From an uncultured Erysipelotrichaceae bacterium (lineage in GTDB: Bacteria > Bacillota_I > Bacilli_A > Erysipelotrichales > Erysipelotrichaceae), in contig CAMCRE010000004.1 of the NCBI GenBank assembly GCA_945877255.1, positions 26,484 to 90,483 of the forward strand: a stretch of 64,000 bases of DNA, in the 5' to 3' direction. This document shows, one piece after another, positions 1 to 64,000 of this stretch. Position 1 is the first letter of the stretch. Each line of letters opens with the position of its first letter. The notes under the pieces were generated by a model. That model was not told the origin of the DNA. It worked only from the letters and a program-made list of their open reading frames with translations, and did no database searches. The position numbers and the translations under genes were made by a program.

Positions 1-421
1 TTAACACTTGTGCCGATGTATTTTTAATGAAAACTAACGGATAACTATTCATAAAGCCGTATTTTTCACCATAATCAATTACCATTTGCAACTGTTGAAA
101 ACTACAAAAAACTATCATAGTTGGTGCTTTATTTTTTTCTTTTGGCTCTTTTATCAACATCTTACTACAAAAGTGCATAAACTCTGGAATTTTAAAATTA
201 TGGTCTGTATCAAAAAATGATTTGTTAGATTTGTCGCTTTCTCCTTTTGTGTTATCTCCGTCGATATACCATTCTGGATTACTTGCATAAGCGTTTTTGC
301 CTAAATTATACGGAATATCTGCTATAACTAATTTCGCTTTAGGTATATGGTATCTTTTATAATTTTGAAAATGGTCATTAAATAATTCACATTTCAATTT
401 TCTTTTCTCATTATTTGTCAT
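1..421 (-). CDS. DNA N6/N4 amino-methyltransferase-like protein, 3' end off window
   Basis: Unlisted ORF. ATG 421..419 overlaps (ATGA) the stop of ORF 418..678. Translation MTNNEKRKLKCELFNDHFQNYKRYHIPKAKLVIADIPYNLGKN has a D-I-P-Y variant of the DPPY motif near the N-terminus. Confidence 0.5.
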   Translation of the reverse strand, partial: MTNNEKRKLKCELFNDHFQNYKRYHIPKAKLVIADIPYNLGKNAYASNPEWYIDGDNTKGESDKSNKSFFDTDHNFKIPEFMHFCSKMLIKEPKEKNKAPTMIVFCSFQQLQMVIDYGEKYGFMNSYPLVFIKNTSAQVL

Positions 422-678
422 TGTTCTATTTCCCTTTCTTTAACAATTGAACCAAACACTTTATTGCCGTCAATAACAGGCTCAAAAATTGGGAATGCTT
501 TATCAACGGCTTTTTTTGGGTTTTTAGCACTAACAATTTTTAATTCATTTGTTAAATTATTTCTTACTGCATAATATCCACTTTCTAAATATAAATATTC
601 AAAATTTTCAAATACTTTATTTTTAAATTTAATATCATCTAATAATCTTAATTTATTGCCTATTTCTAATAATTCCAT
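418..678 (-). CDS. Hypothetical phage protein (86 aa)
   Basis: ORF track; tightly packed in the minus-strand phage operon and ATGA-coupled to the downstream MTase. Confidence 0.55.
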   Translation of the reverse strand: MELLEIGNKLRLLDDIKFKNKVFENFEYLYLESGYYAVRNNLTNELKIVSAKNPKKAVDKAFPIFEPVIDGNKVFGSIVKEREIEQ

Positions 679-681
679 TTT

Positions 682-1194
682 TTACTCCTCAATTTCTAGT
701 ATGTATTTTTTCCAGTTATCTACACCTATGTGTTCTAAACATTCTTTTGCTTTTTCTTCGCTACTAAAATATAACCAACTTGGTAATGTTTGCACGACTG
801 TTTCAATAGCTATATTTGTATCTCCAAAAAAATAAACATATTCTACATAATAGTTTTCATTGTCAAATATAAACCTATAATCATCGTTTTCATATTTCCA
901 TTTTTTAATTTTTGCGATTGTTTTTCTTTTTCCAAGCTCAAATTCTGCGTCTTTTTCAGTCAAAAATGCGTTACCTCGTTCTAAGTCTTCTTTTAAACCC
1001 TCGACAAAATACTTCTCATTAGTACAATCTTTTTTAATTTTTTGTGAATAACGACGTGTTATTAAATAATACTCATCAATACTTTTTATATCGTAAATTG
1101 CTTTAGGTAATTCAATCAATTCAAAATCGCTATTTAATTCGTATTTTATACCGTCTATTTCATAAACTTTTCCAACTTCTAATTTCATTGTCAT
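682..1194 (-). CDS. Hypothetical phage protein (170 aa)
   Basis: ORF track; RBS AAGGAG upstream; no family recognised. Confidence 0.6.
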   Translation of the reverse strand: MTMKLEVGKVYEIDGIKYELNSDFELIELPKAIYDIKSIDEYYLITRRYSQKIKKDCTNEKYFVEGLKEDLERGNAFLTEKDAEFELGKRKTIAKIKKWKYENDDYRFIFDNENYYVEYVYFFGDTNIAIETVVQTLPSWLYFSSEEKAKECLEHIGVDNWKKYILEIEE

Positions 1195-1455
1195 ATATCT
1201 CCTTAAATTTATAATAATCTTCTATTCCACATTGGCAATATTCATTACGTATTGCTTTAATGTTATACCCGTATTTATTTACATAGCGTTTTAATAGCGT
1301 TTTTAACGCATTTAAGCCGTGTTTTTTATTTGGGTACTTGCAATACCTCGAACCGCATTTTATCCCTCCAGCGTTGTTATTTTGTTGCCATAATCGGCTT
1401 TTTCCGTTTCCTGTTTCTAATCGGAACGTTGCGTTGAATAATGCCTGAAATTTTA
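1160..1455 (-). other. Start-less ~98-codon open frame (-1 relative to ORF 1453..1683), Cys-rich (CGSRYC...CQCG)
   Basis: Hand translation gives VKFQALFNATFRLETGNGKSRLWQQNNNAGGIKCGSRYCKYPNKKHGLNALKTLLKRYVNKYGYNIKAIRNEYCQCGIEDYYKFKEIYDNEIRSWKSL*. There is no ATG/GTG/TTG in frame. It is entered from the upstream ORF by a -1 shift at A_AAA_AAG. Confidence 0.5.
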
Positions 1456-1683
1456 CTTTTTTTCTTTTAAATTTTTTATTTCAGTATTTAATTTTTTGAT
1501 CGTATCTTCTTTAAAGTTTAGTGTTGTATCGTATTGTGCTTGTGTTTCAATTAATTTGTTCTTTAATTGATGATTTTCGTGTTTTAACTTTAAATTTGCC
1601 ATAATTCCGTTAAATAGTACATATGCTATCGTTAAAACAAATAATGTAGCTATTAATAATCTTTCTATTTTAATTTTTTTCAT
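1453..1683 (-). CDS. Membrane-anchored coiled-coil phage protein (76 aa), possible 0-frame product of a frameshift pair
   Basis: ORF track; N-terminal TM then heptad-like K/E/L-rich tail. It ends GAA AAA AAG TAA. Confidence 0.6.
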   Translation of the reverse strand: MKKIKIERLLIATLFVLTIAYVLFNGIMANLKLKHENHQLKNKLIETQAQYDTTLNFKEDTIKKLNTEIKNLKEKK

Positions 1684-1685
1684 GT

Positions 1686-2060
1686 TTACTCCTCCTTTAT
1701 ACTTAAAAATTCTTTATTTTCGTATATGTTGCCAATAACTTCTAGATAGTCAGCACAATCAGGATCTAACCTAATAGAAACATTGTCGATTATAGCCCTA
1801 TACTCGCCGTAACGATTTCCAATATATCCGATTTCTTCATCAATTATATCTTTTACAATATCGCCATTAAATATAGCTTTGCCACATTCATCAAAAAATC
1901 CTGTATGATAGCTTATTAAATATTGATTGCTATCTAACATTTCTAAATGGTGGTCAAATTTAAAGATATTACCTTTACTATCTGTTAAAAATTTAATTCC
2001 ACTAGCGTCATCATCATATATAAATATTTTATTCATTTTATCGTAAATCCTAAATTTCAT
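1686..2060 (-). CDS. YopX-family phage protein
   Basis: N-terminal MKFRIYDK and C-terminal EVIGNIYENKEFL resemble the YopX family signature. Confidence 0.7.
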   Translation of the reverse strand: MKFRIYDKMNKIFIYDDDASGIKFLTDSKGNIFKFDHHLEMLDSNQYLISYHTGFFDECGKAIFNGDIVKDIIDEEIGYIGNRYGEYRAIIDNVSIRLDPDCADYLEVIGNIYENKEFLSIKEE

Positions 2061-2090
2061 GATTGCTCCTAACTGTTAAAAAACATATAT

Positions 2091-2294
2091 TTAAGTAGTT
2101 GATTTCCCATAGTCTTGGGATAGTGTCTTGATATATTTCTTGATATATTTCTCTATTCGTTTAATAGTATAATCTCGGAGTGCGTTATTAAAATATCCTA
2201 TTGAATTAGCACGTTGTTCATGATGAATTTCTATTTGTGAAATAGGTCGCTTAAAAAATAAATTTTGTTTTTCTAGTTTTTTATTTTTGTCCAT
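2091..2294 (-). CDS. Hypothetical phage protein (67 aa)
   Basis: ORF track only. Confidence 0.45.
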   Translation of the reverse strand: MDKNKKLEKQNLFFKRPISQIEIHHEQRANSIGYFNNALRDYTIKRIEKYIKKYIKTLSQDYGKSTT

Positions 2295-2313
2295 AATTTA
2301 CTCCTAACTGCTT

Positions 2314-2520
2314 TTATTTTGTTTCGCCTTTTCTGTATGAACCTTGAATATTAAAGAAATTGTTAAAATCACGTCTATTTACTAATCCTGCACGTACTTT
2401 AACACTATGCGGGTTTTGTTTTTGAATTTCTTTAAAATATCTATACATTGTGCTTTTACTCATCGGAATAATTTTTATTGCTTCGTTAATATCTAAATAA
2501 TCTGGTATAATATACGTCAT
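2314..2520 (-). CDS. Small helix-turn-helix DNA-binding protein (excisionase/HTH_17-like)
   Basis: INEAIKIIPMSKSTMYRYFKEI HTH-like segment; RBS AAAGGGGGTG. Confidence 0.5.
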   Translation of the reverse strand: MTYIIPDYLDINEAIKIIPMSKSTMYRYFKEIQKQNPHSVKVRAGLVNRRDFNNFFNIQGSYRKGETK

Positions 2521-2561
2521 GCTTACACCCCCTTTCTGTTTTGTGCTATAATATACTTGTA

Positions 2562-2723
2562 TTAATGGTTGTCTTTATAATTATCTTTTTCGTTTATTTC
2601 TGCTCTTATTAGTGATAATATAAAGGTATTCAATTCTCTTATTACTCTTTCATAGTGTAGTATTGTATGAATATGTTTTATCATTAATACAATAAATGCT
2701 ATCAATAATAGTGTAAATTTCAT
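2562..2723 (-). CDS. Small membrane protein (53 aa, below track cut-off)
   Basis: Hand translation MKFTLLLIAFIVLMIKHIHTILHYERVIRELNTFILSLIRAEINEKDNYKDNH. Its ATG overlaps the TAA of the upstream ORF (TAATG). Confidence 0.45.
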   Translation of the reverse strand: MKFTLLLIAFIVLMIKHIHTILHYERVIRELNTFILSLIRAEINEKDNYKDNH

Positions 2724-2908
2724 TATTCGTACCTTTCAAATATTGAAAACATCTTATCAATGAATTTATCACTGTTATTGTATTCAAGAAAATTGTGGAA
2801 ATTTCTTTTTATGAGTTTCATACAATTTTCTTTTTTCTTTAACTGTTCTTTTAAAATTCTATTTTCTTCTTGCAATTGTTGTAACTCATTTTTATTATTG
2901 TTTTTCAT
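2723..2908 (-). CDS. Hypothetical coiled-coil phage protein (61 aa)
   Basis: ORF track; overlaps the antirepressor 3' end. Confidence 0.45.
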   Translation of the reverse strand: MKNNNKNELQQLQEENRILKEQLKKKENCMKLIKRNFHNFLEYNNSDKFIDKMFSIFERYE

Positions 2909-3653
2909 GTTCGATACGCTCCATATTTGGTAAGTGTCCTAATTCTTTTAATAAATCGTAAATAAATAATCTTCCCTTTTGTGTCCAATATGTATGCACT
3001 TTTACATGGTCGCAACCGTCAATTACTTGTGTTTTTGTTTGTGTATAGCCTAATCTTGCGTATTTTTGGTATAATATCCATATTCCATTTTGCTTGAACT
3101 GTACTTTTTGATTTTGCAATAACTCATTTAACCATTTTGCACTCTTGCCGTAATCTTTAGCTATCATTGTTACACTTACTAAATCTTTATTTTGTAAAAT
3201 TACATCATAATAGCACGCTTTAGGTTGCAACTCTGCTATCTGTTGTGTTTTTACTTTGTTTTCGATTTCCAACTTTTCATTCTCTTCAACTTTTAATAAT
3301 AACTGCTTTAATGCGTCCTTATATGTTGTCGGCAATAGTTGATTTTTGATTTTATTTTCTAATGTTTCGATGTATTTAATTACTGCTTTTCGCACTGCTT
3401 TACTTTCTCGCACTAATACTTGTTTTGCTTGTGATAATGTTAGAACGTACATAGGTCTTAACTCGCCTTTTTTGTCCTTATATTCAACCAAGGAAATTTT
3501 TCCTTCGTTAATTTCTTCTTCAAACTCACTTCTAATTATCTTTAATAAATCATAGTGTAGTAAGTTTGCCTTATTATCTGCCTTTCTAAAAATATTTATT
3601 TGTTCCATAAGTTCTAAACTTGTGATTGTATCTCTGTTTTGTAATTCTTGCAT
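2895..3653 (-). CDS. Phage antirepressor (Rha/ORF6N-like N-terminus + KilA-C-like C-terminus)
   Basis: ITSLELMEQINIFRK N-terminal region. The C-terminal MIAKDYGKSAKWLNELLQNQKVQFKQNGIWILYQKYARLGY resembles KilAC antirepressor domains. Confidence 0.7.
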   Translation of the reverse strand: MQELQNRDTITSLELMEQINIFRKADNKANLLHYDLLKIIRSEFEEEINEGKISLVEYKDKKGELRPMYVLTLSQAKQVLVRESKAVRKAVIKYIETLENKIKNQLLPTTYKDALKQLLLKVEENEKLEIENKVKTQQIAELQPKACYYDVILQNKDLVSVTMIAKDYGKSAKWLNELLQNQKVQFKQNGIWILYQKYARLGYTQTKTQVIDGCDHVKVHTYWTQKGRLFIYDLLKELGHLPNMERIEHEKQ

Positions 3654-3666
3654 TTTTTCTCCTTTC

Positions 3667-4406
3667 TTATTGTTTTAAAAGTTTTGTGTAAATTTCTCTT
3701 ATTAGTTCTAATGGAATATTAGAACGATTGTTATAACCTCTTAATTGACTAAAATGAATTTTCCCTGTTACTTTGTTGTTTCTTAATTTTAAATCAACAT
3801 TGCTTTTAAATTTTGTAGGCTTTTGTATTTCATAATCATAAGCACTGTAAAACGTTAAATTTTCGTATGGTATTTTAAAGCCTAATATTTTATCAATGTA
3901 CGCCCATATTCGCCCATATGCGGGGTTTTCTATTACATAATATTTAGGTTTATACCTTTTTATTATTTCTATTGTGTTGAATATACATAGTTCTCCATTT
4001 ATTCTTGTGATTAATTGTTTGAGTGGCTTATATTGTGTATTTTTAAAGTCTTTATAATCTCTAATAGTAAATTGGCTTAATGGTAATTGACTTTCAAATA
4101 AACTGTTCAAATCTTCTTTTTTCCAACAAGCATTACCACAACTTAAAGCACTTGCTAAACTCCAACTTTCACATGGTGGACTTGCTATTATTAAATCGGG
4201 GGGGGTAATTCATCTAACACTTCAAATATCGGGTTATCCTTTCCTGTTATTGTGTATTGTGCTAAATTTAGATTAATAAAATCACTGTTTTTATTTTCTT
4301 TATCTAAACCGATAGAATATAGTTCTATTTCTTTAAAATCTTTCGCAGCTTTTTTATAACAACCATTGCCACTATCAAATAACGCCCAAACTATAAATTT
4401 TTTTAT
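3667..4406 (-). pseudogene. C5-cytosine DNA methyltransferase-like gene, frame broken in a C8 (plus-strand G8) run; ATA where the ATG is expected
   Basis: Upstream frame reads IKKFIVWALFDSGNGCYKK (FxGxG motif I) up to ...DELPPPI*. The next frame continues DLIIASPPCESWS (PC motif IV) and YVIENP (ENV-like). The run lies at 4198..4205; C9 or C6 would restore the frame. Confidence 0.6.
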
Positions 4407-4424
4407 ATTGTGTTCTCCTTTCTT

Positions 4425-4652
4425 CTAATCTTCGTTATCGTCAAAGATTGTCAAGTCTACTTTTCTATCAATAACTTTAAAACTTTCTAAAATGCTTTGC
4501 ATTTCGTTTTGCGTGAATTTCTTGCTATTGATTTTTTTAGCAACTGCATTTGGTGTTTTGTTTATTATTTTTGATAAATCTTCTGTTGTTAATCCGTAAG
4601 TTGTCATAAAGGAACGCAACTTGTGATTAACTACTTTATTCTTTATTTCCAT
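4425..4652 (-). CDS. Cro/XRE-like HTH regulator (75 aa)
   Basis: HTH segment TTYGLTTEDLSKIINKTPNAVAKKIN; divergent from the CI-like repressor. Confidence 0.7.
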   Translation of the reverse strand: MEIKNKVVNHKLRSFMTTYGLTTEDLSKIINKTPNAVAKKINSKKFTQNEMQSILESFKVIDRKVDLTIFDDNED

Positions 4653-4703
4653 TTTCCACTCCTTTCTGTTGATTTTTGTTATTCTTTTTTTACCAACGCA
4701 AAT

Positions 4704-4733
4704 AGTATATCACATTTTAAAATCATTTGTCAA
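4704..4733 (-). promoter_or_regulatory. Early (Cro-side) promoter
   Basis: Minus strand TTGACA (4733..4728), 18 nt spacer, TGaTATACT (-10 at 4709..4704). Confidence 0.6.
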
Positions 4734-4780
4734 CGATTTTTATCATTTTTGTATTTTTCTTGTTTACTTTTTCTTTTTTT

Positions 4781-4802
4781 GTACTTTTTAGGTACTTTTT
4801 AG
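4781..4802. repeat. Tandem 11-bp repeat GTACTTTTTAG x2 (candidate operator sites)
   Basis: Exact tandem copies at 4781..4791 and 4792..4802. Related GTAtTTTTc and GTTTACTTTTT lie at about 4751 and 4762, between the two divergent promoters. Confidence 0.5.
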
Positions 4803-4831
4803 TTGATTTTGTAAACAACAAAATGTATAAT
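4803..4831 (+). promoter_or_regulatory. Repressor (CI-side) promoter
   Basis: TTGATT (4803..4808), 17 nt spacer, TATAAT (4826..4831). Confidence 0.55.
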
Positions 4832-4857
4832 AAAGATACAAAAAAGAGGTGGATAAT

Positions 4858-5457
4858 ATGGAAAGTTTCGGTTATAAGTTAAAAATAGAACGTGTTAAAA
4901 AACGTTTAACACTAGAACAATTAGCACAAAAATTAAACGTAACACGACAAGCAATTAGTATGTGGGAAAAAAACAATAGAATACCTAGCGACTTAATGTT
5001 CCGTAAAATAGAAAATGTTTTAAAACTTCCTAATGGTTTTTTTGATGCCGATTATCAAGAGATGCCAGAAAACACTATCCCTGTTTTAGGATATGCAACT
5101 GCTGGACTTTTAACAGAACAATACGAGCAAGACTTAGGATATCTTGAAGTACCTAAAAAATACACTGATACACTTAAATATATGTGTGTTAAAGTTTCGG
5201 GTGATAGTATGGATAAATATCTGCAAGACGGCTCATACGCTATATTTAATAAGCTAGCAAGTTATTACAACAATCAAATTGTATTAGTTGAAGTTAATAG
5301 AGAAACAACGATAAAACGCTTTACAGAAAACGGCAACCACATTATATTATTCCCACAATCAAACAATCCAGAACACTTGCCGATTTTCGTTGAGAAAAAT
5401 AAAATTGAAGATTTTAAAATATACGGTGTACTTGTATATAGTTGCTATGAATGGTAA
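4858..5457 (+). CDS. CI/LexA-like phage repressor (XRE HTH + S24 peptidase domain)
   Basis: LTLEQLAQKLNVTRQAISMWEKN HTH; VSGDSM Ser and TIKRF Lys of the S24 dyad. Start moved to ATG 4858 behind RBS AGAGGTGG (the track starts at GTG 4849). Confidence 0.85.
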   Translation: MESFGYKLKIERVKKRLTLEQLAQKLNVTRQAISMWEKNNRIPSDLMFRKIENVLKLPNGFFDADYQEMPENTIPVLGYATAGLLTEQYEQDLGYLEVPKKYTDTLKYMCVKVSGDSMDKYLQDGSYAIFNKLASYYNNQIVLVEVNRETTIKRFTENGNHIILFPQSNNPEHLPIFVEKNKIEDFKIYGVLVYSCYEW

Positions 5458-5461
5458 TAAA

Positions 5462-5493
5462 AAAAAACACTAGATTAATTTCTAGTGTTTTTT
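5462..5493. terminator. Bidirectional intrinsic terminator between convergent genes
   Basis: AAAAAACACTAG-attaattt-CTAGTGTTTTTT: a perfect 12-bp stem with A-run and T-run flanks. Confidence 0.8.
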
Positions 5494-5881
5494 ATTCGTT
5501 ATGTACTTTGTGGCAACAATCAATTTTTGTTAAAACAAAATAATTGTTTTCAGTGTTATAATAACCAAATATTCGGAATGCTGTTCTATCTTTTCCGTAA
5601 TGGTGTAAAGTGGTGTTTATGTTTCCTTTTTGATAATATTCTTTTTTTCCTTTTGTTCTTAAAAATCTTTTATCAACTTCTGAAATGGTTAAGTTTTTGC
5701 CAACTGTATCATCAAGAAATTTTTGAAATTCTTTATAACCATTATGTTTATTGATACACGCAAAATTATATTGTTTTTCTAATTCGGAAGTTATAGCAAT
5801 AATAAAGGGGTAATCCTTATTATTTGCTAAAATTATCCCCTTTTCAGTTTTTTTATTCTCTGTTAATTTAGAACGTATCAA
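5492..5881 (-). CDS. Unclassified 129-aa protein, candidate toxin partner of the Panacea-domain protein
   Basis: Lies 1 nt downstream of the DUF4065 gene. Basic; the C-terminus LHHYGKDRTAFRIFGYYNTENNYFVLTKIDCCHKVHNE is only vaguely RelE/ParE-like. Confidence 0.5.
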   Translation of the reverse strand: MIRSKLTENKKTEKGIILANNKDYPFIIAITSELEKQYNFACINKHNGYKEFQKFLDDTVGKNLTISEVDKRFLRTKGKKEYYQKGNINTTLHHYGKDRTAFRIFGYYNTENNYFVLTKIDCCHKVHNE

Positions 5882-5882
5882 T

Positions 5883-6332
5883 CTAATCTCCAGTATATAT
5901 TGATTTGTAATATTTTCTCATCACTCGTGTATCAATATTTTTATTCGAACGTGCAAAAGTTGGTAATCCTTTACGTGCTTTTTTCCATGGTTCTTCATCA
6001 TGTGTCAACATTTCTAACTCATTACCGCTTTTATCTCCATAAGTACACCATACACTTTCAAGTAATCCTATTTCTTCATCGGTAAAAATGTTAGAGTTAT
6101 CATTATCTTTTTTTTCAATAGTTATCCAACCGTGATTTTTATATTTGTTATACAAGTCAACGTTAACAGGTCCATGCACCCATGCTTGAAATTGGCAATT
6201 TTCTATAACATTTCTATTCAATAGTGCGTGTCCCCATGCAAAATAATAATAACATAATTTTTGCACCTTTTTATGTGGCATTGCTTCTTTATGTAAAAAA
6301 TAATTTGCTACATCAAAAATTGTAATACACAT
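5883..6332 (-). CDS. Panacea (DUF4065, SocA-like) domain antitoxin
   Basis: ANYFL...KVQKLCYYYFAWGHALL...FQAWVHGPVNVDLYNKYK matches the remembered DUF4065 pattern. Confidence 0.75.
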   Translation of the reverse strand: MCITIFDVANYFLHKEAMPHKKVQKLCYYYFAWGHALLNRNVIENCQFQAWVHGPVNVDLYNKYKNHGWITIEKKDNDNSNIFTDEEIGLLESVWCTYGDKSGNELEMLTHDEEPWKKARKGLPTFARSNKNIDTRVMRKYYKSIYTGD

Positions 6333-6396
6333 AGTTATAGCCCCCCTTACTTTAAATAAATTATATCATTTTCATTTTACTATTTCAAGCATTAGT

Positions 6397-7404
6397 TTAT
6401 TTTCTTTCATTCACATATTCTAACACTTGTAATATCTCATGTTTTTTATCTCTAAATAAATGTTTATAAGTACTTTCTAACATCGCAACAGTATGCCCCA
6501 TGTGTTTTGCTATATTATCTTTGTCGCAATATCCTAATACCTCATAACTATATTCAATTAAATTACTTGCGTGTGTGTGCCTTAAATCATGAGGTGTAAA
6601 TCCTGCTTTATTACTGCGTAAAATTTTCGTAATATTTTCATCATATATTTTTTGTGCTGTACCAAATAAAAATCCGTCTTTTACATAAATCTGTCGGTCG
6701 ATAATTTCTCGCATTCTTTTTGTTATTGGTATTTCTCTTACACTGTTTTTACTCTTTAGCGTTTCCCATTTTTTGCCGTCAAGTTGCCTATCAATCACGA
6801 TATGATTTTCATATATTCTATCAAATGTAATAGATAGGCATTCATTAATTCTTAATCCACTATCAAGCAAGAAAAAAAGTATATCTATAACGTTGATGTT
6901 TTTGAATTTTGCACCTTGTAATTTTAAAATCATATCATCAGTAACTGATACATATTTTTTTTGTTTTTCTTTTTTTGGTAATAATAAAAAGTCTGCGTAT
7001 TTTTTGTTTAAGTATTGATATTTATACGCCCAATTTAAAACGGTTTTAATTTTATGAAAATAAGATGTTTTTTTTACTAATTCATTAAGATACACAATAT
7101 TAATTTTTTCAATGTATGTATCGTTTTGCAAAATTATTTTTTCCAAACTATTGTATGATGATAATGTATTGTTTTTTAATTTATTATTTTGTACATAGTA
7201 ATCTACTAACTCAGAAAAAAGCATTCTATTATTAATAATTTGTTTGCTCTCTAAATCGTTTTTGTATTCTTTATCAAATAAAATAGCTTTTTTCTTGCTT
7301 GTTATATCCGTTTGTTTTTGATAGTTTTTATATGTTCCGTCAATTGTTTTATATTTGCCATAAACAATGAATGTTTTTGTTTTTTCATTTAATTTAATTG
7401 CCAT
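6397..7404 (-). CDS. int: Tyrosine site-specific integrase
   Basis: GLRINE (Arg), HDLRHTHAS (H-x-x-R), GHTVAMLESTYKHL (His/Tyr) catalytic pattern. Confidence 0.9.
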   Translation of the reverse strand: MAIKLNEKTKTFIVYGKYKTIDGTYKNYQKQTDITSKKKAILFDKEYKNDLESKQIINNRMLFSELVDYYVQNNKLKNNTLSSYNSLEKIILQNDTYIEKINIVYLNELVKKTSYFHKIKTVLNWAYKYQYLNKKYADFLLLPKKEKQKKYVSVTDDMILKLQGAKFKNINVIDILFFLLDSGLRINECLSITFDRIYENHIVIDRQLDGKKWETLKSKNSVREIPITKRMREIIDRQIYVKDGFLFGTAQKIYDENITKILRSNKAGFTPHDLRHTHASNLIEYSYEVLGYCDKDNIAKHMGHTVAMLESTYKHLFRDKKHEILQVLEYVNERK

Positions 7405-7455
7405 AACTTACCACTCCTTTATTTACATTTTACTGCAAAATTGCTAAAACGTCAA

Positions 7456-7478
7456 TTTTTTATGGTTTTTTTATGGTT
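7456..7478. repeat. Tandem TTTTTATGGTT repeat next to int (possible arm-type site)
   Basis: TTTTTATGGTT at 7456..7466 and 7468..7478 (period 12), in the int-to-junction spacer. Confidence 0.35.
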
Positions 7479-7523
7479 TTAGTTTTGAAAAGTGGCTTTT
7501 TAATTATGTTTTTTATCGTTTTT

Positions 7524-7934
7524 TTATTCCCCTTTTAAATACGAAAATTTAAGTTTTGGTTTATCAAAATAATCAGCCATTTTTACACAATACGCATTAA
7601 ATAAACTAACTGCATATTTTTCTAGAATAACTCTTAAATATTTTTTAATATCGGTATTTTGTGGAATAAATATTGTGTTGTCATCAATGAAAAAACGATC
7701 ACTTTCAACTACATTATAATAATTTCCAAAAACTCTTACTTTCTCATTAATTTCATATTTATTAGAAAATTGAACTTGTTTTTGAAGTTGCTTTAAAATC
7801 CAATCTTTTTTACTATCCACAAAATTTTGAATCGTCGCAAAAGGCATATTAACTGGTGCAGTTACAATAATTTCTTGATTTTTTATTTTTAAATACATAT
7901 TTTTAATGTTTTTTCGTTCTAACTTAAAATTCAT
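7524..7934 (-). pseudogene. N-terminal fragment of a DUF45/YgjP-like (M48-type) metal-dependent hydrolase, cut by the prophage
   Basis: 136 aa ending ...KPKLKFSYLKGE*. The family normally continues with an RWGSC segment and an HExxH domain, and neither is present. The integrase lies where the 3' half should be. Confidence 0.6.
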
Positions 7935-7976
7935 GCAGAGTCTCCTTTTTTATGCTACAATGATAGCGGTGATGAA

Positions 7977-8963
7977 ATGAAAAATAACTTTCCATATAGT
8001 GATGACAACAAACGTTATCACACACTCAATTACTACTACAAACAAACTTATAACAGTAAACTATTTAAAGTGTCATTAAACACTAATTTTTCTTGCCCAA
8101 ATCGCGACGGCACAATTGCTTTTGGTGGTTGCACATTTTGTAGCGAAAAAGGATCGGGCGACTACGCTGGTGATCCTAAAGATAGCCTTAGAACACAATT
8201 TGAAAAAAATTCTGAAATTATGCGATTAAAATGGCCACACGGTAAAGCAATCGCTTATTTTCAAGCATTCACTAATACATACGCTCCACTCGAAACACTA
8301 AAAGCATGTTTCGATCCTTTTTTAGAATATGACGATGTTGTAGAAATTGCGATTGCAACAAGAAGTGATTGTTTAGATGATGAAAAAATTGCCTATCTTG
8401 ATTCACTGTGCGATAAAAAACCGGTATGGTTAGAAATTGGGTTACAAACGATATATAATGATACTGCTCACGCAATTAATCGTGGTCATACACTAGAACA
8501 ATTTTTAGAAACGATTGAAAAACTATCTAAAACAAGATTAAAACTAAGTGTCCACATTATGAACTCTTTACCCTCAGAAACAAAGGAAATGATGATTAAT
8601 ACAGCTAAATTAGTTGGGTTACTACCAATTCATGCGGTTAAAATTCATATGTTGCATTTATTGAAGAAAACAAAAATGGGTGCTCAATACCGCAAAAATC
8701 CATTTCCTTTACTTTCAAAAGATGAATATATTGATATTGTTGTTGAACAATTAAAATACTTTCCAAAACATTTCATTATTCAAAGATTAACTGGTGATGG
8801 TGTACTAAAAGATTTAATTGCACCAGAATGGACGATTAAAAAAGTTATCGTATTAAATGATATTGATAAAGAAATGGCACGCCAAAATTGCTGTCAAGGC
8901 GATTTATACAATCCCAACATTAAAATAGACGATATCAATCCAAATAAAAAGCGTGAAAAGTAA
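7977..8963 (+). CDS. TIGR01212-type radical SAM protein
   Basis: CPNRDGTIAFGGCTFC cluster motif typical of this family. Confidence 0.8.
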   Translation: MKNNFPYSDDNKRYHTLNYYYKQTYNSKLFKVSLNTNFSCPNRDGTIAFGGCTFCSEKGSGDYAGDPKDSLRTQFEKNSEIMRLKWPHGKAIAYFQAFTNTYAPLETLKACFDPFLEYDDVVEIAIATRSDCLDDEKIAYLDSLCDKKPVWLEIGLQTIYNDTAHAINRGHTLEQFLETIEKLSKTRLKLSVHIMNSLPSETKEMMINTAKLVGLLPIHAVKIHMLHLLKKTKMGAQYRKNPFPLLSKDEYIDIVVEQLKYFPKHFIIQRLTGDGVLKDLIAPEWTIKKVIVLNDIDKEMARQNCCQGDLYNPNIKIDDINPNKKREK

Positions 8964-8979
8964 TTTTTACGCTTTTTTT
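8951..8979 (+). terminator. Intrinsic terminator
   Basis: GCGTGAAAA-gtaa-TTTTTACGC followed by T7; overlaps the stop codon. Confidence 0.7.
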
Positions 8980-9008
8980 AAAAAACACATCATTCAAAAT
9001 GATGTGTT
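8978..9008 (-). terminator. Intrinsic terminator of the M42 peptidase gene
   Basis: AACACATCATT-caa-AATGATGTGTT stem with a T-run on the minus strand. Confidence 0.7.
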
Positions 9009-10101
9009 ATCTATTCGCACTTTGTATTCTTTCAAATACGTCGTTATTTAAACGTTTAATAAATTCAACTAATACTGTTACTGTATCGGCGTAATCTTTT
9101 CTATGAATCAAACTTCTGTGTGCATGAATATATCTTGAGGGAATAGATAAAGTCATCGCAACTGTTCCAGCATGTGCTTTATGAATCGCACCTGTATCTG
9201 TTCCACCAGCCGTCATAATATCGTAAGTAAAACTTAATCCTAATTCTTTGCATAAGTTTTCAACTTCTAGCACTAAGCCACGATGTGCAATTACACTTGC
9301 ATCCATTAGTGATAATACTACACCCACACCTAAACTTACACCATTACTTTTTTCATTTGGCATATCTGTAGCTAAAGTAACATCTAATCCAAATGCAATA
9401 TCTGGTTTAATTAAGTTAGCAGCAGTTGTTGCACCTCTTAAACCGACTTCTTCTTGTGTTGTTCCAACACCATATACTGTTGCTTCAATTTTTTCATTTT
9501 TTAATTGACGCATCACATCAACAACAATACATGCTCCTGCACGATTATCCCACGCCTTCGACATTAAATAATTTTCATTATTCATAACTTTGAATTTTGT
9601 GTCTGGTGTAACCATATCACCAATATTGACACCTAATTCAAGTACTTCTTCTTTATTTTTAACACCTAGATCTAAAAACACATCATCAATCGCTAAAACC
9701 TTATTTCTAACATCGGCAGGTAAACCATGCGGTGCACGACAACCCACTACACCATAAATTTCTTTTCCAGTGCGTGTTGTAATAATTAAACCTTGTGATA
9801 AGATCACATGACCCCACCAACCACCAACAGGTGTTAAGCGAATGTAGCCTTGCTCATCAATCGACTTCACTAAAAATCCAACTTCGTCCATATGACCAGC
9901 CAGCATAATTTTTAAGCCATTTTCTTTCCCTTTTTTTATTGCAATTAAAGAACCTAAATTATCATATGTTATTTCATCAACTGCATCTTCTAAAAAAGAA
10001 CGCATTACTTTTGAAACGTTTTTTTCACATCCTGGAATACCATTCGCATTCCCCATCGCTTCAAGTAATGATAAATCCACATTTCCATATTTTTCTTCCA
10101 T
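9007..10101 (-). CDS. M42 family aminopeptidase (glutamyl aminopeptidase-like)
   Basis: LAGHMDEVGFLV, WDNRAG and TTQEEVGLRGA motifs. Confidence 0.85.
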   Translation of the reverse strand: MEEKYGNVDLSLLEAMGNANGIPGCEKNVSKVMRSFLEDAVDEITYDNLGSLIAIKKGKENGLKIMLAGHMDEVGFLVKSIDEQGYIRLTPVGGWWGHVILSQGLIITTRTGKEIYGVVGCRAPHGLPADVRNKVLAIDDVFLDLGVKNKEEVLELGVNIGDMVTPDTKFKVMNNENYLMSKAWDNRAGACIVVDVMRQLKNEKIEATVYGVGTTQEEVGLRGATTAANLIKPDIAFGLDVTLATDMPNEKSNGVSLGVGVVLSLMDASVIAHRGLVLEVENLCKELGLSFTYDIMTAGGTDTGAIHKAHAGTVAMTLSIPSRYIHAHRSLIHRKDYADTVTVLVEFIKRLNNDVFERIQSANR

Positions 10102-10102
10102 T

Positions 10103-10882
10103 TTATTCTCCTTTTTCTAATACTGATCGACTAATTGATTTTAATTTGTATGCCACACCGTCAAATTCAATTGAATCGACATCTACTTTTTTAGATAAAT
10201 CATATTTATCCGCAAAAACAGCAATCACACGCTCATACGCTTCTTCATGTTTGACGGAAGCAGTTTTCAATTTTTCTAACCTTGAAAGCTCTTCTTGTTT
10301 TTGTGATTGTGATAATTTTTCACCAAGCACTTTAATTTTTTTAGCAACTGTTCCAGTTCCTGACACTTGTGGCATTGTATAATTAAAACCAGCTAATTTA
10401 TCAAATTGATATAAATTATAACGATTCATCATTCTAATTAATTTACTACCATATGAACTAGACATCGCATAAACATTATTTAACGCCATTGCAGCTTCTT
10501 GTGGTGTTTTAGCGTTTAAAAATTTACGATAACGTCTTGTTAAGCGTGCATTTTTCGTGAATAGTGTACTATAATATCGCATAGATTCTTCAATTGAGCT
10601 GAACTCACGATAACTACCATTATTTAATTTAATTCCTAAAATATTATTTTTATTACGTGCTAAACTAGATTTACCCCATGCACTTTCTAAAATTGCTTGT
10701 GCAATCGCTACTGATGGAAATCTTCCAGTTTCTTTCCCCATTTCCACAGCAACTTTTGAAATTCGTTCAAAAAACACTTGGTCATATGCTTTTAACGAAA
10801 AAGTATTTGCGTTGATTATTCCAAACGATAAAATCAGCACCAGCAATACTTTGCCAAACGGCTTTTTATCTCGTATTTTCAT
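10103..10882 (-). CDS. Secreted glucosaminidase-domain peptidoglycan hydrolase
   Basis: Signal peptide; AIAQAILESAWGKSSLA (LytD/FlgJ-type glucosaminidase motif). Confidence 0.75.
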   Translation of the reverse strand: MKIRDKKPFGKVLLVLILSFGIINANTFSLKAYDQVFFERISKVAVEMGKETGRFPSVAIAQAILESAWGKSSLARNKNNILGIKLNNGSYREFSSIEESMRYYSTLFTKNARLTRRYRKFLNAKTPQEAAMALNNVYAMSSSYGSKLIRMMNRYNLYQFDKLAGFNYTMPQVSGTGTVAKKIKVLGEKLSQSQKQEELSRLEKLKTASVKHEEAYERVIAVFADKYDLSKKVDVDSIEFDGVAYKLKSISRSVLEKGE

Positions 10883-10987
10883 AATTCCTCCCTATGTCAA
10901 TATGAATCGACAATAACATTATACCACGTTTGTGTCTTTTATGACAACACATTAAACTTCTGAAATAATCAAAGTACGTTAAACATC

Positions 10988-11020
10988 ATAAAAAAAGTAA
11001 CACTATTCATTAGTATTACT
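10988..11020 (-). terminator. Intrinsic terminator after coaD
   Basis: AGTAATACTA-atgaa-TAGTGTTACT plus T7 on the minus strand (one mismatch). Confidence 0.6.
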
Positions 11021-11028
11021 TATAAAGA

Positions 11029-11505
11029 TTATTTGAATTTATTTTCTAATTTTTGTTTGACATCCGCACTAACGAAGCAATCTAATTCACCATGATGCTT
11101 CGCAACTTCTTTAACAACACTACTCGATAAAAATGAATAATTAGGTTTACTCAATAAAAAAACTGTTTCGATTGACTCGGCTAACATCATATTTGTTGTG
11201 GCGGTTTGTAATTCATATTCATAATCAGCGACAGCACGAATGCCACGAATAATCGCAGTAGCATTTTGTTTTTTCGCAAAATTAACTGTCAACCCTTCTC
11301 CAATACAACAAACAACATTAGTGAATTTTTTACATGCGTTTTGTAACATTGCTAATCGCTCTTCTTGTGTAAATAAATAATTTTTTTGTGGGTTTTCCAT
11401 AATAACCACTACTAATGTTTCAAATAATTTACTCGCACGCTCAATAATATCTAAGTGCCCTTTTGTAATCGGATCAAAACTTCCCGGATAAATTGCTTTA
11501 CTCAT
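11029..11505 (-). CDS. coaD: Phosphopantetheine adenylyltransferase
   Basis: YPGSFDPITKGHLDII motif; 158 aa. Confidence 0.9.
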   Translation of the reverse strand: MSKAIYPGSFDPITKGHLDIIERASKLFETLVVVIMENPQKNYLFTQEERLAMLQNACKKFTNVVCCIGEGLTVNFAKKQNATAIIRGIRAVADYEYELQTATTNMMLAESIETVFLLSKPNYSFLSSSVVKEVAKHHGELDCFVSADVKQKLENKFK

Positions 11506-12703
11506 TTAACTCACCTAACTGTTTTTTACTCATGTCTCGTTTAATAACGGAAATAATACTTTGACAAACACCTATTCCCATAAAAACTGCCATTAAAGAT
11601 GTTCCACCTGCTGATATCATTAATAAAGGAACACCTGTTAATGGAATTAAACCACTAATTCCACCTATATTAAAAATGTAATGTAATATAAAATATAATG
11701 CCACGCCTATTAAAATAACTTTAAAACTTTCATTTTTCGCAATTAAAGCATATCTTATTAATCTAATCACAATTAAAAACATAATAAATGAAATAGCTAA
11801 AAATCCAACTAAACCTAACTCTTCAGCAACAATCGCCATAATATAATCTGTTCTACCTTCTGGAATTAAAAACTTAATCGTCGAATTTCCAAAACCAGTT
11901 CCTAATAAACCACCTCTCGCAATTGCTTCTAAACCAAAAATCAACTGATAACCCGCTGAATCTTGTATTGCAAACGGATTTCTGGCAGCCACAAAGCGAT
12001 AAAACTTATAACTTGCATTTTCACCACCAAAAGCATTAATAATTAAGTCTAGTACTGGATTAGATAAAATTATCAGCATTAATATGATTAATATTATACC
12101 AATTAATATTAACCTTGACTGTATTTTGGTGAATTTATAATGATATGGAATCATTAATAAAATATACGAAATACCTAATGTAATTACTGCTGTTCCAAAA
12201 TCTTTTTGTAAAATCGAAACAATAAATAACCCTATTCCCCCAAAACAAAATATCGGAAAAAAAGCGTCTTTAAAAGCGATTTTTTTATGACGTGTTTTTT
12301 CTACACACACACCAATTAAAACGATTAAATATACTTTAAAAAATTCAGATGGTTGAATCGACATACCAAGCGGTAAACGAATCCACGCTTTTGCACCATT
12401 AACAGATGGGAAAAATAATGTTAGAAGTAATAATATCCCCATTACTAATGTTAGTTTCAAATAATTTCTTTCAACTTTTTTAAAATAAAATTTATTAGCA
12501 GTGTAATTCATGACTAATAACCCTGCAATTAAAAAGCCACCTTGCTTAATTAAATAAGAAATTAGTGCAGTGTAATTACGCTCCATTCCTACACTTGTAG
12601 AAGTTGTCATAATCATCCCCATAAACGCCAGCAATAACATACATCCCGTAATAATACCATCACTACCACGTTTAAATGAGAAATTTTTTAATACTTTTTT
12701 CAT
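11498..12703 (-). CDS. SEDS-family FtsW/RodA peptidoglycan glycosyltransferase
   Basis: Polytopic membrane protein with SEDS-like C-terminal region (GLIPLTGVPLLMISAGGTS). Start moved to MKKVLKNF behind AAAGGGTG. Confidence 0.85.
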   Translation of the reverse strand: MKKVLKNFSFKRGSDGIITGCMLLLAFMGMIMTTSTSVGMERNYTALISYLIKQGGFLIAGLLVMNYTANKFYFKKVERNYLKLTLVMGILLLLTLFFPSVNGAKAWIRLPLGMSIQPSEFFKVYLIVLIGVCVEKTRHKKIAFKDAFFPIFCFGGIGLFIVSILQKDFGTAVITLGISYILLMIPYHYKFTKIQSRLILIGIILIILMLIILSNPVLDLIINAFGGENASYKFYRFVAARNPFAIQDSAGYQLIFGLEAIARGGLLGTGFGNSTIKFLIPEGRTDYIMAIVAEELGLVGFLAISFIMFLIVIRLIRYALIAKNESFKVILIGVALYFILHYIFNIGGISGLIPLTGVPLLMISAGGTSLMAVFMGIGVCQSIISVIKRDMSKKQLGELNE

Positions 12704-12814
12704 TTCATCACCCTTTAGATTATTATAACATATCACATACAATAATTCACATATTTAAAACACTATATTTTTATTGAGTATGTATTTTTGATATAATATT
12801 ATAGAGGTATAATT

Positions 12815-13369
12815 ATGAATATTACAACTAAAAACATAATAAATGATAAAAACCCTATAATTAGACAAAAATCACAAATAGTTAGCACACCATATAGTGA
12901 AGAAGATATTAATTTTGCACTAGATTTATACACATACGTTAAAAATTCACAAGATGATACATTAGTTGAAAAATACGCATTAAAACCAGCTGTCGGTATT
13001 GCAGCCCCACAAGTCGGTGTTCTAAAACAAATATTTGCGGTAGTCGTCTATGATGAAAATAATGAATTACACGAATACGCCTTAATTAATCCTAAAATAA
13101 TTTCACATTCAACTAAACGTTGCTATTTATCAGGTGGTGAAGGCTGTTTAAGTGTGGATGAAAAACATATTGGTAATGTACCAAGATATTTTAGAATAAA
13201 AATACACGCATTCGATTGCTTAACAAAATCAGAAGTAACAATTTCCGCAAAAGGTTACTTAGCAATTGTGTTACAACATGAATACGACCATTTAAACGGT
13301 GTACTTTTTTATGATCATATTAATAAAAAAGCACCGCTCATGCCAATCGAAGACGCAATTGAAATTTAA
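12815..13369 (+). CDS. def: Peptide deformylase
   Basis: GIAAPQVG, EGCLS, QHEYDHLNG. Confidence 0.95.
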   Translation: MNITTKNIINDKNPIIRQKSQIVSTPYSEEDINFALDLYTYVKNSQDDTLVEKYALKPAVGIAAPQVGVLKQIFAVVVYDENNELHEYALINPKIISHSTKRCYLSGGEGCLSVDEKHIGNVPRYFRIKIHAFDCLTKSEVTISAKGYLAIVLQHEYDHLNGVLFYDHINKKAPLMPIEDAIEI

Positions 13370-13379
13370 AGGAGAAAAT

Positions 13380-15128
13380 ATGAAAAAAGAATTAAATTAT
13401 CCAAAAAAAAATGACACCTTAATTTATGCGTTAGGTGGACTAGGTGAAGTTGGAAAAAACATGACCTGCTTTGAACATGACGATGAAATATTAATTATTG
13501 ATTGTGGCGTGATGTTTCCTGGCGAAGATTTACCAGGTGTAGATTATGTTATTCCCGATTTCACAACACTCGTTAATAATCCAAAAAAGAAAATACTCGT
13601 TATTACACACGGTCATGAAGATCATATCGGTAGTATACCATTTTTATTAAAAAGTGTTAAAATCGATGCGTTCTATGCCCCAAAATTTGCGATTGGATTA
13701 ATTAATAAGAAATTAGAAGAACGAAAAATTATTTATTCACGTGAAATTAAAGTAATTAATAATACATCTACTGTAACCACAAAACATTTTAAATTAGGAT
13801 TTTTTAACACAATCCACTCTATTCCCGATTCACTAGGTGTGATTATTAATTCACCAAATGGTAGAATCGTCCACACAGGTGATTTCAAATTTGATTTAAC
13901 GCCCGTAGGTGCCAACTCCGATTATCAAATTATGTCATTTTTAGGTCAAGTTGGTGTCGATTTATTACTAAGTGATTCTACCAATTCAGAAGTAAGTGGC
14001 TTTTCTACTTCTGAAAAACAAGTTGCACAAAAAATTAATGCGATCATGCAAAAAACACAAGGTCGTTTAATTGTTGCTACTTTTGCATCTAACGTACATC
14101 GTGTTGGGCAAATTTTAGAAGCAGCAGTTAAAAATGGTAGAAAAGTTATCGTATTTGGTCGATCTATGGAAAACGTTGTTGAAATATCACGTAAATTAAA
14201 AACAATTGACATTCAAGAAAATAATTTCTTGAAACCACATGAACTAAATAGTCATCCAGATGAAAAAATATGTATCGTTTGCACTGGTTCACAAGGTGAA
14301 CCAATGGCTGCTTTATCACGTATTGCTTCTGGAACACATCGTCACATTAGATTAAAACCAACAGATACTGTTGTATTTTCTTCATCTCCTATCCCTGGAA
14401 ATGACGGCAGTGTCAATAGTGTTGTCAACAAACTATTCCGTTCTGGTGCAAACGTCCTCACAAAATCTGTTTTTACTGATCTACACACAACAGGACATGC
14501 TTCGCAAGACGAACAAAAATTAATGTTGCAATTAATCAAACCAACATACTTTATGCCCGTACACGGTGAATATCGTATGCTTAAAACACACGCAAACACG
14601 GGTATTGCAACTGGTGTCGACCCTGATAAAGTCATTATCGCTGGAAATGGTGATGTCATTATTTTCCGTAATAAACAAGCATTTAGAAGTGACTATAAAG
14701 TGAGTGGTGAAGATATTTATATCGATGGCAATGATACATCTGGTATTGCATCTTCTGTACTAAAAGATCGTGCTATTCTTGCAAGTGGTGGATTTGTGAG
14801 TGTTGTCGTAACATTAGATTCTCGCAACAATGAAATACTCACAAGACCTTCAATTATTTCACGTGGATTTGTGTTTATTAAGGATAATCAAACGATGATG
14901 AAAGAAGCAGAAGCTATCGTTTATGAAGAATTAAAACGCACAATGCGTAAAAAAACAACTTTCTTAGAAATCAAAAACAATATTAAACATGTTTTAGAAG
15001 CGTTTTTATATAAAGAAACAAAACGCCACACAATCGTTATTCCGGTTATCCTTAATTCAGTTGAAGCAATAAACCAAATTAAACAATACCAAGAAAATAA
15101 GAAAAAATATGAAAAAAATAAAAAATAA
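13380..15128 (+). CDS. rnj: Ribonuclease J
   Basis: Metallo-beta-lactamase/beta-CASP fold, HGHEDHIG. Start at ATG 13380 behind AAAGGAG; the track's N-terminal extension overlaps def. Confidence 0.9.
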   Translation: MKKELNYPKKNDTLIYALGGLGEVGKNMTCFEHDDEILIIDCGVMFPGEDLPGVDYVIPDFTTLVNNPKKKILVITHGHEDHIGSIPFLLKSVKIDAFYAPKFAIGLINKKLEERKIIYSREIKVINNTSTVTTKHFKLGFFNTIHSIPDSLGVIINSPNGRIVHTGDFKFDLTPVGANSDYQIMSFLGQVGVDLLLSDSTNSEVSGFSTSEKQVAQKINAIMQKTQGRLIVATFASNVHRVGQILEAAVKNGRKVIVFGRSMENVVEISRKLKTIDIQENNFLKPHELNSHPDEKICIVCTGSQGEPMAALSRIASGTHRHIRLKPTDTVVFSSSPIPGNDGSVNSVVNKLFRSGANVLTKSVFTDLHTTGHASQDEQKLMLQLIKPTYFMPVHGEYRMLKTHANTGIATGVDPDKVIIAGNGDVIIFRNKQAFRSDYKVSGEDIYIDGNDTSGIASSVLKDRAILASGGFVSVVVTLDSRNNEILTRPSIISRGFVFIKDNQTMMKEAEAIVYEELKRTMRKKTTFLEIKNNIKHVLEAFLYKETKRHTIVIPVILNSVEAINQIKQYQENKKKYEKNKK

Positions 15129-15906
15129 ATTTTTATCAATAATTAGTATTAGCGTACTAGTAATACTTTCTGTTATTGCCTATCAAATATTTTTTTCTAA
15201 TGATCATGTTGTTGTTAAACATGTGCATATTCAATCAGACAAACTCACTGCACCATTTATGATGCGAATAGGTGTTATTTCTGATATTAAATATGGTAAA
15301 TTCATGACAAAAGAGCGATTAGAAAAATTTATCACAGAACTCAACAATGAAAACGTCGATACTGTATTTTTCTTAGGAGACTTATTTCATCCTGGTGTTG
15401 AAATAAGTGAACATCAAATTGAATTAACGAATATTTTAAAAACGATTAATCCAAAAGCTGGTAAATTTTATATTTATGGTAATGGTGATAGTCAAGAAAA
15501 AATCAAACCAATTTTTGATAACGCGCATTTTGAATCACTTAATGAATCTTATACACTATTACACAATAGCAATCAATCTATTCAAGTCTTTGGACTAAAT
15601 ACAACTTATAAAGACATATTTAAATCATTAAATGATTCAAAATATGCAATCGTACTAAGTCACTATCCACACCTTGTAACTTCATTACCTGCTAGCATTA
15701 ATTTAGTATTAAGTGGCCATACACTCGGTAATCAAATCAATATACCACTTATCACTAGCAGTAATGAATACACATTAGGAAAATACGAAATTTCAAACAA
15801 TACAACACTTTATGTCAACGGTGGATTAGGGACAGAAAATAATGATATTCGATTTTTTTCTCCTCCTGAAATCACTGTAATTACAATAGAAGGTACAAAA
15901 AAATAA
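15109..15906 (+). CDS. Membrane-anchored metallophosphoesterase (YkuE-like)
   Basis: N-terminal TM; GDLFHPG, GNGD, SGHTLG motifs. Confidence 0.75.
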   Translation: MKKIKNKFLSIISISVLVILSVIAYQIFFSNDHVVVKHVHIQSDKLTAPFMMRIGVISDIKYGKFMTKERLEKFITELNNENVDTVFFLGDLFHPGVEISEHQIELTNILKTINPKAGKFYIYGNGDSQEKIKPIFDNAHFESLNESYTLLHNSNQSIQVFGLNTTYKDIFKSLNDSKYAIVLSHYPHLVTSLPASINLVLSGHTLGNQINIPLITSSNEYTLGKYEISNNTTLYVNGGLGTENNDIRFFSPPEITVITIEGTKK

Positions 15907-15934
15907 CCGTGAAACAATATTCACGGTTATTTTT
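15905..15934 (+). terminator. Intrinsic terminator
   Basis: AACCGTGAA-acaata-TTCACGGTT followed by ATTTTT. Confidence 0.75.
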
Positions 15935-16070
15935 AATTTAGTTTCGCATTTAATAGCATTTTATAGTTTCCTTTTATCCACAGAGCTTATGTTTCAGTAT
16001 CATAAAAGTGAACTAACAACACCAATTATACTGTCTAAACGACATTTTTAAATTTTGCAAATTCTACGGA

Positions 16071-16118
16071 ATCACTAATGATTCCATTATAAATTTCCTC
16101 TTTTCTACATTTATTTTT
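16071..16118. repeat. Direct repeat copy A (degenerate copy of the mscL 3' end and downstream sequence)
   Basis: 22/22 core ACTAATGATTCCATTATAAATT at 16074..16095 plus shared TCTTTT and ATTTATTTTT; 4-nt insertion relative to copy B. Confidence 0.8.
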
Positions 16119-16286
16119 GTTTTAGTACTACTTACGAAAAATTAAGGAACACAAAATCATAATAGAAATATTTCTTATAAAAATTATTCCTTAATTTTTA
16201 TATCTTTGGTAGTTACTTAAATGGATAACTCACTACTGTAATTTGAGTATATGACATAAAATAATTAAATATTTATATTTTCAACT

Positions 16287-16622
16287 CTATTCATTTTCTA
16301 CTGTATAACCAATAAAAAATGAATAAAACAAGAAAATTGTAATTACTATACTATATAAAACCAAATTAATAACACCATCTATTGGATAAATTACCATAAA
16401 ATGATAAATAACAGCTAAAATAGTAGCTATTATTTCATATATATTAGTTTTTGTTAATTTAATATCAAACATATGTAAATATCTCAGTAAATTAATACTA
16501 TTACCTTGTCCTAAATTAATTGTACTGACACATACTAATACTGTAAATAAAAATAATTCATTAGGATATCGAAATAATTGATTTACAAAAATAATTATCA
16601 CTACCAATAATAATTTTATCAT
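16287..16622 (-). CDS. Polytopic small membrane protein (111 aa)
   Basis: ORF track; about 4 TM segments; ATGA-coupled to the upstream 30-aa ORF. Confidence 0.6.
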   Translation of the reverse strand: MIKLLLVVIIIFVNQLFRYPNELFLFTVLVCVSTINLGQGNSINLLRYLHMFDIKLTKTNIYEIIATILAVIYHFMVIYPIDGVINLVLYSIVITIFLFYSFFIGYTVENE

Positions 16623-16711
16623 AACACCACCATACCCAAAACATAAATTAATAAGATTGTATACAGAATTAAAAATATTTTTTTTATCACACTACATTTT
16701 TTAAAAATCAT
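16619..16711 (-). CDS. Hydrophobic 30-aa peptide
   Basis: Hand translation MIFKKCSVIKKIFLILYTILLIYVLGMVVL; RBS-like TGAGGT upstream; its stop overlaps the ATG of the 111-aa ORF. Confidence 0.45.
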   Translation of the reverse strand: MIFKKCSVIKKIFLILYTILLIYVLGMVVL

Positions 16712-16724
16712 ATTCACCCAAACC

Positions 16725-16843
16725 TCATATAACAGCTACTCCTGCTGCAAATCCTAATAATTTAGCCCACCATGGTAATGCCCAAAATCCTTTTGCAACA
16801 CTCCATCCAATTTTGCCATCAACTGCAAAAAACCTGCAGACAT
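16725..16843 (-). pseudogene. Cationic Trp/Gly-rich peptide gene broken at a T6 run
   Basis: ATG 16843 reads MSAGFL... for 29 codons. The -1 frame from the T-run (16827..16832) reads FFAVDGKIGWSVAKGFWALPWWAKLLGFAAGVAVI* with no in-frame start codon. Confidence 0.45.
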
Positions 16844-16868
16844 TTTGCAGTCCAGTCCTTAAATTAGT

Positions 16869-17051
16869 CTATCTTTTATACATATATTTTAAAAGCTTAT
16901 CACAAATATACTTCATAATAAATAAACTACCTATGAATATTATTTGTTGTACTAAAAAATTACGAAAATTCAATCCATAAACTAAACTTATTCCACTTGA
17001 AATCAATATTCCTGTTGTGTAAAATATTTTTTTAGCCAAAGCATATTCCAT
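16869..17051 (-). CDS. Two-TM small membrane protein (60 aa), immunity-protein-like
   Basis: ORF track; strong RBS GGAGG; directly follows the 45-aa peptide ORF. Confidence 0.6.
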   Translation of the reverse strand: MEYALAKKIFYTTGILISSGISLVYGLNFRNFLVQQIIFIGSLFIMKYICDKLLKYMYKR

Positions 17052-17054
17052 GTC

Positions 17055-17192
17055 CTAATCTACCTCCGACCAACCGTCTGCATAATCAATTGCAGTCGCA
17101 ATATTATCTACCGAATTCCAAGGTTGATTCCACTTAAAAAATCTTCCATCCAAATACAGCATCTCATCTTCGTGTAACTCTACATAATTCAT
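17055..17192 (-). CDS. Acidic Trp-rich 45-aa peptide
   Basis: Hand translation MNYVELHEDEMLYLDGRFFKWNQPWNSVDNIATAIDYADGWSEVD. The RBS is weak, so the start is uncertain. Confidence 0.4.
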   Translation of the reverse strand: MNYVELHEDEMLYLDGRFFKWNQPWNSVDNIATAIDYADGWSEVD

Positions 17193-17195
17193 TGG

Positions 17196-17238
17196 ATAAC
17201 TAATGATTCCATTATAAATTATTCTTTTATTTATTTTT
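17196..17238. repeat. Direct repeat copy B (contains the mscL stop codon)
   Basis: Core at 17199..17220 is identical to 16074..16095; the mscL TAA lies at 17229..17227 inside the repeat. Confidence 0.8.
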
Positions 17239-17595
17239 TAATTCAGCTAAAATAGCTTTTAAAGTTTCTAACTCTTCATTAACAACTGGTTCTTTTTCAA
17301 CAACTGGTTCTTCTTTTTTGAATGCATTCGCTACTTTAACAACACAGAATACTGCAAATGCAACTAATAAGAAGTTAATTGTTGCATTTAAGAATTTTCC
17401 AATTCTAATTGCACCAACTGTAATCATTGAGAAATCTGGTTGTTGGAAAACAGCAGCGATAGCAGCCATTAATACGTCATTAACAAATGATGTTACAACA
17501 GCGCCAAATGCAGTCCCCATAATTACCGCAACTGCTAAATCTAACACATTTCCTCTCATCGCAAATGATTTAAATTCTTCTAAAAACTTTTTCAT
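17227..17595 (-). CDS. mscL: Large-conductance mechanosensitive channel
   Basis: FKSFAMRGNVLDLAVAVIMGTAFGAVVTSFVNDVLM is a typical MscL N-terminus. Confidence 0.95.
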   Translation of the reverse strand: MKKFLEEFKSFAMRGNVLDLAVAVIMGTAFGAVVTSFVNDVLMAAIAAVFQQPDFSMITVGAIRIGKFLNATINFLLVAFAVFCVVKVANAFKKEEPVVEKEPVVNEELETLKAILAELKNK

Positions 17596-17604
17596 CTTTT
17601 CCTC

Positions 17605-18015
17605 CTATTTTGAAATAAAACGTTTAGCAAAATTTTCTAGTTCAAGTAGATAACTATCGTCAGGTTGTTCTAACACAATTTGACCTTTTTCAAATAATAA
17701 AGCGCCAGCAGAAACAACACGTTCTTCCCAATTATTCATCCATTCTCCATCTCCCCAACCGTAAGAACCAAATAATGCAACGTTTTTATTTTCTAACGAT
17801 GGTAAAATCTCTTCAAAAAATGGTCCAAATTCAGAATCATCTAATTCTTCATCACCACATGCAGGACAGCCTAGTGCAATATAATCATATTCTGAAATCG
17901 TTGAAGCATCAAAATCAGAAACAAGTGTTTTTTCAACTCCGATCGCTGTAGCAAACGTTTCAGCTAAAATTTCTGTATTACCTGTACTAGTCCAATAGAT
18001 TACTACTTTTCTCAT
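17605..18015 (-). CDS. Short-chain flavodoxin
   Basis: VIYWTSTGNTE FMN-phosphate loop. Start at MRKVV behind GGAGG (the track start is 17 codons upstream). Confidence 0.85.
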   Translation of the reverse strand: MRKVVIYWTSTGNTEILAETFATAIGVEKTLVSDFDASTISEYDYIALGCPACGDEELDDSEFGPFFEEILPSLENKNVALFGSYGWGDGEWMNNWEERVVSAGALLFEKGQIVLEQPDDSYLLELENFAKRFISK

Positions 18016-18121
18016 AAGACCTCCTAAACTCATTAAAATAATAGCATATTCCGTACTATCATTCAAATATATTGCATAACTTCAAAAATAAAACGGATAA
18101 CAAATTTTATCCGTTTAAAAT

Positions 18122-19075
18122 CTATTGTAATACTTTATACTCTGAAACAACTTCACTAACTGGTTTAGCTTCTTCAATTTGTTTGATGATCTTACCTAAA
18201 ATTTCACCAACTGATAACACCTTAATTTTCTCGATTAACTTAGATTCTGGTATTTCAATTGTGTTTGTGCACACAAACTCAACAATACGCGATTGTTGTA
18301 TTCTTTCAATAGCAGGATTAGATAATACACCATGTGTACACGCTGTATATACTGCTTTTGCTCCATTTTCATATAACATTTCAATACCTGCTGTTAATGT
18401 TCCTGCCGTATCAACGATATCATCAATCACAATAGCTGTTTTATTTTGCACATCACCAATAATATTCATTGCTTCAGCAACGTTTGGTCTAGTACGTCTT
18501 TTATCAATAATTGCAATTGGACAATGTAAAATTTCAGCTAATTTTCTAGCTCTGTTTGTTCCACCATGATCAGGAGAAACAACTACAACATTTTCTAATT
18601 GTTTGCTTAAAAAATATTTTCCAATAATACCAATAGCTGTAATATCGTCAGCTGGAATATCAAAGAAACCTTGAATTTGTGTAGCATGTAAATCCATAGT
18701 AATAATACGTTTAGCACCCGCAACCTGTAATAAATCAGCAACTAATTTAGATGTAATTGGTTGACGTGGTTTAGCTTTACGATCTTGTCTTGCATATCCA
18801 AAATAAGGAATTACAACATTAATCATCCCCGCAGACGCTCTTTTACACGCATCAATAGCAATTAATAATTCAACTAAATGTGTAGAAACAGGATTATAAG
18901 TTGACTGTACAATATACACATTTTTACCACGTACAGATTCTTGTAATTCTACAAGAATTTCTCCATCTGCAAAATGAAATACATCACACTTTCCTACATC
19001 AATACCAATTTGTGCAGCGATTTCTTTCGCTAATTGTTTTGATGCAGATAACGCAAAAATAACAGTCTTACTCAT
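18122..19075 (-). CDS. prs: Ribose-phosphate pyrophosphokinase
   Basis: [10 protein letters not shown] and [15 protein letters not shown] loop. Start at MSKTV behind GAGGGGG. Confidence 0.95.
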
Positions 19076-19712
19076 GTTTTCCCCCTCGTTTTTTTTCATA
19101 TAGTTTATTTCCGTATTGAACTTTATTCACTTGTTTTGCACGTGCTATTGCCATTTCACCTTCAAATACATCGCTCGTGATAGTTGATCCAGCCGCTAGC
19201 AACGCCTTATCTCCTATTGTAACTGGTGCAACAATATTAACGTTTGAACCAATAAAACAATGATTACCAATTACTGTTCTAAACTTATTAATACCATCGT
19301 AATTAACAGTTACAACACCACACCCAACATTAACGTATTCACCTACATCAGCATCACCTAAATATGTTAAATGGGCACATTTACTATAATCTCCGAATTT
19401 AACGTTTTTAAATTCCACAAAATTTCCAATTCGGGTATGATTCCCTACAACTGACTTGCCGCGAATATGGGCGAATGGACCAATTGTGACATCATTTTTT
19501 ACGATACTGTCGATAATCTTACTACTCTCAATCGTTACATTATCGCCGATTTCACTATTTTCAATCGTCGTATTAGGAAGAATAACACAATTACTACCTA
19601 TTTTTGTATTCCCTTTTAAAAAAACATTAGGATAAATAACTGTATTCTCACCAATTTCAACATTTTCATCTATATAAGTGTTATTTTTATCCAAGATTTG
19701 AAATTTTTTCAA
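19068..19712 (-). CDS. Stand-alone GlmU-type left-handed beta-helix acetyltransferase domain (no uridylyltransferase domain)
   Basis: The 214 aa align with the C-terminal half of GlmU (IGPFAHIRG...[11 protein letters not shown]...[11 protein letters not shown]...ARAKQ). TTG start with RBS AAAGGAG and its own TGtTATAAT promoter. Only 109 nt lie upstream before rsmA. Confidence 0.75.
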
Positions 19713-19764
19713 AATATTTCTCCTTTAACAATAATATTTTACGCCTTTTTTTAATAAAAGACAA

Positions 19765-19803
19765 TTGAAATTATAACAAAAATAAAACTTGAATATTGAA
19801 TAA
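19765..19803 (-). terminator. Intrinsic terminator after rsmA
   Basis: AAACTTGAGTATT-attc-AATATTCAAGTTT followed by TATTTTTGTT on the minus strand. Confidence 0.75.
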
Positions 19804-19821
19804 TACTCAAGTTTATTAATT

Positions 19822-20640
19822 TCACAAATAATTCACACTTAAAAACAACTGTTCAAACTGTTCTAAAGTTAATTCTTGTGCACGTTGATTTTCTTTAATA
19901 CCACATTTTTCAAAATGATATAAAATATTATCTAAATGTTTTAAATTATTATATAACGTTTTTCGTCGCTGTTTAAAACAGCAATGTATAAACTCATAAA
20001 ATAATTTTTCGTTTAATGTCGTTCTATTTTTTTTCTCGATAAAACTAATAACAGCAGAATCAACATTAGGAACAGGCATAAAAATATTACGTGAAACATT
20101 TAAAGCTAATTTAATATCATATTTATATTGTGCTATAACACTTAAAGCATTATAATGCTTCGTATTTGGTTTTGCATTAAAACGATCTGCCACTTCTTTT
20201 TGCATCATAACCGTTATTTTTTTAAAAGAATATTCAAATAACTTAAATAAAATAGGTGTTGTAATATAATACGGTAAATTTGCAGCAACAACTGTATTTT
20301 CACCATACTTTTCAATAAAGGAACTTAAATTCACATTTAAAAAATCATCAAAAACAATTTCTAAATTATCAAATCGATTATCATTCCAATATGATTTTAA
20401 AGAATTATCAACTTCATAACTAATAACTTTTTTTCCATACAAACAAAGAAACTGTGTCAACGCACCAATACCAGGACCTATTTCTAATACGACATCATCG
20501 TCATTTTCAATAGCAACTCGTGCAATTTTCTCCACAATTTTTGGTTCAATAATAAAATTTTGACCAAATTTTTTCTTAGTATAAAGTTGGTATTTATCAC
20601 AAATTTCTCTTGTTTTTTTAATTGTTGCTACGTACGCCAC
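19822..20640 (-). CDS. rsmA: 16S rRNA (adenine1518/1519-N6)-dimethyltransferase
   Basis: KKFGQNFI and LEIGPGIGALT SAM motif. Confidence 0.95.
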   Translation of the reverse strand: MAYVATIKKTREICDKYQLYTKKKFGQNFIIEPKIVEKIARVAIENDDDVVLEIGPGIGALTQFLCLYGKKVISYEVDNSLKSYWNDNRFDNLEIVFDDFLNVNLSSFIEKYGENTVVAANLPYYITTPILFKLFEYSFKKITVMMQKEVADRFNAKPNTKHYNALSVIAQYKYDIKLALNVSRNIFMPVPNVDSAVISFIEKKNRTTLNEKLFYEFIHCCFKQRRKTLYNNLKHLDNILYHFEKCGIKENQRAQELTLEQFEQLFLSVNYL

Positions 20641-21175
20641 AATATCTCCTTTCTAAAATATCGGAAACTTCATCAATTCTCATACCTAACATATTTAATT
20701 TTTTATATAATGCCTTAAAATTACAATTTCCTAAATATAGTTCATCACAAATTAATTTCCGACGTTTAAATGCTTCGGGATGATTTGTTAGGTGGAGTGT
20801 TAAAAGTTCAGCGATCGTAACTGTTTCCTGATGAATTTCTTTCGTTATCACATGATGTAACGCTTCTTTTATAATATCAACTGAAGCATGTTCAATCCCT
20901 ACTTTATATTTCGTTTTCGCAAACTGTTTTGGAATATTTGCTTCCTTACAATTAGGAATGACATCACTAATTTTTTTTCTAATTTTATTCCCTACAACAT
21001 CCGGATCTAAAAATAAAATCAACCCTCTTTTTTCATGTAGTTGTTTCAACAACGCTAATTTACGATTCGTTATATGATAACCATATGTTATAAAACAATC
21101 GCAATCAAAAGCTTGCTTTATTTTGAAGGCATCATTTTTACCTTCTACTACAATTACTTCTTTAATTTTTCCCAT
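20618..21175 (-). CDS. rnmV: Ribonuclease M5 (Toprim)
   Basis: VIVVEGKNDAFKIKQAF and DPDVVGNKIR. Start taken at MGKIKEV; the track start at 21199 is an alternative. Confidence 0.8.
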   Translation of the reverse strand: MGKIKEVIVVEGKNDAFKIKQAFDCDCFITYGYHITNRKLALLKQLHEKRGLILFLDPDVVGNKIRKKISDVIPNCKEANIPKQFAKTKYKVGIEHASVDIIKEALHHVITKEIHQETVTIAELLTLHLTNHPEAFKRRKLICDELYLGNCNFKALYKKLNMLGMRIDEVSDILERRYCGVRSNN

Positions 21176-21920
21176 AAAATAATTTTTCGTAATTTTCAAT
21201 TAATTGATCTGATAACGATTCATTGCGAAGTTTTTCTAAAAACGCAAATGTAGCATGTATAAACGCTACTTCATTCACCTTACCACGATACGGAACTGGT
21301 GCTAAATACGGACAATCCGTCTCCACAAATATTTTATCTTTTGGTAATGATTTTGCAACTTCTAGTAAATTATTCGCATTTTTAAACGTTAATATCCCAC
21401 CAAATGAAATATAAAAACCAAAATCAACTAATATTTTAGCTGTTTCAAGACTACCACTAAAACAATGCATAATACCTTTTGTTTTACAATGTGCTAATAT
21501 CGTATCAACACAATCTTTTGTAGCATCACGCATATGTATTAAAACTGGTCTATGATACTTATTTGCGAGACTAATTTGCCTTACAAAACTATCAATTTGT
21601 TGCGACTTACTCACAACATTCCAATGGTAATCTAAACCAATTTCTCCTACCGCAATAATTTTATTTTCTTTTAATAATTGTTCTAATAAAATAAAATCAT
21701 CTTCTGTTGCAATATGTAGATCCGCTGGATGCACACCATATGCAATATCAATAAAATCATAACGTTGTTGTAATGTTAAAGCACGTTCAACTTCTGTTTT
21801 ATTTGTGCAAATGCACAATATTTTAATCACACCTTTTGATAAAGCATTTTGAATAATGTTATCTACATCTAAAAACAATTTATCACAAACAATGTGAGCA
21901 TGTGTATCTATAATTTTCAT
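21162..21920 (-). CDS. TatD-family metal-dependent hydrolase/DNase
   Basis: IDTHAH start, EIGLDYHW, ETDCPYL motifs. Confidence 0.9.
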   Translation of the reverse strand: MKIIDTHAHIVCDKLFLDVDNIIQNALSKGVIKILCICTNKTEVERALTLQQRYDFIDIAYGVHPADLHIATEDDFILLEQLLKENKIIAVGEIGLDYHWNVVSKSQQIDSFVRQISLANKYHRPVLIHMRDATKDCVDTILAHCKTKGIMHCFSGSLETAKILVDFGFYISFGGILTFKNANNLLEVAKSLPKDKIFVETDCPYLAPVPYRGKVNEVAFIHATFAFLEKLRNESLSDQLIENYEKLFYGKN

Positions 21921-21921
21921 A

Positions 21922-23253
21922 TTATTTCCCCAAGCAAAATTTCGAGAATAACGTATCTAATAAATCATCACTCTCCACAATACCAAAAATTTCTTTTAAA
22001 TATGTATAAGCATTTTCTAAATCAATCACAATTAAATCAACTTCAAACTGATTTTGACACGCATATAATGCTTGTTGCATTGCATATTTTGCTTTCAATA
22101 TTTGTGAAATATGACGCTCATTCGCAATAACATCTTCTCGTAATGCAAATGTATGCTGTGCATAGTATGCTTCTATTTTGTTAATCAAATCACCTATATC
22201 ATTTTGTTGTGCTGAAATCATTAAATCATATTGTTGTAATGCAATATCTTTTTTGTTATACACGACAATTGTATTTTTATTTTTCGTTAATTCTAGTAAT
22301 TGATTATCGTATTCAGTTAATGGTTTTGAGGCATCTAACACCAATAAAACTAAATCACTTTCTTCGATTGTTTTTTTACTTTTATCAATTCCTATTTGTT
22401 CAATGACATCTTCACTATCACGAATACCAGCTGTATCTAACAGCTGTAATGTTACAGTTGGTAAACGCACAAACCCTTCCACAATATCACGAGTTGTTCC
22501 CGCAATATCAGAAACAATCGCTTTATCTTCTTCTAAAAAAGCGTTTAACAAACTGCTTTTACCAACGTTTGGACGTCCAATAATTGCAGTTTTAATTCCT
22601 TCACGCATAATTTTACCACTTTTTGCGTGGTTTAAAATTAAATCAATATTTTTTAACCATTTCTCAATATTGACTTGTAAATTCGCTACTGTAACTTGTT
22701 CAATATCATCATATTCTGGATAATCGATATTTACTTCAATTGTAGCAATCATATTTAATAAAGAATCAATGAATGGATCTAATATTTTTTTTACACTACC
22801 ACGCAAAGAACGCATTGCTATCGCCATTTCATTATCACTTCTAGCAGAGATAATATCATCAATACTTTCAGCTTGTGTTAAATCAATTCTACCATTAATT
22901 ACAGCACGTTTAGTAAATTCACCCGGTAATGCTAATCTTGCCCCATTAGCTAAAACTAAAGACAATATTTTTTTTGTGATAAATACACCACCATGTGTAT
23001 TAATCTCAATAATGTTTTCTCGTGTAAACGTCTTTGGTGCTAAAAACACACTCACTATAACTTCATCAATAAGTTGATTATCTTCTTTAATGTACCCATA
23101 ATGCAACGTATGACTTGCAACGTTTGATAAATCTTTAGAAAATATTTTATTAATAACAGCTAATGCATCATCTCCACTAATTCTAATAATTGAAATCGCA
23201 CCTTGTGCTAAAGGTGTGGCAATTGCAGCTATCGTATCAAGCAACTTGAGCAC
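21922..23253 (-). CDS. mnmE: tRNA modification GTPase MnmE
   Basis: GRPNVGKSS, DTAGIR, NKKD and C-terminal FCLGK. Confidence 0.95.
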   Translation of the reverse strand: MLKLLDTIAAIATPLAQGAISIIRISGDDALAVINKIFSKDLSNVASHTLHYGYIKEDNQLIDEVIVSVFLAPKTFTRENIIEINTHGGVFITKKILSLVLANGARLALPGEFTKRAVINGRIDLTQAESIDDIISARSDNEMAIAMRSLRGSVKKILDPFIDSLLNMIATIEVNIDYPEYDDIEQVTVANLQVNIEKWLKNIDLILNHAKSGKIMREGIKTAIIGRPNVGKSSLLNAFLEEDKAIVSDIAGTTRDIVEGFVRLPTVTLQLLDTAGIRDSEDVIEQIGIDKSKKTIEESDLVLLVLDASKPLTEYDNQLLELTKNKNTIVVYNKKDIALQQYDLMISAQQNDIGDLINKIEAYYAQHTFALREDVIANERHISQILKAKYAMQQALYACQNQFEVDLIVIDLENAYTYLKEIFGIVESDDLLDTLFSKFCLGK

Positions 23254-24094
23254 CCCTTATTTTTTGAAGATAGTTTAATATTAATCCGCCCACAAAAATA
23301 TAAATTGGTAATAACATAATAGCTTTTACTAATCTAGGAATCATTAACACTAATATCGGAATATTTAACATTGCATGTAAATGTAATGATGTTAATAACA
23401 CATTCACCACAATTTCAATACACACCACAATTACTATCCAGCGATTAATTTGTAATTCATTCGCTATTTTGTTTTTTAATAATTTTTGCGAAAAAACAAT
23501 AACTAACCCTAACAATGAAATAATTAACCATGCTAAACCAATCAACAAGTATCTGTTTTCAACAATAAATACGACTTGTTGCAAGTTAATAACTAATGAC
23601 TCTAATTTGATTCTATTCACGAAAAATAATAAAACACTTGTTGTTATACCTAATCCTAGTAATAAGCCATATACAATATGTTTTGATATTGGTTTTTTAG
23701 TGTTAAAAATTAATGATCCTATTAAATAACATGCCACATAATTAAATGTAAAACCTAAATAAGGTGTACCTTGTGGATTAATTATTATTCCTAAAACATC
23801 AAAAACAATACCAGCTATTACTGCTAATAGCGGTGAAATTAATGTTCCACCAATTGCCATGAGTTGTTGGTGAAATCCGATTTTTAACACCATTACACCA
23901 CCAACATAAAATGAATATGATAAAACAATGCTTGTAACAAGTGGTATGACCACAAATAATGATGTCAGTATTAAATTTTGTGTTGTTATTTTATTGTTTT
24001 TTCTAATGAAAACTACTAACAAACACACAATTAACACTAAAAATATTATATTTCCTATTAAACCCTTACTACCTGATGCAAATAAAAAATTCAT
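23237..24094 (-). CDS. Polytopic membrane protein; ECF-type S component (folate?) only by context
   Basis: About 8 TM segments; overlaps mnmE and abuts folC. No motif firmly recognised. Confidence 0.35.
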   Translation of the reverse strand: MNFLFASGSKGLIGNIIFLVLIVCLLVVFIRKNNKITTQNLILTSLFVVIPLVTSIVLSYSFYVGGVMVLKIGFHQQLMAIGGTLISPLLAVIAGIVFDVLGIIINPQGTPYLGFTFNYVACYLIGSLIFNTKKPISKHIVYGLLLGLGITTSVLLFFVNRIKLESLVINLQQVVFIVENRYLLIGLAWLIISLLGLVIVFSQKLLKNKIANELQINRWIVIVVCIEIVVNVLLTSLHLHAMLNIPILVLMIPRLVKAIMLLPIYIFVGGLILNYLQKIRGAQVA

Positions 24095-24095
24095 A

Positions 24096-25274
24096 CTAAC
24101 TCCTTCTAATTAAATAATCACTAATAAAATATAACGAACCACAAATAACAATTAAACCTTGATAATTTTGGTGATCTAAAATAAATTGCTGTACATCAGC
24201 AATATATTCAACATCTAATGCACTAATTTCTTCATCCCCTATTGCACGTGGATAATCGAATTTAGTAATATACACATTACTAAAATTGTGCTTTAACTTT
24301 TCCAGCATCTCTTTATATGATTTATCTTTTAACGCTGAAAATACAATCTTTACATCTTTAAATGATTGTAATGTTTGAATTAACACTTCAATTCCTGCAA
24401 GATTATGTGCACCATCAACCATTACTAATGGTTTCTCACTAACGATTTCTGCACGACCACGCCAAAAAGCATTGTATAAGCCTTTAATAATTAATTCATC
24501 AGGAAAAGTTGGTTCATATGCCTTCACAACTTCTAATGCTAATATACTATTCTTAACTTGATAATCCGCAACCGTATTTAACACTATTTTTAAACCTTGA
24601 TAGTCAAATTGAATATTTTTGTTTTTTGTATAGGGTACATCATTATTCACTAATATGCATTTTGTATTTTTTTCAACACAAATTTTTTGATATAAATCAA
24701 AATGCGTTTTATCTGCACTAACAAAACAACTGTTTTCTTTGATAATACCAGCTTTTGTTTGTGCAATTTCAACTAATGTATTACCTAATATCGCTTCATG
24801 ATCAAAAGCAATATTCGTAATAGCAGAAACTATTGAATAAATAACATTTGTTGCATCTAATTCGCCACCTAATCCTACTTCAAACACACAGACATCCACT
24901 TGATTTTCAATAAAATACATTATTGCCATAAACATATCAATTTCAAATGACGATAAATTATATTTTCGCCATAATGCATCATATTGATTGTAATAAGCAA
25001 TGATTTTTTCATCTTCAATAAATTGATCATTTATTCTAATTCTATCATTGTGCTTCAATAAATAAGGACTTGTGAAAAGTCCTACTTTATATTTTAATTT
25101 TAATATGCTGGAAATATAATTTGATGTACTACCTTTACCATTTGTGCCTGCAATATGAATACATTTTAATTGCAATTGCGGATTGCCTATTTCCTGCAAA
25201 CATTTCTTGAATTCTTCAATTCCATACATTCGTTTCCTTGATTCAATTTCTGCAATAACTGATTTTATTTTCAT
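24096..25274 (-). CDS. folC: Folylpolyglutamate synthase/dihydrofolate synthase
   Basis: GTNGKGST P-loop, Mur-ligase architecture. Start at MKIKS. Confidence 0.9.
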   Translation of the reverse strand: MKIKSVIAEIESRKRMYGIEEFKKCLQEIGNPQLQLKCIHIAGTNGKGSTSNYISSILKLKYKVGLFTSPYLLKHNDRIRINDQFIEDEKIIAYYNQYDALWRKYNLSSFEIDMFMAIMYFIENQVDVCVFEVGLGGELDATNVIYSIVSAITNIAFDHEAILGNTLVEIAQTKAGIIKENSCFVSADKTHFDLYQKICVEKNTKCILVNNDVPYTKNKNIQFDYQGLKIVLNTVADYQVKNSILALEVVKAYEPTFPDELIIKGLYNAFWRGRAEIVSEKPLVMVDGAHNLAGIEVLIQTLQSFKDVKIVFSALKDKSYKEMLEKLKHNFSNVYITKFDYPRAIGDEEISALDVEYIADVQQFILDHQNYQGLIVICGSLYFISDYLIRRS

Positions 25275-25912
25275 ACAATCTCCCAATTAATTTCTTCTTG
25301 ATTTGTTTGTAGTAAATATTGATTCGTTTTGATAAATATTTGACTATTAAAAAACCCACGATATGCCGAAAGTGGCGAAGGATGTACAGCCTTGATCACA
25401 TAATGACGTGATGAATCTATCCATTTTGCAACTTCAAAAGCATTATTACCTAGTAATATAAATACGATATGTTCACGATGAACATTTAACGTTTCAATAA
25501 TGCGTTTTGTGAATATTTCCCAACCAAAATGACGATGTGAATTAGCTTTTTTAGCTTCAACGGTTAATACACGATTTAACAATAATACACCTTGTTTTGC
25601 CCAACAACTTAAATTTGTTTGATTATTTATAGTGTAGCCATACTCAATATTTAACTCTTTTTTAATATTTAATAAACTAGGTGGTGTTTTACCATGCAAA
25701 ACTGAAAAAGCTAACCCGTGTGCTTCACCTGCATTAATATATGGATCTTGTCCTATTATCACAACTTTAGTTTTTTCAAACGGGCATAATTCAAATGCTT
25801 TAAACCAATCTTCTTGATTTGGATATACTGTTTGTGAATTTGCAATTTTTTCCATCAAAGATTGATAATATTCTTTTTCTTGCTCTATTTTAATAATCGT
25901 ATCCCAGTTCAT
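25271..25912 (-). CDS. ung: Uracil-DNA glycosylase
   Basis: GQDPY, HPSPLSA motifs. Confidence 0.95.
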   Translation of the reverse strand: MNWDTIIKIEQEKEYYQSLMEKIANSQTVYPNQEDWFKAFELCPFEKTKVVIIGQDPYINAGEAHGLAFSVLHGKTPPSLLNIKKELNIEYGYTINNQTNLSCWAKQGVLLLNRVLTVEAKKANSHRHFGWEIFTKRIIETLNVHREHIVFILLGNNAFEVAKWIDSSRHYVIKAVHPSPLSAYRGFFNSQIFIKTNQYLLQTNQEEINWEIV

Positions 25913-26892
25913 TTTTTTACTTTTAAAGCGTATGTAGATTTAATTGTTTCTTTTAATTCATTTGTGATTTTAATATTTAATAGTTTAAATCCTTCTAGAG
26001 CAGCACCAATTACTGGTATAAACTCCCAAGATACAACTTCGATATTAGGATTAAACTCTTTAATCTTCGCAATTAATTCAGTTCTAAACACACCTGGTGC
26101 ATTTGCAAGTGAACCTACTAAAGCACATTTGCTATCTTGGATATCTAAATTTTCGTATACTGCTTTCACACATTCGCTTAATTCATAAACATTTTTATGT
26201 ACAATATCTAACGCATGTTTATCCCCAATATTCGCAAATCTCGTTACAACTGGTGCTAAATTAGCAGTTTTTAAACGATCATTATAATAAACTTCCATCA
26301 TCTCCATAACATCAACCATTTCATCTAATTTTAATTCTTCGATTAAATAAGATGAAAACGGTGTTTTTTCGATTCTTTTATCAAATGCTCGGACAGCATG
26401 TTTAATTGCATCTCGACCTAAAGCATATGCACTTCCAGCATCACCTTCTTTAAAACCATAGCCACCGCAACGATGTTGGTTATGTTTGTGATCTTTTCCA
26501 TATGCAGCTGCTTGTGTACTCGCAATTGCACACACACCATAATCGCCACCTAATCCCGCACTTAACGCATTATTAACGTCATTTGTGGAATGAATTATCG
26601 TTGTTGGTTCATAACAAGGTAATACACTCAACATATGATTGACGATTTCTTGATGTTCTTTCGTAACTAATCCTCCAAGTCCAGCATAAATCACATCTAC
26701 AGGACACATTGCGATACCCGCATCTTCAAACGCATTTTCCACTGCATCAAAAATATGATTTCTTGTGACATGTAACATAACAGTATTTAAACCACTTGCA
26801 GCAGCATTCCCAATACCTAACACTTCACCTTTTTCATTAAGCAGTGTTGCCATCGTTTTTGTTCCACCACCATCTATTCCAATAATATACAT
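25909..26892 (-). CDS. BadF/BadG/BcrA/BcrD-type ATPase (N-acetylglucosamine kinase-like)
   Basis: IGIDGGGTKT phosphate-1 motif; ASKHA fold length. Confidence 0.75.
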   Translation of the reverse strand: MYIIGIDGGGTKTMATLLNEKGEVLGIGNAAASGLNTVMLHVTRNHIFDAVENAFEDAGIAMCPVDVIYAGLGGLVTKEHQEIVNHMLSVLPCYEPTTIIHSTNDVNNALSAGLGGDYGVCAIASTQAAAYGKDHKHNQHRCGGYGFKEGDAGSAYALGRDAIKHAVRAFDKRIEKTPFSSYLIEELKLDEMVDVMEMMEVYYNDRLKTANLAPVVTRFANIGDKHALDIVHKNVYELSECVKAVYENLDIQDSKCALVGSLANAPGVFRTELIAKIKEFNPNIEVVSWEFIPVIGAALEGFKLLNIKITNELKETIKSTYALKVKK

Positions 26893-27005
26893 AGGATACC
26901 TCCATTTTTAAGTTTATTATAGCATAAAACATACTATATTGCATTACATATTACTTATCAATTACATCGTTTTTATGGTACAATATTTGCAGTCTAGGAG
27001 GCTTT

Positions 27006-27347
27006 ATGAAAACTGGAAAAGAATTTTCTATTATTTTATGTATTGCGTTATTAAGTACGTTTATTGCAAATTATTTACCATTACCAGCTAGTATTATATC
27101 ACTAATTATTTTATTTTTATTATTAATTTTAAAAATAGTAAAACCATCACATATTAAAACTACATCGAACTTTTTATTAATGTATATGCCATTATTTTTT
27201 ATTCCATCAACTGTAAAAATTATGGTTGATTATCATTTAATATCACCCTTTATTATTAATTATTTAATTATTTGTGTTATCTCCACAATTTTAACGTTTT
27301 TAGTGGCAGGTACAGTTGTTAAATTTGTTATGCGAGGTGGAAAATAA
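27006..27347 (+). CDS. lrgA: CidA/LrgA holin-like protein
   Basis: 113 aa, 4 TM, immediately followed (ATAATG overlap) by an LrgB-like gene. Confidence 0.8.
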   Translation: MKTGKEFSIILCIALLSTFIANYLPLPASIISLIILFLLLILKIVKPSHIKTTSNFLLMYMPLFFIPSTVKIMVDYHLISPFIINYLIICVISTILTFLVAGTVVKFVMRGGK

Positions 27348-28036
27348 TGGACGCAATTATTAAATCTCCTTTTTTTGGAATTTTTATTACATTTGTTGTT
27401 TATGAAGTAGTTGTATTTTTAAAAAAACATATCAAAAATGATTTATTTAATCCAACTATTATCACCACAATTATTATAATCATTTTACTTTCAATCACAA
27501 ACATTCCATATGAAAACTATAATAAAAGTGCTGCATTTTTATCTTCCTTGCTTTTACCTGCAACATGCGTATTAGCTTTGAATGTATATCATCAACGCCA
27601 CTTACTAAAAAAACATTTCGTCGCGATATTACTTGGTTGTATTTCTGGCGCTATTACAAGCATTATCTCGATTATTTTGCTGGCAAAAATATTCCCTGTC
27701 GATCCAATTATTGAAAAATCAATTTTAGCTAAATCAATCACTACTGCTATCGCAATTGATATTACAGCATCTCTAAACGGTATTATTTCAATCACTATCG
27801 TATCCGTTGTGTTTACAGGTATGATTGGTGCCATATTAGCACCTTTCTTAATCAAGTTGTTTAAATTCGATAATGAAATAGCACAAGGTTGTGCCATCGG
27901 AACTGCTTCACATGCTTTGGGAACCGCCAAAGCTATTGAGATAGGTGAAATTCAAGTTGCAATCGCAAGTGTTTCAATTATTATTACAGGTATTGCAACG
28001 GTGCTTATTATACTATTAATGACTTTATTAAATTAA
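27347..28036 (+). CDS. lrgB: CidB/LrgB family protein
   Basis: 229-aa polytopic protein with AQGCAIGTASHALGTA motif. Confidence 0.85.
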   Translation: MDAIIKSPFFGIFITFVVYEVVVFLKKHIKNDLFNPTIITTIIIIILLSITNIPYENYNKSAAFLSSLLLPATCVLALNVYHQRHLLKKHFVAILLGCISGAITSIISIILLAKIFPVDPIIEKSILAKSITTAIAIDITASLNGIISITIVSVVFTGMIGAILAPFLIKLFKFDNEIAQGCAIGTASHALGTAKAIEIGEIQVAIASVSIIITGIATVLIILLMTLLN

Positions 28037-28480
28037 TTTATCATTCTCTAACTGCAACAATTTTTGTTGCAGTTTTTTACCAAACGCATATCCTCTAATT
28101 TTACTGTTTTTACCTATTACACGATGACATGGAATAATAATCGCAATTTTATTTTTGTTGTTGGCATTTCCTACTGCTCGACACGCATTAATACGATTAA
28201 TTTTCACAGCAACATCTTGATACGACACTGTGTATCCATATGGTATTTCTAATAGTGCTTGCCATACTTGTACTTGAAAATCTGTCCCACTCATTTTTAT
28301 CGGAACACTAAATTTTTGACGCTTTCCTGCAAAATATTGTTTTAATTGCCGATGTGCTTCATCAGAAACAACAGTTCGAACACCTTCTTCATAATACTCC
28401 ACAAAACTTACACCTATTATAAAATTATCGTCGTACGTTATTTTAATCAAATAATCATCTATTTTATAAATATAAAACAT
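28028..28480 (-). CDS. ogt: Methylated-DNA-protein-cysteine methyltransferase
   Basis: IPCHRVIG active site. Confidence 0.9.
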   Translation of the reverse strand: MFYIYKIDDYLIKITYDDNFIIGVSFVEYYEEGVRTVVSDEAHRQLKQYFAGKRQKFSVPIKMSGTDFQVQVWQALLEIPYGYTVSYQDVAVKINRINACRAVGNANNKNKIAIIIPCHRVIGKNSKIRGYAFGKKLQQKLLQLENDKLI

Positions 28481-28519
28481 TTTATCACCCCTTGTTTTAT
28501 ATCATATTCCTTAATTTAA

Positions 28520-28561
28520 CACAACAAAAACCATTTCTACTGAAATTAGTAAAAATGGTTT
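28520..28561 (-). terminator. Intrinsic terminator after the EF-G paralogue
   Basis: AAACCATTTTTACT-aatttc-AGTAGAAATGGTTT plus TTGTTGTG on the minus strand. Confidence 0.65.
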
Positions 28562-28568
28562 AAATTTT

Positions 28569-30617
28569 TTATTTCAAAACGCTACTAACTAAAAATTCTG
28601 GCAATACTTCGTATCCGTCATCAACAGAAGTAAACGTTGCATTTCCACTCGTCATTGCACGTAAGTTCGTTGCATAGTCCACAACAGAAGCAAATGGTAC
28701 GCGTGCTTGTATTACTTGTAATTCATCAATAATATCAACAGCTAAAACACTACCACGTCGTTTATTAATATCACCAATAACGCTTCCTAAGTATTCTTCA
28801 TCACATTTAATCGTTAATATCACCATTGGTTCAAGTAATATTGGGTTCGCTTTTGTCATTGCATCTTTAAACGCTAAATGTGCTGCTAATTTAAATGACA
28901 TTTCACTAGAGTCAACATCATGATATTTACCATCTTTTAAAACACACTTAACATTAACCATTTTATAATTACCTAATGGTCCACTTAGCATACATTCTCT
29001 TAATCCTTCTTCAACTGCTGAGAAATATTGTTTTGGTACTGCTCCACCAAATACAGTTTCTTCAAATACCATTTCATCTTGACTATCACAATGTGAGAAT
29101 TCCACAAATACATGTCCAAATTGACCATGTCCTCCTGATTGTTTTTTATGTTTACCTTCTCCCATTACTGTTTTTCGTATTGTTTCTCGATAAGCAACTT
29201 TAATTGTATCTAATATTACTTCAACTTTATATTTTTTATTTAACTTAGAAACAATAACATCTAAATGTTGATCACCCATCGTTTGTAATACAAGTTCTTT
29301 CGTTTCTAAATTATTCGTTAAGACAACACTTTGATCTTCCTCACAAATTTTTTGTAATGCACCATTTAATTTATCTTCATCATTTTTAGACTTCGGTTTC
29401 ACACTTCTAAACATCATCCCTTTTTCAAACGCTATATCCGATACAAGGTAACGATGTTTCACATCACATAGCGTGTCATTAGTATTGGTATGATTTAAAC
29501 GCATAATTGCACCGATATCACCAGTAAACAGCTTCCCTACAGCTAACTGTAATTTACCCCTAACACTATAAAGTTGCCCAATTTTTTCTTCAACATCTTT
29601 TGTTGTGTTAAGTAAAACACTATCATTTTTTAATGTTCCGTTAATAACTTTCACATACGAAATTTTACCCACAAACGCATCAATTACCGTTTTGAATACT
29701 TTTAATACTACCGATTCATTTTCATCAATCACGATTTCACATAATTCATCATCTTTTTCAACTGTAACATGTCCAATTTGTGCATAACTAGGTAAATATT
29801 TAACAATAAGATCCAATAAACGATTTACACCCACAAATGATGTAGCACTGCCACTAAACACCGGTGTAATATCACCATTTAAAACACCTAGACGCAATCC
29901 TTTTGTAAGTTGTGTGTCATCAAAACTACCTTCCGTTAAATAAACTTCCATCAATTCTTCGTCATTCATCGCAATAGCGTCGTATATTTGCGTACGGTAT
30001 TCTTCAACTAATGATTTATATTGTTCTGGAACATCATAACTAATTGTATCGGATGCTTTTTCTCCTTTAAAATACCAAACTTTTTCACGTAGTATATTAA
30101 TCGTTGCGACTAATTCATTATTTTCATAAATAGGATATTCAAAAGGTATTACTGTTTTTCCAAACGTTTCTCTTAATTCTTCATATGTTTTTTCAAAATT
30201 CGTATTTTCTTCATCTAGTTTATTAATAAATATAATCGTCGGTAATTTTTTATTTCTAATTAATTTATATAATTTTTTAGTATAAGAACTAATATTTTCT
30301 TTACCATCAATAACTAATAATGCACTTTCTACTGCTGATAAACTTCCTTGCACTTCCGCAAAATAGTCAATATATCCTGGTGTATCAATGAAATTAATTT
30401 TGCTGTCTTTCCACTCAATTGGTGCTAATGCACTATAAATACTTGATTGCTTACGAATTTCATCAAAATCAAAATCTAACGCTGTACGAATATCTTTTCC
30501 ACTATTATCTAAACAATTCGTATATTCCAGCATTTTACATATTAATGATGTTTTACCTGAACCATTGTGTCCTATCACGGCAATGTTTCTTACTTGGTGT
30601 GACAAATAATCTTTCAT
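28569..30617 (-). CDS. Elongation factor G-family GTPase (EF-G paralogue, 682 aa)
   Basis: G1 GHNGSGKTS, G3 DTPG, G4 NKLD; domain IV GKYHDVDSSEMSFK as in EF-G. Confidence 0.85.
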   Translation of the reverse strand: MKDYLSHQVRNIAVIGHNGSGKTSLICKMLEYTNCLDNSGKDIRTALDFDFDEIRKQSSIYSALAPIEWKDSKINFIDTPGYIDYFAEVQGSLSAVESALLVIDGKENISSYTKKLYKLIRNKKLPTIIFINKLDEENTNFEKTYEELRETFGKTVIPFEYPIYENNELVATINILREKVWYFKGEKASDTISYDVPEQYKSLVEEYRTQIYDAIAMNDEELMEVYLTEGSFDDTQLTKGLRLGVLNGDITPVFSGSATSFVGVNRLLDLIVKYLPSYAQIGHVTVEKDDELCEIVIDENESVVLKVFKTVIDAFVGKISYVKVINGTLKNDSVLLNTTKDVEEKIGQLYSVRGKLQLAVGKLFTGDIGAIMRLNHTNTNDTLCDVKHRYLVSDIAFEKGMMFRSVKPKSKNDEDKLNGALQKICEEDQSVVLTNNLETKELVLQTMGDQHLDVIVSKLNKKYKVEVILDTIKVAYRETIRKTVMGEGKHKKQSGGHGQFGHVFVEFSHCDSQDEMVFEETVFGGAVPKQYFSAVEEGLRECMLSGPLGNYKMVNVKCVLKDGKYHDVDSSEMSFKLAAHLAFKDAMTKANPILLEPMVILTIKCDEEYLGSVIGDINKRRGSVLAVDIIDELQVIQARVPFASVVDYATNLRAMTSGNATFTSVDDGYEVLPEFLVSSVLK

Positions 30618-30618
30618 A

Positions 30619-31293
30619 TTAATTTACCCCCAATATATCTTTTAAATCATCATAACAAAATTCACGTACATAATCTAGTGCTTTTTTACCACTACTATCA
30701 GTTTGTTTAACATCAGCTCCTTTATTAACTAAGTGTGCAACTAATAATTTATCGCCCATAAATGCTGCTCGCATCAACGCATTTCTTCCTTCATGATCTT
30801 GTAAATTAATATTAGCGTGCTCATTAATCAATAGCTCAACGATTTCTTTTTTATGTGCTAAACAAGCTTCCATTAATGGTGTTCTTCCCATTTGGTCTTG
30901 GATATCCACAAACGCATGATGTTTCAACAATAATTCAACAATTCGTGTATGTCCTAAAAACGCAGCACGTGCAATACTACTTCTTCCTTTATTATCTTTC
31001 GCATTCACATTCGCATTCGCCAACAATAACTTCTTACAAATCGTTAAATTGTTGCGTTTACTTGCACCCATTAATGCTGTTCGACCACGTGAATCAACTG
31101 CATTCACATTTGCTCCATAGTCAATTAATAATTGGACGATGTCTTTATACCCTCTTTTTGCACTACGCATTAATGGTGTTCTACCATCATCATCACAATA
31201 ATTTACATCTGCTCCTGCTTTAATCGCTGCCATGACTTTAGCAACTTCTCCACTAGCTGATGCTTCCCATAACTGTTTTACATTCAAGTCCAT
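30619..31293 (-). CDS. Ankyrin-repeat protein (about 6 repeats, 224 aa)
   Basis: Repeated DxxGRTPLMxAxxxGHxxIVxLLIxxGANVN units. Its stop is 1 nt from the EF-G-like ATG. Confidence 0.9.
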   Translation of the reverse strand: MDLNVKQLWEASASGEVAKVMAAIKAGADVNYCDDDGRTPLMRSAKRGYKDIVQLLIDYGANVNAVDSRGRTALMGASKRNNLTICKKLLLANANVNAKDNKGRSSIARAAFLGHTRIVELLLKHHAFVDIQDQMGRTPLMEACLAHKKEIVELLINEHANINLQDHEGRNALMRAAFMGDKLLVAHLVNKGADVKQTDSSGKKALDYVREFCYDDLKDILGVN

Positions 31294-31311
31294 ATTTTTC
31301 CCTCCTTACGA

Positions 31312-31347
31312 CTTAATAAAACAAAAGCACACAAAAATTGTGTGCTT
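31312..31347 (-). terminator. Leader (attenuator) intrinsic terminator upstream of the ankyrin gene
   Basis: AAGCACACAA-ttt-TTGTGTGCTT (10 bp perfect) followed by TTGTTTTATT. It lies between the leader ORF stop and the ank RBS. Confidence 0.75.
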
Positions 31348-31406
31348 CAAGACATAAAAGTAGTACCACAACAAACAAATTGTTTTACATTAAAAACGAT
31401 TGTCAT
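31347..31406 (-). CDS. 19-codon leader peptide ORF MTIVFNVKQFVCCGTTFMS
   Basis: RBS GAAAGGAGTGG 5 nt before the ATG. The final A of its TGA (31347) is the first base of the terminator 5' arm. Tandem Cys codons. Confidence 0.55.
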   Translation of the reverse strand: MTIVFNVKQFVCCGTTFMS

Positions 31407-31432
31407 TGTAACCACTCCTTTCTGGTAATTTT

Positions 31433-31461
31433 ATTATACCACATTTTTTTATCGTTGTGAA
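31433..31461 (-). promoter_or_regulatory. Promoter of the leader-ank-EF-G-like operon
   Basis: TTCACA (31461..31456), 17 nt spacer, TGgTATAAT (-10 at 31438..31433). Confidence 0.6.
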
Positions 31462-31621
31462 TACATTTTTTAAATTTTTTTGCAGTTATAAAATTGATGT
31501 GAGAATTTTATTGAAAAAAAGAGTAAATATCCTATCATAATATTAACCAAAATGCTTACAACTTTTTTAAAGATTACTATTTTTATTTGCGTTTCCAAGT
31601 TGTCAACTATTTTATTATATG

Positions 31622-31657
31622 CAAATAATAAAAAACTCGCATTTTAACGAGTTTTTT
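31622..31657 (-). terminator. Intrinsic terminator of the surface-protein gene
   Basis: AAAAAACTCG-ttaaaatg-CGAGTTTTTT plus ATTATTT; includes the stop codon. Confidence 0.75.
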
Positions 31658-34600
31658 CAATATTCTTTATAACTAATAATGAACATAACGAAGCCACAAA
31701 AAGCATGTAATAATAATTTTTAGTATCATTCGTTTTAATATCTTCTTTTGGTTTCTTAATAATCTTATTTCTTACCGTAAACCCTTCAACAATTGATTCA
31801 TATCCTAATACTGGTTCTTCTTTAATTGTGTATTGAATTTTGTTTTGACCATCATATATCGGTAAGTTATCAATGTTTTTTTCAAAATTCATGGCTTTCG
31901 ATAAAATATGCTCACTATGTAATTTTCCATCCGCAAATAATTTAATCATGATTTCATCTGGACGAATACCGTTTTCATCATTGTTGTCATCCCAAATTTT
32001 TTGAATTTTGATTGTGTTAGTCTGAGTATTCGTCATCGTGATAACCGTATCAATGATAACTTTAGCAGTTGACGGATAATTGATTTTCACTTTATCTTGA
32101 ACTTCTAATGTAACTTTATCAGTTGCTGTTGGATTAAGTACATAGCCCTTGTTTTTGATTTGTTGTGCAATATCAATTAATTGATCATCGCTCAATTGTG
32201 TATCACCTTGCCAAATCGGTAATGATTCATTATTAGTATTTAATACAACTAATTTACTTTCAATATTTTTTTGTGTCAAAGCAAAATTAGGAAGTTTCTC
32301 TTCACTAATATCAATACTACTAATCATTCCTTTTTTTATAATTGATGTTGTAAATGCATTAGCATCATTTAAAACTAACGTATTTTTTTCATCATCCAAC
32401 ATTAATGATACTTCTAAAGCATTTGGTTTTTCATCCGCCAACCATTTTTTATGTATTCGAATATGCTCTTCTGGTAAATAATAGTTATTTCCCACTAATG
32501 TGAACACATTTTTTACATCAAGATCAGCTACTATTAATTCATCACTGCTATCATTTGGTGTTAATTTAGGAATACGTAAAATAAATTTATTATTCGCTTC
32601 CTTAACTAATTCCACAATGTATTCACCTTCATTATGCGTATTTTTAAACGTCCCTAAATTTCTTGGGAATGGCACATCATTTTCATCTAAATAATATTGC
32701 ACAACGATTTCAGCATCACTAGTAACATCTGGTATGACTAATTGAACTTGATCAGAAATTAGATCACCAATTATTTGATTTGAATTTTTTTGATATTTAA
32801 TATTTATCGGAATATTTTGTTGTTGATATTTAAGTGTGATCGGTATTTTACTAACGTTAATAATTCCACCAGGATAATCTTTTCCTAAAGTGAATTGCGA
32901 TGTTCCTTTACGTTTTAATTGTAAGTTTAAGCGTAAAGTATTACTTGCTTGTTGTGTTAAATAATAACCTGGTGTTAATTCTTTAATAATATAATGATTA
33001 TTTGGAATAGCTTTTTCACTTGGTAATTCATCAAATAATGCTGTCCAATTATTAGTTGCATTTAATGTTACTTCACGTTTCTCATTGTTTTTGAGAACTG
33101 GTTTTTCCTCACCATCTTCTACCATAAATAAACCAACTTTTATTTCTGATACACGTAATTCCTCCGGTATATGCTCCCAATTCTTACGCACATACAATTC
33201 GTTAAATTGATGATTGATCAATTGTATTGCACTATTTTCTAAATTAACGATACCATTTATTTTATAACCAATATTATTACGAGTATAGTCATCAGAAAAA
33301 CCGATATTATTTGGATAACCTGTTGTATCTAAAGCGTTTGTCCATAAATACGGTAACTCTATTTTTATAACATCATTTTCTGGTTCATGAATAATAATAC
33401 GATGTGGTTCATCAGTATAATTATACAAACCAATATAATTTGCGTATTTTTGATCTGTACTATGATATGTGATATTTAATTGTTTCTCATTACCTTCAAA
33501 CCATTCATGTACAATCTCTGTTGAAAACGGATTAACACGATCGTATTTTAAAATTGTATTTCTAGACTCGATAATATCATTGTTTTTGTTGATGAAATCA
33601 ATATTTAAATTTAGTTCAAGTGCTTCTCCAAAACTATCTACAGTACTATACTGATGATCTGGATTCAACCAAACACGCGTTAATTTTAACGCTTTACCCA
33701 ATTCAATAACTTCTGGATATGTCTTACTTGTATTACGCTCAACAATACGATATTGTAACCCTTTTTCAATTAATTGTTGTTTAGAATATGGTAAATTTTT
33801 AAAAGTTCCACGATAATTGTTTTGAGTAGATAACGTCATCTCACTATACTTGTTATTTGAAATATATAAATCTACATCAATGCTATCTGGAAAATTTTGA
33901 ACTGTGCTATCCCATTTTTTCTCAACAATTAATTCGTAATTTTGCGGTTCGCCAAGTGCCTTGATATTTGCGTTAGAACCAATTCCGCCACCTTTCAATG
34001 CTTCATTTTCTAAAATAAACATATTAGAATTTTTCCAAGCTTCTTGCTTAGTTTGTTCGTCTAACTGTGCTTTTAAAGCAACTGAATTGTTTGTGTCATT
34101 TAAATTTGGTGCAACTTCGCCATTATCTAAAGTATAACGTATTATTCCACCTTGTTGCGTTATTGGAGAAATATGCGTATAAAAATTCATAGACACATTT
34201 TTTCTATTTAAAAAATAACGACTCGCTTTACGTACCGTACGAATATCGCCACCTTGTTCACTTTCTGCAGTGTTATCAAAAATATAAACTGAATGAAAAT
34301 CTTGGAAATCTACTACTCCCACAGGGCAATTCCAATATCCGCCACCTTCTCCTGCTGAATATTGATATCGTTGACCATTTACTGCTCTATTTTTAGAAAT
34401 CAGTGTATTTTTTAAATTTAATGTATGTGGAACAATTGACATATACAATCCGCCACCTTGATTTTCAGCACTGTTTCCAATAATATAACCTTTATTTAAT
34501 GAAATCAGTGATGAATTGGCATAAATTGCACCACCGGCTGCACTATTATTACCATCAACATAAACTTTCGCTTTATTTTTATATAGCAAACCACCATTCA

Positions 34601-35798
34601 TGATTAATTCAGCACCCGCAAATGTTTTGTATTCGTCATATTGTATTGTAACAGTGTTAGAATAACTTACACCATCAAATGCTGTCACATAGTTATCATG
34701 AACTGCAATAGCCCCACCTCTTGAACTTTCATTTCCAGCAATAATACCATTATTAAGCTGTACAGTTGCATTGGCATCAACGTGGATACCGCCACCAATA
34801 TTTTCACTAAATGATTGCTCGCTAACATCGACTAAGCGATTATTAACGATATAACCACCATTTATAATTAATTGTGCTTTAGTAGTTGAAACTTCTTCTC
34901 TTGTGTTCGCAGCAGCCGCCCCCACAAATATTCCACCTACTGTAGCAGTATTATTATCAATACTTCCGCCATTAATCGTTAATGAAGCTGCATCAGAAAC
35001 ATAAATACCACCTGTACTGTAATAATCACCTAACCAACTTCCATCTTTACTTTTAACGTATGAAATATTTTTATTTTTTGTAATTCTCCCACCATTCATC
35101 ACCATGTTGGCGTTTTTTTCTAAGAAAATCGGTGCAGAATAACCTTTTTCATTATTGCTGTTAGTGATTGTACCACCATTTAATTGCAATGTTCCCTTAA
35201 CAACAATCATTCCTTTATTAGCGGTTTTAATTTCAGTATTGCCGTCAATTACTAGACCATCTTCAATAGATTGCCCTAATGTAAGTGTTGCATTTTGATC
35301 GACATTAATTAATTCACCACTAAATGTTGCACTTCTTTTTAATCCAGATACTGAATTTAACGTTGTACTAATCGCTAACGCTATTTCACCTTTTTTCTTA
35401 GCATCTTCCACTAGTTGCATACGTCTTTCAACACTATCATCTTGTTTTGGCAATTGAATGTTAGACTGCTCTTGTGTTCCTACAGGTGTTATTACTTCAC
35501 TTGTGGCAAGCGTAATATTTTTTCCTGCTGGGATGTTTATTCTACTTGTTACTTCAATTATATTTTTTAATATAATTAAACTGTTTTCGTTTTGTGGCGC
35601 ATCAATCATTGCTTGTTGCATTTCAGCAAACGTCGTTACTTCTTTTTGAAATGTATAGTTTATCATTCTATGATTATTCATTCTACTACTTGCTTCTTCA
35701 CCGTAAATTTTTTTACTCGTAAACACTGATAAAATCATTGCACAAACTACAATAATTGAGAATAATCTTATATAAATTTTAATTTTTTTATTGTTCAT
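31644..35798 (-). CDS. 1384-aa cell-surface protein: signal anchor, Pmp-like parallel beta-helix region, CnaB-type Ig-like repeats, C-terminal TM anchor
   Basis: Many GGAI/GGGI/GGGL/GGIY turns in residues ~200-610. CnaB-like starts KKWDS, RKNWEH, HKKWLAD, QKIWDDNNDENGIRPDEIMIKLFADG. The protein ends in a hydrophobic stretch plus KNIEKTR, with no LPxTG. Confidence 0.8.
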   Translation of the reverse strand: MNNKKIKIYIRLFSIIVVCAMILSVFTSKKIYGEEASSRMNNHRMINYTFQKEVTTFAEMQQAMIDAPQNENSLIILKNIIEVTSRINIPAGKNITLATSEVITPVGTQEQSNIQLPKQDDSVERRMQLVEDAKKKGEIALAISTTLNSVSGLKRSATFSGELINVDQNATLTLGQSIEDGLVIDGNTEIKTANKGMIVVKGTLQLNGGTITNSNNEKGYSAPIFLEKNANMVMNGGRITKNKNISYVKSKDGSWLGDYYSTGGIYVSDAASLTINGGSIDNNTATVGGIFVGAAAANTREEVSTTKAQLIINGGYIVNNRLVDVSEQSFSENIGGGIHVDANATVQLNNGIIAGNESSRGGAIAVHDNYVTAFDGVSYSNTVTIQYDEYKTFAGAELIMNGGLLYKNKAKVYVDGNNSAAGGAIYANSSLISLNKGYIIGNSAENQGGGLYMSIVPHTLNLKNTLISKNRAVNGQRYQYSAGEGGGYWNCPVGVVDFQDFHSVYIFDNTAESEQGGDIRTVRKASRYFLNRKNVSMNFYTHISPITQQGGIIRYTLDNGEVAPNLNDTNNSVALKAQLDEQTKQEAWKNSNMFILENEALKGGGIGSNANIKALGEPQNYELIVEKKWDSTVQNFPDSIDVDLYISNNKYSEMTLSTQNNYRGTFKNLPYSKQQLIEKGLQYRIVERNTSKTYPEVIELGKALKLTRVWLNPDHQYSTVDSFGEALELNLNIDFINKNNDIIESRNTILKYDRVNPFSTEIVHEWFEGNEKQLNITYHSTDQKYANYIGLYNYTDEPHRIIIHEPENDVIKIELPYLWTNALDTTGYPNNIGFSDDYTRNNIGYKINGIVNLENSAIQLINHQFNELYVRKNWEHIPEELRVSEIKVGLFMVEDGEEKPVLKNNEKREVTLNATNNWTALFDELPSEKAIPNNHYIIKELTPGYYLTQQASNTLRLNLQLKRKGTSQFTLGKDYPGGIINVSKIPITLKYQQQNIPINIKYQKNSNQIIGDLISDQVQLVIPDVTSDAEIVVQYYLDENDVPFPRNLGTFKNTHNEGEYIVELVKEANNKFILRIPKLTPNDSSDELIVADLDVKNVFTLVGNNYYLPEEHIRIHKKWLADEKPNALEVSLMLDDEKNTLVLNDANAFTTSIIKKGMISSIDISEEKLPNFALTQKNIESKLVVLNTNNESLPIWQGDTQLSDDQLIDIAQQIKNKGYVLNPTATDKVTLEVQDKVKINYPSTAKVIIDTVITMTNTQTNTIKIQKIWDDNNDENGIRPDEIMIKLFADGKLHSEHILSKAMNFEKNIDNLPIYDGQNKIQYTIKEEPVLGYESIVEGFTVRNKIIKKPKEDIKTNDTKNYYYMLFVASLCSLLVIKNIEKTR

Positions 35799-35860
35799 AA
35801 TTCACCTCCTATATTCATAGAAAGATAAAACTTTAGAAATAATGATGCTCCTTCAACACA

Positions 35861-35889
35861 CATTGTAGCAAGTTTTTTTAAATTAATCA
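35861..35889 (-). promoter_or_regulatory. Promoter of the surface-protein gene
   Basis: TTGATT (35889..35884), 17 nt spacer, TACAAT (35866..35861). Confidence 0.5.
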
Positions 35890-35924
35890 ACCCTTATTAA
35901 AATTTTTTTAAAATAAGTTGATTA
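35882..35924. repeat. 43-bp imperfect palindrome overlapping the -35 box
   Basis: TTAATCAAC...GTTGATTAA 9-bp arms plus inner TTATT/AATAA pairing. Confidence 0.6.
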
Positions 35925-35981
35925 ATATCTATATAATAAAAAAATCATTACACTTATTTAATTGTGCAACGATTTTTATGA

Positions 35982-36650
35982 TTATTTAACTTTTCTAAAA
36001 TATTTATATAAAGTATCACCAATAAATTGTACGACAAACACAATTGCTAGTATTAGTAATACTGTAACCAACATTATGTCATCTTTAAATTCATTGTATC
36101 CATATTGAAGTGCAAACGATCCTAGTCCACCTCCACCAAAGCTACCAGCTACTGCTGAGAAACTAATTAAACTAATTAACGTTAATGTAATTGCTTGGAT
36201 AATGTATGGTAATGCTTCTTTTAAAATAACTTTGTAAATAATTTGAAGCGAAGTAAACCCCATTGATTCATATGCTTCAATAATACCTTTGTCTACTTGC
36301 AACAATGCTAGTTCAATTTGTTTCGCCATAAACGGAAACGTTCCTATTGCTAAGCTAACTGTTGCACCTTTAACACCGTATGGTGATCCTGCAATCATCT
36401 TAATTAACCACGGTATTGCTGAAATTAAAATAATAAACGGTATCGAACGCATCACATTAATACATTTAGAAAAAATAGAATAAATGAATTTATTTTCCAA
36501 TACACCATTTTTACCTAAACTATATAATAGTATGCCTAATGGTAATCCGATTAGTGTTGCATATATCCCCGCAAAAAACACCATCTGTAATGTCTCTTGT
36601 AAAGCTTTAATAATTAATGATTGATATTTAATTACATTCCCAAAAGTCAT
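35982..36650 (-). CDS. metI: Methionine ABC transporter permease
   Basis: 222-aa 5-TM permease downstream of MetN and MetQ homologues. Confidence 0.85.
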   Translation of the reverse strand: MTFGNVIKYQSLIIKALQETLQMVFFAGIYATLIGLPLGILLYSLGKNGVLENKFIYSIFSKCINVMRSIPFIILISAIPWLIKMIAGSPYGVKGATVSLAIGTFPFMAKQIELALLQVDKGIIEAYESMGFTSLQIIYKVILKEALPYIIQAITLTLISLISFSAVAGSFGGGGLGSFALQYGYNEFKDDIMLVTVLLILAIVFVVQFIGDTLYKYFRKVK

Positions 36651-37648
36651 TATTTAATCTCCTTTACTTGTACACCTTGTTTTGCTAAAACACTAATCGC
36701 TTCTTGAATTTGTGTTCCAGTAAACGCTATAATCATATTTCCGATTTTTCTTCCTACTAGAAATTCTATATTTCCAAATAAAATATTAACGTTAATATCT
36801 AATTGTTTTTGCAGATTAGATAAAATTGGTTGATCGACTACTTCCCCCACAAACGATAAACTATATACGTGTTCATGGTTTTTTAATACACTTTCTAATT
36901 CATCTGGATATTGTGATTGTTCCACAAACTGTTTAGTTGTTGGATGCGTTGGTGAAAAAAACACATCTAAAAGATTTCCTTTTTCCACCACTTTTCCATT
37001 TTCCATTACAGCTATCTTATTACAAATCGTTTTCACAACTTCCATTTGATGTGTAATCAATACAATTGTTACACCTAATTCTTGATTAATTTTTTTCAAC
37101 AACGATAATATCGAATGTGTTGTATTAGGATCTAACGCACTTGTCGCTTCATCACATAACAATATGTTACAGTGACGACTCAATGCTCTTGCTATTGCGA
37201 CACGTTGTTTTTGACCACCAGATAATTGACTAGGATAAGCATGTATTTTATCTTCTAAATCAACTAATTTTAATAATTCATGTACACGTTGCTTTATTGC
37301 TTCTTTTGTGTATCCTTTTGTGTTTTTTAATGGTGAGGCTATATTTTCATAAACCGTTGAAGATTGCAATAAATTGAAATGTTGGAAAATCATCCCAATA
37401 GATTCACGTTTCTTCAACAATTGTGGTTTTGATAGAGATTTTAATTCTTCCCCCGCAACAATAACTTCACCACTATCGTATTTTTCTAGTAAGTTTAAGC
37501 AACGAATTAACGTTGATTTACCAGCACCACTATAACCAATAATACCGTAAATATCTCCTTTTTCAATACTTAAAGTAACATCATCTACAGCATTAATTAT
37601 CGTGTTATTTAAGTGAAATTGTTTGTGTAGATTTTTAATCTCTATCAT
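36650..37648 (-). CDS. metN: Methionine ABC transporter ATP-binding protein
   Basis: GYSGAGKST, LSGGQKQR, LLCDEATSALD and a C-terminal NIL-type domain. Confidence 0.9.
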   Translation of the reverse strand: MIEIKNLHKQFHLNNTIINAVDDVTLSIEKGDIYGIIGYSGAGKSTLIRCLNLLEKYDSGEVIVAGEELKSLSKPQLLKKRESIGMIFQHFNLLQSSTVYENIASPLKNTKGYTKEAIKQRVHELLKLVDLEDKIHAYPSQLSGGQKQRVAIARALSRHCNILLCDEATSALDPNTTHSILSLLKKINQELGVTIVLITHQMEVVKTICNKIAVMENGKVVEKGNLLDVFFSPTHPTTKQFVEQSQYPDELESVLKNHEHVYSLSFVGEVVDQPILSNLQKQLDINVNILFGNIEFLVGRKIGNMIIAFTGTQIQEAISVLAKQGVQVKEIK

Positions 37649-37659
37649 GTTTATCCTCC

Positions 37660-38499
37660 TTATGGTAATACTTCAAATACTGGAATTAAAGTATCTCCGT
37701 TTTTAGCTTTTACAATATCAATTACGTTTTGTTTTTGGTAAGCATTTTTAATTTTTTCTAAAATTGGATTACCTTTATCTTCAGTTCTAATTGCAACTAA
37801 GTTCCAATAGTTTTTTGCATCTTTATGATTTGGATCTTCTCTAAATAATGCTTTAGTTAAATCAATTCCAGCTCTTTTAGCGATACCATCATTAATTGCC
37901 GCAAATTCTACTTCATCTAATGCACGGGGTGTTTGTTGTGCTTGTACTTGAATAATTTCTAATTTTTTAGGGTTTTCAGTAATATCTGCTAATGTTGGTT
38001 TTAATCCAGCACTTTCTTTAACTTTTAATAATCCATTAGCTTGTAAAATTAATAATGCTCTTCCACCATTTGTTGCATCATTTGGAATAGCAACTTTTGC
38101 TCCTTCACTAATTTCATTTATTGAATTAATTTTTTTAGAATAGAATCCCATTGGTGCAATATAAGTGTAATTTAAAATATCTAATTTTAAATTGTGTTTA
38201 GCTTTAAAGTCTTCAAAATAAATTACGTGTTGGAAAGCATTTAAATCAATTGATTTATCAGCTAAAGCCAAGTTTGGTTGAACATAATCATCAAAAGTTA
38301 CTAATTCAACTTTGATTTTATCTTTTTCCAAGTTTTTATTTACAACTTCCCAGTTTTCGTGGTCTCCTGCAGTTACGCCTACTTTAACTACTGTATAACC
38401 ATCTACTAATTTTCCTAATGATGGTTTTTGTTCAGTTTTTGTAGCACATCCTGCTATCGTTAATGCACCTAGTGCAAGTATAGTTAATAGTTTTTTCAT
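37660..38499 (-). CDS. metQ: Methionine-binding lipoprotein
   Basis: Lipobox LTIAGC; NlpA/MetQ family length and pattern. Confidence 0.85.
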   Translation of the reverse strand: MKKLLTILALGALTIAGCATKTEQKPSLGKLVDGYTVVKVGVTAGDHENWEVVNKNLEKDKIKVELVTFDDYVQPNLALADKSIDLNAFQHVIYFEDFKAKHNLKLDILNYTYIAPMGFYSKKINSINEISEGAKVAIPNDATNGGRALLILQANGLLKVKESAGLKPTLADITENPKKLEIIQVQAQQTPRALDEVEFAAINDGIAKRAGIDLTKALFREDPNHKDAKNYWNLVAIRTEDKGNPILEKIKNAYQKQNVIDIVKAKNGDTLIPVFEVLP

Positions 38500-38527
38500 C
38501 TATGTATCCTCCCTTAAACTATTTTCC

Positions 38528-38795
38528 ATAAAATAAAAATATCGTCCCTTTACTAATAAAGGACGATTTAAATCGCGATACCACCTTTGTTTATAAATAA
38601 CTCACGTTATTTACCTCATCGACTACCAACATAGTCTAGCACTATAACGGGTGCACCCGTTATTTCCTACTATTACTTCAGAAATACAACTCAAAGACCA
38701 TATTCACTTATTCTTTATTATCTTGTTCCACCTAACCAAGACTCTCTATAAATTCCAAACAAGTTACTCTTCTTATCAACGTTATTTTTATTTTA
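38528..38795 (-). promoter_or_regulatory. T-box riboswitch leader, probable Met (AUG) specifier
   Basis: Stem I elements GATAAGAAGAGTA, AGAGAG, GGTGGAA. GAAU-AUG-G candidate specifier at 38701..38699. T-box AAAGGTGGTATCGCGA (38590..38572). Terminator ATCGTCCTTTA/TAAAGGGACGAT followed by ATTTTTATTTT. Confidence 0.8.
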
Positions 38796-38802
38796 TGATG
38801 GT

Positions 38803-38831
38803 ATGATACATCAACTTTTTTATTATGTCAA
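38803..38831 (-). promoter_or_regulatory. Promoter of the T-box-metQNI operon
   Basis: TTGACA (38831..38826), 17 nt spacer, TATCAT (38808..38803). Confidence 0.55.
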
Positions 38832-38880
38832 CTAATATTATCTCTAATTTTTTATTTTGCACTTTAACGTATATCATCAC

Positions 38881-38912
38881 AAAAAACAAAAACTACCACA
38901 AAGTGTAGTAGT
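38881..38912 (-). terminator. Intrinsic terminator after tRNA-Arg
   Basis: ACTACTACA-ctt-TGTGGTAGT followed by TTTTGTTTTTT. Confidence 0.7.
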
Positions 38913-38925
38913 TTGATATATATAA

Positions 38926-39002
38926 TGGCGTCCACGAAGGGATTCGAACCCCTGACCGTACGCTTAGAAGGCGTATGCTCTATCCAGCTGAGCTACGTGG
39001 AC
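38926..39002 (-). tRNA. tRNA-Arg (anticodon UCU), CCA encoded
   Basis: 77-nt cloverleaf. Acceptor GTCCACG/CGTGGAC, D stem GCTC/GAGC, anticodon stem TACGC/GCGTA, loop CT-TCT-AA, T-loop TTCGAAT, 3' GCCA. Confidence 0.9.
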
Positions 39003-39016
39003 ATAACCGTGAGAAT

Positions 39017-39046
39017 ATTATAGCACACATACTTAAGATAATGCAA
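39017..39046 (-). promoter_or_regulatory. Promoter of tRNA-Arg
   Basis: TTGCAT (39046..39041), 18 nt spacer, TGcTATAAT (-10 at 39022..39017). Confidence 0.55.
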
Positions 39047-39071
39047 GTGTTACATTCTATAATTATCACGT

Positions 39072-39107
39072 TTCAAATAAAAACCCATCAAACAACGATG
39101 GGCTTTT
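39072..39107 (-). terminator. Intrinsic terminator after the FMN reductase gene
   Basis: AAAAGCCCATC-gttgttt-GATGGGTTTTT followed by ATTT. Confidence 0.7.
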
Positions 39108-39109
39108 AT

Positions 39110-39700
39110 TTATACTTTGAATGAATTATTTTTAAATAACTGCGCGTAATAAGCTAATTCTTTTACAGAATTTGACAATTGTTGGTGCAAACTGTCTTGA
39201 TCAGGTAATAATTCTCCACTTGGTGTAAAACTACTTTGTAAAGTACGAATAGCTATTGGGTTAGGTAACACAAACGATCCTAATTTATATAACAAGACAG
39301 ATAAATCTCTACCGCCATCAAATCCACCTCCTGGATGTGGTGCGTAAGAAATTACACGTGTTGCTTTTTTACTTAATTGATGTGAAACATAATCTAGTGC
39401 ATTTCTCAATACTGCTGTAGTTGCCCAATTATACTCTGGCGTTAAAAAAATAACACCATCACTATCTTTTAATGTGTCTAACCAAATTTGCGCATTTCCT
39501 TCTAATTGTCTGTCTGGATTTGCAAGTGATGCAACTGCTTCATAAAAAAACGGTAAATTTAATTGTTTTAAATCCACAAATGATACAGAAATATTGTATT
39601 CTTTTTCCCAATTTTGTGCTTGATTTTTAAAATAGTTAAACACCCATTCACCCATTCTACCTTCTCTTGTACTTCCTAGTACGACTGTTAATTTTGTCAT
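39110..39700 (-). CDS. NAD(P)H-dependent FMN reductase family protein
   Basis: LTVVLGSTREGR N-terminal flavin-binding pattern; 196 aa. Confidence 0.75.
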   Translation of the reverse strand: MTKLTVVLGSTREGRMGEWVFNYFKNQAQNWEKEYNISVSFVDLKQLNLPFFYEAVASLANPDRQLEGNAQIWLDTLKDSDGVIFLTPEYNWATTAVLRNALDYVSHQLSKKATRVISYAPHPGGGFDGGRDLSVLLYKLGSFVLPNPIAIRTLQSSFTPSGELLPDQDSLHQQLSNSVKELAYYAQLFKNNSFKV

Positions 39701-39718
39701 ATTTATACCTCCTACTAT

Positions 39719-39747
39719 ATTATATACTTACTTTTAGTAAGTTTCAA
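39719..39747 (-). promoter_or_regulatory. Promoter of the FMN reductase gene, with a spacer palindrome
   Basis: TTGAAA, 17 nt spacer, TATAAT. The spacer contains ACTTAC-taaaa-GTAAGT. Confidence 0.5.
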
Positions 39748-39774
39748 GTATAATGAATAAGTAGTGCTTTTACA

Positions 39775-41211
39775 CTACTTAGACTTTTCTTTTAAAAATT
39801 TTAATGTTGGTCCATAATAATTTGGTTTGACTAATTTTCCATCCACCACAAATTGTTCTTCTCGATCTTTTAATTCATCAATTAAAATTTCACGATATTT
39901 TTTACTAATATCTGGATAATCATTAATCACGTTATTTAATTCTTTTGGATCATTTTCTAAATCAAACAACTGTTCATGACCTGTGAACACATAGTAAATA
40001 TATTTCCATTTTTCATCAACAATAAACTGATGTGATTCTTCATTAAAGAAATGTTCACCATGTAAATATTGATGAATTGGTTTTTCTTGAATATTTAAAA
40101 AACTTTTACCATCAATTCCTTCCACTGATTGACCTAATGCAATATCCACAAGTGTTGGAAAAATATCTCTTAATTCAACAACGTGTTTTATTTCACCTTT
40201 CAATTCAGCAACATTATTTACAACTAACGGTATTCTTATACTACCTTGATAAGGATATGCTTTACGAAGTAAATTATGTTCACCTAATTGATCACCATGA
40301 TCACTTAAAAACACAATAACTGTATCTTTCATTAATTGATGTTCTTCTAACGCCATCAAAAATCTCCCAATTTGATGATCAATATGTGTAATACAACCGT
40401 AGTATGCAGCAATCGTTCTTCGTAAATCACGCTCATTTAATTTACCTGCTTTTGCTACTGTACTATACGCATCAAAATCGAAATTTTTCTCTTTTATCCA
40501 ATTACCCACCGCTGGTAAATCCATGTTTTTTATTTCATCATAATACATATCGAAATAATATTTTGGTGGATTAAGTGGCGAATGTGGCCTCACAAACGAT
40601 AAATTCAATAAAAACGGTTGTGTCACATCTCGTGTTCGCAAGAAATCAATTCCCCTTGTTACAACCCAATTTGTGGGGTGATATTTTTCTTCATACATCC
40701 ACGGTCTTGCTACCCATGAATTACAATCTAATCCATCATCAATAATATCTAAATCATGACCTGCATGTAGTTTAAACCATTCTAAATAATCATCTGTATT
40801 AGTGTATTGTTGGTGGTGTGGATTAAGTACATTTCTAGCACTATGTAAATAGCCATCATGTAATTCAATGTGGTGGAAACCTAATAATTTACGGTGTGGA
40901 TGCACATGTAATTTTCCAATACATTTTGTGTAATATCCAGCTGCTGAAAATTCCTTAGCCAATGTAGTTGGGTAATCCCAGCTTAAAAATTCTTCATACC
41001 CCACACGTCCATGGTTTTCTTGTTTTAAACCACTCATAAACGCCGCACGAGAAGCAATGCAACTTGGCACAGCTGTATATGCGTTAGTGAAATATGCCCC
41101 CTCTTTTGCCAGCATATTAATATGTGGTGTTGAGATCATATCGTTTCCGTCATATCCAACACAATCACCACGCATTTGATCGACCATTAAAATCACAACA
41201 TTTTTTTTCAT
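39775..41211 (-). CDS. Cys-type sulfatase without signal peptide (cytoplasmic)
   Basis: MVDQMRGD metal site and formylglycine motif S-C-I-A-S-R-AAFMSG (CxAxR variant). There is no N-terminal hydrophobic signal. Confidence 0.85.
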   Translation of the reverse strand: MKKNVVILMVDQMRGDCVGYDGNDMISTPHINMLAKEGAYFTNAYTAVPSCIASRAAFMSGLKQENHGRVGYEEFLSWDYPTTLAKEFSAAGYYTKCIGKLHVHPHRKLLGFHHIELHDGYLHSARNVLNPHHQQYTNTDDYLEWFKLHAGHDLDIIDDGLDCNSWVARPWMYEEKYHPTNWVVTRGIDFLRTRDVTQPFLLNLSFVRPHSPLNPPKYYFDMYYDEIKNMDLPAVGNWIKEKNFDFDAYSTVAKAGKLNERDLRRTIAAYYGCITHIDHQIGRFLMALEEHQLMKDTVIVFLSDHGDQLGEHNLLRKAYPYQGSIRIPLVVNNVAELKGEIKHVVELRDIFPTLVDIALGQSVEGIDGKSFLNIQEKPIHQYLHGEHFFNEESHQFIVDEKWKYIYYVFTGHEQLFDLENDPKELNNVINDYPDISKKYREILIDELKDREEQFVVDGKLVKPNYYGPTLKFLKEKSK

Positions 41212-41378
41212 TTATATCTCCTGTTATACATGTATAATAAACCAAACAGTATTGCAACACCAATCAGCATCACAAATAGTCCTGTCCAGCCAGGAATAAT
41301 TCTACCATATACAACTAAAAATACGCCACTCAAAAATAGCAATGTGCATATTAAAGCTTTCAATTTATCTGATCTCAT
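41208..41378 (-). CDS. 56-aa two-TM protein, coupled on both sides by ATGA overlaps
   Basis: Hand translation MRSDKLKALICTLLFLSGVFLVVYGRIIPGWTGLFVMLIGVAILFGLLYMYNRRYK. Its ATG overlaps the phosphorylase TGA, and its TGA overlaps the sulfatase ATG. Confidence 0.55.
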   Translation of the reverse strand: MRSDKLKALICTLLFLSGVFLVVYGRIIPGWTGLFVMLIGVAILFGLLYMYNRRYK

Positions 41379-43534
41379 ATATTAAACCACTTAATTTCAC
41401 ATGGTGATAATGCTATTTCAAATGTATTACCATTTCCATCATATACAACTGTTTCTTGTTGTGAATTTGCGTTATTTACAACTGCATAAATACCTTTTTC
41501 TTCATATGCATGCACTTCACAATAAATATTTGTTGCAAAGTAACGATATAGTTTTTCTTCTTTTCCTGCCACAAAATAAAGTGCTCTTTGTAATATTCTC
41601 GCATTTTGTTCACTAAAAGGTGCACCTGAAATATAAACCGCACGTCCTTTGCCATATTGATGTGTAGCTAATTGAATTTCACCATTTTCAAAAGATAAAA
41701 TTTCCACATTTTCATTTAATGCATATACGTTTTGCTTACTTTCACCAAACGCCATTTCAGATACATTATCCGCAGTAATAAAGTGTTGATCACAAACTTT
41801 TGTAAAGTACTTATCTGTGCTTAAACTAAATCCTAATTCTTTTTCAACACCAAATACATCCGATAATTGGAAATATTTTCCACCTTTTAAATATGCACTT
41901 GGATCACCAACACCTATTAATCCATGTCCTTCATATACCCATTTTCTTAAAATTGCCACAATTTCTGGATCATCCCAATTTTTACCACCACTAAACGCTG
42001 TATCAGCATCACCAGCATTAATGATCACATCAATTGTTGGATCGATACCTTTTTTTACATCATCAAAATTAATAAATGCTACATCAACATTCATTCCACT
42101 TAATGATTCTAATATACCTAAATAAGAATAAATTTGTTTGTACCAAAGCGCATGTGCAACCATATGTGTTTGCCATGATCTAATTTTTCCCCAACTATTT
42201 AAAATCGCTACTTTTAAACCACAATAAGGTTTAGTTTGTGCAATTTTATCGTATATTTCTCTAAATTCTTCACAAACTTTTTCAATATAATCCATAAATT
42301 TCGGGAATTTGTAAGCTAACGATAAATAGCCCCCATATCCTATTCGATCTAATGGTTTTCGCATCAACGCACGTCTTGATGTACGCCAATTTTCGATTGC
42401 TTCATCAATTGCTTTTTGTTCATTGCCTTCAAAGAATGTATCAGGGAAGAAATATGGTAAATATCTTCCTTCGGTATACTTAACATGTGGAATTTCTGAA
42501 ATTAGACGTAACGTTGCTCCACCACCAACTGATCCTACAACAGCATCTAATCCAATATTTTCAAAGTAATCACCATAAGGTTCTGTTCCTATCCAGTTAT
42601 CACCTAAAAACATCATTGCTTCTTTACCACTTGCGTGTACTAAGTCAACTAATTGTTTTGCAAATTCAGCCACAAAACGTTGTTGATAATCTATGAATTT
42701 TTTATAGTTTTCACTTGGTACTCTAAACGTTGAATTATAGAACCCTTCATCTACGAAATCTTCCGCAACTAAACGTATTCCTGTTTCTTTTTCAAATCCT
42801 GCAATTAATTCAGTAGATACACCTGCTCCATATCCAAACCAATCCACAAATTTTTCTTTTCCTAAGTTGTTGAAAACTAATGTAAAATGGTAGAAAAACG
42901 TTGTAAAACGAACAACATCAGTGTGTGGATTTTCTTTTAACCAATTTTCTAAATATTTATACGCAAATTCACGTGATTTTGGTTTTCTAACATCAAATGG
43001 AATTTCATGTGGTTTATCTTTCCAATCATTTGTAATATGATTATACATTTGTGTTGCATCCCAAATCATATACGCTAAAAAATTTACCGTATATTCATGG
43101 TAGGGAGTACAATTACTAATCAACACTTTATTGTTGACTTTATCAATTTCCCAATGTTCTATTACTTCATTTGTTGTTCGATTATGCACTTGCCAATATT
43201 TTTTTACATCGTGGTCATAATCTGGCTTAATTTGTTGGTCAAAATATCCATTCATGAAAGAAATTTCACAATAATTACTTGTTGCTACAACACGTTCACT
43301 CATTAAGAATATTTGAATACATTCTTCCATATTTTGTTCAATAAAGTCATTATGTCCTCGAGACACAAAATATGTTGTATAAATTTTTGCATCTAATTGT
43401 TTTAATTCATCACTTAACTTTGTTCCATCGCTATCACGAATCGCATCTGCTTTTAATCTTCCTAGTACTTCCTTAGTTTCTTCAAAAAAGTTTGTTTCAC
43501 TAGGTAATGTTACTCTTCCGTATCGTTTACTCAT
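41375..43534 (-). CDS. 1,3-beta-galactosyl-N-acetylhexosamine phosphorylase (GH112, GNB/LNB phosphorylase)
   Basis: 719 aa. The N-terminus GRVTLPSETNFFEETKEV...ADAIRDSDGTKLSDEL resembles the remembered bifidobacterial LnpA start. Confidence 0.75.
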   Translation of the reverse strand: MSKRYGRVTLPSETNFFEETKEVLGRLKADAIRDSDGTKLSDELKQLDAKIYTTYFVSRGHNDFIEQNMEECIQIFLMSERVVATSNYCEISFMNGYFDQQIKPDYDHDVKKYWQVHNRTTNEVIEHWEIDKVNNKVLISNCTPYHEYTVNFLAYMIWDATQMYNHITNDWKDKPHEIPFDVRKPKSREFAYKYLENWLKENPHTDVVRFTTFFYHFTLVFNNLGKEKFVDWFGYGAGVSTELIAGFEKETGIRLVAEDFVDEGFYNSTFRVPSENYKKFIDYQQRFVAEFAKQLVDLVHASGKEAMMFLGDNWIGTEPYGDYFENIGLDAVVGSVGGGATLRLISEIPHVKYTEGRYLPYFFPDTFFEGNEQKAIDEAIENWRTSRRALMRKPLDRIGYGGYLSLAYKFPKFMDYIEKVCEEFREIYDKIAQTKPYCGLKVAILNSWGKIRSWQTHMVAHALWYKQIYSYLGILESLSGMNVDVAFINFDDVKKGIDPTIDVIINAGDADTAFSGGKNWDDPEIVAILRKWVYEGHGLIGVGDPSAYLKGGKYFQLSDVFGVEKELGFSLSTDKYFTKVCDQHFITADNVSEMAFGESKQNVYALNENVEILSFENGEIQLATHQYGKGRAVYISGAPFSEQNARILQRALYFVAGKEEKLYRYFATNIYCEVHAYEEKGIYAVVNNANSQQETVVYDGNGNTFEIALSPCEIKWFNI

Positions 43535-43535
43535 T

Positions 43536-44414
43536 TTAATCTTTTAAACCTCCTAATGTCATACCTTCTGTTATTTTTTTCTGCACCAACATATACATGA
43601 TAATTGTTGGTAACATCACTAATACTAATCCAGCATAAACTTTACCATAATCAGTTAATGTTCGCTCTGCTCCTTTTAAAAATGTTAATCCGACTGGCAA
43701 TGTACGTTTTTCGTCATCAGTTAATAACGTAAATGCCATAATATATTCATTCCAATACGATAAAAAATTAAATAACGTAATTGTAATAATACTTGGTTTA
43801 GCCATTGGTATCATAATTTTTGTGAATATTTCAAAATGCCCATACCCATCTATTGATGCTGCTTCATAATAAGCATTTGGTATTGTTTTAAAATAGTTCA
43901 TTAATAAATATGTTGTAAATGGAAGCGAACATGAAGCATATATTAATGCTAAAGCAATATGATTATTAATAAAGAAATTCGCTTCATTATTAAATAATTT
44001 ACGTAAAAATTCTTGCCAATCATTAACTTGTATCAACATTGGAATAACGATATAACTAATATTAACAAATAATCCTGCCATTAATAATGCTTGAATAACT
44101 TTTTTTCCAAAAAACTCATAACGTGCTAATACGTATGCCGCTGGTAGTGCTAATGTTAATGAAAATATAATCGCTAGTGAAGTTACGAAAACAGAGTTGA
44201 ACATATACGTTCCCATTTGTCCTTCAACCCAAGCATTAATATAATTTTTAAAATACCATGTTTGTGGTAATGCCCAAGTAGACGCACCACTAAATTCATG
44301 CACTTGTTTAAAACTTGCAATAGTTAGCCAAATTAAAGGTACAACAATTGTAACCGCAAATATAATTAATATTGCATATAATATTACACGATAAAATTTA
44401 TTTTTTTTCTCCAT
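43536..44414 (-). CDS. Carbohydrate ABC transporter permease (MalG-like)
   Basis: 6-TM permease with EAA-like loop EAASIDGYGHFEIFTKIMIPMAKP. Confidence 0.85.
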   Translation of the reverse strand: MEKKNKFYRVILYAILIIFAVTIVVPLIWLTIASFKQVHEFSGASTWALPQTWYFKNYINAWVEGQMGTYMFNSVFVTSLAIIFSLTLALPAAYVLARYEFFGKKVIQALLMAGLFVNISYIVIPMLIQVNDWQEFLRKLFNNEANFFINNHIALALIYASCSLPFTTYLLMNYFKTIPNAYYEAASIDGYGHFEIFTKIMIPMAKPSIITITLFNFLSYWNEYIMAFTLLTDDEKRTLPVGLTFLKGAERTLTDYGKVYAGLVLVMLPTIIMYMLVQKKITEGMTLGGLKD

Positions 44415-44423
44415 AATCCACCT

Positions 44424-45341
44424 CTAAAACTCATACGTTTCACGCTTCGTAATAGCATTCATCACAACTGATACACCGAATGAAAACATAAACGTTATTA
44501 CACCGATTGCCATCGCATATCCTTGTACACTTTGTTGTTTTGCCATCTCAAATAATATAACTGATGCTTCGTTATCTGAGCGACTACCTGCCATAACTGT
44601 TACTAACACGAAACTTAAGTTAATTGTACTTACAACGAAAAACGTTAGTGTTGTTCTAATTGTACCCCATAATAATGGTAATGTGATATGGAAAAATTCA
44701 TATATTTTCCCTGCACCTTCTAAAGCACTAGCTTCATATAAATGTTCTGGAATTGTGGATAAAGAAGCCATGTACATAACCATATAGTAACCAACCGCTT
44801 GCCACACCATCGCTCCTGCTAATGAATATAATACAATCGTATTACTTCCAGTCCCTAACCAATCTACAGGTTTCATACCAAAAAAGCCAATTACCGCATT
44901 TAATAATCCAAATTCTTTTTCATAAATTGCTTGAAAAATTCCCGCAATAACGACTATTGATAAAATATTCGGAATATAGAAAATAATTCTAAATAAATTT
45001 TTGAATTTTAAATTTTCACGAACTAATATACTTGCCATTAAAATTGCTATAAATAAAGTGATAATCCCCACAATTACTACTAAAAATAAAGTGTTTTTTA
45101 AAGAAGTAGCAATTTTTAATGGAATTTCTGGTATAATTGTTCCATCAATTTTACCAGTGAATAACGTAATAAAGTTATTTAACCCCACAAATTTTGTTTG
45201 TGCGGCGTCATATTTGTTTACTTCAAATAAAGACATTAAAAAAATACGAACAGTCGGTAAAATCATAAATGCAAAAAAACATATTACCGCTGGTGCTAAA
45301 GCAAAAAACACGAATAAATTTTGCTGTTTTTTTCTTCCCAT
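44424..45341 (-). CDS. Carbohydrate ABC transporter permease (MalF-like)
   Basis: EAA-like loop EASALEGAGKIYEFFHITLPLL. Confidence 0.85.
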   Translation of the reverse strand: MGRKKQQNLFVFFALAPAVICFFAFMILPTVRIFLMSLFEVNKYDAAQTKFVGLNNFITLFTGKIDGTIIPEIPLKIATSLKNTLFLVVIVGIITLFIAILMASILVRENLKFKNLFRIIFYIPNILSIVVIAGIFQAIYEKEFGLLNAVIGFFGMKPVDWLGTGSNTIVLYSLAGAMVWQAVGYYMVMYMASLSTIPEHLYEASALEGAGKIYEFFHITLPLLWGTIRTTLTFFVVSTINLSFVLVTVMAGSRSDNEASVILFEMAKQQSVQGYAMAIGVITFMFSFGVSVVMNAITKRETYEF

Positions 45342-45395
45342 AAACTCCTCCTAAAAAAAGGTGGCAAATTTTTACTTTGCCAACCTGTTACTTTA

Positions 45396-46691
45396 TTATT
45401 TGTTGATATTAGCGTTTAATACGTCGTTTGCTTTACCTACGTTTTCAATCCATTTTTCAGCTGTAAGTGTTCCATTAATTACGTTATTTAAGTTTTTGTA
45501 TAACGCTTCTTTAAAGTTTACACCTGCAACTTCTTTAGTAGACACAAACGTTGTATTTAATACTTCATATCCATTTTTCGCTAAGTCATCTAATTCTGGT
45601 ACACCAGCTACAGGCATTAATGCACCATTTCCTTTTTCACGAATAACTTTAACGTTTTCAGCTGAGTACATAGAAGCAATGAATTTTTTAGCTAAATCTT
45701 TGTTTTTAGCTTCTTTCATCACAAACACTGTTTCTTCAAAGCTACCCATGAATTTACCTGCGTTTGTAATTCCTGGTAACGCTGTAAATCCATATCCTTC
45801 AAATTTTTCATTTCCAGCTTTATATGAACGCATTTCTTGAATTACCCAAGTACCATTTGGCATAAATAACGCTTTACCATCAATAAATGCTTGTTGGTTT
45901 TTTAAGTACCCGCCTTCAGAAGTAGCGTTAGCTACTGTTTCTGGATAAATAACATCTTTTAACTTCGCAAATGTTGTTAAAACATCTTTCATTTCTTGTT
46001 TTGCATATAAACCTTTTTCATAGTTTGTGAATGCTTTATGTAAATCAGCAGATTTATCATAAATTGCTGCTGGAACTGCGGCATCTAAATATCCTGGTGT
46101 TGGGTATGTAAATAATGAAATTCCTTTTGCATCAGCTTTTACTTTTTGTGCAAATAAGTCATTCCATGTTTTTGGAATTGAGAATTCTTTACCTTCACCA
46201 ACTAAATTTTTATTATATACTAACCCCAATGTTCCTGGGAATACTGGTGCATAGAATTTAGATTTATTATCTTTATATGGTGTTAATGAAGCTGAGTTAA
46301 GGTAAGTTGGTAAAATAATATCTTTTAATGCTTTACCATCAACTTTTTCTTCAAATAATGAATCTAAGTTTTCTAATGCGTTTGCCCCTTCAATCGACTC
46401 AACAACTTTTTTATCTCTTCCTTTGTTTAAGTATACAACATCAGGGAATTTTTTAGTTGCAATTGCATTTTCTAACTCTGTTTCAATTTCTTTTGAAACT
46501 TTCAATTCAACTTTAACACCTGGATTAGCTTTTTCAAAGCTCGCTTTTAACGCCTCCCAGTGATCTTTTCCATATGCACTTTCAAAAGCATACACTACTA
46601 AAGATTTACTTTCAGTTTTTTTAGCAGTTCCTGAACATGCAGTTAATAACACTGCTCCTGCACAAACTGAAGCTATAATTTTTTTGTTCAT
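45396..46691 (-). CDS. Sugar ABC transporter solute-binding lipoprotein
   Basis: Lipobox LLTACSG; 431-aa family-1 SBP architecture; first gene of the cluster. Confidence 0.8.
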   Translation of the reverse strand: MNKKIIASVCAGAVLLTACSGTAKKTESKSLVVYAFESAYGKDHWEALKASFEKANPGVKVELKVSKEIETELENAIATKKFPDVVYLNKGRDKKVVESIEGANALENLDSLFEEKVDGKALKDIILPTYLNSASLTPYKDNKSKFYAPVFPGTLGLVYNKNLVGEGKEFSIPKTWNDLFAQKVKADAKGISLFTYPTPGYLDAAVPAAIYDKSADLHKAFTNYEKGLYAKQEMKDVLTTFAKLKDVIYPETVANATSEGGYLKNQQAFIDGKALFMPNGTWVIQEMRSYKAGNEKFEGYGFTALPGITNAGKFMGSFEETVFVMKEAKNKDLAKKFIASMYSAENVKVIREKGNGALMPVAGVPELDDLAKNGYEVLNTTFVSTKEVAGVNFKEALYKNLNNVINGTLTAEKWIENVGKANDVLNANINK

Positions 46692-46718
46692 GTCATTCTC
46701 CTTTCATTTGACACCAAT

Positions 46719-46747
46719 ATTTTAGCATAATTTTTTTGCTTTGTAAA
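46719..46747 (-). promoter_or_regulatory. Promoter of the GNB/LNB cluster
   Basis: TTTACA (46747..46742), 17 nt spacer, TAAAAT (46724..46719). A second TTTACAAA copy lies just upstream. Confidence 0.45.
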
Positions 46748-46825
46748 CCCTTTATTTTGTAAAAATGAATAAATTTTTTATAATTTGTAGCATATTATAT
46801 TGAAAATATAATTAATATTAATTTG

Positions 46826-47584
46826 TTATTTAATTAATTCAAATAATGATTTAACAATTTGTGTTGGATAAACACCTAATGCATTACAATCTGCTACTGT
46901 ATGCACACCGGTCGTTACCATTATTGTTTCAATGCCATGACGATATCCTAAATCAATGTCAGTTTCTAAGTTATCGCCGAGTAATACAACGTCTTCTTTA
47001 GATAATTTTTTGAAAGACAACACCTCGTTTAAAATTGGATCATATGGTTTTCCAGCAATAAATGCTTCTTGTTGTGAAGCATATTCTAACATTGCAACTA
47101 CTGCGCCATTTCCAATTTTAAACGTACTACCAGAAGGTAATTTGCGATCTTTATTCGTTCCGATTAATTTTGCACCATTTACTAAATGAAATAATGCACG
47201 AGAATACAATTGATAGTCCCCTTGTGTATTCAACCCCACAAACACAAAATCAACATTCTCATCAACGATCTTAAAACCTTCTTCTATTAATGCTTCTTTT
47301 AAACCATCTTGTCCAACCACAAAGGCATTGCGTTTAGAATAGTTTTTTGCAATATATTTAGCTGCCGCCATACTAGATGTAAAAAAATCTTCTTCTTTAA
47401 TATTTTTAAATCCTAATTTTTCCATATGTTGTTTGTTTTGCAACTTAGTACGTGTTGCATTATTCGTTAAAAAAATATATGGAATATTATTTTTCTGTAA
47501 ATAATTAATGAAATCAATTGCTCCTGGGATGTTCTCATTTCCAGAATACATTGTTCCATCTAAATCAATTAAATATGTTTTCAT
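46826..47584 (-). CDS. HAD-IIA family sugar-phosphate phosphatase (NagD/YutF-like)
   Basis: DLDGTMY nucleophile motif, LTNN, GDNLETDI. Confidence 0.8.
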   Translation of the reverse strand: MKTYLIDLDGTMYSGNENIPGAIDFINYLQKNNIPYIFLTNNATRTKLQNKQHMEKLGFKNIKEEDFFTSSMAAAKYIAKNYSKRNAFVVGQDGLKEALIEEGFKIVDENVDFVFVGLNTQGDYQLYSRALFHLVNGAKLIGTNKDRKLPSGSTFKIGNGAVVAMLEYASQQEAFIAGKPYDPILNEVLSFKKLSKEDVVLLGDNLETDIDLGYRHGIETIMVTTGVHTVADCNALGVYPTQIVKSLFELIK

Positions 47585-47585
47585 A

Positions 47586-48017
47586 TTACCTCCTACTCAT
47601 ATATGCACGTTGCATAAAACTAATCGTCGACATGACTACAATACCAAGCACTAACGCACCTGATTGCGATAATACATCTAATAATATTGCGTTACCTAAC
47701 GCTGTATTTGATTCCATTAATGCTTTCATAGAAAAATACATTCCACCACCTGGTACTAATGGTATTAACGCACACACGATAAATATTGTTACTGGTGTTT
47801 TAAATTTTCTTGCACAAATTTCAGATAATCCACTTAATGTGATGGAAGCTAAAAATTGTGATACAACAACAGATATACCATTTTCTTGTGCTAACGCAAA
47901 CACAAATCCCGCCAACATGCCTATAATACTTGCAACAAGTATTTTTCTACCTCTTACAGTAAACAATATCGCAAATGCGCCTGTTGCAATAAATGAAGCT
48001 AACGCTGCTTGTATCAT
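47586..48017 (-). CDS. Threonine/serine exporter family protein (ThrE C-terminal type, DUF3815)
   Basis: 143-aa 5-TM protein overlapping the upstream DUF1212-type partner. Confidence 0.7.
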   Translation of the reverse strand: MIQAALASFIATGAFAILFTVRGRKILVASIIGMLAGFVFALAQENGISVVVSQFLASITLSGLSEICARKFKTPVTIFIVCALIPLVPGGGMYFSMKALMESNTALGNAILLDVLSQSGALVLGIVVMSTISFMQRAYMSRR

Positions 48018-48808
48018 AATGTTAAACCTCCTGCTTTTGCAAGTGCAATCGCAATAATTGCACCTAGTGCAATTGCTGTCGCAATTAAAATCGTTTCTAA
48101 AAGACGATTAACAGCTGCACCTAAATCTTGAGCAACACTATCTCTTACAGCATTAGTGATAACTAGTCCTGGAACGAGTAACATCAACATACTAATAATC
48201 ACAATATCCGTATTTCCAAAACTTTGTGTTAATAAAATTGAAAATATAATGCTACAAAACGATGCAAGTGTTGTTGCAATAAAAAAATTAATTCCTAATT
48301 TATCAGCAAAAAATTTAATGGAATATACAATCATTCCCGCAAAAAAACTAATTATCGCATCAATCATGCTTCCTTTAAATAGTAACGCAAATGCACCTGA
48401 ACCAATTGCAGCCGACAACAATTTCCAACTAAATGGATACTGCTGTGCATCTTGTATTAATAATAGGCGATTTCTTATTGTTTCTACATCATATTTAGTT
48501 GTCATTAGTTCTCTTGATAACGCATTGATTTGATCGATTTTATCTAAATTAATACTACGATTTTTAACACGAATAATTTTGGTTGCATTTTCTTTTCCCA
48601 ATGTAATTGTGGTCATAATACCTGTAGGCAATACAAATGCTTGTGCATCGTCCATGCCACAATTTAATGCGATGCGTTGTATCGTTTCTTCAACACGGTA
48701 TGTTTCAGCACCAGACTCTAGTAAAATTTTACCCGCTAAAACCGCATTTTCTAAAACATCATTAATATTATTTTTCACGTAATCCATACATACAAATCGC
48801 TGCTGCAA
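48014..48808 (-). CDS. Threonine/serine exporter family protein (ThrE N-terminal type, DUF1212)
   Basis: Soluble N-domain LLESGAETYRVEETI plus TM region. Start uncertain (TTG 48808 or ATG 48787). Confidence 0.7.
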   Translation of the reverse strand: MQQRFVCMDYVKNNINDVLENAVLAGKILLESGAETYRVEETIQRIALNCGMDDAQAFVLPTGIMTTITLGKENATKIIRVKNRSINLDKIDQINALSRELMTTKYDVETIRNRLLLIQDAQQYPFSWKLLSAAIGSGAFALLFKGSMIDAIISFFAGMIVYSIKFFADKLGINFFIATTLASFCSIIFSILLTQSFGNTDIVIISMLMLLVPGLVITNAVRDSVAQDLGAAVNRLLETILIATAIALGAIIAIALAKAGGLTL

Positions 48809-49484
48809 CAGCTACGTTCAAAGAATCAAATTGTTGGACGGGAATTTGAATTGTTTGGTGTGATTTAGCGATGAGTTCTGGTGCTACACCACTTCCTTCA
48901 TTACCCACAATAATTCCTAATTTATCGCTAGCAACAACATTATCTAATAATACACTATTTTCAAATCCTGTTGCATAAATAGGAAACGCACTTTTTTCAA
49001 TCACTTTTAACAACGAACATTCTTCAATATCTAAGTGGAATATTGCACCTTGACTCGCTTTAATGACTTTATCATTATAAACATCTACACACCCTTCTGA
49101 AACAAATATTTTATTATATCCTAAACTATGTGCTGTTCTTAATATTGTTCCCATATTGCCAGGAATTTGAATATCATCTAATAATAATACACGATTACTT
49201 TCTAATGAATTTTGTGATACATTCGCAATACCAATCATTTTATTTAATGAAATATTTGAACTTAATTTTTTCATCACATCTTTAGAAACAATTTCGACAT
49301 TCGTAAAACCAAACTGATTATTACTACCTTCTAATAAAATTAATGTTTCTAAATTATTCGTTTTTATCGCTTCTGCAATAACATGTTCTTCTTCGATAAT
49401 AAATTTTTTAAACTTATTACGATATTTTACTTGACGTAATTTAAGCCAATTTTTAACTTTATTGTTTGTTAGTGACGATATCAT
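48768..49484 (-). CDS. TrmH/SpoU-family RNA 2'-O-methyltransferase
   Basis: GNMGTILRTA, IVGNEGSGV, SLNVAVAAAI motifs. Confidence 0.85.
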   Translation of the reverse strand: MISSLTNNKVKNWLKLRQVKYRNKFKKFIIEEEHVIAEAIKTNNLETLILLEGSNNQFGFTNVEIVSKDVMKKLSSNISLNKMIGIANVSQNSLESNRVLLLDDIQIPGNMGTILRTAHSLGYNKIFVSEGCVDVYNDKVIKASQGAIFHLDIEECSLLKVIEKSAFPIYATGFENSVLLDNVVASDKLGIIVGNEGSGVAPELIAKSHQTIQIPVQQFDSLNVAVAAAICMYGLREK

Positions 49485-49517
49485 ATATTCTCCTTTTAAA
49501 AAGAAGAATAAGTAACC

Positions 49518-52220
49518 TTATTCTTCTATTACACTTTTACATCTTGAGCAAAGTTGACCTTCTTCACGCATTGTAACATTCCAACATCTTGGACAAGCAT
49601 ATCCTTTACATTTCACAATTTCAACGTTTAATTGCTCATCTTCAATTAAATCTACTTTTGAAACGATTAAGAATTGATGGAAATGATCAAATGATGTTTC
49701 GATTAATTGTTTTAATGCTTTTGGTAAACGAATAATTGCATGTGCTTCTAATGATTTACCAATAATTTTTTCTTCACGTGCAACTTCTAATGCTTTTAAT
49801 ACATGCGTTCTTAATTCTAAAATTGCATCCATTTTTTCAACAACATCGCCATCATTAATTTTTGGTACATCTTTGAATTGTGCTAAATGAATTGAATCTT
49901 CTTCTAAATGAATAAAATCATTTAACTCTTCAACTGTATGTACTAAAATCGGAGCAATAATTTTTAATAAACATTCAAATAATGTATAAATAACTGTTTG
50001 AACTTGTCTTCTTCGTAACGCATCTTTTTTCTCAATATATAAAATATCTTTTGTGAAATCTAAATAATACGCACTTACATCAGTTGTCATAAAGTTTTGA
50101 ACGAGTGTAGTAACAGTTATAAAATCATATTTTTCATATGCTTTTCTTGCTTTTTCAATTACATCTGATAATTTAACAATCATATGTTTATCAACTAATG
50201 GTAATGTTTGAACATCCACTAAATCTTCTTTTGTGAAGTCTTCAGGATGAATATTTCCTAACATAAATCTAAACGTATTTCTTATTTTGCGGTAAGACTC
50301 TGAAATTTGTTTTAAGATTTCTTCTCCAATACGACCATCTGCTTGGTAATCAATACTTGCTACCCAAAGACGTAAAATATCCGCACCTTGATTTTCAAAT
50401 ACTTCTTTTGGTGAAATTGTATTCCCTAGTGATTTGGACATTGCAATACCATTTTTATCCATTATAAATCCATGTGATACAACTTCTTTATATGGTGCTT
50501 TACCATGAACAGCAACACCGATTGTTAATGATGAGTTAAACCAACCACGGTATTGATCACTACCTTCTAAATATAAGTCAGCTGGATAGCGTAATTTTCG
50601 CTCAACTAACACACCTGTATGACTTGATCCAGAATCAAACCATACATCCATCGTATCCATTTCTTTTCTGAATATATTGTTTGGAGAACTTGGATGTGTA
50701 AATCCTTCTGGAAGTAAATCTTTAACATCTTTTTCATACCAAATATTTGAACCATGTGTTCTAAATAGTTGTGAGAAATGATTAAATAATTGCTCGTCGA
50801 TAATTGGTTCGTTATTTTCACCATAAATAATTGGAATTGGCACACCCCATAATCTTTGACGTGAAATACACCAATCACCACGATCTTTAACCATGTTGTA
50901 TAAACGTTTTTCACCCCAACTTGGATACCATTTAATATTTTCTACTTCATCTAATAATTGCGTTCTAATCTTATCAATTGAAGCAAACCATTGTGCTGTT
51001 GCTCTGAAAATAATTGGTTTTTTAGTACGCCAATCATGTGGATAAGCGTGTTTAATAAAACTTAATTTCAACAATGCTTTTACTTCATCAAGTTTTTGAG
51101 TAATCGTTTTATTCGCATCATCAATAAATTGACCAGCTACAAAATCTCCAGCATCACTTGTTAAATAACCTTTTTCATCAACTGGACAATATGCTTCTAA
51201 TCCATATTTTAATCCAACATTAAAGTCTTCTACCCCATGACCTGGTGCAGTATGTACACATCCTGTACCTGCTTCATCACTAACATGATCACCTAAAATT
51301 ACAACTGAAGTTCGAGCATATAATGGATGTTTAGTTGTTATAAACTCTAATTCTTGTCCTTTGAATGTTTTTAAAATTTCTTTTTCGCTAAATTCAAATG
51401 TTTCCCATAAACTATCTATATTTTTATTTAAAACAACGAATTTTCCTTTTTCACTTTTAACTAACGCATACTCTAAATCTGGATTAACACAAATCGCTAA
51501 GTTAGCAGGAATTGTCCAAGGTGTAGTTGTCCAAATAATAAAACTACTGTCTGCATCAATTATGTTTTTACTATCAACAACATCAAATTTAACATAAATT
51601 GATGGTGACGTTTTTTCTTTATACTCAATTTCTGCTTCAGCTAATGCACTTTCACTAGAAGGTGACCAATATACTGGTTTTGAACCTTTGTAGATTAAAC
51701 CTTTCAAAGCCATCTTCGCAAAAACATCAATTTGATTTGCTTCATATTCTTTTTGATATGTAATATATGGATTATCAAAATCACCCACGATTCCTAAACG
51801 ATAAAACATTTCTTTTTGACGCTCGACTTGTTCTTGTGCGTATTCTAAACATAATTTTCTAAACGCATCGACACTCATTTCTTTACGGTTATATCCTAAT
51901 TTTTGAACAGCTGTTTCAATTGGTAAACCGTGTGTATCCCACCCTGGAATATATGGTACTTGATAGTTTGCCATATATTTACTTCTTATCACAAAGTCTT
52001 TTAAAATTTTATTTAAAGCATGTCCAATATGAATGTCTCCATTTGCATACGGCGGTCCATCATGCAAAATAAATTGCGGTGCATCTTGACGATACGCCAA
52101 CATTTTTTGATATAAATTATTTTCTTTCCATCTTTTTTGGTAAAGAAACTCTTTTTTTGCCAAATTAGCACGCATTTCAAATTCTGTTTTTGGCATTAAT
52201 AATGTATCTTTATAATTCAT
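49518..52220 (-). CDS. ileS: Isoleucine-tRNA ligase
   Basis: [17 protein letters not shown]-terminal CPRCW...CSRC zinc knuckle; 900 aa. Confidence 0.97.
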
Positions 52221-52228
52221 ATTTACTC

Positions 52229-52675
52229 CTATTTTAATCTTTCTTCATCAATCGTTGGGAAATCTTTAATATCTTCTACTAAGCTAGCAAGCTGTTCAAT
52301 TCGCTCTTTAATTTGCCCTTTTAATTCATTCGTCGTTCCACCAAGACGCGAAACTTCTAGTAAAATTAATCTCGCAGAAACAAATGCTTCATTTACAATA
52401 AATTCAGCATTACGTTGTGCTGTATCAATTACTGCATTTGCTTCTTTTAACGCAAATTTCGTTAAGTCTTCTTGTGCTTTTTCTTTAATTTGTAGTGTTT
52501 GTTTTAATTCATTGTAACTAGTGATTAATTCTTCTTGATTTGCAACTAATGCTTCATTTTTAGTTTTGTATAATCGTAGTTTTAATTCCAAATCTTCAAT
52601 CGTTTGTGTTAATTCACTAATCTTTGCATCAACTTCATAACGATTATATCCTTGTTTCATTGTTGAAAACTTCAT
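52229..52675 (-). CDS. divIVA: DivIVA-domain protein
   Basis: [14 protein letters not shown]-terminal DivIVA motif plus coiled coil. Confidence 0.85.
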
Positions 52676-52684
52676 ATCAACCTC

Positions 52685-53476
52685 CTACACAAATTGATCA
52701 ATTTTCACGACTAAGTTATCTTTTTTTGTTGTTTTAATAACTTTTCTAAATATAAACTTTCCAAATTTTCTAATGACGATTTCATCTTCTTCTTTGCATA
52801 GCCGTGCATTATCCATGCACACCATACCATTTACTTTAACATGCCCTGCCTTAATTAATGTATTAGATTGCATACGTGAAATATTACTTATCCCAGCAAC
52901 AATAACATCTAAACGTAAACTCGCAATAATTTTTTCAATCGAATGAAATGCTGGCTCAAAAATAACTTCCTCATTACTTCTAGTAAAACGGACTTGTATT
53001 TGTTTGAAGTGCGTAATATCACATATTAATCGTTCTACACTAACATCACACGCAATATAAAGCGCATTTTTATCAACTATAATATCGCCAATTGTATTTC
53101 TTTGAATACCCATATTTAATAATTTTCCTAAAATATGACGATGTTCAATATTTTGATATGTCTGGTTAATTGATGTTTTTAAAACTACTAATGTTTCAAA
53201 ACTTAAATCTTGATATATTTTAGGTGCCAGCAATGCTTTTTGATACGTTGCATTTTTAATACCACCACTAAATATAACTTGTAAATCATCTGGTATCATT
53301 TTAAATAAAATTTCTTGTTCAATTTTATTTAAAAAACGTGTTTCTACAACAAGATGACTGTGTATCACACGTTTTATATAATCTTCAAAACGAGAAATCG
53401 TATGTGAATATTCTGGATATGTTTTTAGAAAATATGGACTATTCTTGAATATCACTATTTCCAGAAATCGCACCAT
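52685..53476 (-). CDS. ylmH: YlmH-like S4-domain RNA-binding protein
   Basis: Conserved sepF-ylmH-divIVA order; C-terminal S4-like LRLDVIVAGISNISRMQSNTLIKAGHVKVNG. Start overlaps sepF and is uncertain. Confidence 0.75.
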   Translation of the reverse strand: MVRFLEIVIFKNSPYFLKTYPEYSHTISRFEDYIKRVIHSHLVVETRFLNKIEQEILFKMIPDDLQVIFSGGIKNATYQKALLAPKIYQDLSFETLVVLKTSINQTYQNIEHRHILGKLLNMGIQRNTIGDIIVDKNALYIACDVSVERLICDITHFKQIQVRFTRSNEEVIFEPAFHSIEKIIASLRLDVIVAGISNISRMQSNTLIKAGHVKVNGMVCMDNARLCKEEDEIVIRKFGKFIFRKVIKTTKKDNLVVKIDQFV

Positions 53477-53831
53477 CTACAGGTACACTTGATGGCGCAA
53501 ATAAGAATACTTTTTCACCAATTTGATGAATTGAGCCTTCCAACGCAAACAATACACCCGTTAAAAAGTCAATTGTGCGTTGTGCTGCATCTGTTCTTAA
53601 TTTTTGTAAGTTTACAACTACTGCTTTACTTTCTTTTAATTTTTTTGCAACAACTTGTGCGTCATCAAAACTTCTTGGTTCAAATAACACCATTTTAGTA
53701 TTTGCACCACCAATAACTTTAGCACTTCTACTTGTTTCATAAGTAGATTTTCTTGGTGCTTCTTCTACTACTTCTACGTTTTCATCATCTCCTGGTGCAA
53801 TCCACTCTTTAATTCCTTTAATAAATGACAT
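53439..53831 (-). CDS. sepF: Cell division protein SepF
   Basis: MVLFEPRSFDDAQVVAKKLKESKAVVVNL DUF552 core. Confidence 0.9.
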   Translation of the reverse strand: MSFIKGIKEWIAPGDDENVEVVEEAPRKSTYETSRSAKVIGGANTKMVLFEPRSFDDAQVVAKKLKESKAVVVNLQKLRTDAAQRTIDFLTGVLFALEGSIHQIGEKVFLFAPSSVPVDGAISGNSDIQE

Positions 53832-53880
53832 AAAATATCCCCCTTATTTTCTATATTATAACATATTTATATTAATTTTA

Positions 53881-54183
53881 CTACTTTATTACGTTTTGAT
53901 GTTCTTCAATTTTAGAATCAATCCAAAATTCCAATATTTCTTCTGGTTGAAGACCACTTACTTTCCCTAATAATTCGTCATTATATAGTAAAAGCGTTGT
54001 TGGAATAGAAACAACATCATACTTGCTTAATATCGGACGTGTTTCTTCATTTAATAACAAAGTAAACACTGTTAAATCATTTCTTCTATTAGCAATATTT
54101 CGAATAATAGGCATCATAGTAATGCAATTTGCACAACTGTCGCCTTGAACTTCAATAATTGTGTATCCAAAGTTTAACTCCAT
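53881..54183 (-). CDS. Thioredoxin-fold protein with CANC motif
   Basis: 100 aa, C-x-x-C (CANC), VSIPTTLL cis-Pro region; ATGA-type coupling to pflA. Confidence 0.7.
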   Translation of the reverse strand: MELNFGYTIIEVQGDSCANCITMMPIIRNIANRRNDLTVFTLLLNEETRPILSKYDVVSIPTTLLLYNDELLGKVSGLQPEEILEFWIDSKIEEHQNVIK

Positions 54184-54929
54184 TATATTTCTCCTCTTAA
54201 TAAAATTGCTTCTGCACGTTCTATTTGTTGTTTAGTAGGTGGTTCAACACCTTCTAACGCATATTTAAGATTCATTTGTTGGTATTTAACCGTCCCCATT
54301 GTATGGTATGGTAATACTTCGATTTTCTCCACATTTTTTAATGTCTCCACAAATTTTCGTAGTTGAATTAAATATTTTTCATTTGTTGTATAACCTGGTA
54401 CTAAAACGTGTCTTATCCAAACTGCCTTGTTTTTTTCTGATAAAAAATTAGCATAATCAATAATCTTTTCATTTGGTAATCCTGTTAATTCTTCGTGTTC
54501 TTTTGAATCAATATGTTTTAAATCTAATAAGAATAAATCACACACCGAAAATAATTCTTCATATTTTTGAACGATTTTTTCAGATTTTTTTTGAAACATA
54601 ATACCCGAAGTATCGACACACGTATGAATTTGATGTTTTTTTAGTTGTTTAAACAATTCAATCACAAAATCAATTTGTACTAATGGTTCACCACCACTTA
54701 CTGTAACACCCCCACCGTTTTTAAAATATGTGCGGTATTTTAATATTTTTTTTACAACTTCATCTACCGTATACTCTGTTCCATCTTTATACGCCCACGT
54801 ATCGGGATTATGACAATATTTGCATCTTAATGGACAACCTTGTAAAAATAACACAAATCTAATGCCTGGACCATCTACTGTTCCAAAGCTTTCAAATGAA
54901 TGTACTCGCCCTTTCATCGTAACCTCCAT
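54183..54929 (-). CDS. pflA: Glycyl-radical enzyme activase (pyruvate formate-lyase activating enzyme type)
   Basis: GTVDGPGIRFVLFLQGCPLRCKYCHNPD radical SAM motif. Confidence 0.9.
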   Translation of the reverse strand: MEVTMKGRVHSFESFGTVDGPGIRFVLFLQGCPLRCKYCHNPDTWAYKDGTEYTVDEVVKKILKYRTYFKNGGGVTVSGGEPLVQIDFVIELFKQLKKHQIHTCVDTSGIMFQKKSEKIVQKYEELFSVCDLFLLDLKHIDSKEHEELTGLPNEKIIDYANFLSEKNKAVWIRHVLVPGYTTNEKYLIQLRKFVETLKNVEKIEVLPYHTMGTVKYQQMNLKYALEGVEPPTKQQIERAEAILLRGEI

Positions 54930-55020
54930 TGACTTATGTGAATATTATAACATTTTAATAAAACGATTGAAAATAAAAAGAACATCACCCATGAAAAAAA
55001 GTATACTTTGCGTCGTATAC

Positions 55021-55632
55021 TTATTTTTTTAAGATGTAATGAAATATGTATTTCCCATCATTAAATAATGGCAACAACATGATTAAGTGGTAAAATACTA
55101 AAATATACTTCAAAAACAAATTAGCTGTTAATATTTCCGATAACACCCAAACCACAACCGCACCCGCAACAGGGCCACCTACTGAAATAATCGCTGTGGA
55201 TTGATCTGACTTTTGTATATAGTTGAAGCTACATCGGAATATATCTATTTTAAAATAACCATTATATTTTTTATCATACAACCAATACAAAATTATATGT
55301 GCTATTTCATGTGCAAAAACACCTATATTAAATATTATAATTGACTTAACGATTTGAGAATAATAATTAATACTATCTAGTAAAATTTTTGATAAGCTAA
55401 GCATAATTAATGTTTGTATTGAAAATACAACACAAATCGTTATAAACATCATTATTCTATTTTTATTCCAAATTATTCCTTGTTTTTTAATCAAGTCATT
55501 TTGCAATAAATAATCAACAGTAGTTTGTTGTTTAGAAATTGTATAGTGGATACCTATTCTTTCATCTATTATTTTTGATTCAATTACACGAACACCTTTG
55601 CAAAATTTATAATTTGACAACATGGATGACAC
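55021..55632 (-). CDS. Mini site-2-protease-like intramembrane metallopeptidase (M50-like)
   Basis: HEIAH in a TM helix, GGPVAG, and LLPLFNDG resembling the M50 NxxPxxxxDG motif; 203 aa. Confidence 0.6.
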   Translation of the reverse strand: MSSMLSNYKFCKGVRVIESKIIDERIGIHYTISKQQTTVDYLLQNDLIKKQGIIWNKNRIMMFITICVVFSIQTLIMLSLSKILLDSINYYSQIVKSIIIFNIGVFAHEIAHIILYWLYDKKYNGYFKIDIFRCSFNYIQKSDQSTAIISVGGPVAGAVVVWVLSEILTANLFLKYILVFYHLIMLLPLFNDGKYIFHYILKK

Positions 55633-56821
55633 CTAGTAATATCATTGACAGCATACTTAATACCAACATAAAAGTTAAAGAATTTATTTTATCTGGATTG
55701 TACGTTAATTTAAATTTTAAAATTACTGCAATACATAAAACAAGTGAAATGTAGTAATGTAGTGATAATTCAGTAAATAATGCGAGTAGCATTGTAATGA
55801 CTACAACTAATAAAAGTAAAATGACATTTGTGTGTTGATATAATTTTTTTGCAACGCGACGATACCAATTTAAGTACACATTCATCATTCCTAATGCTAT
55901 TAGTAAAAACGGTATAATAAAATACATATGTTCACTTCTTGAAAATAAACCGATTTTTGGACTTGAAAAAATTAAATAAAATACAACTACTATCATTGAT
56001 AATGTAAACTCAACACGATTTCTTATAATAATCAGTAATGTGTTCAGTATACTTGCAGGCAACATTTTGATTTTATCGATGTTTAAAGTTACTTTACTAC
56101 TTTTAACAGGAAGCATCACACGTACATTCACCCACTTATACCATAATATTGCACAAATAATATGAATGACTAAAAATACACGCACTGGTACTTGCTCAAC
56201 GCTACTTAATTGTCGTTTATTAATAATTAGCACGACAAACGGAATAATTGATAAAAAAGAAATTGACCAAAAATAAACTTTTCCAAGAAATTTCTTAATT
56301 ATTAATTGTAGAAATTGCATCATTAATTGCATGCTAGCGACATAACACAATACAAACGCCAAATAAAATATCGCTAATACAATTAATATTACAGCGAACA
56401 TCACAACATCAGAACTGATTAATATAATATTAAATATTACTGATGGCATAATTAATATATACATACATAACATCACGGTAAACAATGACATCATGAAAAT
56501 ATTTTTAATTGTGATTGGATATTTTTTAAATATGTTATGAACTTTACTATATAAAAATATTGTTGATAGGAAAATAATGATTGATAAATAAATTAAATTA
56601 TTGAAATAGAATAAAAAGAATACGGTATAAAATTTCTCATATAAATCAGTCAACGATGTTATTTTAAGACCTGAAAAATTATTTGCAATTTCATTAAATG
56701 AGAAAAATGTATACCCTAAATAAAGTGAAACAGTAATAAAAATAATAACAGGATTTTCTAAAGCTGCATTTCTAAAAATATTTTTGACTAACGTGGATAT
56801 GGCTTTTACATTATTTTTCAT
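55607..56821 (-). CDS. Polytopic membrane protein (404 aa, about 10-12 TM), putative ABC permease partner
   Basis: ORF track; overlaps the ABC ATPase gene by 11 nt. No family recognised. Confidence 0.6.
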   Translation of the reverse strand: MKNNVKAISTLVKNIFRNAALENPVIIFITVSLYLGYTFFSFNEIANNFSGLKITSLTDLYEKFYTVFFLFYFNNLIYLSIIIFLSTIFLYSKVHNIFKKYPITIKNIFMMSLFTVMLCMYILIMPSVIFNIILISSDVVMFAVILIVLAIFYLAFVLCYVASMQLMMQFLQLIIKKFLGKVYFWSISFLSIIPFVVLIINKRQLSSVEQVPVRVFLVIHIICAILWYKWVNVRVMLPVKSSKVTLNIDKIKMLPASILNTLLIIIRNRVEFTLSMIVVVFYLIFSSPKIGLFSRSEHMYFIIPFLLIALGMMNVYLNWYRRVAKKLYQHTNVILLLLVVVITMLLALFTELSLHYYISLVLCIAVILKFKLTYNPDKINSLTFMLVLSMLSMILLGVIHVVKL

Positions 56822-57515
56822 TATACCAATCCATAAATAACTTTTCTAATTGTTCAGCAGTTAAATTAGAAATATCCAATTTCTCTGATAAGACACCATT
56901 TTTAATAAATACTACTTTTTCACATGTTTCTTTCACAAAGCCAATTTCATGACTGGATACAATATATGTTACATCTTTTAATTCATTAAATATTTTCTTT
57001 AAATAATAGACGGATACGATATCTAAACCGTTTGTGGGTTCATCCACAATATAAAATTGATATGGTGCAATTAGTATTGATATGAGTTGCAATTTCTTTT
57101 TCATTCCAAATGAATAGTTTTTAATTAATTTAGAATCATACACATCTTTAATATTAAATAACGATAATAACATTTCTAACTTGTCATAATCAATATTTTC
57201 TTTACCATAAATATATTCCATAAACACTATTAATTCTTTTAACGTTAAATAATCAATAATATCTACTGTATCAGTAACAAAACCTATTCGCTTTCTTATT
57301 TCATCCACATTTTTGAATGGCGATTTTTCAAAAACAAGTATGCCTTCATGCGTTTCTAATTCTCCAAAAACACAATTCAACAAAGTTGTTTTACCAGAAC
57401 CATTAATTCCTAATAGTCCTATTTTTTCTCCTTTTTTAATTTCTAGATTAATATTTTTTAAAACTGTATTATTATCATTATATGAAAATGTGAAATTTTT
57501 TAATGACACAAACAT
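56811..57515 (-). CDS. ABC transporter ATP-binding protein (ABC-2/immunity type)
   Basis: Walker A GINGSGKTT, signature YSFGMKKKL, Walker B FYIVDEP. Confidence 0.85.
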   Translation of the reverse strand: MFVSLKNFTFSYNDNNTVLKNINLEIKKGEKIGLLGINGSGKTTLLNCVFGELETHEGILVFEKSPFKNVDEIRKRIGFVTDTVDIIDYLTLKELIVFMEYIYGKENIDYDKLEMLLSLFNIKDVYDSKLIKNYSFGMKKKLQLISILIAPYQFYIVDEPTNGLDIVSVYYLKKIFNELKDVTYIVSSHEIGFVKETCEKVVFIKNGVLSEKLDISNLTAEQLEKLFMDWYNEK

Positions 57516-57517
57516 AT

Positions 57518-57877
57518 TTATGTCCTCCTTTTCGATTTAGCCAATAACAACCATACCCCACCACTTATAGTAAGTAATGTGATAGTCGCACCACCAGCAA
57601 ATATAAATGGGATGAATGCGTGATACTTACTTTTGATGGTCGTAACTTTTATCCCGCCATCACTTTGAGTAGAAACTTTATAATGTAACACATCCATGCC
57701 AAAAAACGTTAATTTATCATCAATATTTTCATTTGGTGCGTTTTCGATTAAATTAATTATACTAGTGTTTAATTTATTCGTATCATTAATTAATTTATTT
57801 GTTGTAAAAACGAAAAATAATGAGAATACTAAAATTACCACAATTATACTAGCACTAATTTTATTTAATTTTTTCAT
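57518..57877 (-). CDS. Bitopic protein: N-terminal signal anchor, ~60-aa ectodomain, C-terminal TM + KSKRRT tail
   Basis: ORF track. The C-terminus FAGGATITLLTISGGVWLLLAKSKRRT looks like a sorting-signal-type anchor but has no LPxTG. Confidence 0.55.
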   Translation of the reverse strand: MKKLNKISASIIVVILVFSLFFVFTTNKLINDTNKLNTSIINLIENAPNENIDDKLTFFGMDVLHYKVSTQSDGGIKVTTIKSKYHAFIPFIFAGGATITLLTISGGVWLLLAKSKRRT

Positions 57878-57933
57878 ATTTTTTCCCCCTTTAATTCATG
57901 ACCGCTCTTTAAACACCTCGTGTTTATGCTTAT

Positions 57934-57962
57934 AGTATAATGGAAAAAGAAAATAATGTCAA
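57934..57962 (-). promoter_or_regulatory. Promoter of the four-gene cluster
   Basis: TTGACA (57962..57957), 17 nt spacer, TATACT (57939..57934). The 5' UTR has a TAAACAC-gag-GTGTTTA hairpin. Confidence 0.6.
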
Positions 57963-58030
57963 TACCTTTCCGCAAAAAATTTTGTTTTTTTTGTAAAAGC
58001 ATACATTTTTTTATGCAATAATTGCTTATA

Positions 58031-58060
58031 ATGAAAAAACCTATCAAAATAGATAGGTTT
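58031..58060 (-). terminator. Intrinsic terminator after guaB
   Basis: AAACCTATC-tatttt-GATAGGTTT plus TTTC on the minus strand. Confidence 0.7.
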
Positions 58061-59570
58061 AATGTCCTTTTTTACCAACTAACGATTCCTTCAACACAAC
58101 ATCATGTGCACCACCTTCAGTGATACTAGTTGCTGATACAAGCGTTAGTTTCGCGTTTTCTTTAAAATGTGTTAAATCTAATGATCCACAATTACACATT
58201 GTAGATTTAATTTTATTCATCGTTAGTGCTACATTATCTTTTAAACTACCTGCATATGGTATGTACGAATCGACACCTTCTTCAAAACTGAGTTTACTAT
58301 CGCCACCCATATCATATCTTTGCCAGTTTCTAGCTCTAGCGCTTCCTTCTCCCCAATATTCTTTCATATATACACCATTAATGTTTATTTTTTCACTTGG
58401 AGATTCATCAAAACGAGCAAAATAACGCCCTAACATCACAAAATCACTCCCCATTGCTAATGCTAGTGTAATGTGATAATCATATACAATACCACCATCA
58501 CTACAAATAGGAATGTATACACCAGTTTCTTCAAAATATTCATCACGTGCTTTAGCAACTTCAATTACTGCACTTGCTTGTCCACGCCCAATTCCTTTTT
58601 GTTCGCGGGTAATACAAATTGAACCACCACCAATACCAACTTTAATAAAATCAGCACCAGCATCAGCTAAAAATCTAAATCCTTCACGATCAACTACGTT
58701 ACCCGCACCTACTTTTACACTATTGCCGTATTTACTTCTGATCCATTTAAGTGTTCTTAATTGCCACTCACTAAACCCTTCTGAAGAATCAATACACAAC
58801 ACATCTGCACCAGCCTCAACTAAAGCCGGAACACGTTGTTCATAATCTCTTGTATTAATTCCAGCACCTACTAAATAACGTTTTTCTGTATCTAATAACT
58901 CATTAGGGTGCTCTTTATGCGAATCATAATCTTTTCTAAATACGAACGCCAACAATTTTTGATTATCCCCCACTATCGGCAATTGATTTAACTTATATTC
59001 CCAAATCATGTCATTAGCTTCAGATAATGTCATATTTGCATGCCCACAAACTAATTTATCAAAAGGAGTCATTAATTGCGATACTTTTGTATCTAAAGGT
59101 GTTTTAGAAACACGATAATCACGAGAAGTTAAAATCCCAACAAGTTTACCATTTCTAGTTCCATCTTCCGTAACCGCCATTGTTGAATGGCCAGTTTTTT
59201 TTCTTAAATCTAATACATCTTGTAATGTACTATCAGGTGAAATATTTGTATCTGAAACCACAAATCCCGCCTTAGTATCTTTAACAGCTTTAACCATCGC
59301 AGCCTCTGATTCAATAGACTGTGAGCCATAAATAAAACATAATCCACCTTCTTGTGCTAAAGCAACACCCATTTTTTCACCAGAAACAGATTGCATAATC
59401 GCTGAAACTAAAGGAATATTCAAACTAATTGCTGGTTGTTCACCTTTTTTATATTTTACAAGTGGTGTTTTAGTTGAAACATTAGCAACAACACATTCAC
59501 TTGAAGAATAACCTGGAACTAATAAAAACTCATTAAATGTTCGTGAAACATCTTTAAAATAAAACGCCAT
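58059..59570 (-). CDS. guaB: IMP dehydrogenase
   Basis: [12 protein letters not shown] catalytic loop, CBS pair insert, CSDGG. Confidence 0.95.
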
Positions 59571-59579
59571 TTTAACCTC

Positions 59580-61970
59580 CTAGATTACAATATTTACTAA
59601 TTTTTTCTTCACAACGATTACTTTTTTAACTGTCTGATTTGCTAATGCTTCTACAACTTTTTCATTGGATAAAGCAGCAGATTGAATTTCAGCATCTTCA
59701 GCATTCGATTTAAAGTTAAACTTCGCTTTTAGTTTACCATTAATTTGCACAACGATTTCAACTTCATCTTTCACTAATTTCGCTTCATCATAAATTGGCC
59801 AACTTTCATATGTGATTGTATCACGATATCCCATTAACTGCCATAATTCTTCACCTAAATGTGGTGCGAACGGATATAACAGCTTAATGAAACCTAACAC
59901 ATACTCACGATAAATTGTTTCTGCTTTATAACACTCATTAATAAAAATCATCATTTGCGATATTGCAGTATTAAAGTTTAAAGATGCGATATCATCCGTT
60001 ACTTTTTTCACAGTATAATTATAGATATAATCTAATTTACCATCATTTTCTTCTGATATTTTTTGCTCTTCAATAATTAGTCGATATACACGTTCTAACC
60101 ATTTTTTAGCACCATCTAAACCATTTGGACTCCACGCCAACGTTGCTTCTAGCGGACCCATAAACATTTCATATACACGCAATGCATCCGCACCATGTGT
60201 TGCAACGACTTCATCTGTTGGTACAACATTTCCACGTGACTTAGACATTTTAATATTGTTTTCACCTAAAATCATGCCTTGATGGAATAATTTTTGGAAC
60301 GGTTCTTTCGTTGTTACAACACCACAGTCATATAATACTTTATGCCAAAACCTTGCATACAATAAATGTAATACCGCATGCTCTGCTCCACCAATATATA
60401 AATCTACTGGCAACCATTTCTCTAATAATTTTGGATCGGCAATCATATCCGCATTATGTGGATCAATATATCTTAAATAATACCAACAAGATCCCGCCCA
60501 TTGTGGCATTGTATTTGTTTCACGTCGTGCTTTTTTACCATCAATTTCAATATTGATAAAACTATCGATATTCGCTAATGGTGATTCTCCGTTGTTTGCA
60601 GTTTTGAAATTAGTAGTCGCCGGTAATTCAACTGGTAATTCTTCTAACGATAATGCACGCATACTACCATCTTCAAAATGTACTACCGGAATAGGTTCCC
60701 CCCAATATCTTTGACGAGAAAACAACCAATCGCGTAATTTATATGTTGTTTTAGCTTTTCCAATATTGTTTTCTTCTAAATATGCAATCATTTTATCGAT
60801 AGCCGTTTGTTTGTCTAAACCATTTAAAAAATCTGAATTAATGTGTAACGCATCTTCTTCAAACGCTTTTTCACGCACATCACCATCAAGTACCGCTATA
60901 ATTTCTAAACCAAATTTTTTCGCAAATTCATAATCACGTTGATCATGAGCAGGAACAGCCATAATTGCACCATGACCATAACTCGCTAGTACATAATCAC
61001 TAATCCAAATTGGTATTTTTTTATTCGTTACAGGATTAATAGCATACGCTCCAGTAAAAATTCCTGTTTTGTTTTTGTTTAATTCTGTACGTTCTAAATC
61101 AGATTTAGAAGCAATTTCACGACGATAAGCCTCAATCGCCTCTTTATTTTCAGATGTTGCAATTTGATCCACAAACGGATGCTCAGGTGCTAATACACAA
61201 TACGTTGCACCAAAAAGTGTATCACACCTAGTTGTAAATACAGTAAACGATAAATCCGTATCCGCTACATTAAACACCACATCTGCACCAACACTTTTAC
61301 CAATCCAATTAATTTGCATCTCTTTAGTAGAAGAAGGCCAATCACAAAGTTCTAAATCTTCCAACAATCGCTCCGCATACTCAGTAATTTTAAGCACCCA
61401 CTGACGCATCGGTTTTCTAACTACAGGATGCCCACCAATTTCACTTTTACCATCAATCACTTCTTCATTCGCTAAAACCGTTTGTAATGCTTCACACCAA
61501 TTTACTGGAATTTCATCAACATAAGCTAATCCTTTTTCATACAACTTCGTGAAAATCCATTGTGTCCATTTATAATAATCAACACTACTTGTGGCAATTT
61601 CTCGTTCCCAATCGTAAGAAAAACCTAATTCTTTTAACTGTCTTTTAAAGTTTTTAATATTTTCTAATGTAAATGTTTCTGGATGATTACCTGTTCTGAT
61701 CGCATACTGCTCAGCTGGTAGTCCAAATGAATCCCATCCCATTGGATGTAATACATTGTATCCTTGCATTCTTTTTACACGAGAAACAATGTCTGTTGCA
61801 GTATATCCTTCTGGATGACCAACATGTAATCCATTTCCAGATGGATATGGAAACATATCTAAAATATAACATTTTGGTTTACTATTATCATATGTGTCAC
61901 ATTTAAAAGTATTGTTTTCTTCCCAATATTGTTGCCATTTTTTTTCTATTTTTTGAAATTCAAACGTCAT
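59580..61970 (-). CDS. leuS: Leucine-tRNA ligase
   Basis: HVGHPEGY (HIGH) and KMSKSRGN; 796 aa. Confidence 0.97.
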
Positions 61971-61971
61971 G

Positions 61972-62868
61972 TTAGCCTCCTATTTTATTTTTTAATTCAA
62001 TTAAGATATCTGGTCTATCTGTAATAATACCATCAACTTTTTTATCAATTAATTTTCGCATCGTTTTCTCATCATTAATTGTCCAAAAATGCACGAATAA
62101 ATTATGTTTTTTCATTTTAGATATCAAGTAACTCGTATCTAATGCCACAATTTCATGCGTTGGAATTTGTACACCATGAACATTATAATGTTTTAGAAAA
62201 TCAAACCCTACATACATTGATAACACCATCTCTTTAACTTTTGATTCCCCAGCAGAAATACTTGTCTTTGAATTTAATGTAGTAAAATATTCATTATTTT
62301 CATGCAAAAAACTTGCAACATTCACTTTATCTTCAAGTTGATATTTTTTAATTAATGTATTTAAAATATCTACCGCCTTTTTTCCAAGATCGCCTTCATC
62401 TTTAATTTCTGCAATAAATAACACTTTTTGACCATATTTTAAGAACAAGTCTTCCAAAGTACTTGGAACTAATTTTGGATCTTTTTCTAAATAAGGTTGT
62501 GTATTATCCACAGCAATAAACTTCGCACCAAAATTAAATTGTTTCAATTGGTCGTAAGTATAATCACGTACTTTACCACTACCATCACTTGTTTCATCAA
62601 TCGTTTCATTATGATGTGTAATCAAAATATCATCTTTAGTCATTCTTAAATCTAATTCCAATACATCAATCGGTAATTCCATCGTTCTTTCAAAAGCATA
62701 TACCGTATTTTCCGGAAACAATTGTTTAGAACCACCATGTGCAATAATTAATGGAAAACCATTTTTTGCTTTAAAATTTTGACCTAAATTACTTTCTTTT
62801 TTTATTACTACAAATTGAGCTAGGATATATACTATCACTATACATATTAATATCTTAATTTTTTTCAT
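61972..62868 (-). CDS. Membrane-anchored glycerophosphodiester phosphodiesterase
   Basis: N-terminal TM; IAHGG...[26 protein letters not shown] motifs. Confidence 0.85.
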
Positions 62869-63530
62869 TAATACCCGCCATTATTTTCTTCTTTATTCAT
62901 TAATTTAACACCTGCACTCGTTCCAATACGTGTTGCACCTGCTTTAATCATTTTTTCTAAATCATCAAATGTTCTTACGCCACCAGCAGCTTTAACTTCA
63001 GCATGTCCTTTAACAATTGAACGCATTAAAATAACATCTTCAACTGTTGCACCAGATTTGTTGAAACCTGTTGATGTCTTCACAAAATGTGCTTTTGCTT
63101 CAACACAAAGTTGACAAGCTTTAATAATTTCATCTTTCGTCAATAAGCAATTTTCTAAAATTACTTTCACTGTTTTTCCTTCTGCCGCTTCAACAACTGC
63201 TTTAATATCTTCCACAACAAATTCATAATTTTTATCTTTTAACGCACCAATATTAATAACCATATCAATTTCTGATGCACCATTTTTAATTGCTTCTTTA
63301 ACTTCAAATGCTTTAGTTTCTGTTGTACATGCACCTAAAGGGAATCCTACCACACAACAAACTTTTACATCTGTTCCTTGTAATAATTCACTGCATTTTT
63401 TCGCCCAACAAGTGTTGACACAAACTGCCGCAAAATCATATTTTTTAGCTTCTTCACATAATTTTTCAATCGTTGCTACTGTTGTATCCGCAAGTAATAC
63501 TGTATGATCAATATATTTGTTATAATTCAT
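62868..63530 (-). CDS. deoC: Deoxyribose-phosphate aldolase
   Basis: IDHTVL and FVKTSTGF Schiff-base lysine. Confidence 0.95.
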
Positions 63531-64000
63531 CTTCCAATTCCCTTTCTTCTAAAATTTTTAACGCAATCTCTTCTCCAGATTCATTTAAAACAATGACTGT
63601 ATCATTTTTTTGAGTATTGTTTATTGCTACTCTTATTGCTTCTTGTATATCTTCCACTTTAAGCACAACTGTTCGATTATCAATTTCTTTTTTTATCTCA
63701 GTAATTTCTTCAGTAAATATAATTTGATGACAATATTCATTTAATAATCGAATTAATTCAACTTTATTAGTATAACTAAATTGTTCTAATGATGTTACTA
63801 AAATAATTTTATTTTTAGTTGTTGCTGTCACAAATTTCAGAACTTTTTCAACTTCACTAATCGTTGTACATTCATCCACAATTAAATTAATTTCCGAATG
63901 ATTTATTTTTCTTAACTGTCCTTTTATTTTTGGAATGTGTTGTAAAATATGTTCAATCGCATATCCTTTAATATGTAATACCGCTATACTCGCCACTAAA
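63520..64000 (-). CDS. Mur-ligase C-terminal-domain-like protein, 5' end probably off window
   Basis: The frame is open to the window edge. The pattern LIVDECTT...IILVTS...[20 protein letters not shown] parallels a Mur ligase C-terminal domain, but degenerately. Confidence 0.35.

Follow-up and report, generated by a model that had tools for sequence, protein, structure and literature searches.

Between the integrase and repressor genes of a prophage in an uncultured Erysipelotrichaceae bacterium lie two small genes that raise the question of whether they form a toxin–antitoxin (TA) pair and, if so, whether this pair belongs to a known group. The window analyzed here is the whole 64,000-nucleotide stretch of DNA containing the locus (GCA_945877255.1, CAMCRE010000004.1:26484-90483), and all positions are counted from its first letter. 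A first-pass annotation had interpreted the two genes as a Panacea (DUF4065) antitoxin of 149 aa and an unclassified 129-aa partner that might represent a new family of Panacea-associated toxins (PanT). We refer to the two genes as panA and panT. To answer the question, we combined profile and structure searches of both products with comparative analysis of homologous loci.

Locus organization and expression signals

The features of the locus, in order of position, are as follows.

4425–4652, minus strand: small Cro-like HTH protein, with weak HTH matches that were all under the Pfam cut-offs; divergent from the repressor gene
4849–5457, plus strand: CI-like repressor with HTH_3 and S24 peptidase domains (PF01381, E = 3.3e-12; PF00717, E = 2.4e-20; phrog_4, E = 8.1e-33); convergent with panT
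5462–5493, both strands: bidirectional intrinsic terminator with a 13-pair stem, a 6-nt loop, and A-run/T-run flanks
5492–5881, minus strand: panT, a 129-aa ORF with a TTG start; putative RelE-fold toxin of the MAG6450 family
5883–6332, minus strand: panA, a 149-aa ORF with an ATG start; putative antitoxin
5887–5891, minus strand: ribosome-binding site of panT, GGAGA, within the 3' end of panA and 5 nt ahead of the TTG
6341–6348, minus strand: Shine-Dalgarno sequence of panA, AAGGGGGG, 8 nt ahead of the ATG, read from the sequence
6360–6388, minus strand: predicted sigma-70-type promoter of the pair, TTGAAA, 17 nt, TG-extended TATAAT
6397–7404, minus strand: tyrosine integrase (PF00589, E = 3.7e-11; phrog_1, E = 1.6e-39), transcribed in the same direction as the pair and located just upstream of it

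The coordinates and the profile matches of both flanking genes agreed with the initial description of two minus-strand ORFs lying 1 nt apart between an integrase and a CI repressor. The Cro-like gene opens a leftward early operon, downstream of which are a gene for an Ant anti-repressor (phrog_63, E = 4.1e-50) and further small phage ORFs. Judged by these matches, the integrase, CI-like repressor, Cro-like protein, and Ant are recognizable as a prophage lysogeny module. The prophage extends past the window start, because small leftward genes continue up to that point. A search for att repeats within positions 1–7700 returned low-complexity matches alone. The GC content was approximately 28%, and no rRNA was found in the 64-kb window. 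The interval between integrase and repressor had been described as a usual position for morons, with which the flanking genes and the terminator were consistent. We consider the pair most likely to be a PanAT (Panacea antitoxin–toxin) moron that a prophage of a low-GC host carries in its lysogeny region.

The TAG stop codon of panA and the TTG start codon of panT are separated by a single base (5882). The TTG at 5881 was the sole in-frame ATG, GTG, or TTG ahead of the conserved core of PanT, and this choice of start retains an N-terminal "KLT" motif common to panT homologues. Because the GGAGA ribosome-binding site lies inside the 3' end of panA, translation of the two genes is likely to be coupled.

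The predicted promoter lies 8 nt past the integrase stop codon. Its score of 11/12, with a TG extension, was the joint best within positions 4300–7600, the other site scoring 11/12 being located on the minus strand upstream of the Cro-like gene. This AT-rich segment contained 25 promoter-like sites as against 22.6 expected after shuffling, with no excess, and we therefore infer a near-consensus promoter belonging to the pair itself from match quality and position. At the other end of the pair, the hairpin at 5462–5493 scored on both strands, which bears out the bidirectional terminator originally proposed. It overlaps the panT stop codon, is common to panAT and the convergent repressor gene, and was recovered in the inverted-repeat listing as well (I14).

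PanA is a standalone Panacea protein

The product of panA matched the SocA_Panacea profile PF13274 over its full length (profile positions 1–113 of 113; E = 2.9e-17; 64 bits against a cut-off of 25.7), which places the protein inside DUF4065 as its sequence pattern had suggested. It also matched phrog_1281 (E = 4.4e-38). A homology search retrieved 222 PanA homologues, and PF13274 was present in all 120 of those listed. The AlphaFold2 model of PanA (pLDDT 95.9) showed a single compact domain, in which no extra HTH, PAD1, or zinc-binding domain was present; its sole, and best, structural neighbour in the PDB was the C-terminal domain of DarG (7yk3). The search against PADLOC-DB 2.0 yielded a marginal JetA match alone (E = 0.0079) and no defence-system assignment. 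By its sequence, PanA is thus classified as a standalone Panacea (DUF4065) protein and a putative antitoxin.

PanT belongs to a catalogued family of predicted toxins

The partner, initially left unclassified, proved to be a member of a named family: PanT matched NCBIfam NF046006 ("MAG6450 family protein") along the entire model (positions 1–103 of 103; E = 2.8e-29; 101.7 bits against a cut-off of 40). BLASTP showed 45% identity with Helcococcus sueciensis WP_051177368 (P0038; 3e-30) and 35% identity with Mycoplasma agalactiae 5632 WP_013022263 (P0276; 2e-19), and PanT was 42% identical to the family member of M. mycoides (3e-27). Searches of PanT against Pfam, PADLOC, and PHROGs returned nothing meaningful. 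A recurring match to the prolactin receptor (E 0.06–0.3) was rejected as a coincidence of a short beta-strand.

Both BLASTP subjects are assigned to toxin cluster T1 in Dataset S1 of Kurata et al. (2022, PNAS; PMC8832971), where the predicted T1 toxins are each given with an adjacent PanA. The same dataset assigns to T1, which is taxonomically broad there, the homologues L. bifermentans WP_057903216 and M. leachii WP_013447797, together with those of M. mycoides capri GM12, M. yeatsii, L. nodensis, and Granulicatella. Identities of PanT to the catalogued proteins from Helcococcus, L. bifermentans, M. leachii, M. agalactiae, and M. mycoides were 35–45%. A 2026 paper (PMC13621843) judged the M. 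mycoides orthologue to be RelE-like. The initial idea that the partner founds a new PanT family is consequently not upheld: the sequence matches identify PanT as a further member of the catalogued T1/MAG6450 PanAT group, and they indicate that NCBIfam MAG6450, PanT cluster T1, and the RelE-like MMSYN1_0416 are three labels for one family. The pair was absent from the survey of mycoplasma TA systems by Hill et al. (2021), and our literature search found no paper with further characterization of T1.

Profile search of a set of 5.8 billion proteins identified 147 MAG6450-family relatives of PanT, and the family comprised 140 clusters among 1.84 billion representatives at 50% identity, nearly all of them single-domain proteins of approximately 115–145 aa. 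Given these numbers, both ORFs are real genes and not chance ORFs. Sources of named members were Streptococcus, Listeria, Lactococcus, lactobacilli, Vagococcus, Granulicatella, Parvimonas, Peptoniphilus, and Helcococcus; further sources were several Mycoplasma/Mycoplasmopsis species and Caudoviricetes contigs, and some contigs were assigned by one source to Haemophilus parainfluenzae.

The PanA–PanT pairing is conserved across unrelated loci

In our own ORF analysis of toxin-anchored loci, a PanA ORF was located immediately upstream of the toxin gene, on the same strand, in 32 of 33 cases. The lone exception (L005), on a 2.5-kb Mycoplasma contig, was an intact solo toxin homologue that keeps all conserved residues and has no PanA upstream. 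The flanking genes were wholly different between loci while the PanA–toxin order persisted. A PF13274 gene followed by a family member was found in Streptococcus prophages after the holin and lysin genes, in IS1595-flanked islands, in a Bacillota MAG beside a convergent CI-like HTH repressor gene adjoining rpsF-ssb-rpsR, at a prophage end beside two serine recombinases, and on the M. mycoides chromosome between rnc and smc. The integrase and repressor of the window, used as probes for the position of the pair in other loci, were too divergent to classify it. Of 19 toxin-anchored IMG/VR loci, 17 had a contig end no more than approximately 4 kb from the pair, a distribution compatible with location at the ends of prophages, with the proviso that the ends of viral contigs are not exact prophage borders.

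We also performed a PanA-anchored survey, in which 80 viral contigs were retrieved. PanAs at least approximately 46% identical to that of the window were almost always followed by a toxin of approximately 125 aa belonging to the MAG6450 family. More distant viral PanAs were followed by relatives of 160–250 aa, which have the same core and a C-terminal extension, or by unrelated ORFs; these variable partners are instances of the previously described partner swapping of Panacea. Taken together, the comparative data identify a conserved, tightly coupled, antitoxin-first pair of PanAT type, and the reading of PanA and PanT as cognate antitoxin and toxin, proposed at the outset from the single locus, is well supported at the level of sequence.

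Predicted fold and conserved residues of PanT

Structural prediction of PanT was performed with AlphaFold2 (65 sequences; pLDDT 83.4; pTM 0.73). In the model, residues 25–121 form one strand-helix-helix-four-strand domain composed of a strand at 25–29, helices at 48–58 and 66–73, and strands at 81–85, 88–95, 103–109, and 114–121. The protein had been thought to carry approximately 70 extra N-terminal residues, but only residues 1–20, which are basic, were disordered in the model.

Foldseek comparison with the PDB returned toxin entries or complexes of the RelE/ParE superfamily as all of the top 10 matches and as 25 of the top 30, all with weak E-values (≥0.04). TM-scores reached 0.5–0.63 at best when normalized to the target and 0.3–0.45 when normalized to the query. 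The matched entries included Thermus thermophilus RelE, Mycobacterium tuberculosis RelE2 and RelE1, archaeal RelE, HigB2, HigB, YoeB, HP0892, and PfiT. A further search of the PanT model against BFVD, a library of viral structures, yielded nothing informative. The faint RelE/ParE likeness perceived earlier in the tail of the protein thus reappeared at the level of predicted structure, albeit with weak scores. Sequence profiles provided no corresponding link. The Pfam models of RelE, ParE, HigB, YafQ, YoeB, and Gp49 matched none of 103 PanT-family members at E ≤ 0.1, and a profile search of PDB sequences with the PanT family gave no RelE-type match. Alignment by hhalign of family profiles with Escherichia coli RelE, YafQ, and YoeB, Proteus vulgaris HigB, and M. 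tuberculosis RelE2 gave probabilities <2%, this being a weak test.

Among 103 representatives of the family, with identities down to 23%, His94 and Arg103 were invariant, and Arg75, Gly106, Asp121, and His124 were at least 90% conserved. Asp121 and His124 were also invariant in all 52 wider phage-borne relatives. The conservation of His94, Arg103, Asp121, and His124 points to a predicted active site. C-terminal Asp and His residues are typical of HigB- and YafQ-type RNases. The combination in PanT of C-terminal Asp/His with an upstream His/Arg recalls, at the level of residue sets, HigB (D90, H92) and YafQ (H50, H63, D67, H87). Judging from the model, a RelE/HigB-type fold is most likely for PanT, supplemented by an extra beta-hairpin and preceded by a short N-terminal stretch that is basic and disordered.

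Proposed function and alternative explanations

We favour, as the probable explanation, a type II PanAT module in which a RelE-fold, ribosome-dependent mRNA endonuclease is bound by a standalone Panacea protein and which is expressed from its own promoter in the lysogen. In such a lysogen, the pair would be transcribed from the promoter just past the integrase gene, possibly with read-through from int as well, and transcription would end at the terminator common to the repressor gene. PanT is expected in smaller amounts than PanA because it is translationally coupled and starts with a weak TTG codon. By analogy with published standalone PanAs, PanA would bind the toxin directly and keep it inactive. 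Once freed from PanA, PanT would arrest growth by cutting mRNA on the ribosome, using His94, Arg103, Asp121, and His124. The role of the pair would presumably be prophage stabilization, or else abortive infection or superinfection exclusion. Toxicity, direct neutralization, RNase chemistry, and ribosome dependence are properties that we infer for this pair.

Several observations count against this interpretation. They comprise the weak Foldseek scores and the lack of a sequence link to the RelE, ParE, HigB, and YafQ families; a T1 pair that was tested and not rescued, the solo homologue on the Mycoplasma contig, and the lack of a PADLOC toxin match; and an essentiality pattern in JCVI-syn3.0 that is reversed relative to classical TA systems, for which polar effects on smc are suspected. 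The tested pair is the sole one from T1, that of C. cadaveris, whose toxin was toxic in E. coli and whose own PanA failed to rescue growth (Table S1, PMC8832971). In the same table, the toxin is labelled a predicted "mRNase." Table S1 is the one source of this label, since the T1 rows examined in Dataset S1 are all marked "NoTest" and, in the part of that dataset covered here, the terms RelE, HigB, YafQ, and RNase occur only in the rows of other clusters.

A PanAT module whose toxin does something other than cut mRNA on the ribosome, acting as a ParE-like gyrase poison or as a ribosome-independent RNase or tRNase on the same fold, appears unlikely. Proteins of the RelE/ParE fold can cut RNA or poison gyrase, as discussed by Ernits et al. 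(2023; PMC10440598), and ParE-type structures (PfiT, 9w3a) were among the Foldseek matches to a toxin that no sequence profile places in any RNase subfamily. These ParE-type entries were, however, far outnumbered by RelE, HigB, and YoeB, and the testers of the C. cadaveris toxin chose the mRNase label for it. Moreover, a polar His/Arg/Asp/His set, suited to acid–base catalysis, is retained throughout the family. To our knowledge, ParE toxins do not have this set.

We regard it as quite improbable that the pair is no growth-arresting TA system at all, with PanT a non-toxic RNA-binding or RNA-processing factor or a degenerate RelE-like protein, and PanA its partner or regulator rather than its antidote. 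Such a role would suit JCVI-syn3.0, in which the toxin homologue is quasi-essential and the PanA homologue non-essential (PMC13621843), but polar effects on smc are suspected. It would also suit the intact solo homologue lacking PanA, as well as the finding of Kurata et al. (PMC8832971) that, of the 25 PanT candidates they assayed, 8 were non-toxic in E. coli, whereas the one T1 member among those tested was toxic. A transposon mutant of MAG6450 in M. agalactiae, picked up as growth-deficient on goat mammary cells, points in the same direction; its viability is expected for a toxin gene and is uninformative on toxicity. Against a non-toxic role stand the location of the pair on mobile DNA, prophages and IS-flanked islands among it, which TA and defence modules also occupy, and its strict antitoxin-first layout with overlapping or 1-nt-spaced genes, which is typical of type II TA systems.

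A SocAB-like (type VI) arrangement, in which PanA would be a protease adaptor delivering the toxin for degradation instead of blocking it by binding, is very improbable: Panacea is the SocA domain and the SocA equivalog model NF047745 gave a weak partial match to PanA (E = 6e-9), but this match covered residues 8–89 alone and reached 35.8 bits against a cut-off of 190, PanT is unrelated to SocB, which constitutes cluster T10 in Kurata et al. (PMC8832971), and the tested PanAT pairs are reported to form stable complexes in the manner of type II systems.

Implications of the family assignment

The pair in the window is in itself one more copy of a pair that was predicted as PanAT by the 2022 survey and whose toxin family has been named by NCBI. 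The family, however, is widespread: prophages of Streptococcus and Listeria, lactobacilli, Peptoniphilaceae, and mycoplasmas all have members, and JCVI-syn3.0 retains one. The family's sole tested member was toxic but unrescued by its antitoxin, and the mechanism is at the stage of prediction. The present analysis joins three labels, names four conserved residues, and demonstrates that close PanA relatives occur almost exclusively with a MAG6450-type toxin. Because of these three results, neutralization of a RelE-fold toxin by Panacea becomes directly testable.

A more far-reaching proposal, which we put forward tentatively and consider doubtful, is that MAG6450/T1 is a deep, unrecognized branch of the RelE superfamily, characterized by the extra beta-hairpin and a His-Arg-Asp-His site, and is silenced by a folded standalone Panacea domain instead of the disordered tail of a DNA-binding antitoxin. 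Such a prophage-borne pair might serve as a switch for abortive infection or superinfection exclusion in which Panacea is the sensor. If true, this would provide a concrete and widespread case of Panacea neutralizing and releasing a RelE-fold toxin, spanning Streptococcus, Listeria, lactobacilli, mycoplasmas, and the minimal cell.

Comparison with known systems

The RelE, HigB, YafQ, and YoeB toxins appear to share with PanT its predicted strand-helix-helix-strands topology and dominate its structural neighbours, and the conserved basic and His/Asp residues of PanT lie, in the model, on the last strands and the C-terminal tail. PanT differs from them in that it has no detectable sequence-profile similarity to them and possesses the extra beta-hairpin and the 20-residue disordered basic N-terminus. 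In addition, its partner is a globular Panacea domain and not an antitoxin of the RelB, HigA, or YefM type with a DNA-binding domain.

With respect to the antitoxin, parallels are found in validated systems such as the PanT(D11):PanA pair of Bartonella choladocola and the toxFtsL:PanA pair of Gelidibacter mesophilus (PMC10440598). Their antitoxins also consist of Panacea alone and neutralize by direct contact; in that study, direct neutralization by standalone Panacea domains is reported and a sensor role of Panacea is proposed. In contrast to the predicted RelE-fold toxin of the window, PanT(D11) and toxFtsL are membrane or cell-division toxins, and direct neutralization, established for them, is predicted for T1 toxins.

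The MMSYN1_0416/MMSYN1_0417 pair of M. mycoides and JCVI-syn3.0 (PMC13621843) consists of a DUF4065 protein and a RelE-like protein and is orthologous to the window pair. The locus of the M. mycoides family member in our data had the rnc-panA-panT-smc layout described in that paper, and the RelE-like assignment, extra beta-hairpin, and conserved C-terminal His reported there agree with our model and alignments of PanT. That pair is chromosomal in a mollicute, whereas the present one is prophage-borne, and the paper regards it as "non-cognate" and makes no link to PanAT cluster T1.

The closest correspondence is with T1/NF046006 itself. In taxonomy and in sequence, T1 extends well beyond the MAG6450 subfamily, and within it the window pair differs in nothing essential: the window copy lies between int and cI, whereas the relatives listed and retrieved lie after a lysin gene, in IS-flanked islands, or between rnc and smc. 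It shares with the catalogued pairs a Panacea antitoxin of approximately 150 aa without an N-terminal domain, the antitoxin-first order with gaps of −17 to a few nucleotides, and a toxin of the same family that is approximately 125–130 aa long and 35–45% identical to the listed members.

Prophage and host portions of the window

The prophage occupies window positions 1-7404 and is represented there by its lysogeny and early end only, and no att repeats were found by a search inside the window. In public collections, the exact proteins were seen on one contig only, of 109,397 bp. The remaining sequence includes a host part carrying a T-box leader and a tRNA gene; rRNA is absent from the window. 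The relevant features were as follows:

1-7404, minus strand except cI: int, the panAT pair, cI, cro, methyltransferase fragment, ant, and small ORFs
3667-4110, minus strand: 147-aa phage DNA methyltransferase-like ORF with a TTG start (phrog_2882, E=4.6e-57)
38556-38788, minus strand: T-box leader (137 bits)
38926-39002, minus strand: tRNA-Arg(TCT) gene

The match of the 147-aa ORF to phrog_2882 covers just positions 103-250 of the 262-position profile, and the ~300 nt upstream (4111-4424) contain no sizeable ORF on the same strand. The ORF looks like a methyltransferase gene that is N-terminally truncated or split.

Larger toxin relatives behind distant PanAs

In IMG/VR loci, distant PanAs (~38-47% identity to the window PanA) were followed by toxin relatives of 160-250 aa, the ORFs of which start ~0-20 nt past the PanA gene. 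These loci included L066, L068, L072, L074, L076, L084, L088, L090, L092, L097, L099, L107, and L110, among others (L-numbers denote retrieved comparison loci). The larger relatives share the core motif H...FR..G...FY..D..H with the window toxin, frequently carry a C-terminal coiled-coil-like extension, and were united with the 125-aa type by iterative search. Residues D121 and H124 were invariant in all 52 relatives. Such a toxin relative was lacking in 20 of the 80 PanA-anchored loci, some of which encode an unrelated ORF downstream (e.g., ~206 aa in L081, L087, and L089); in others, the contig end was reached or no adjacent ORF was called.

Toxin loci in IS1595-flanked islands and Mycoplasma

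The comparison loci concerned were as follows:

L011-L014, 3527-4402: PanA-toxin pair in islands between IS1595-family transposases
L037 (M. mycoides CP065582.1), orthologous pair with PanA 3546-3998 and toxin 4001-4387: chromosomal, between rnc and smc
L005 (Mycoplasma sp. HU2014, 2.5-kb contig), 517-930: intact solo family member

HTH regulators adjoin the pair in the IS1595 islands, and L012 additionally has a zeta-toxin gene beside it. One source assigned the toxin cluster to Haemophilus parainfluenzae; if this assignment is correct, the PanA-toxin module crossed from Bacillota to Proteobacteria.

The conserved residues (His, Arg, Asp, and His) are all present in the solo member in L005, which is the sole exception among the 33 toxin-anchored loci in having no Panacea gene upstream, where a divergent ORF lies on the opposite strand. 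For MAG6450 of M. agalactiae, the founding family member, a transposon insertion at 87% of the gene yielded a viable mutant, which was classed as deficient in growth when cultured together with mammary epithelial cells of goats, with a polar effect being possible (PMC3179502).

The L037 pair corresponds to MMSYN1_0417/0416 (the genes of the PanA and the RelE-like toxin homologue, respectively), which were kept in JCVI-syn3.0. In this strain, the toxin homologue was reported to be quasi-essential and the Panacea gene non-essential (PMC13621843), a pattern that is the reverse of that expected for a classical TA system.

What the first reader, a model, noticed from the sequence alone, without database searches (positions are those of the whole stretch)
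16071..17238. 1.1-kb small-peptide/membrane-protein islet bracketed by a duplicated mscL 3' end
Seen: an imperfect ~45-bp direct repeat brackets the islet. Its core, ACTAATGATTCCATTATAAATT, is identical at 16074..16095 and 17199..17220, and the flanking TCTTTT and ATTTATTTTT are also shared. Copy B contains the mscL stop codon, and copy A has a 4-nt insertion. Five tightly packed minus-strand ORFs lie between the copies, three of them below the 60-aa track cut-off. They are an acidic Trp-rich 45-mer, a 2-TM 60-mer with RBS GGAGG, a broken cationic Trp-rich peptide, a hydrophobic 30-mer, and an ATGA-coupled 111-aa 4-TM protein. Inference: the repeats look like att-type duplication from a site-specific insertion just downstream of mscL. 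The gene content resembles a peptide toxin or bacteriocin plus immunity cassette. No exporter, leader peptidase or recombinase is present, so it may depend on functions encoded elsewhere or be a remnant.
Basis: partly seen in the sequence, partly recalled or inferred. Interest (0 to 1): 0.6.

Follow-up and report, generated by a model that had tools for sequence, protein, structure and literature searches.

The report
Decayed bacteriocin cassette behind mscL
The 1.2-kb islet behind mscL is a horizontally acquired, largely broken fragment of an ordinary "double-glycine leader" bacteriocin gene array, and its flanking repeat is the shared start of two tandem bacteriocin genes, not an integration site.

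Summary
In detail: a 22-nt exact core inside a ~45-55-bp imperfect direct repeat, 1125 nt apart, brackets five small minus-strand ORFs.

The att reading does not hold. A 95%-identical cassette in other samples carries one intact 104-aa precursor, with a double-glycine leader (METLVMPMNYVELQEDEMMYLDGG) and an ~80-aa mature peptide. There the same repeat sits in front of successive tandem precursor genes. The repeat is therefore the ribosome-binding site plus leader-coding start of tandem paralogous bacteriocin genes.

Intact relatives have a C39-peptidase ABC exporter, a 155-aa protein, an LcnD-like accessory protein, and then the precursors.

In the window:
- Precursor 1 has lost its RBS, has a 1-nt deletion, reads GR instead of GG, and carries a premature TGA.
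- Its middle is replaced by 331 nt of foreign DNA carrying the 60-aa membrane-protein gene.
- The "45-mer" is a leader-junk fusion, and the "broken cationic peptide" is the precursor's 3' remnant.
- Precursor 2 (copy A) is a stub.

The genome has no C39 exporter. The sister species has an empty site, with 19 nt between mscL and the next gene.

The intact 30-aa and 111-aa membrane genes are candidate orphan immunity genes; this is untested. The finding is ordinary, of low to moderate interest.

The parts
17227..17595 (-). mscL (122 aa), native gene. The islet lies between its stop codon and its terminator.
   Evidence: Pfam MscL E 3e-33. The C-terminus is colinear with the same-genus orthologue in L004.
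17229..17239 (-). Left junction. The A-rich microhomology AAAAAATAAAT is shared by the native mscL end and the cassette's intergenic module.
   Evidence: Alignment of copy B with L033, L034 and L129. G001 shows that the mscL end is native.
17146..17228 (-). Copy B: decayed expression module of precursor gene 1. The SD is lost (GAGGAAA becomes GAATAA). The first ATG is at 17210-17212 (MESLVIQ*). A 1-nt deletion puts it out of frame with the leader MNYVELHEDEMLYLDG. The double glycine reads G-R.
   Evidence: blastn at 92% to L024 1-74; alignments; sequence.
17055..17192 (-). The '45-mer': a chimeric ORF. It is a leader remnant (16 aa) fused at the GG position to 29 aa read from foreign DNA (acidic, pI 4.2).
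   Evidence: Homology to L024 ends at 17146. It has no homologue other than itself among 5.8 G proteins. No Pfam or NCBIfam hit. Charge.
16815..17145 (-). 331-nt foreign segment that replaces 133 nt (about 44 codons) of the precursor's mature region.
   Evidence: blastn of the window against L024. No match elsewhere in the genome or in the fetched loci.
16869..17051 (-). 60-aa, 2-TM, cationic small membrane protein. It is a real gene family and is not specifically linked to bacteriocins.
   Evidence: Homologue P0015 at 56% identity, E 2e-14. In L131 it stands alone with its own promoter, between a glycosyltransferase gene and a 97-aa membrane-protein gene. Hydropathy.
16827..16850 (-). Weak terminator-like hairpin CTGCAaaatgtCTGCAG followed by a T6 tail, after the 60-mer gene. 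It contains the ATG of 'MSAGFL' and the T6 'frameshift' run.
   Evidence: Terminator scan. The T6 run is identical in L022.
16701..16814 (-). 3' remnant of the precursor gene (AVDGKIGWSVAKGFWALPWWAKLLGFAAGVAVI*GLGEYDF*). It corresponds to residues about 66-104 of the family. A premature TGA at 16725-16727 stands where relatives have TGG.
   Evidence: Alignment A1; tblastn 66-67% to P0002; mismatch list; translation.
16619..16717 (-). 30/32-aa single-TM peptide that overlaps the precursor's 3' end and is ATGA-coupled to the 111-aa gene. It is a candidate immunity component.
   Evidence: 99% DNA identity to L024. The same arrangement is seen in L024, L033 and L034.
16287..16622 (-). 111-aa 4-TM protein, intact. 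It is a conserved partner of this precursor subfamily and a candidate cognate immunity protein.
   Evidence: 93% identical in L024 and L033. A 32%-identical 121-aa homologue follows the precursor in G220, a genome of another genus. No Pfam or NCBIfam hit. dN/dS about 2 from 9 changes.
16127..16286 (-). Unit spacer. Relative to L024, a 259-nt stretch (including the lcnD 3' remnant) is deleted at about 16126, between short ACTAAAA(T)CAA repeats.
   Evidence: blastn blocks; sequences.
16060..16126 (-). Copy A: expression module of precursor gene 2. The SD AAGAGGA is intact and the ATG is at 16085-16087, but only about 8 leader codons remain (MESLVIP*) and the rest of the gene is deleted.
   Evidence: 88% to L024 1156-1215; alignment A3.
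15937..15995 (-). Third, partial copy of the module's promoter-proximal part (TATAAAATGCTATTAAATGCGAAACTAAATTAAAAATAA). It ends at the right junction with the chromosomal terminator.
   Evidence: blastn at 76-77% over 62 nt to the intergenic regions of L034, L129, L024 and L033, and 87% over 30 nt to both L026 copies; alignment.
15899..15934 (.). Bidirectional intrinsic terminator with a perfect 15-bp stem, shared by the phosphoesterase gene and, now 1.3 kb away, mscL.
   Evidence: The equivalent single hairpin sits between the two genes in G001.
15109..15906 (+). Calcineurin-like metallophosphoesterase gene, the right-hand chromosomal neighbour.
   Evidence: Pfam Metallophos. Syntenic in G001.

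Best explanation
The islet is a horizontally acquired, transporter-less and largely pseudogenised fragment of a class II (double-glycine-leader) bacteriocin gene array. It sits in the short A-rich spacer between the mscL stop codon and the terminator that mscL shares with the neighbouring phosphoesterase gene.

In intact relatives the system works in the standard way. Precursors carrying the leader METLVMPMNYVELQEDEMMYLDGG are cleaved after GG and exported by a C39-peptidase ABC transporter (PCAT) with an LcnD-type accessory protein. Small membrane proteins encoded directly downstream protect the producer. Each precursor gene is preceded by the same expression module: a remnant of the lcnD 3' end, a promoter-like TATAAAAT box, the RBS, and the leader. 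The arrays grow by tandem duplication of that module.

Neither precursor in the window can make a bacteriocin. Gene 1 has lost its SD, has a 1-nt deletion, reads GR instead of GG, has its middle replaced by 331 nt carrying an unrelated 60-aa membrane-protein gene, and has a premature TGA. Gene 2 is an 8-codon stub. The genome encodes no PCAT.

Two inferences remain. First, the still-intact 30-aa and 111-aa membrane genes, and possibly the 60-aa one, are transcribed by read-through from mscL and act as orphan immunity against the relatives' bacteriocin. Second, the DNA entered by a Campbell-like or microhomology crossover at AAAAA(A)TAA, because both ends of the insert fall at the same point of the module.
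For: Shown:
- The repeat is real.
- L024, L033 and L034 are 95% identical to window 16126-16814. They carry one intact 104-aa GG-leader precursor followed by the 30/43-mer and the 111-mer. The module recurs at both ends of L024 and before the second unit in L034, with an lcnD 3' remnant.
- In L033 and L129 the module follows a real LcnD-like gene.
- The intact loci L026-L032 read PCAT(C39)-155 aa-LcnD-like-precursor-membrane protein-further precursors.
- The leader is 100% conserved on unrelated mature peptides.
- Pfam Bacteriocin_IIc hits 5 of 6 family members, best E 2.7e-5.
- The window's pieces align to residues 8-24 and 66-104 of the family.
- The lesions are read directly from the sequence.
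- The 98.5%-complete genome has no Peptidase_C39, LcnD-like or 155-aa homologue.
- A second paralogue on contig C1 is also broken, by a stop in the leader plus a frameshift.
- G001 has an empty site.
- The family is present in only 7 of 401 genomes of the taxonomic family.
- The cluster is about 90% identical at DNA level to one in Carnobacteriaceae bacterium zg-ZUI252, where it lies next to prophage lysis genes and serine recombinases.
- The insert ends with the promoter-proximal half of the module and starts with its RBS-proximal half.
- A homologue of the 111-aa protein follows the precursor in another genus.
- The only terminator-like site inside the islet is a weak 5-bp hairpin.
Against: - An immunity function for the 30-, 111- and 60-aa proteins is inferred from position only. 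None matches a known immunity family.
- The 111-aa gene shows 8 nonsynonymous and 1 synonymous difference from L024, so no purifying selection is visible.
- The 60-mer's only homologue is not in a bacteriocin context.
- The junction argument rests on an 8-11-nt A-rich string in a 30% GC genome and on a 62-nt match at 77% identity.
- The right half of the islet is seen in only one assembly.
- The genome is a 20-contig draft, so a PCAT in a gap cannot be fully excluded.
- The species of the L024, L033 and L129 contigs is unknown.
Confidence: 0.8

Rival explanations
1. One reading: the ~45-bp direct repeats are attL/attR-type duplications made when a mobile islet inserted site-specifically just downstream of mscL.
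For: The repeats are direct, significant and bracket most of the islet. The sister species has an empty site. Related clusters lie next to serine recombinase genes.
Against: The repeated sequence is the RBS plus leader codons found in front of every precursor gene of the family, in several unrelated genomes and at several places per locus. Cassette-derived DNA continues about 125 nt beyond copy A. The islet contains no recombinase. The mscL end is native, not duplicated.
Confidence: 0.05
2. In-situ decay: a complete cluster (PCAT-155 aa-lcnD-precursor array) once sat between mscL and the terminator. The transporter genes were later deleted by recombination between the A-rich mscL end and the A-rich intergenic module. 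On this view a transporter-less fragment was never imported.
For: The left junction lies exactly where the module follows lcnD in L033 and L129. Deletions between short repeats have demonstrably occurred inside the islet (the 259-nt deletion).
Against: The right junction falls at the same point of the module as the left one. A single circular-permutation crossover predicts this; two independent deletions would produce it only by coincidence. No trace of PCAT, 155-aa or lcnD coding sequence remains at copy B.
Confidence: 0.25
3. The islet is still an active peptide-producing cassette. The 45-mer and/or a T6-frameshifted 39-aa 'leaderless' peptide would be made and exported by functions encoded elsewhere, with the membrane proteins acting as immunity.
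For: The ORFs are tightly packed and the 45-mer is open. The T6 run is stable in a second assembly.
Against: The 45-mer has no SD, lacks the GG cleavage site, and its tail has no homologue. The start-less frame aligns to the C-terminal third of 104-105-aa GG-leader precursors and is further truncated by a TGA. The ATG and T6 run form a terminator-like hairpin behind the 60-mer gene. The genome has no PCAT.
Confidence: 0.04

Closest known systems
Class II double-glycine-leader bacteriocin loci exported by peptidase-containing ABC transporters (PCATs), such as lactococcin A lcnCD-lcnA-lciA and the pneumococcal blp locus (Pfam PF10439 Bacteriocin_IIc, PF03412 Peptidase_C39)
   Same: Intact relatives of the islet have the canonical parts: a leader with hydrophobic residues at -4, -7, -12 and -15, Glu at -8 and GG at -2/-1; a PCAT; an LcnD/AprE-type accessory protein; several precursors sharing one leader; and small membrane proteins directly downstream.
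   Different: The window's copy has no PCAT or accessory genes, a GR site and disrupted precursors. The mature peptides of the family are long (about 80 aa, with a WALPWWAK motif), and the family is annotated only as hypothetical. A conserved 155-aa protein lies between the PCAT and the accessory gene. The 111-aa partner matches no known immunity family.
Producer/'cheater' polymorphism of the pneumococcal blp locus (disrupted blpA transporter with immunity genes retained; Son et al. 2011, PMC3171984)
   Same: Export capacity is lost, while genes downstream of the bacteriocin genes stay intact. The variable bacteriocin-immunity region is mosaic.
   Different: Here the transporter is entirely absent rather than frameshifted. 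The bacteriocin genes themselves are also broken. Immunity activity is untested. The remnant sits behind a housekeeping gene and has no regulatory genes of its own.
Leaderless bacteriocins of the lacticin Q / aureocin A53 type (recalled from memory as a lead because of the MSAGFL start)
   Same: A short, cationic, Trp-rich peptide would result if the T6 run were read through.
   Different: The Trp-rich frame is homologous to the C-terminal third of leader-bearing 104-105-aa precursors. It is not homologous to a leaderless family, and no family model matched.

Membership tests
Class II bacteriocin with double-glycine leader (PF10439-type GG peptide) | N-terminal leader ending in Gly-Gly (or GA/GS), with conserved hydrophobic positions and Glu at -8 | tested here: not met
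   The window copy reads ...EDEMLYLDG-R, and the stub of copy A stops after 7 codons. Intact relatives P0002-P0011 do meet it.
Class II bacteriocin with double-glycine leader (PF10439-type GG peptide) | Match to the curated family model | tested here: inconclusive
   The window's 45-mer and 3' remnant have no hit. Relatives: 5 of 6 hit Bacteriocin_IIc, best E 2.7e-5. P0002 itself scores 13.7 bits against a cut-off of 27.1. P0005 and P0008 carry precomputed PF10439.
Class II bacteriocin with double-glycine leader (PF10439-type GG peptide) | Dedicated C39-peptidase ABC exporter and accessory protein in the locus or genome | tested here: not met
   No PF03412 in the 98.5%-complete genome. tblastn with the PCAT, LcnD-like and 155-aa proteins found only generic ABC domains. 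These genes are present next to the homologous precursors in L026-L032, L129 and L033.
Class II bacteriocin with double-glycine leader (PF10439-type GG peptide) | Antimicrobial activity of the mature peptide and protection by the downstream gene | not testable with these tools
   Needs expression and killing/immunity assays.
att-flanked site-specifically integrated island | Direct repeats lie exactly at the two boundaries of the foreign DNA | tested here: not met
   Copy A lies at 16060-16126, but cassette-derived DNA continues to 15937. The repeat is an internal gene-start module.
att-flanked site-specifically integrated island | Recombinase or integrase encoded in or next to the island | tested here: not met
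   No such ORF between 15907 and 17226. No family hits.
att-flanked site-specifically integrated island | Empty site in relatives | tested here: met
   G001 (same genus): mscL stop, then 19 nt, then the phosphoesterase stop, with one hairpin. No closer strain was found.
Orphan bacteriocin-immunity ('cheater') locus | Immunity gene intact and functional while production/export is lost | tested here: inconclusive
   Export is lost and the precursors are broken. The 30-, 111- and 60-aa ORFs are intact, and the 111-aa family co-occurs with the precursor in another genus. However, dN/dS is about 2, and function and expression are untested.
Leaderless bacteriocin (lacticin Q / aureocin A53 type) | Complete short ORF starting at the mature peptide's Met, homologous to the family | tested here: not met
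   There is no start codon in the frame. The frame aligns to residues 66-104 of leader-bearing precursors.

The most novel reading that the evidence does not exclude
The remnant is kept because it works as a constitutive orphan-immunity operon. By landing between mscL and its terminator, the intact 30-aa and 111-aa (and 60-aa) membrane proteins would be transcribed with a housekeeping gene. They would then protect this small-genome gut Erysipelotrichales bacterium against an uncharacterised family of about 80-aa GG-leader bacteriocins (WALPWWAK motif). That family circulates on mobile elements among Firmicutes with a 100%-conserved leader module that serves as a recombination handle for swapping toxin/immunity cargo.
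Probability: 0.25. Interest if true: 0.45.

Novelty: new member of a known kind. Interest (0 to 1): 0.28.

Why it matters
For genome annotation, the locus shows how several "small ORFs" can be fragments of a single broken gene, and how a direct repeat that looks like an att site can be the shared 5' module of tandem paralogues. It also corrects another note of this scan: the T6 "frameshift" is a truncation remnant next to a terminator tail, not a recoding site.

Biologically, it points to an uncharacterised bacteriocin family. The family has long (about 80-aa) mature peptides and an invariant leader on diverse cargo. It has a 155-aa conserved partner of the exporter and two unclassified candidate immunity types (a 111-aa 4-TM protein, and 177-210-aa HExxH membrane proteins). 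It is spread patchily across Firmicutes.

If the surviving membrane genes confer immunity, this would be an Erysipelotrichales example of the producer/cheater dynamics known from the pneumococcal blp locus.

Tried and rejected
1. Pfam and NCBIfam on all five ORFs found nothing usable.
2. Strain-level empty sites:
   - Exact look-ups of MscL gave only two contigs, both identical to the window.
   - The 111-mer, 45-mer and phosphoesterase had no other record.
   - The metagenome-contig scan with MscL gave nothing closer than 54% identity.
3. The origin of the 331-nt segment could not be traced. blastn and tblastx against the genome and all fetched loci found nothing. Only the 60-mer has a distant homologue.
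4. The similarity between the 45-mer tail and P0012 ('RF') was rejected as a 2-residue chance match.
5. The 111-mer compared with the 177/195-aa downstream proteins of L026 and L027 showed no significant similarity.
6. The AlphaFold model of the precursor family had low confidence (pLDDT 59, all-helical), so no fold search was run. The PDB sequence search found nothing.
7. Rfam found only sub-threshold chance hits.
9. The last look-up, with the L129 LcnD-like protein, gave no longer contig, so the chromosomal context of the intact donor-like cluster stays unknown.
10. A CTG start for the Trp-rich frame (AAGGA 5 nt upstream) was considered. It was dropped once the frame proved to be a 3' gene remnant.
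Full report
**Observation.**
- The 22-nt core ACTAATGATTCCATTATAAATT occurs at 16074-16095 and 17199-17220 and nowhere else in the window. No match is expected by chance, even with three mismatches allowed.
- With its flanks it forms a ~45-55-bp imperfect direct repeat spaced 1125 nt apart.
- Copy B overlaps the mscL stop codon (17227-17229), and copy A has the extra CTAC.
- Two other assemblies, L022 and L023, are identical to the window as far as they reach, and L022 includes the T6 run.

**What the repeat is.**
- The 111-aa protein has a single homologue cluster among 5.8 billion proteins (93% identity).
- Its contigs, L024 and L025, and then L033 and L034, are 95% identical to window 16126-16814 without gaps.
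- They carry one intact 104-aa ORF where the window has the "45-mer", the "60-mer" and the "broken peptide". It reads METLVMPMNYVELQEDEMMYLDGG|WDAKK...WALPWWAKLLGFAAGAAVIWALGEYDF.
- The N-terminus is a textbook double-glycine leader: GG at -2/-1, Leu -4, Met -7, Glu -8, Leu -12, Tyr -15. The consensus is quoted from established knowledge of GG-leader peptides.
- The sequence AAGAGGAAATTTATAATGGAAACATTAGTTATGCCAATG, which is the RBS plus the first leader codons, stands at both ends of L024. In L034 it stands in front of a second identical unit, preceded by a remnant of the 3' end of an lcnD-like gene.
- The same "lcnD-remnant/intergenic/leader" module is reiterated before successive precursors in G145, G333 and L026.

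**The intact system.**
- The precursor family is small: 11 clusters, annotated as hypothetical proteins where annotated at all.
- The 24-residue leader is 100% identical on at least six unrelated mature peptides.
- Five of six full-length members hit Pfam Bacteriocin_IIc, best E 2.7e-5.
- In L026 (Carnobacteriaceae bacterium zg-ZUI252) and L027-L032 the order is: C39-peptidase ABC transporter (745 aa), a 155-aa protein, an LcnD/AprE-type accessory protein (449-457 aa), the precursor, a 177-195-aa membrane protein, and then further precursors.
- L033 and L129 show the LcnD-like gene directly upstream of the module. These genes are 89-91% identical at DNA level to L026.
- L129 and L033 are 94% identical through the lcnD 3' end and the leader and diverge exactly at the mature peptide. 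The leader therefore acts as a boundary for cargo exchange.
- In L026 and L028 the cluster lies next to prophage lysis genes and serine recombinases.
- Within the window's own taxonomic family, only 7 of 401 genomes have a match.
- The leader type occurs in Lachnospiraceae, Streptococcus, Enterococcus, Turicibacter, Neobacillus and others.
- This is patchily distributed accessory DNA.

**Anatomy of the window's copy, read on the minus strand.**
- *Copy B (17146-17228).* It matches L024 1-74 at 92%, but:
  - its SD is gone (GAGGAAA becomes GAATAA);
  - a 1-nt deletion separates the first ATG (MESLVIQ*) from MNYVEL...;
  - the cleavage site reads G-R.
- *The break in homology.* Homology stops precisely after GAT GG. 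The next 331 nt (17145-16815) replace 133 nt of the mature-peptide region and match nothing else in the genome or in the fetched loci.
- *The "45-mer".* It is therefore a leader remnant fused to 29 codons read from foreign DNA. It has no homologue.
- *The foreign segment.* It carries the 60-aa gene. This is a genuine small 2-TM protein family: P0015 is 56% identical (E 2e-14), and in L131 it stands alone with its own promoter in a non-bacteriocin context.
- *Behind the 60-aa gene.* A weak hairpin CTGCAaaatgtCTGCAG followed by a T6 tail lies at 16850-16827. The "MSAGFL" ATG sits in its loop, and the T6 tail is the supposed frameshift run.
- *The start-less Trp-rich frame.* It aligns to residues 66-104 of the family and carries TGA where relatives have TGG (16725-16727). 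It is the 3' remnant of precursor 1, not a frameshifted gene.
- *Its first ~50 nt.* They are only 76% identical to L024, against 94-99% further on, so the remnant is itself a mosaic.
- *The 30/32-aa and 111-aa genes.* They follow intact, at 99% and 97% DNA identity to L024.
- *The spacer.* It lacks 259 nt present in L024, deleted between short ACTAAAA(T)CAA repeats.
- *Copy A (16060-16126).* It keeps a good SD but only about 8 leader codons (MESLVIP*).
- *Beyond copy A.* 15937-15995 matches the promoter-proximal half of the module (TATAAAAT...GAAACTAAA...AAAAATAA). It abuts the terminator stem at 15934.

**Capacity to produce.**
- The 98.5%-complete genome has no Peptidase_C39 domain.
- It also has no homologue of the PCAT N-terminus, the LcnD-like protein or the 155-aa protein.
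- A second family member, on contig C1 at about 58.19-58.50 kb, is also dead, with a TAA in the leader, GR, and a frameshift. It is followed by a 49-aa 2-TM peptide homologous to the 50-aa peptide behind P0006 in L129.
- The organism cannot process or export these peptides.

**How it got there.**
- In the same-genus genome G001 the order flavodoxin-mscL-phosphoesterase-rnj is conserved.
- There, the mscL stop and the phosphoesterase stop are 19 nt apart, around a single bidirectional hairpin.
- The G001 mscL ends ...ILAELKKR*, colinear with the window's ...ILAELKNK*. The mscL end is therefore native and not a duplicated copy.
- The insert begins with the RBS-proximal half of the module right after AAAAAATAAAT (17229-17239). 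It ends with the promoter-proximal half, finishing in AAAAATAA, just before the hairpin.
- The insert is thus a circular permutation of the tandem array, split at one A-rich point.
- I infer a single Campbell-like or microhomology-mediated event that imported a transporter-less piece of an array.
- In-situ loss of the transporter genes is the main alternative. I give the two about 0.5 and 0.25.
- Either way, the 45-bp repeats are not att sites, although a very short A-rich duplication at the true ends may be.

**Function now.**
- Shown: no bacteriocin can be made from this locus.
- Inferred:
  - The islet lies between mscL and its only strong terminator, so it is probably co-transcribed with mscL.
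  - The precursor sequences have taken at least four independent disabling hits, while the 30-, 111- and 60-aa ORFs have taken none.
  - A 32%-identical homologue of the 111-aa protein follows the precursor in another genus (G220).
  - Together these suggest retained orphan immunity. This resembles blp "cheater" pneumococci, which lose the exporter but keep immunity (PMC3171984).
- Against: there are 8 nonsynonymous and 1 synonymous differences from L024, which rejects strong purifying selection.

**Verdict.**
- The bacteriocin/immunity and "remnant inserted behind mscL" parts of the interpretation are supported. The att reading of the repeat is not.
- This is a new, decayed member of a known kind of system and is of low to moderate interest.
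- The underlying precursor family, and its 111-aa and HExxH-type partners, are uncharacterised and would be the more rewarding targets.

Noticed in passing
own genome G000 contig C1:58190-58652 (outside the window): A second, more divergent member of the same precursor family. It is also a pseudogene (MKLVLSNNYVELE*EEMIHIDGR, then a frameshift, then an 80-aa mature homologue). A 49-aa 2-TM peptide follows it, homologous to the 50-aa peptide behind P0006 in L129. A RelE/Phd-like pair lies just downstream.
   Followed up: partly
L026:10379-10912, L027:10318-10905, L035:2190-2822: 177-210-aa multi-TM proteins with a conserved HE(Y/I)xH motif follow the 105-aa precursors in intact loci. They have no Pfam hit on record and may be metalloprotease-type immunity proteins.
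   Followed up: no
L026:8044-8511, L027:8076-8543, L129:2-472: A conserved 155-aa soluble protein with no Pfam family is always inserted between the C39-ABC exporter gene and the LcnD-like accessory gene. It is 78-95% identical between loci.
   Followed up: no
L026:1-5657 and 16777-20318; L028:1-5121: The intact bacteriocin cluster lies directly after a prophage tail/holin/amidase block and next to large serine recombinases. It may therefore travel as phage or mobile-element cargo.
   Followed up: no
L035 (G220:C1:~323400-324800): Another decayed copy in a different genus of the same family. It has fragmented lcnD pieces, a precursor with a truncated leader and GC instead of GG, and intact 121-aa and 210-aa membrane genes. 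This is the same pattern of a dead toxin gene with intact partners.
   Followed up: partly
window 16137-16199: A perfect 13-bp inverted repeat (AAAAATTAAGGAA / TTCCTTAATTTTT) with a 37-nt loop lies in the spacer after the 111-aa gene. The second arm is degenerate in L024, so it is probably not functional.
   Followed up: partly
window 17605-18066: The flavodoxin ORF is listed as 153 aa from a TTG, but gene callers on L022 and L023, and the G001 orthologue, give 136 aa from an ATG. The annotated start should be the shorter one.
   Followed up: no
L034:1-24: This Logan contig begins with a Nextera adapter sequence (CTCGGAGATGTGTATAAGAGACAG), so its first 24 nt are not genomic.
   Followed up: yes

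Follow-up and report, generated by a model that had tools for sequence, protein, structure and literature searches.

On the minus strand of the window (the whole stretch of 64,000 nucleotides that was analysed), a short leader ORF and an intrinsic terminator precede two adjoining genes, one encoding an ankyrin-repeat protein (ank) and the other a paralogue of elongation factor G of the EF-G2 type. This order of leader ORF, terminator, ank, and EF-G-like gene recurs in more than 50 independent genomes, which is far beyond chance, and we give about even chances to the reading that the leader is a translation-coupled transcription attenuator that would work without an antiterminator and be read through when a pioneer ribosome arrives promptly. 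The ank/EF-G2 pair itself is conserved and previously undescribed. An earlier note on this DNA had proposed a leader-peptide plus intrinsic-terminator attenuator heading a two-gene ank/EF-G-paralogue operon; that outline is supported, and every sequence feature it listed, from the promoter to the EF-G-like gene, was found where it had been placed. All features of the leader and the operon lie on the minus strand, as follows.

31433..31461, minus strand: sigma-70/sigma-A-type promoter, the best site in the region by promoter scan (sequence checked; transcription start predicted from it), with -35 TTCACA (31461..31456), a 17-nt spacer, and an extended -10 TGgTATAAT (31441..31433)
31402..31424 (limits approximate), minus strand: 5' strand of helix P1, covering the leader Shine-Dalgarno (SD) and AUG (minimum-free-energy fold)
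31415..31422, minus strand: leader SD GAAAGGAG, 8 nt before the ATG
31347..31406, minus strand: leader ORF MTIVFNVKQFVCCGTTFMS, 19 codons plus TGA
31373..31378, minus strand: TTGTTT, matching TTNTTT, a possible pause site (weak evidence)
31349..31373, minus strand: 3' strand of P1, with the anti-SD element GGUACUACUUUU in leader codons 12-19 (fold and duplex energy)
31314..31348, minus strand: attenuator intrinsic terminator, stem-loop 31348..31324 plus T-rich tail 31323..31314
31300..31307, minus strand: ank SD AAGGAGGG
30619..31293, minus strand: ank, a 224-aa cytoplasmic protein with six ankyrin repeats (Pfam Ank_2, E=7.7e-58)
28569..30617, minus strand: EF-G paralogue of the EFG II / EF-G2 type, 682 aa, beginning one base after ank
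30572..30549, minus strand: G1 GHNGSGKT of the EF-G2 gene
30386..30372, minus strand: DTPGY of the EF-G2 gene, with Tyr82 (codon 30374..30372) in place of the catalytic His
30224..30213, minus strand: NKLD of the EF-G2 gene
29138..29115, minus strand: domain IV loop SGGHGQFG of the EF-G2 gene
28925..28902, minus strand: domain IV loop YHDVDSSE of the EF-G2 gene
28528..28561, minus strand: operon-ending terminator, a 14-pair stem plus T run

The leader promoter was the top promoter-like site between 28000 and 32000, with 11 of 12 consensus matches plus the TG, and comparable promoters were found at the same location in relatives; promoter-like sites per se were not enriched in that interval (24 found versus 24.9 expected). 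Terminator-like sites were enriched (6 found versus 1.0 expected). The next gene on the same strand after the operon encodes an ogt-type methyltransferase and has its own start. Promoter, translated leader, ank, and EF-G2 gene would form one transcription unit, within which ank and the EF-G2 gene of the window would be translationally coupled.

The co-conservation of the two genes, on which the earlier note had let its proposal depend, held throughout. The ank gene was directly upstream of the EF-G-like gene in all 57 Erysipelotrichales species genomes, as well as in several metagenomic contigs (57 of 57 ank loci having enough downstream sequence and 9 of 9 EF-G2 contexts), and its orthologues, 47 to 88% identical, always adjoined the EF-G2 gene. 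The pair, which every sampled Erysipelotrichales genome carries, is a core module passed on by vertical descent and not a mobile resistance cassette. A full-text literature search returned neither an ank plus EF-G-paralogue module nor any ankyrin-EF-G2 link, in agreement with the earlier note, to which no such module was known. In one metagenomic lineage an ABC-F gene lies just downstream of the pair, and in another an ABC-F-like gene lies upstream. Ankyrin repeats are as a rule protein-binding modules, and Ank may contact EF-G2.

The EF-G-like protein carries all five EF-G domains. Because it has a G1 of the form GHxGxGKT, a Ser in G2, and a Tyr in place of the catalytic His, its sequence identifies it as an EFG II (EF-G2) protein and not a generic EF-G, although it scores below the NCBIfam EF-G2 equivalog cut-off (499 versus 890 bits) and canonical EF-G structures give it a higher raw score (464 bits) than do solved EF-G2s (334 to 344 bits). 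The G1, G3, and G4 motifs and the HDVDSSE loop had been described as intact, and GHNGSGKT, DTPG, NKLD, and YHDVDSSE are indeed present, but the catalytic His is replaced by Tyr82. A Tyr follows DTPG in 60 of 60 relatives, where canonical translational GTPases all have the His; in the protein of the window the switch I sequence RGITIT is also replaced, by KQSSIY, and the earlier note mentions neither change. Without the catalytic His, ribosomes probably stimulate little or no GTP hydrolysis by this factor; the nucleotide-binding motifs and the decoding-centre loops are intact, and the domain IV loops are invariant among the relatives' proteins.

Approximately 50 distinct leaders had one common design, in which a strong SD and ATG open an ORF that reaches or enters the 5' arm of the terminator. 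Exact complementarity to the 16S 3' end, taken as the longest stretch in each of 45 distinct leader initiation regions, averaged 6.3 nt and reached 9, and the second codon was A-rich in 26 of these regions, so that by these sequence measures the initiation region is strong. In the window, pairing in the terminator stem begins with the G and A of the TGA stop. The frame set by the SD-defined ATG stopped between -2 and the hairpin loop in 52 of 56 distinct leaders, with the first base of the stop at -1 relative to the hairpin in 29 of those 52, whereas the other two frames stopped in that interval in only 2 and 5 of the 56; shuffled leaders had a chance of approximately 0.16 each of staying open that far. 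This tie between ORF end and terminator spans at least 15 lineages with unrelated stems and was served by all three stop codons (TAA 35, TGA 13, TAG 8), the exception being four Traorella leaders with a stop 9 nt before the stem. We infer that the leader ORF is translated.

The peptides encoded were not conserved, all 50 distinct ones being different. One-base T-run differences between close species shifted the C-terminal frame while the ORF end stayed in the hairpin, as in the Holdemanella-type leaders L049 and L043 and the Erysipelothrix-type leaders L055 and L059. Since the peptides differ and the frame-shifted C termini still end in the hairpin, selection on these sequences is directed at the reading span and not at the peptide. 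The tandem Cys codons of the window leader (TGT TGT at codons 12-13) had been suggested to sense Cys-tRNA charging, as in attenuators of the trp or his type, and Cys made up 1.7% of leader residues versus 0.7% in the EF-G2 proteins. Comparison brings this reading close to refutation, and we regard it as extremely improbable: the tandem occurs in 1 of 50 distinct leaders, that of the window, 32 of the 50 contain no Cys at all, and among the latter are the nearest relatives, L002 and L093, whose EF-G2 proteins are 75 to 76% identical and whose terminator is the same. Neither ank nor EF-G2 is linked to cysteine metabolism, and the antiterminator that such a switch would use was not detected.

The terminator hairpin, GAAGCACACAA-ttt-TTGTGTGCTTT followed by TGTTTTATTA, has 11 bp, a 3-nt loop, and a predicted energy of -12.9 kcal/mol. 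Stems differed between lineages with compensatory changes (AAGCACACAA/TTGTGTGCTT in the window, AAGCACGTAA/TTACGTGCTT in L002 and L093), and other genera had quite different stems at the same place. By sequence criteria the terminator is real and conserved, and transcription is expected to end at the hairpin. The best duplex of its 5' arm with the upstream leader did not surpass those of shuffles (mean z +0.59), and no antiterminator was detectable in any lineage. The earlier note had likewise seen no convincing antiterminator, and this now proves to be a conserved, family-wide property.

An Rfam search of the leader gave no match even at permissive thresholds, and no leader sequence conservation was found outside the SD, the anti-SD, and the variable stem. 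Both results count against a trans-acting factor (Ank, EF-G2, another protein, or a metabolite) that would bind the leader RNA and decide read-through, with the ORF secondary. Autogenous control through leader RNA is common in translation-factor and ribosomal-protein operons, and in many genera the interval from terminator to ank contains a short, conserved palindromic motif, which is absent from that interval in the window. Ankyrin repeats usually bind proteins, however, and such a factor would leave the maintenance of the ORF unexplained; we consider this reading very unlikely.

The minimum-free-energy fold pairs the SD/AUG stretch of the leader with the 3' part of its own ORF. This helix, P1, had a duplex energy of -12.9 kcal/mol in the window (z -2.25, p 0.037) and a mean z of -2.95 over 57 leaders, 36 of which reached p<0.05; its 3' strand ends 1 to 8 nt before the terminator. 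RNAalifold independently predicted the SD:anti-SD helix on a MAFFT alignment of 14 relatives, and 93% of P1 cells were paired, compared to 44 to 60% when the partners were slid. Covariation was seen in the spacer (GGUGGUUGUAA:UUACAACCAC, GGUGUGAUUAC:GUAAUCACACC, GGUGAUGCGUA:UAUGCAUCACC) and was modest within the SD core, because the SD is itself constrained. P1 was weak or nonsignificant (p 0.1 to 0.6) in Traorella massiliensis, Longicatena-like, and Erysipelothrix-like leaders. The predicted pairing is thus supported in most lineages. The motif TTNTTT, which we take to be the signal for NusG-dependent pausing in Bacillus subtilis and which is weak evidence for a pause at the leader TTGTTT, was present in 28 of 54 leaders versus 9.6 expected, ending a median of 11 nt before the hairpin, a signal that is confounded with the U-rich anti-SD and not separable from it.

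These features can be combined into a mechanism. By default, as RNA polymerase moves beyond the leader ORF, the ORF's U-rich 3' portion would pair with the SD and AUG to form P1 and shut off leader translation, the terminator hairpin would form, and transcription would end near 31316. Read-through would occur when a ribosome occupies the leader's very strong initiation site while the anti-SD strand has yet to emerge and then trails the polymerase, covering the 5' arm of the terminator while the polymerase sits on the U tract; with the hairpin blocked, ank and EF-G2 would be transcribed, yielding an EF-G2-class factor and its dedicated ankyrin-repeat partner. The pioneer ribosome could cover the arm because the ORF reaches the first base of the stem or, in relatives, enters it, and no ribosome could do so unless it loaded immediately and followed behind the polymerase. 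In 26 of the 29 leaders with a stop at -1, the last sense codon and the expected site of termination were 34 to 40 nt apart (35 nt in the window), which matches the distances from P site to polymerase active site in expressomes, the latter being E. coli values of 34 nt (collided) and 38 nt (NusG coupled) (bioRxiv 10.1101/2020.03.01.971028).

Two other readings of this layout must be weighed. In the first, there is no switch, and a constitutively leaky terminator holds the operon at a fixed low level; P1 and the hairpin would mainly provide a stable structure at the 5' end, shielding the mRNA and silencing the leader, and the small ORF would do no more than tune basal read-through. P1 begins within a few nucleotides of the predicted 5' end, mRNAs in Firmicutes are stabilised by helices close to the 5' end, and no conserved signal-specific element (regulatory codons, arrest motif, or ligand pocket) was found. 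Yet 52 of 56 very divergent leaders keep the ORF open up to or into the stem, which would hardly persist if it did not matter that ribosomes translate into the terminator, and the narrow 34- to 40-nt spacing also argues against this reading, which we hold to be improbable.

The second reading, put forward in the earlier note, is that a translation inhibitor or defect stalls leader ribosomes and thereby switches on the pair as an inducible rescue or protection system, as happens with erm, cat, ABC-F, hflXr, or tet(M). The pair itself may or may not act in ribosome rescue or protection. Many inducible resistance genes are organised in this way, with a short translated leader and a terminator ahead of a translation-factor paralogue, and Tet(M), an EF-G relative, is itself behind a leader-peptide attenuator. 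The 5' arm would be masked by a ribosome that halts on the stop or within roughly the last four codons, and the ABC-F neighbours are in keeping with such a role. Inducibility by stalled ribosomes in the manner of erm, cat, and ABC-F genes is nevertheless doubtful: with neither antiterminator nor anti-antiterminator detectable in any lineage, a ribosome that stalls midway through the ORF would leave the terminator free and should favour termination, not read-through, and the varied, frameshift-tolerant peptides contain no conserved arrest sequence. Moreover, the module is vertically inherited, and the protein retains EF-G-type domain IV loops and misses the threshold of the Tet-type ribosomal protection model (281 versus 775 bits).

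Under translation-coupled attenuation, output would reflect translational capacity relative to transcription speed, that is, how promptly ribosomes initiate and how closely they follow the polymerase. The direction of regulation would be that a delayed pioneer ribosome lowers expression and a slowed or paused polymerase raises it. In B. subtilis, RNA polymerase has been reported to outrun ribosomes, so that coupling would need a pause, for which TTNTTT is the sole candidate. If this mechanism is true, translation stress would lower expression, the opposite of what is expected for a rescue or protection factor and no obvious match to the starvation and stress roles reported for other EF-G2 proteins. 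The operon gives new experimental handles on these still unexplained proteins.

Among known systems, the Escherichia coli pyrBI and ampC attenuators offer a close analogy for the proposed read-through, as in both a ribosome right behind RNA polymerase blocks the terminator hairpin with no antiterminator. The pyrBI leader uses U-rich pause sites ahead of its terminator to keep ribosome and polymerase in step, and in ampC, read-through is set by ribosome availability. The pyrBI leader ORF passes beyond the terminator and senses UTP, whereas the ank/EF-G2 leader ORF goes no farther than the base or the interior of the stem; here, too, the leader's own SD appears to be sequestered by the ORF 3' end, and the controlled genes are translation related. 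The antibiotic-responsive leader-peptide attenuators of ermC, ermK, cat, the ABC-F genes vmlR, lmo0919, and msrD, and hflXr likewise have a promoter-proximal short ORF with its own SD and a downstream structure that blocks expression of a ribosome-acting factor, but there stalling that is specific to drug and peptide releases either an antiterminator or a downstream SD. The ank/EF-G2 leader has no alternative terminator pairing and no conserved peptide, and its sequestered SD is that of the leader and not of the structural gene. FusB-type proteins associate with EF-G and favour its dissociation from the ribosome, and Hgh1 is a repeat-protein chaperone of eEF2; by analogy, Ank would be a small nonenzymatic protein, encoded and expressed with its translocase-family protein, whose only obvious job is to bind it, although the FusB fold and the ARM-like repeats of Hgh1 have no sequence or fold relationship to ankyrin repeats.

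The GTPase belongs with the EFG II / EF-G2 subfamily (Margus et al. 2011, PMC3150367), which includes Thermus thermophilus EF-G-2 (PDB 1WDT), Mycobacterium smegmatis EF-G2, and Bacteroides thetaiotaomicron EF-G2. It has in common with them the five-domain architecture, a G1 starting with Gly (GHxGxGKT), a Ser for the G2 Thr that fits the RxxS[VI] pattern given for the 'Clostridia' sub-subgroup (PMC3150367), retained DxPG, NKxD, and gSA, the His-to-Tyr change as in 1WDT (DAPGY) and MsmEF-G2 Y98, and a location outside the str operon. It differs in its canonical-type, invariant domain IV loops and in the ankyrin-repeat gene and leader-peptide attenuator that always precede it, neither of which is reported for any EF-G2. 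A similar arrangement is that of Tn916 tet(M), where a short leader ORF (orf12) and an intrinsic terminator also precede an EF-G-family gene. The attenuation model that Su et al. 1992 put forward for it (summary in bioRxiv 10.1101/2021.03.24.436905) holds that faster leader translation, with a ribosome that keeps pace with the polymerase, would bring about antitermination without a classical stalled-ribosome antiterminator, through rare codons and tetracycline-raised aminoacyl-tRNA pools; the model has been little tested, and the preprint saw no toeprint on the leader RBS. Whereas tet(M) is mobile, the ank/EF-G2 leader is chromosomal and order-wide, and in place of a conserved codon bias it has a predicted SD-sequestering helix and a stop fixed at the stem base.

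The minus strand of positions 28400..31700 was read with its coordinates rechecked base by base, and every element that the earlier note had listed for this locus, from the promoter to the two structural genes, was recovered in its place. The features are as follows.

Features of the operon encoding a six-repeat ankyrin protein (ank) and an EF-G-like GTPase
31461..31433, minus strand: promoter TTCACA-17-TGgTATAAT, ranked first in the region by consensus scan (11/12 matches plus TG)
31422..31415, minus strand: leader SD, GAAAGGAG
31406..31347, minus strand: leader ORF of 19 codons, peptide MTIVFNVKQFVCCGTTFMS
31348..31324, minus strand: terminator hairpin GAAGCACACAA-ttt-TTGTGTGCTTT, with a T-rich tail after the stem
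between the terminator and ank, minus strand: ank SD, AAGGAGGG
31293..30619, minus strand: ank, 224 aa
30617..28569, minus strand: EF-G-like gene, 682 aa, starting one base after ank
28561..28528, minus strand: second terminator, downstream of the EF-G-like gene

Promoter-like sites were not in excess in the consensus scan of this region (24 found, 24.9 expected), and terminator-like sites were enriched (6 found, 1.0 expected). The G+C content of the window is 30%. The GA of the leader's TGA stop codon supplies the first bases of the terminator hairpin, and the minimum-free-energy fold for the window contains both this hairpin and a second helix, P1, which pairs the leader SD/AUG region with the 3' part of the leader ORF (the anti-SD strand). 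Downstream of the operon lie an ogt-type O6-methylguanine methyltransferase gene (28028..28480, minus strand) and an lrgA/lrgB-like pair (27006..28036, plus strand), with the ogt stop convergent with lrgB and overlapping the lrgB stop region. Immediately upstream is a large, surface-adhesin-like ORF of 1384 aa (31644..35798, minus strand) with three C-terminal Cna_B domains, which had no NCBIfam match and ends in its own bidirectional terminator (31630..31657). Elsewhere on the minus strand, a T-box leader (Rfam, 137 bits; 38556..38788) precedes a metQ/metN/metI-like methionine ABC transporter (35982..38499; NlpA lipoprotein, ABC+NIL ATPase and permease), and a tRNA-Arg(TCT) gene (38926..39002) lies approximately 140 nt upstream of the T-box; the transporter arrangement looks ordinary.

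All five EF-G domains were recognized by Pfam in the EF-G-like protein. Among NCBIfam models, it scored best with NF009381, which describes the PRK12740.1-5 subfamily of "elongation factor G" (770 bits; cut-off, 583), and the best solved relative was Staphylococcus aureus EF-G (464 bits, 34% identity). In the G domain, S. aureus EF-G (29% identity) and Thermus thermophilus EF-G-2 (27%) were about equally distant. EFG I proteins carry AHxDxGKT at G1, and EFG II proteins carry GhxxxGKT with Gly first (PMC3150367; PMC12172202). In EFG II, the G2 motif RGITI is relaxed to xxxSx, with Ser in place of the Mg-binding Thr, and a "Clostridia" sub-subgroup has RxxSI (Margus et al., PMC3150367). When 60 distinct family members were aligned with S. 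aureus EF-G, whose numbering is used here, G1 was GHNGSGKT in the window and GHxGxGKT in the family, with Gly17 in 60/60 and GK(T) invariant. Switch I, RGITIT in EF-G, was R-G-[ILM]-S-[VI]-Y in the family (Ser in 56/60; KQSSI in the window), and the catalytic His was replaced by Tyr, as DTPGY, in all 60 members. The same replacement is present in T. thermophilus EF-G-2 (DAPGY in the sequence of PDB 1WDT) and in Mycobacterium smegmatis EF-G2, which has Y98; the H88Y substitution abolishes the GTPase of EF-G1 (bioRxiv 10.64898/2026.05.25.727771). NKxD was kept in 58/60 members and GSA in 54-60 of 60, and the domain IV tip loops KQSGGHGQFG and GKYHDVDSSE were invariant and of the EF-G type. The EF-G-like protein thus carries the diagnostic motifs of EFG II (EF-G2), and it is by these motifs that we would assign it to that class, its score against the NCBIfam EF-G2 equivalog NF009377 being 499 bits, under the cut-off of 890. 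The description of the gene in the earlier note as an EF-G paralogue was therefore borne out, and its statement that the GTPase motifs are intact held for NKxD, GSA and the domain IV loops but not for the catalytic His.

Two other identities were rejected. Canonical EF-G (EFG I, fusA) does not fit, since the protein scored 547 bits against TIGR00484, for which the trusted cut-off is 659, all three motifs are altered and the gene lies outside the str operon: in the window it is flanked by ank and ogt, in other lineages the flanking genes vary, and rpsL, rpsG and tuf are not adjacent. A second EF-G gene was not found within the 64-kb window; by the rule in PMC3150367, an EFG I gene is presumably present in the same genome. 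A Tet(M)/Tet(O)-type protection protein was discarded on its scores (281.6 bits against tet_protect NF012153, where 775 is needed, and 174 against 1420 for the Tet(M) model), its length (682 versus approximately 640 aa) and its EF-G-type domain IV loops.

The ank product consists of tandem 33-residue ANK repeats (Pfam Ank_2, 7.7e-58; Ank, 8.9e-38; at least four matched stretches over residues 8-212) and has no catalytic domain. Five ank orthologues were aligned to derive search patterns, and a scan of GTDB with these, limited to a single genome for each species, found 58 Erysipelotrichales ank loci, 47-57% identical, in genera that include Traorella, Faecalicoccus, Faecalitalea, Holdemanella, Longicatena, Dielma, Breznakia, Absicoccus, Catenisphaera, Floccifex, Solobacterium and Erysipelothrix. 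The pairing that the earlier note had seen in the window recurred in both directions: an EF-G2 gene was immediately downstream of ank in 57/57 loci with enough downstream sequence, and ank was directly upstream in 9/9 contigs examined for EF-G2 homologues (52-76% identical). Ankyrin proteins of other phyla, with at most 39% identity, had no adjoining EF-G. Because the flanking genes vary between lineages, ank and EF-G2 persist as a unit. Full-text literature yielded nothing relevant linking an ankyrin protein with an EF-G paralogue, EF-G2 or Erysipelotrichia, and Margus et al. (PMC3150367) mention no ankyrin context for EFG II. In one metagenomic lineage (locus L004, 2250..4025), the gene that directly follows EF-G2 encodes an ABC-F-type protein (ABC_tran, ABC_tran_Xtn, ABC_tran and CTD), and in another (L092, 538..2085), the gene directly upstream of the leader encodes a protein with two ABC domains. 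These neighbours may be coincidental or may mark a loose functional grouping of translation factors.

By homology, EF-G2 is expected to be a ribosome-binding, GTP-binding factor with EF-G-like contacts to the decoding centre but no catalytic His. The EF-G2 class is widespread, its function is unsettled and the activities reported for it conflict. Ribosome-dependent GTPase activity and translocation have been reported for Thermus EF-G2, and slow translocation for Bacteroides EF-G2. Slow or GTPase-independent translocation, or the trapping of ribosomes under stress, has been described for other EF-G2s (PMC12172202; bioRxiv 10.64898/2026.05.25.727771), the ribosomes trapped by the mycobacterial protein being post-translocation ones (bioRxiv 10.64898/2026.05.25.727771). 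In the window, the 1-nt gap between ank and EF-G2 predicts that the two are translationally coupled. The simplest reading is that the ankyrin protein is a dedicated binding partner of EF-G2, with a putative direct contact analogous to that of FusB with EF-G or of Hgh1 with eEF2.

A promoter, a strong SD, an ORF of 15-33 codons and an intrinsic terminator precede ank in almost all of approximately 55 loci, and the leader initiation region was strong across the loci compared. The leader peptides themselves, 50 distinct sequences, showed no conservation. The earlier note had pointed to the tandem Cys codons of the leader as a possible sensor of tRNA charging, which the comparison does not support: tandem Cys occurred in 1/50 leaders, that of the window, 32/50 had no Cys at all, and no other conserved codon run was present among the 50 peptides. 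The two nearest relatives of the window have the leader peptides MYHRIVKDLVYDVNNDTLSMSRST and MYYEDVKNIVYESNDTLSMSILST, and they share its terminator with compensatory changes (ACA/TGT versus GTA/TAC). The 50 peptides and these two relatives rule out codon-run sensing of the trp, his or leu type; for Cys itself, sensing is essentially excluded.

What was conserved was the extent of the reading frame. The frame that begins at the SD-defined ATG stopped between position -2, relative to the terminator stem, and the terminator loop in 52/56 distinct leaders, and the other two frames stopped in that interval in 2/56 and 5/56; for a shuffled leader, the probability of remaining open to this point is approximately 0.16. 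The first base of the stop codon was at -1 in 29 of the 56. The stop codons were mixed (TAA, 35; TGA, 13; TAG, 8), which rules out release-factor-specific sensing at UGA. One-base differences in T runs between close species shift the C-terminal frame, and the ORF still ends in the hairpin. Among the related loci, such variants separate L043, L046 and L047 from L049-L053, and L055, L058 and L061 from L059, L060 and L062, with the ORF ending at the stem base (-1) or approximately 9 nt into the stem. Neither state has been lost, and the difference may be a genuine polymorphism or an assembly error in homopolymers. A conserved arrest peptide was also rejected, since the "FF" or "SF" near the C terminus is the translated U-rich anti-SD strand and is lost in frameshifts that keep the nucleotides. 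Selection has kept one thing, namely, that a ribosome translating the leader would reach the 5' arm of the terminator.

No antiterminator was found in 57 leaders when the 5' arm was tested against all of the upstream leader by RNAduplex and compared with shuffles (mean z, +0.59). In the window, this duplex had an energy of -5.4 kcal/mol (z, -0.10), placing the candidate TTGTtGTG:CACACAA of the earlier note at chance level; its remark that no convincing antiterminator could be seen applies across the 57 leaders. The main rival explanation, induction of ank and EF-G2 by stalled ribosomes, suits this class of gene, but the missing antiterminator, the unconserved leader peptides and a vertical, order-wide inheritance make it unlikely in our judgment.

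The helix that is present is P1. An alignment by MAFFT of 18 leaders from all clades misplaced the 3' strand of P1, and the helix was therefore assessed by duplex tests on individual sequences and by an alignment restricted to a single clade. The duplex between the SD/AUG region and the U-rich 3' part of the ORF had a mean z of -2.95 (p<0.05 in 36/57 leaders), P1 was recovered independently by RNAalifold on the 14 leaders of the single-clade alignment, and 93% of P1 cells were paired, versus 44-60% when the partners were slid. The P1 spacer sequences showed clear covariation, and P1 was weak in several lineages. Rfam gave no cis-regulatory family for the window region at gathering thresholds, and permissive settings gave only hits of E>=1, far under gathering. 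TTNTTT, a possible NusG-type pause motif, was enriched just upstream of the hairpin (28/54 versus 9.6 expected) and is inseparable from the anti-SD sequence. In attenuators of the pyrBI and tet(M)-model type, read-through requires translation of the leader and a pausing polymerase, and for this requirement the enrichment of TTNTTT is the one computational hint.

Two further leader features were observed outside the window. In Erysipelothrix-like MAGs (L063-L067), codons 7-20 of the leader contain an extra strong hairpin of approximately 14 bp, AACAAAAGTGTTTG...CAAACACTTTTGTT, without a counterpart in other clades. In these MAGs the SD pairs weakly in the manner of P1, suggesting that their leader architecture is a variant one. 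In many genera (L007, L012-L014, L017-L021, L023-L025, L034, L035 and L039), a short palindrome-like motif, TTTGATYCA (TTGATTCAA or TGATCAGATCA), lies between the terminator and the ank SD, 15-25 nt ahead of the latter. Exact TTGAT[CT] was present in 16/56 spacers versus 2.8 expected from shuffles. Neither the window nor its nearest relatives have the motif, which is too short for an RNA fold and so may be a protein operator or processing site.

A terminator that has no competing helix can be beaten only by physical cover of its 5' arm. Of the 29 leaders whose stop begins at -1, 26 had 34-40 nt between the final sense codon and the point where termination is expected, and in the window this distance was 35 nt. 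This spacing fits that of E. coli expressomes, in which the P site is 34 nt from the RNA polymerase active site when collided and 38 nt when NusG coupled (bioRxiv 10.1101/2020.03.01.971028). In leaders whose stop falls within the stem, the ribosome would reach the polymerase before it had completed the ORF. P1 would act as a timer, closing the leader SD once the anti-SD strand has left the polymerase, and only a ribosome loaded at once could matter; the output of the leader would then be translational capacity relative to transcription speed. The need for such cover, the span of the ORF, the spacing and P1 lead us to read the leader as a translation-coupled attenuator, a reading whose chances we regard as about evenly balanced; that the leader is translated, that the hairpin terminates and which way the system responds we infer from anatomy.

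A broader and quite improbable proposal is that Ank and EF-G2 form an obligate two-protein ribosome system whose leader senses the supply of free ribosomes and transcription-translation coupling. Ank would load, release or gate the GTPase-impaired EF-G2, replacing the role that GTP hydrolysis has in EF-G. The leader, through its SD-closing timer and terminator occlusion, would switch the pair on when ribosomes exceed transcription, and slowing translation would switch it off by feedback. If this were true, the EF-G2 class would gain from the Erysipelotrichales a genetic partner and a defined regulatory input, each the first of its kind.

The locus offers two new handles on EF-G2 in gut- and animal-associated Erysipelotrichales. 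The first is the invariably co-encoded ankyrin partner, a candidate cofactor, and the second a conserved leader whose design would tie EF-G2 expression to the initiation of the pioneer ribosome and its pace with RNA polymerase. The leader would also be a compact natural case of attenuation without an antiterminator, and it could act as a reporter of the coupling between transcription and translation in Firmicutes, a matter of debate.

Both components, EF-G2 proteins and leader-peptide attenuators, belong to known kinds. Three aspects appear to be new: the invariable pairing of ankyrin and EF-G2 genes throughout an order; the design of the leader, which combines an SD-closing helix with a stop at the terminator base and lacks an antiterminator; and the link that joins pair and leader. 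Attenuators of the classical amino-acid- or antibiotic-responsive types set an antiterminator helix against the 5' arm of the terminator, unlike the 57 leaders studied here. Attenuators of the pyrBI and tet(M) model are of the same kind as this leader would be, and their hallmark, an ORF that reaches or overlaps the terminator, is shared by those same 52 of the 56 leaders.
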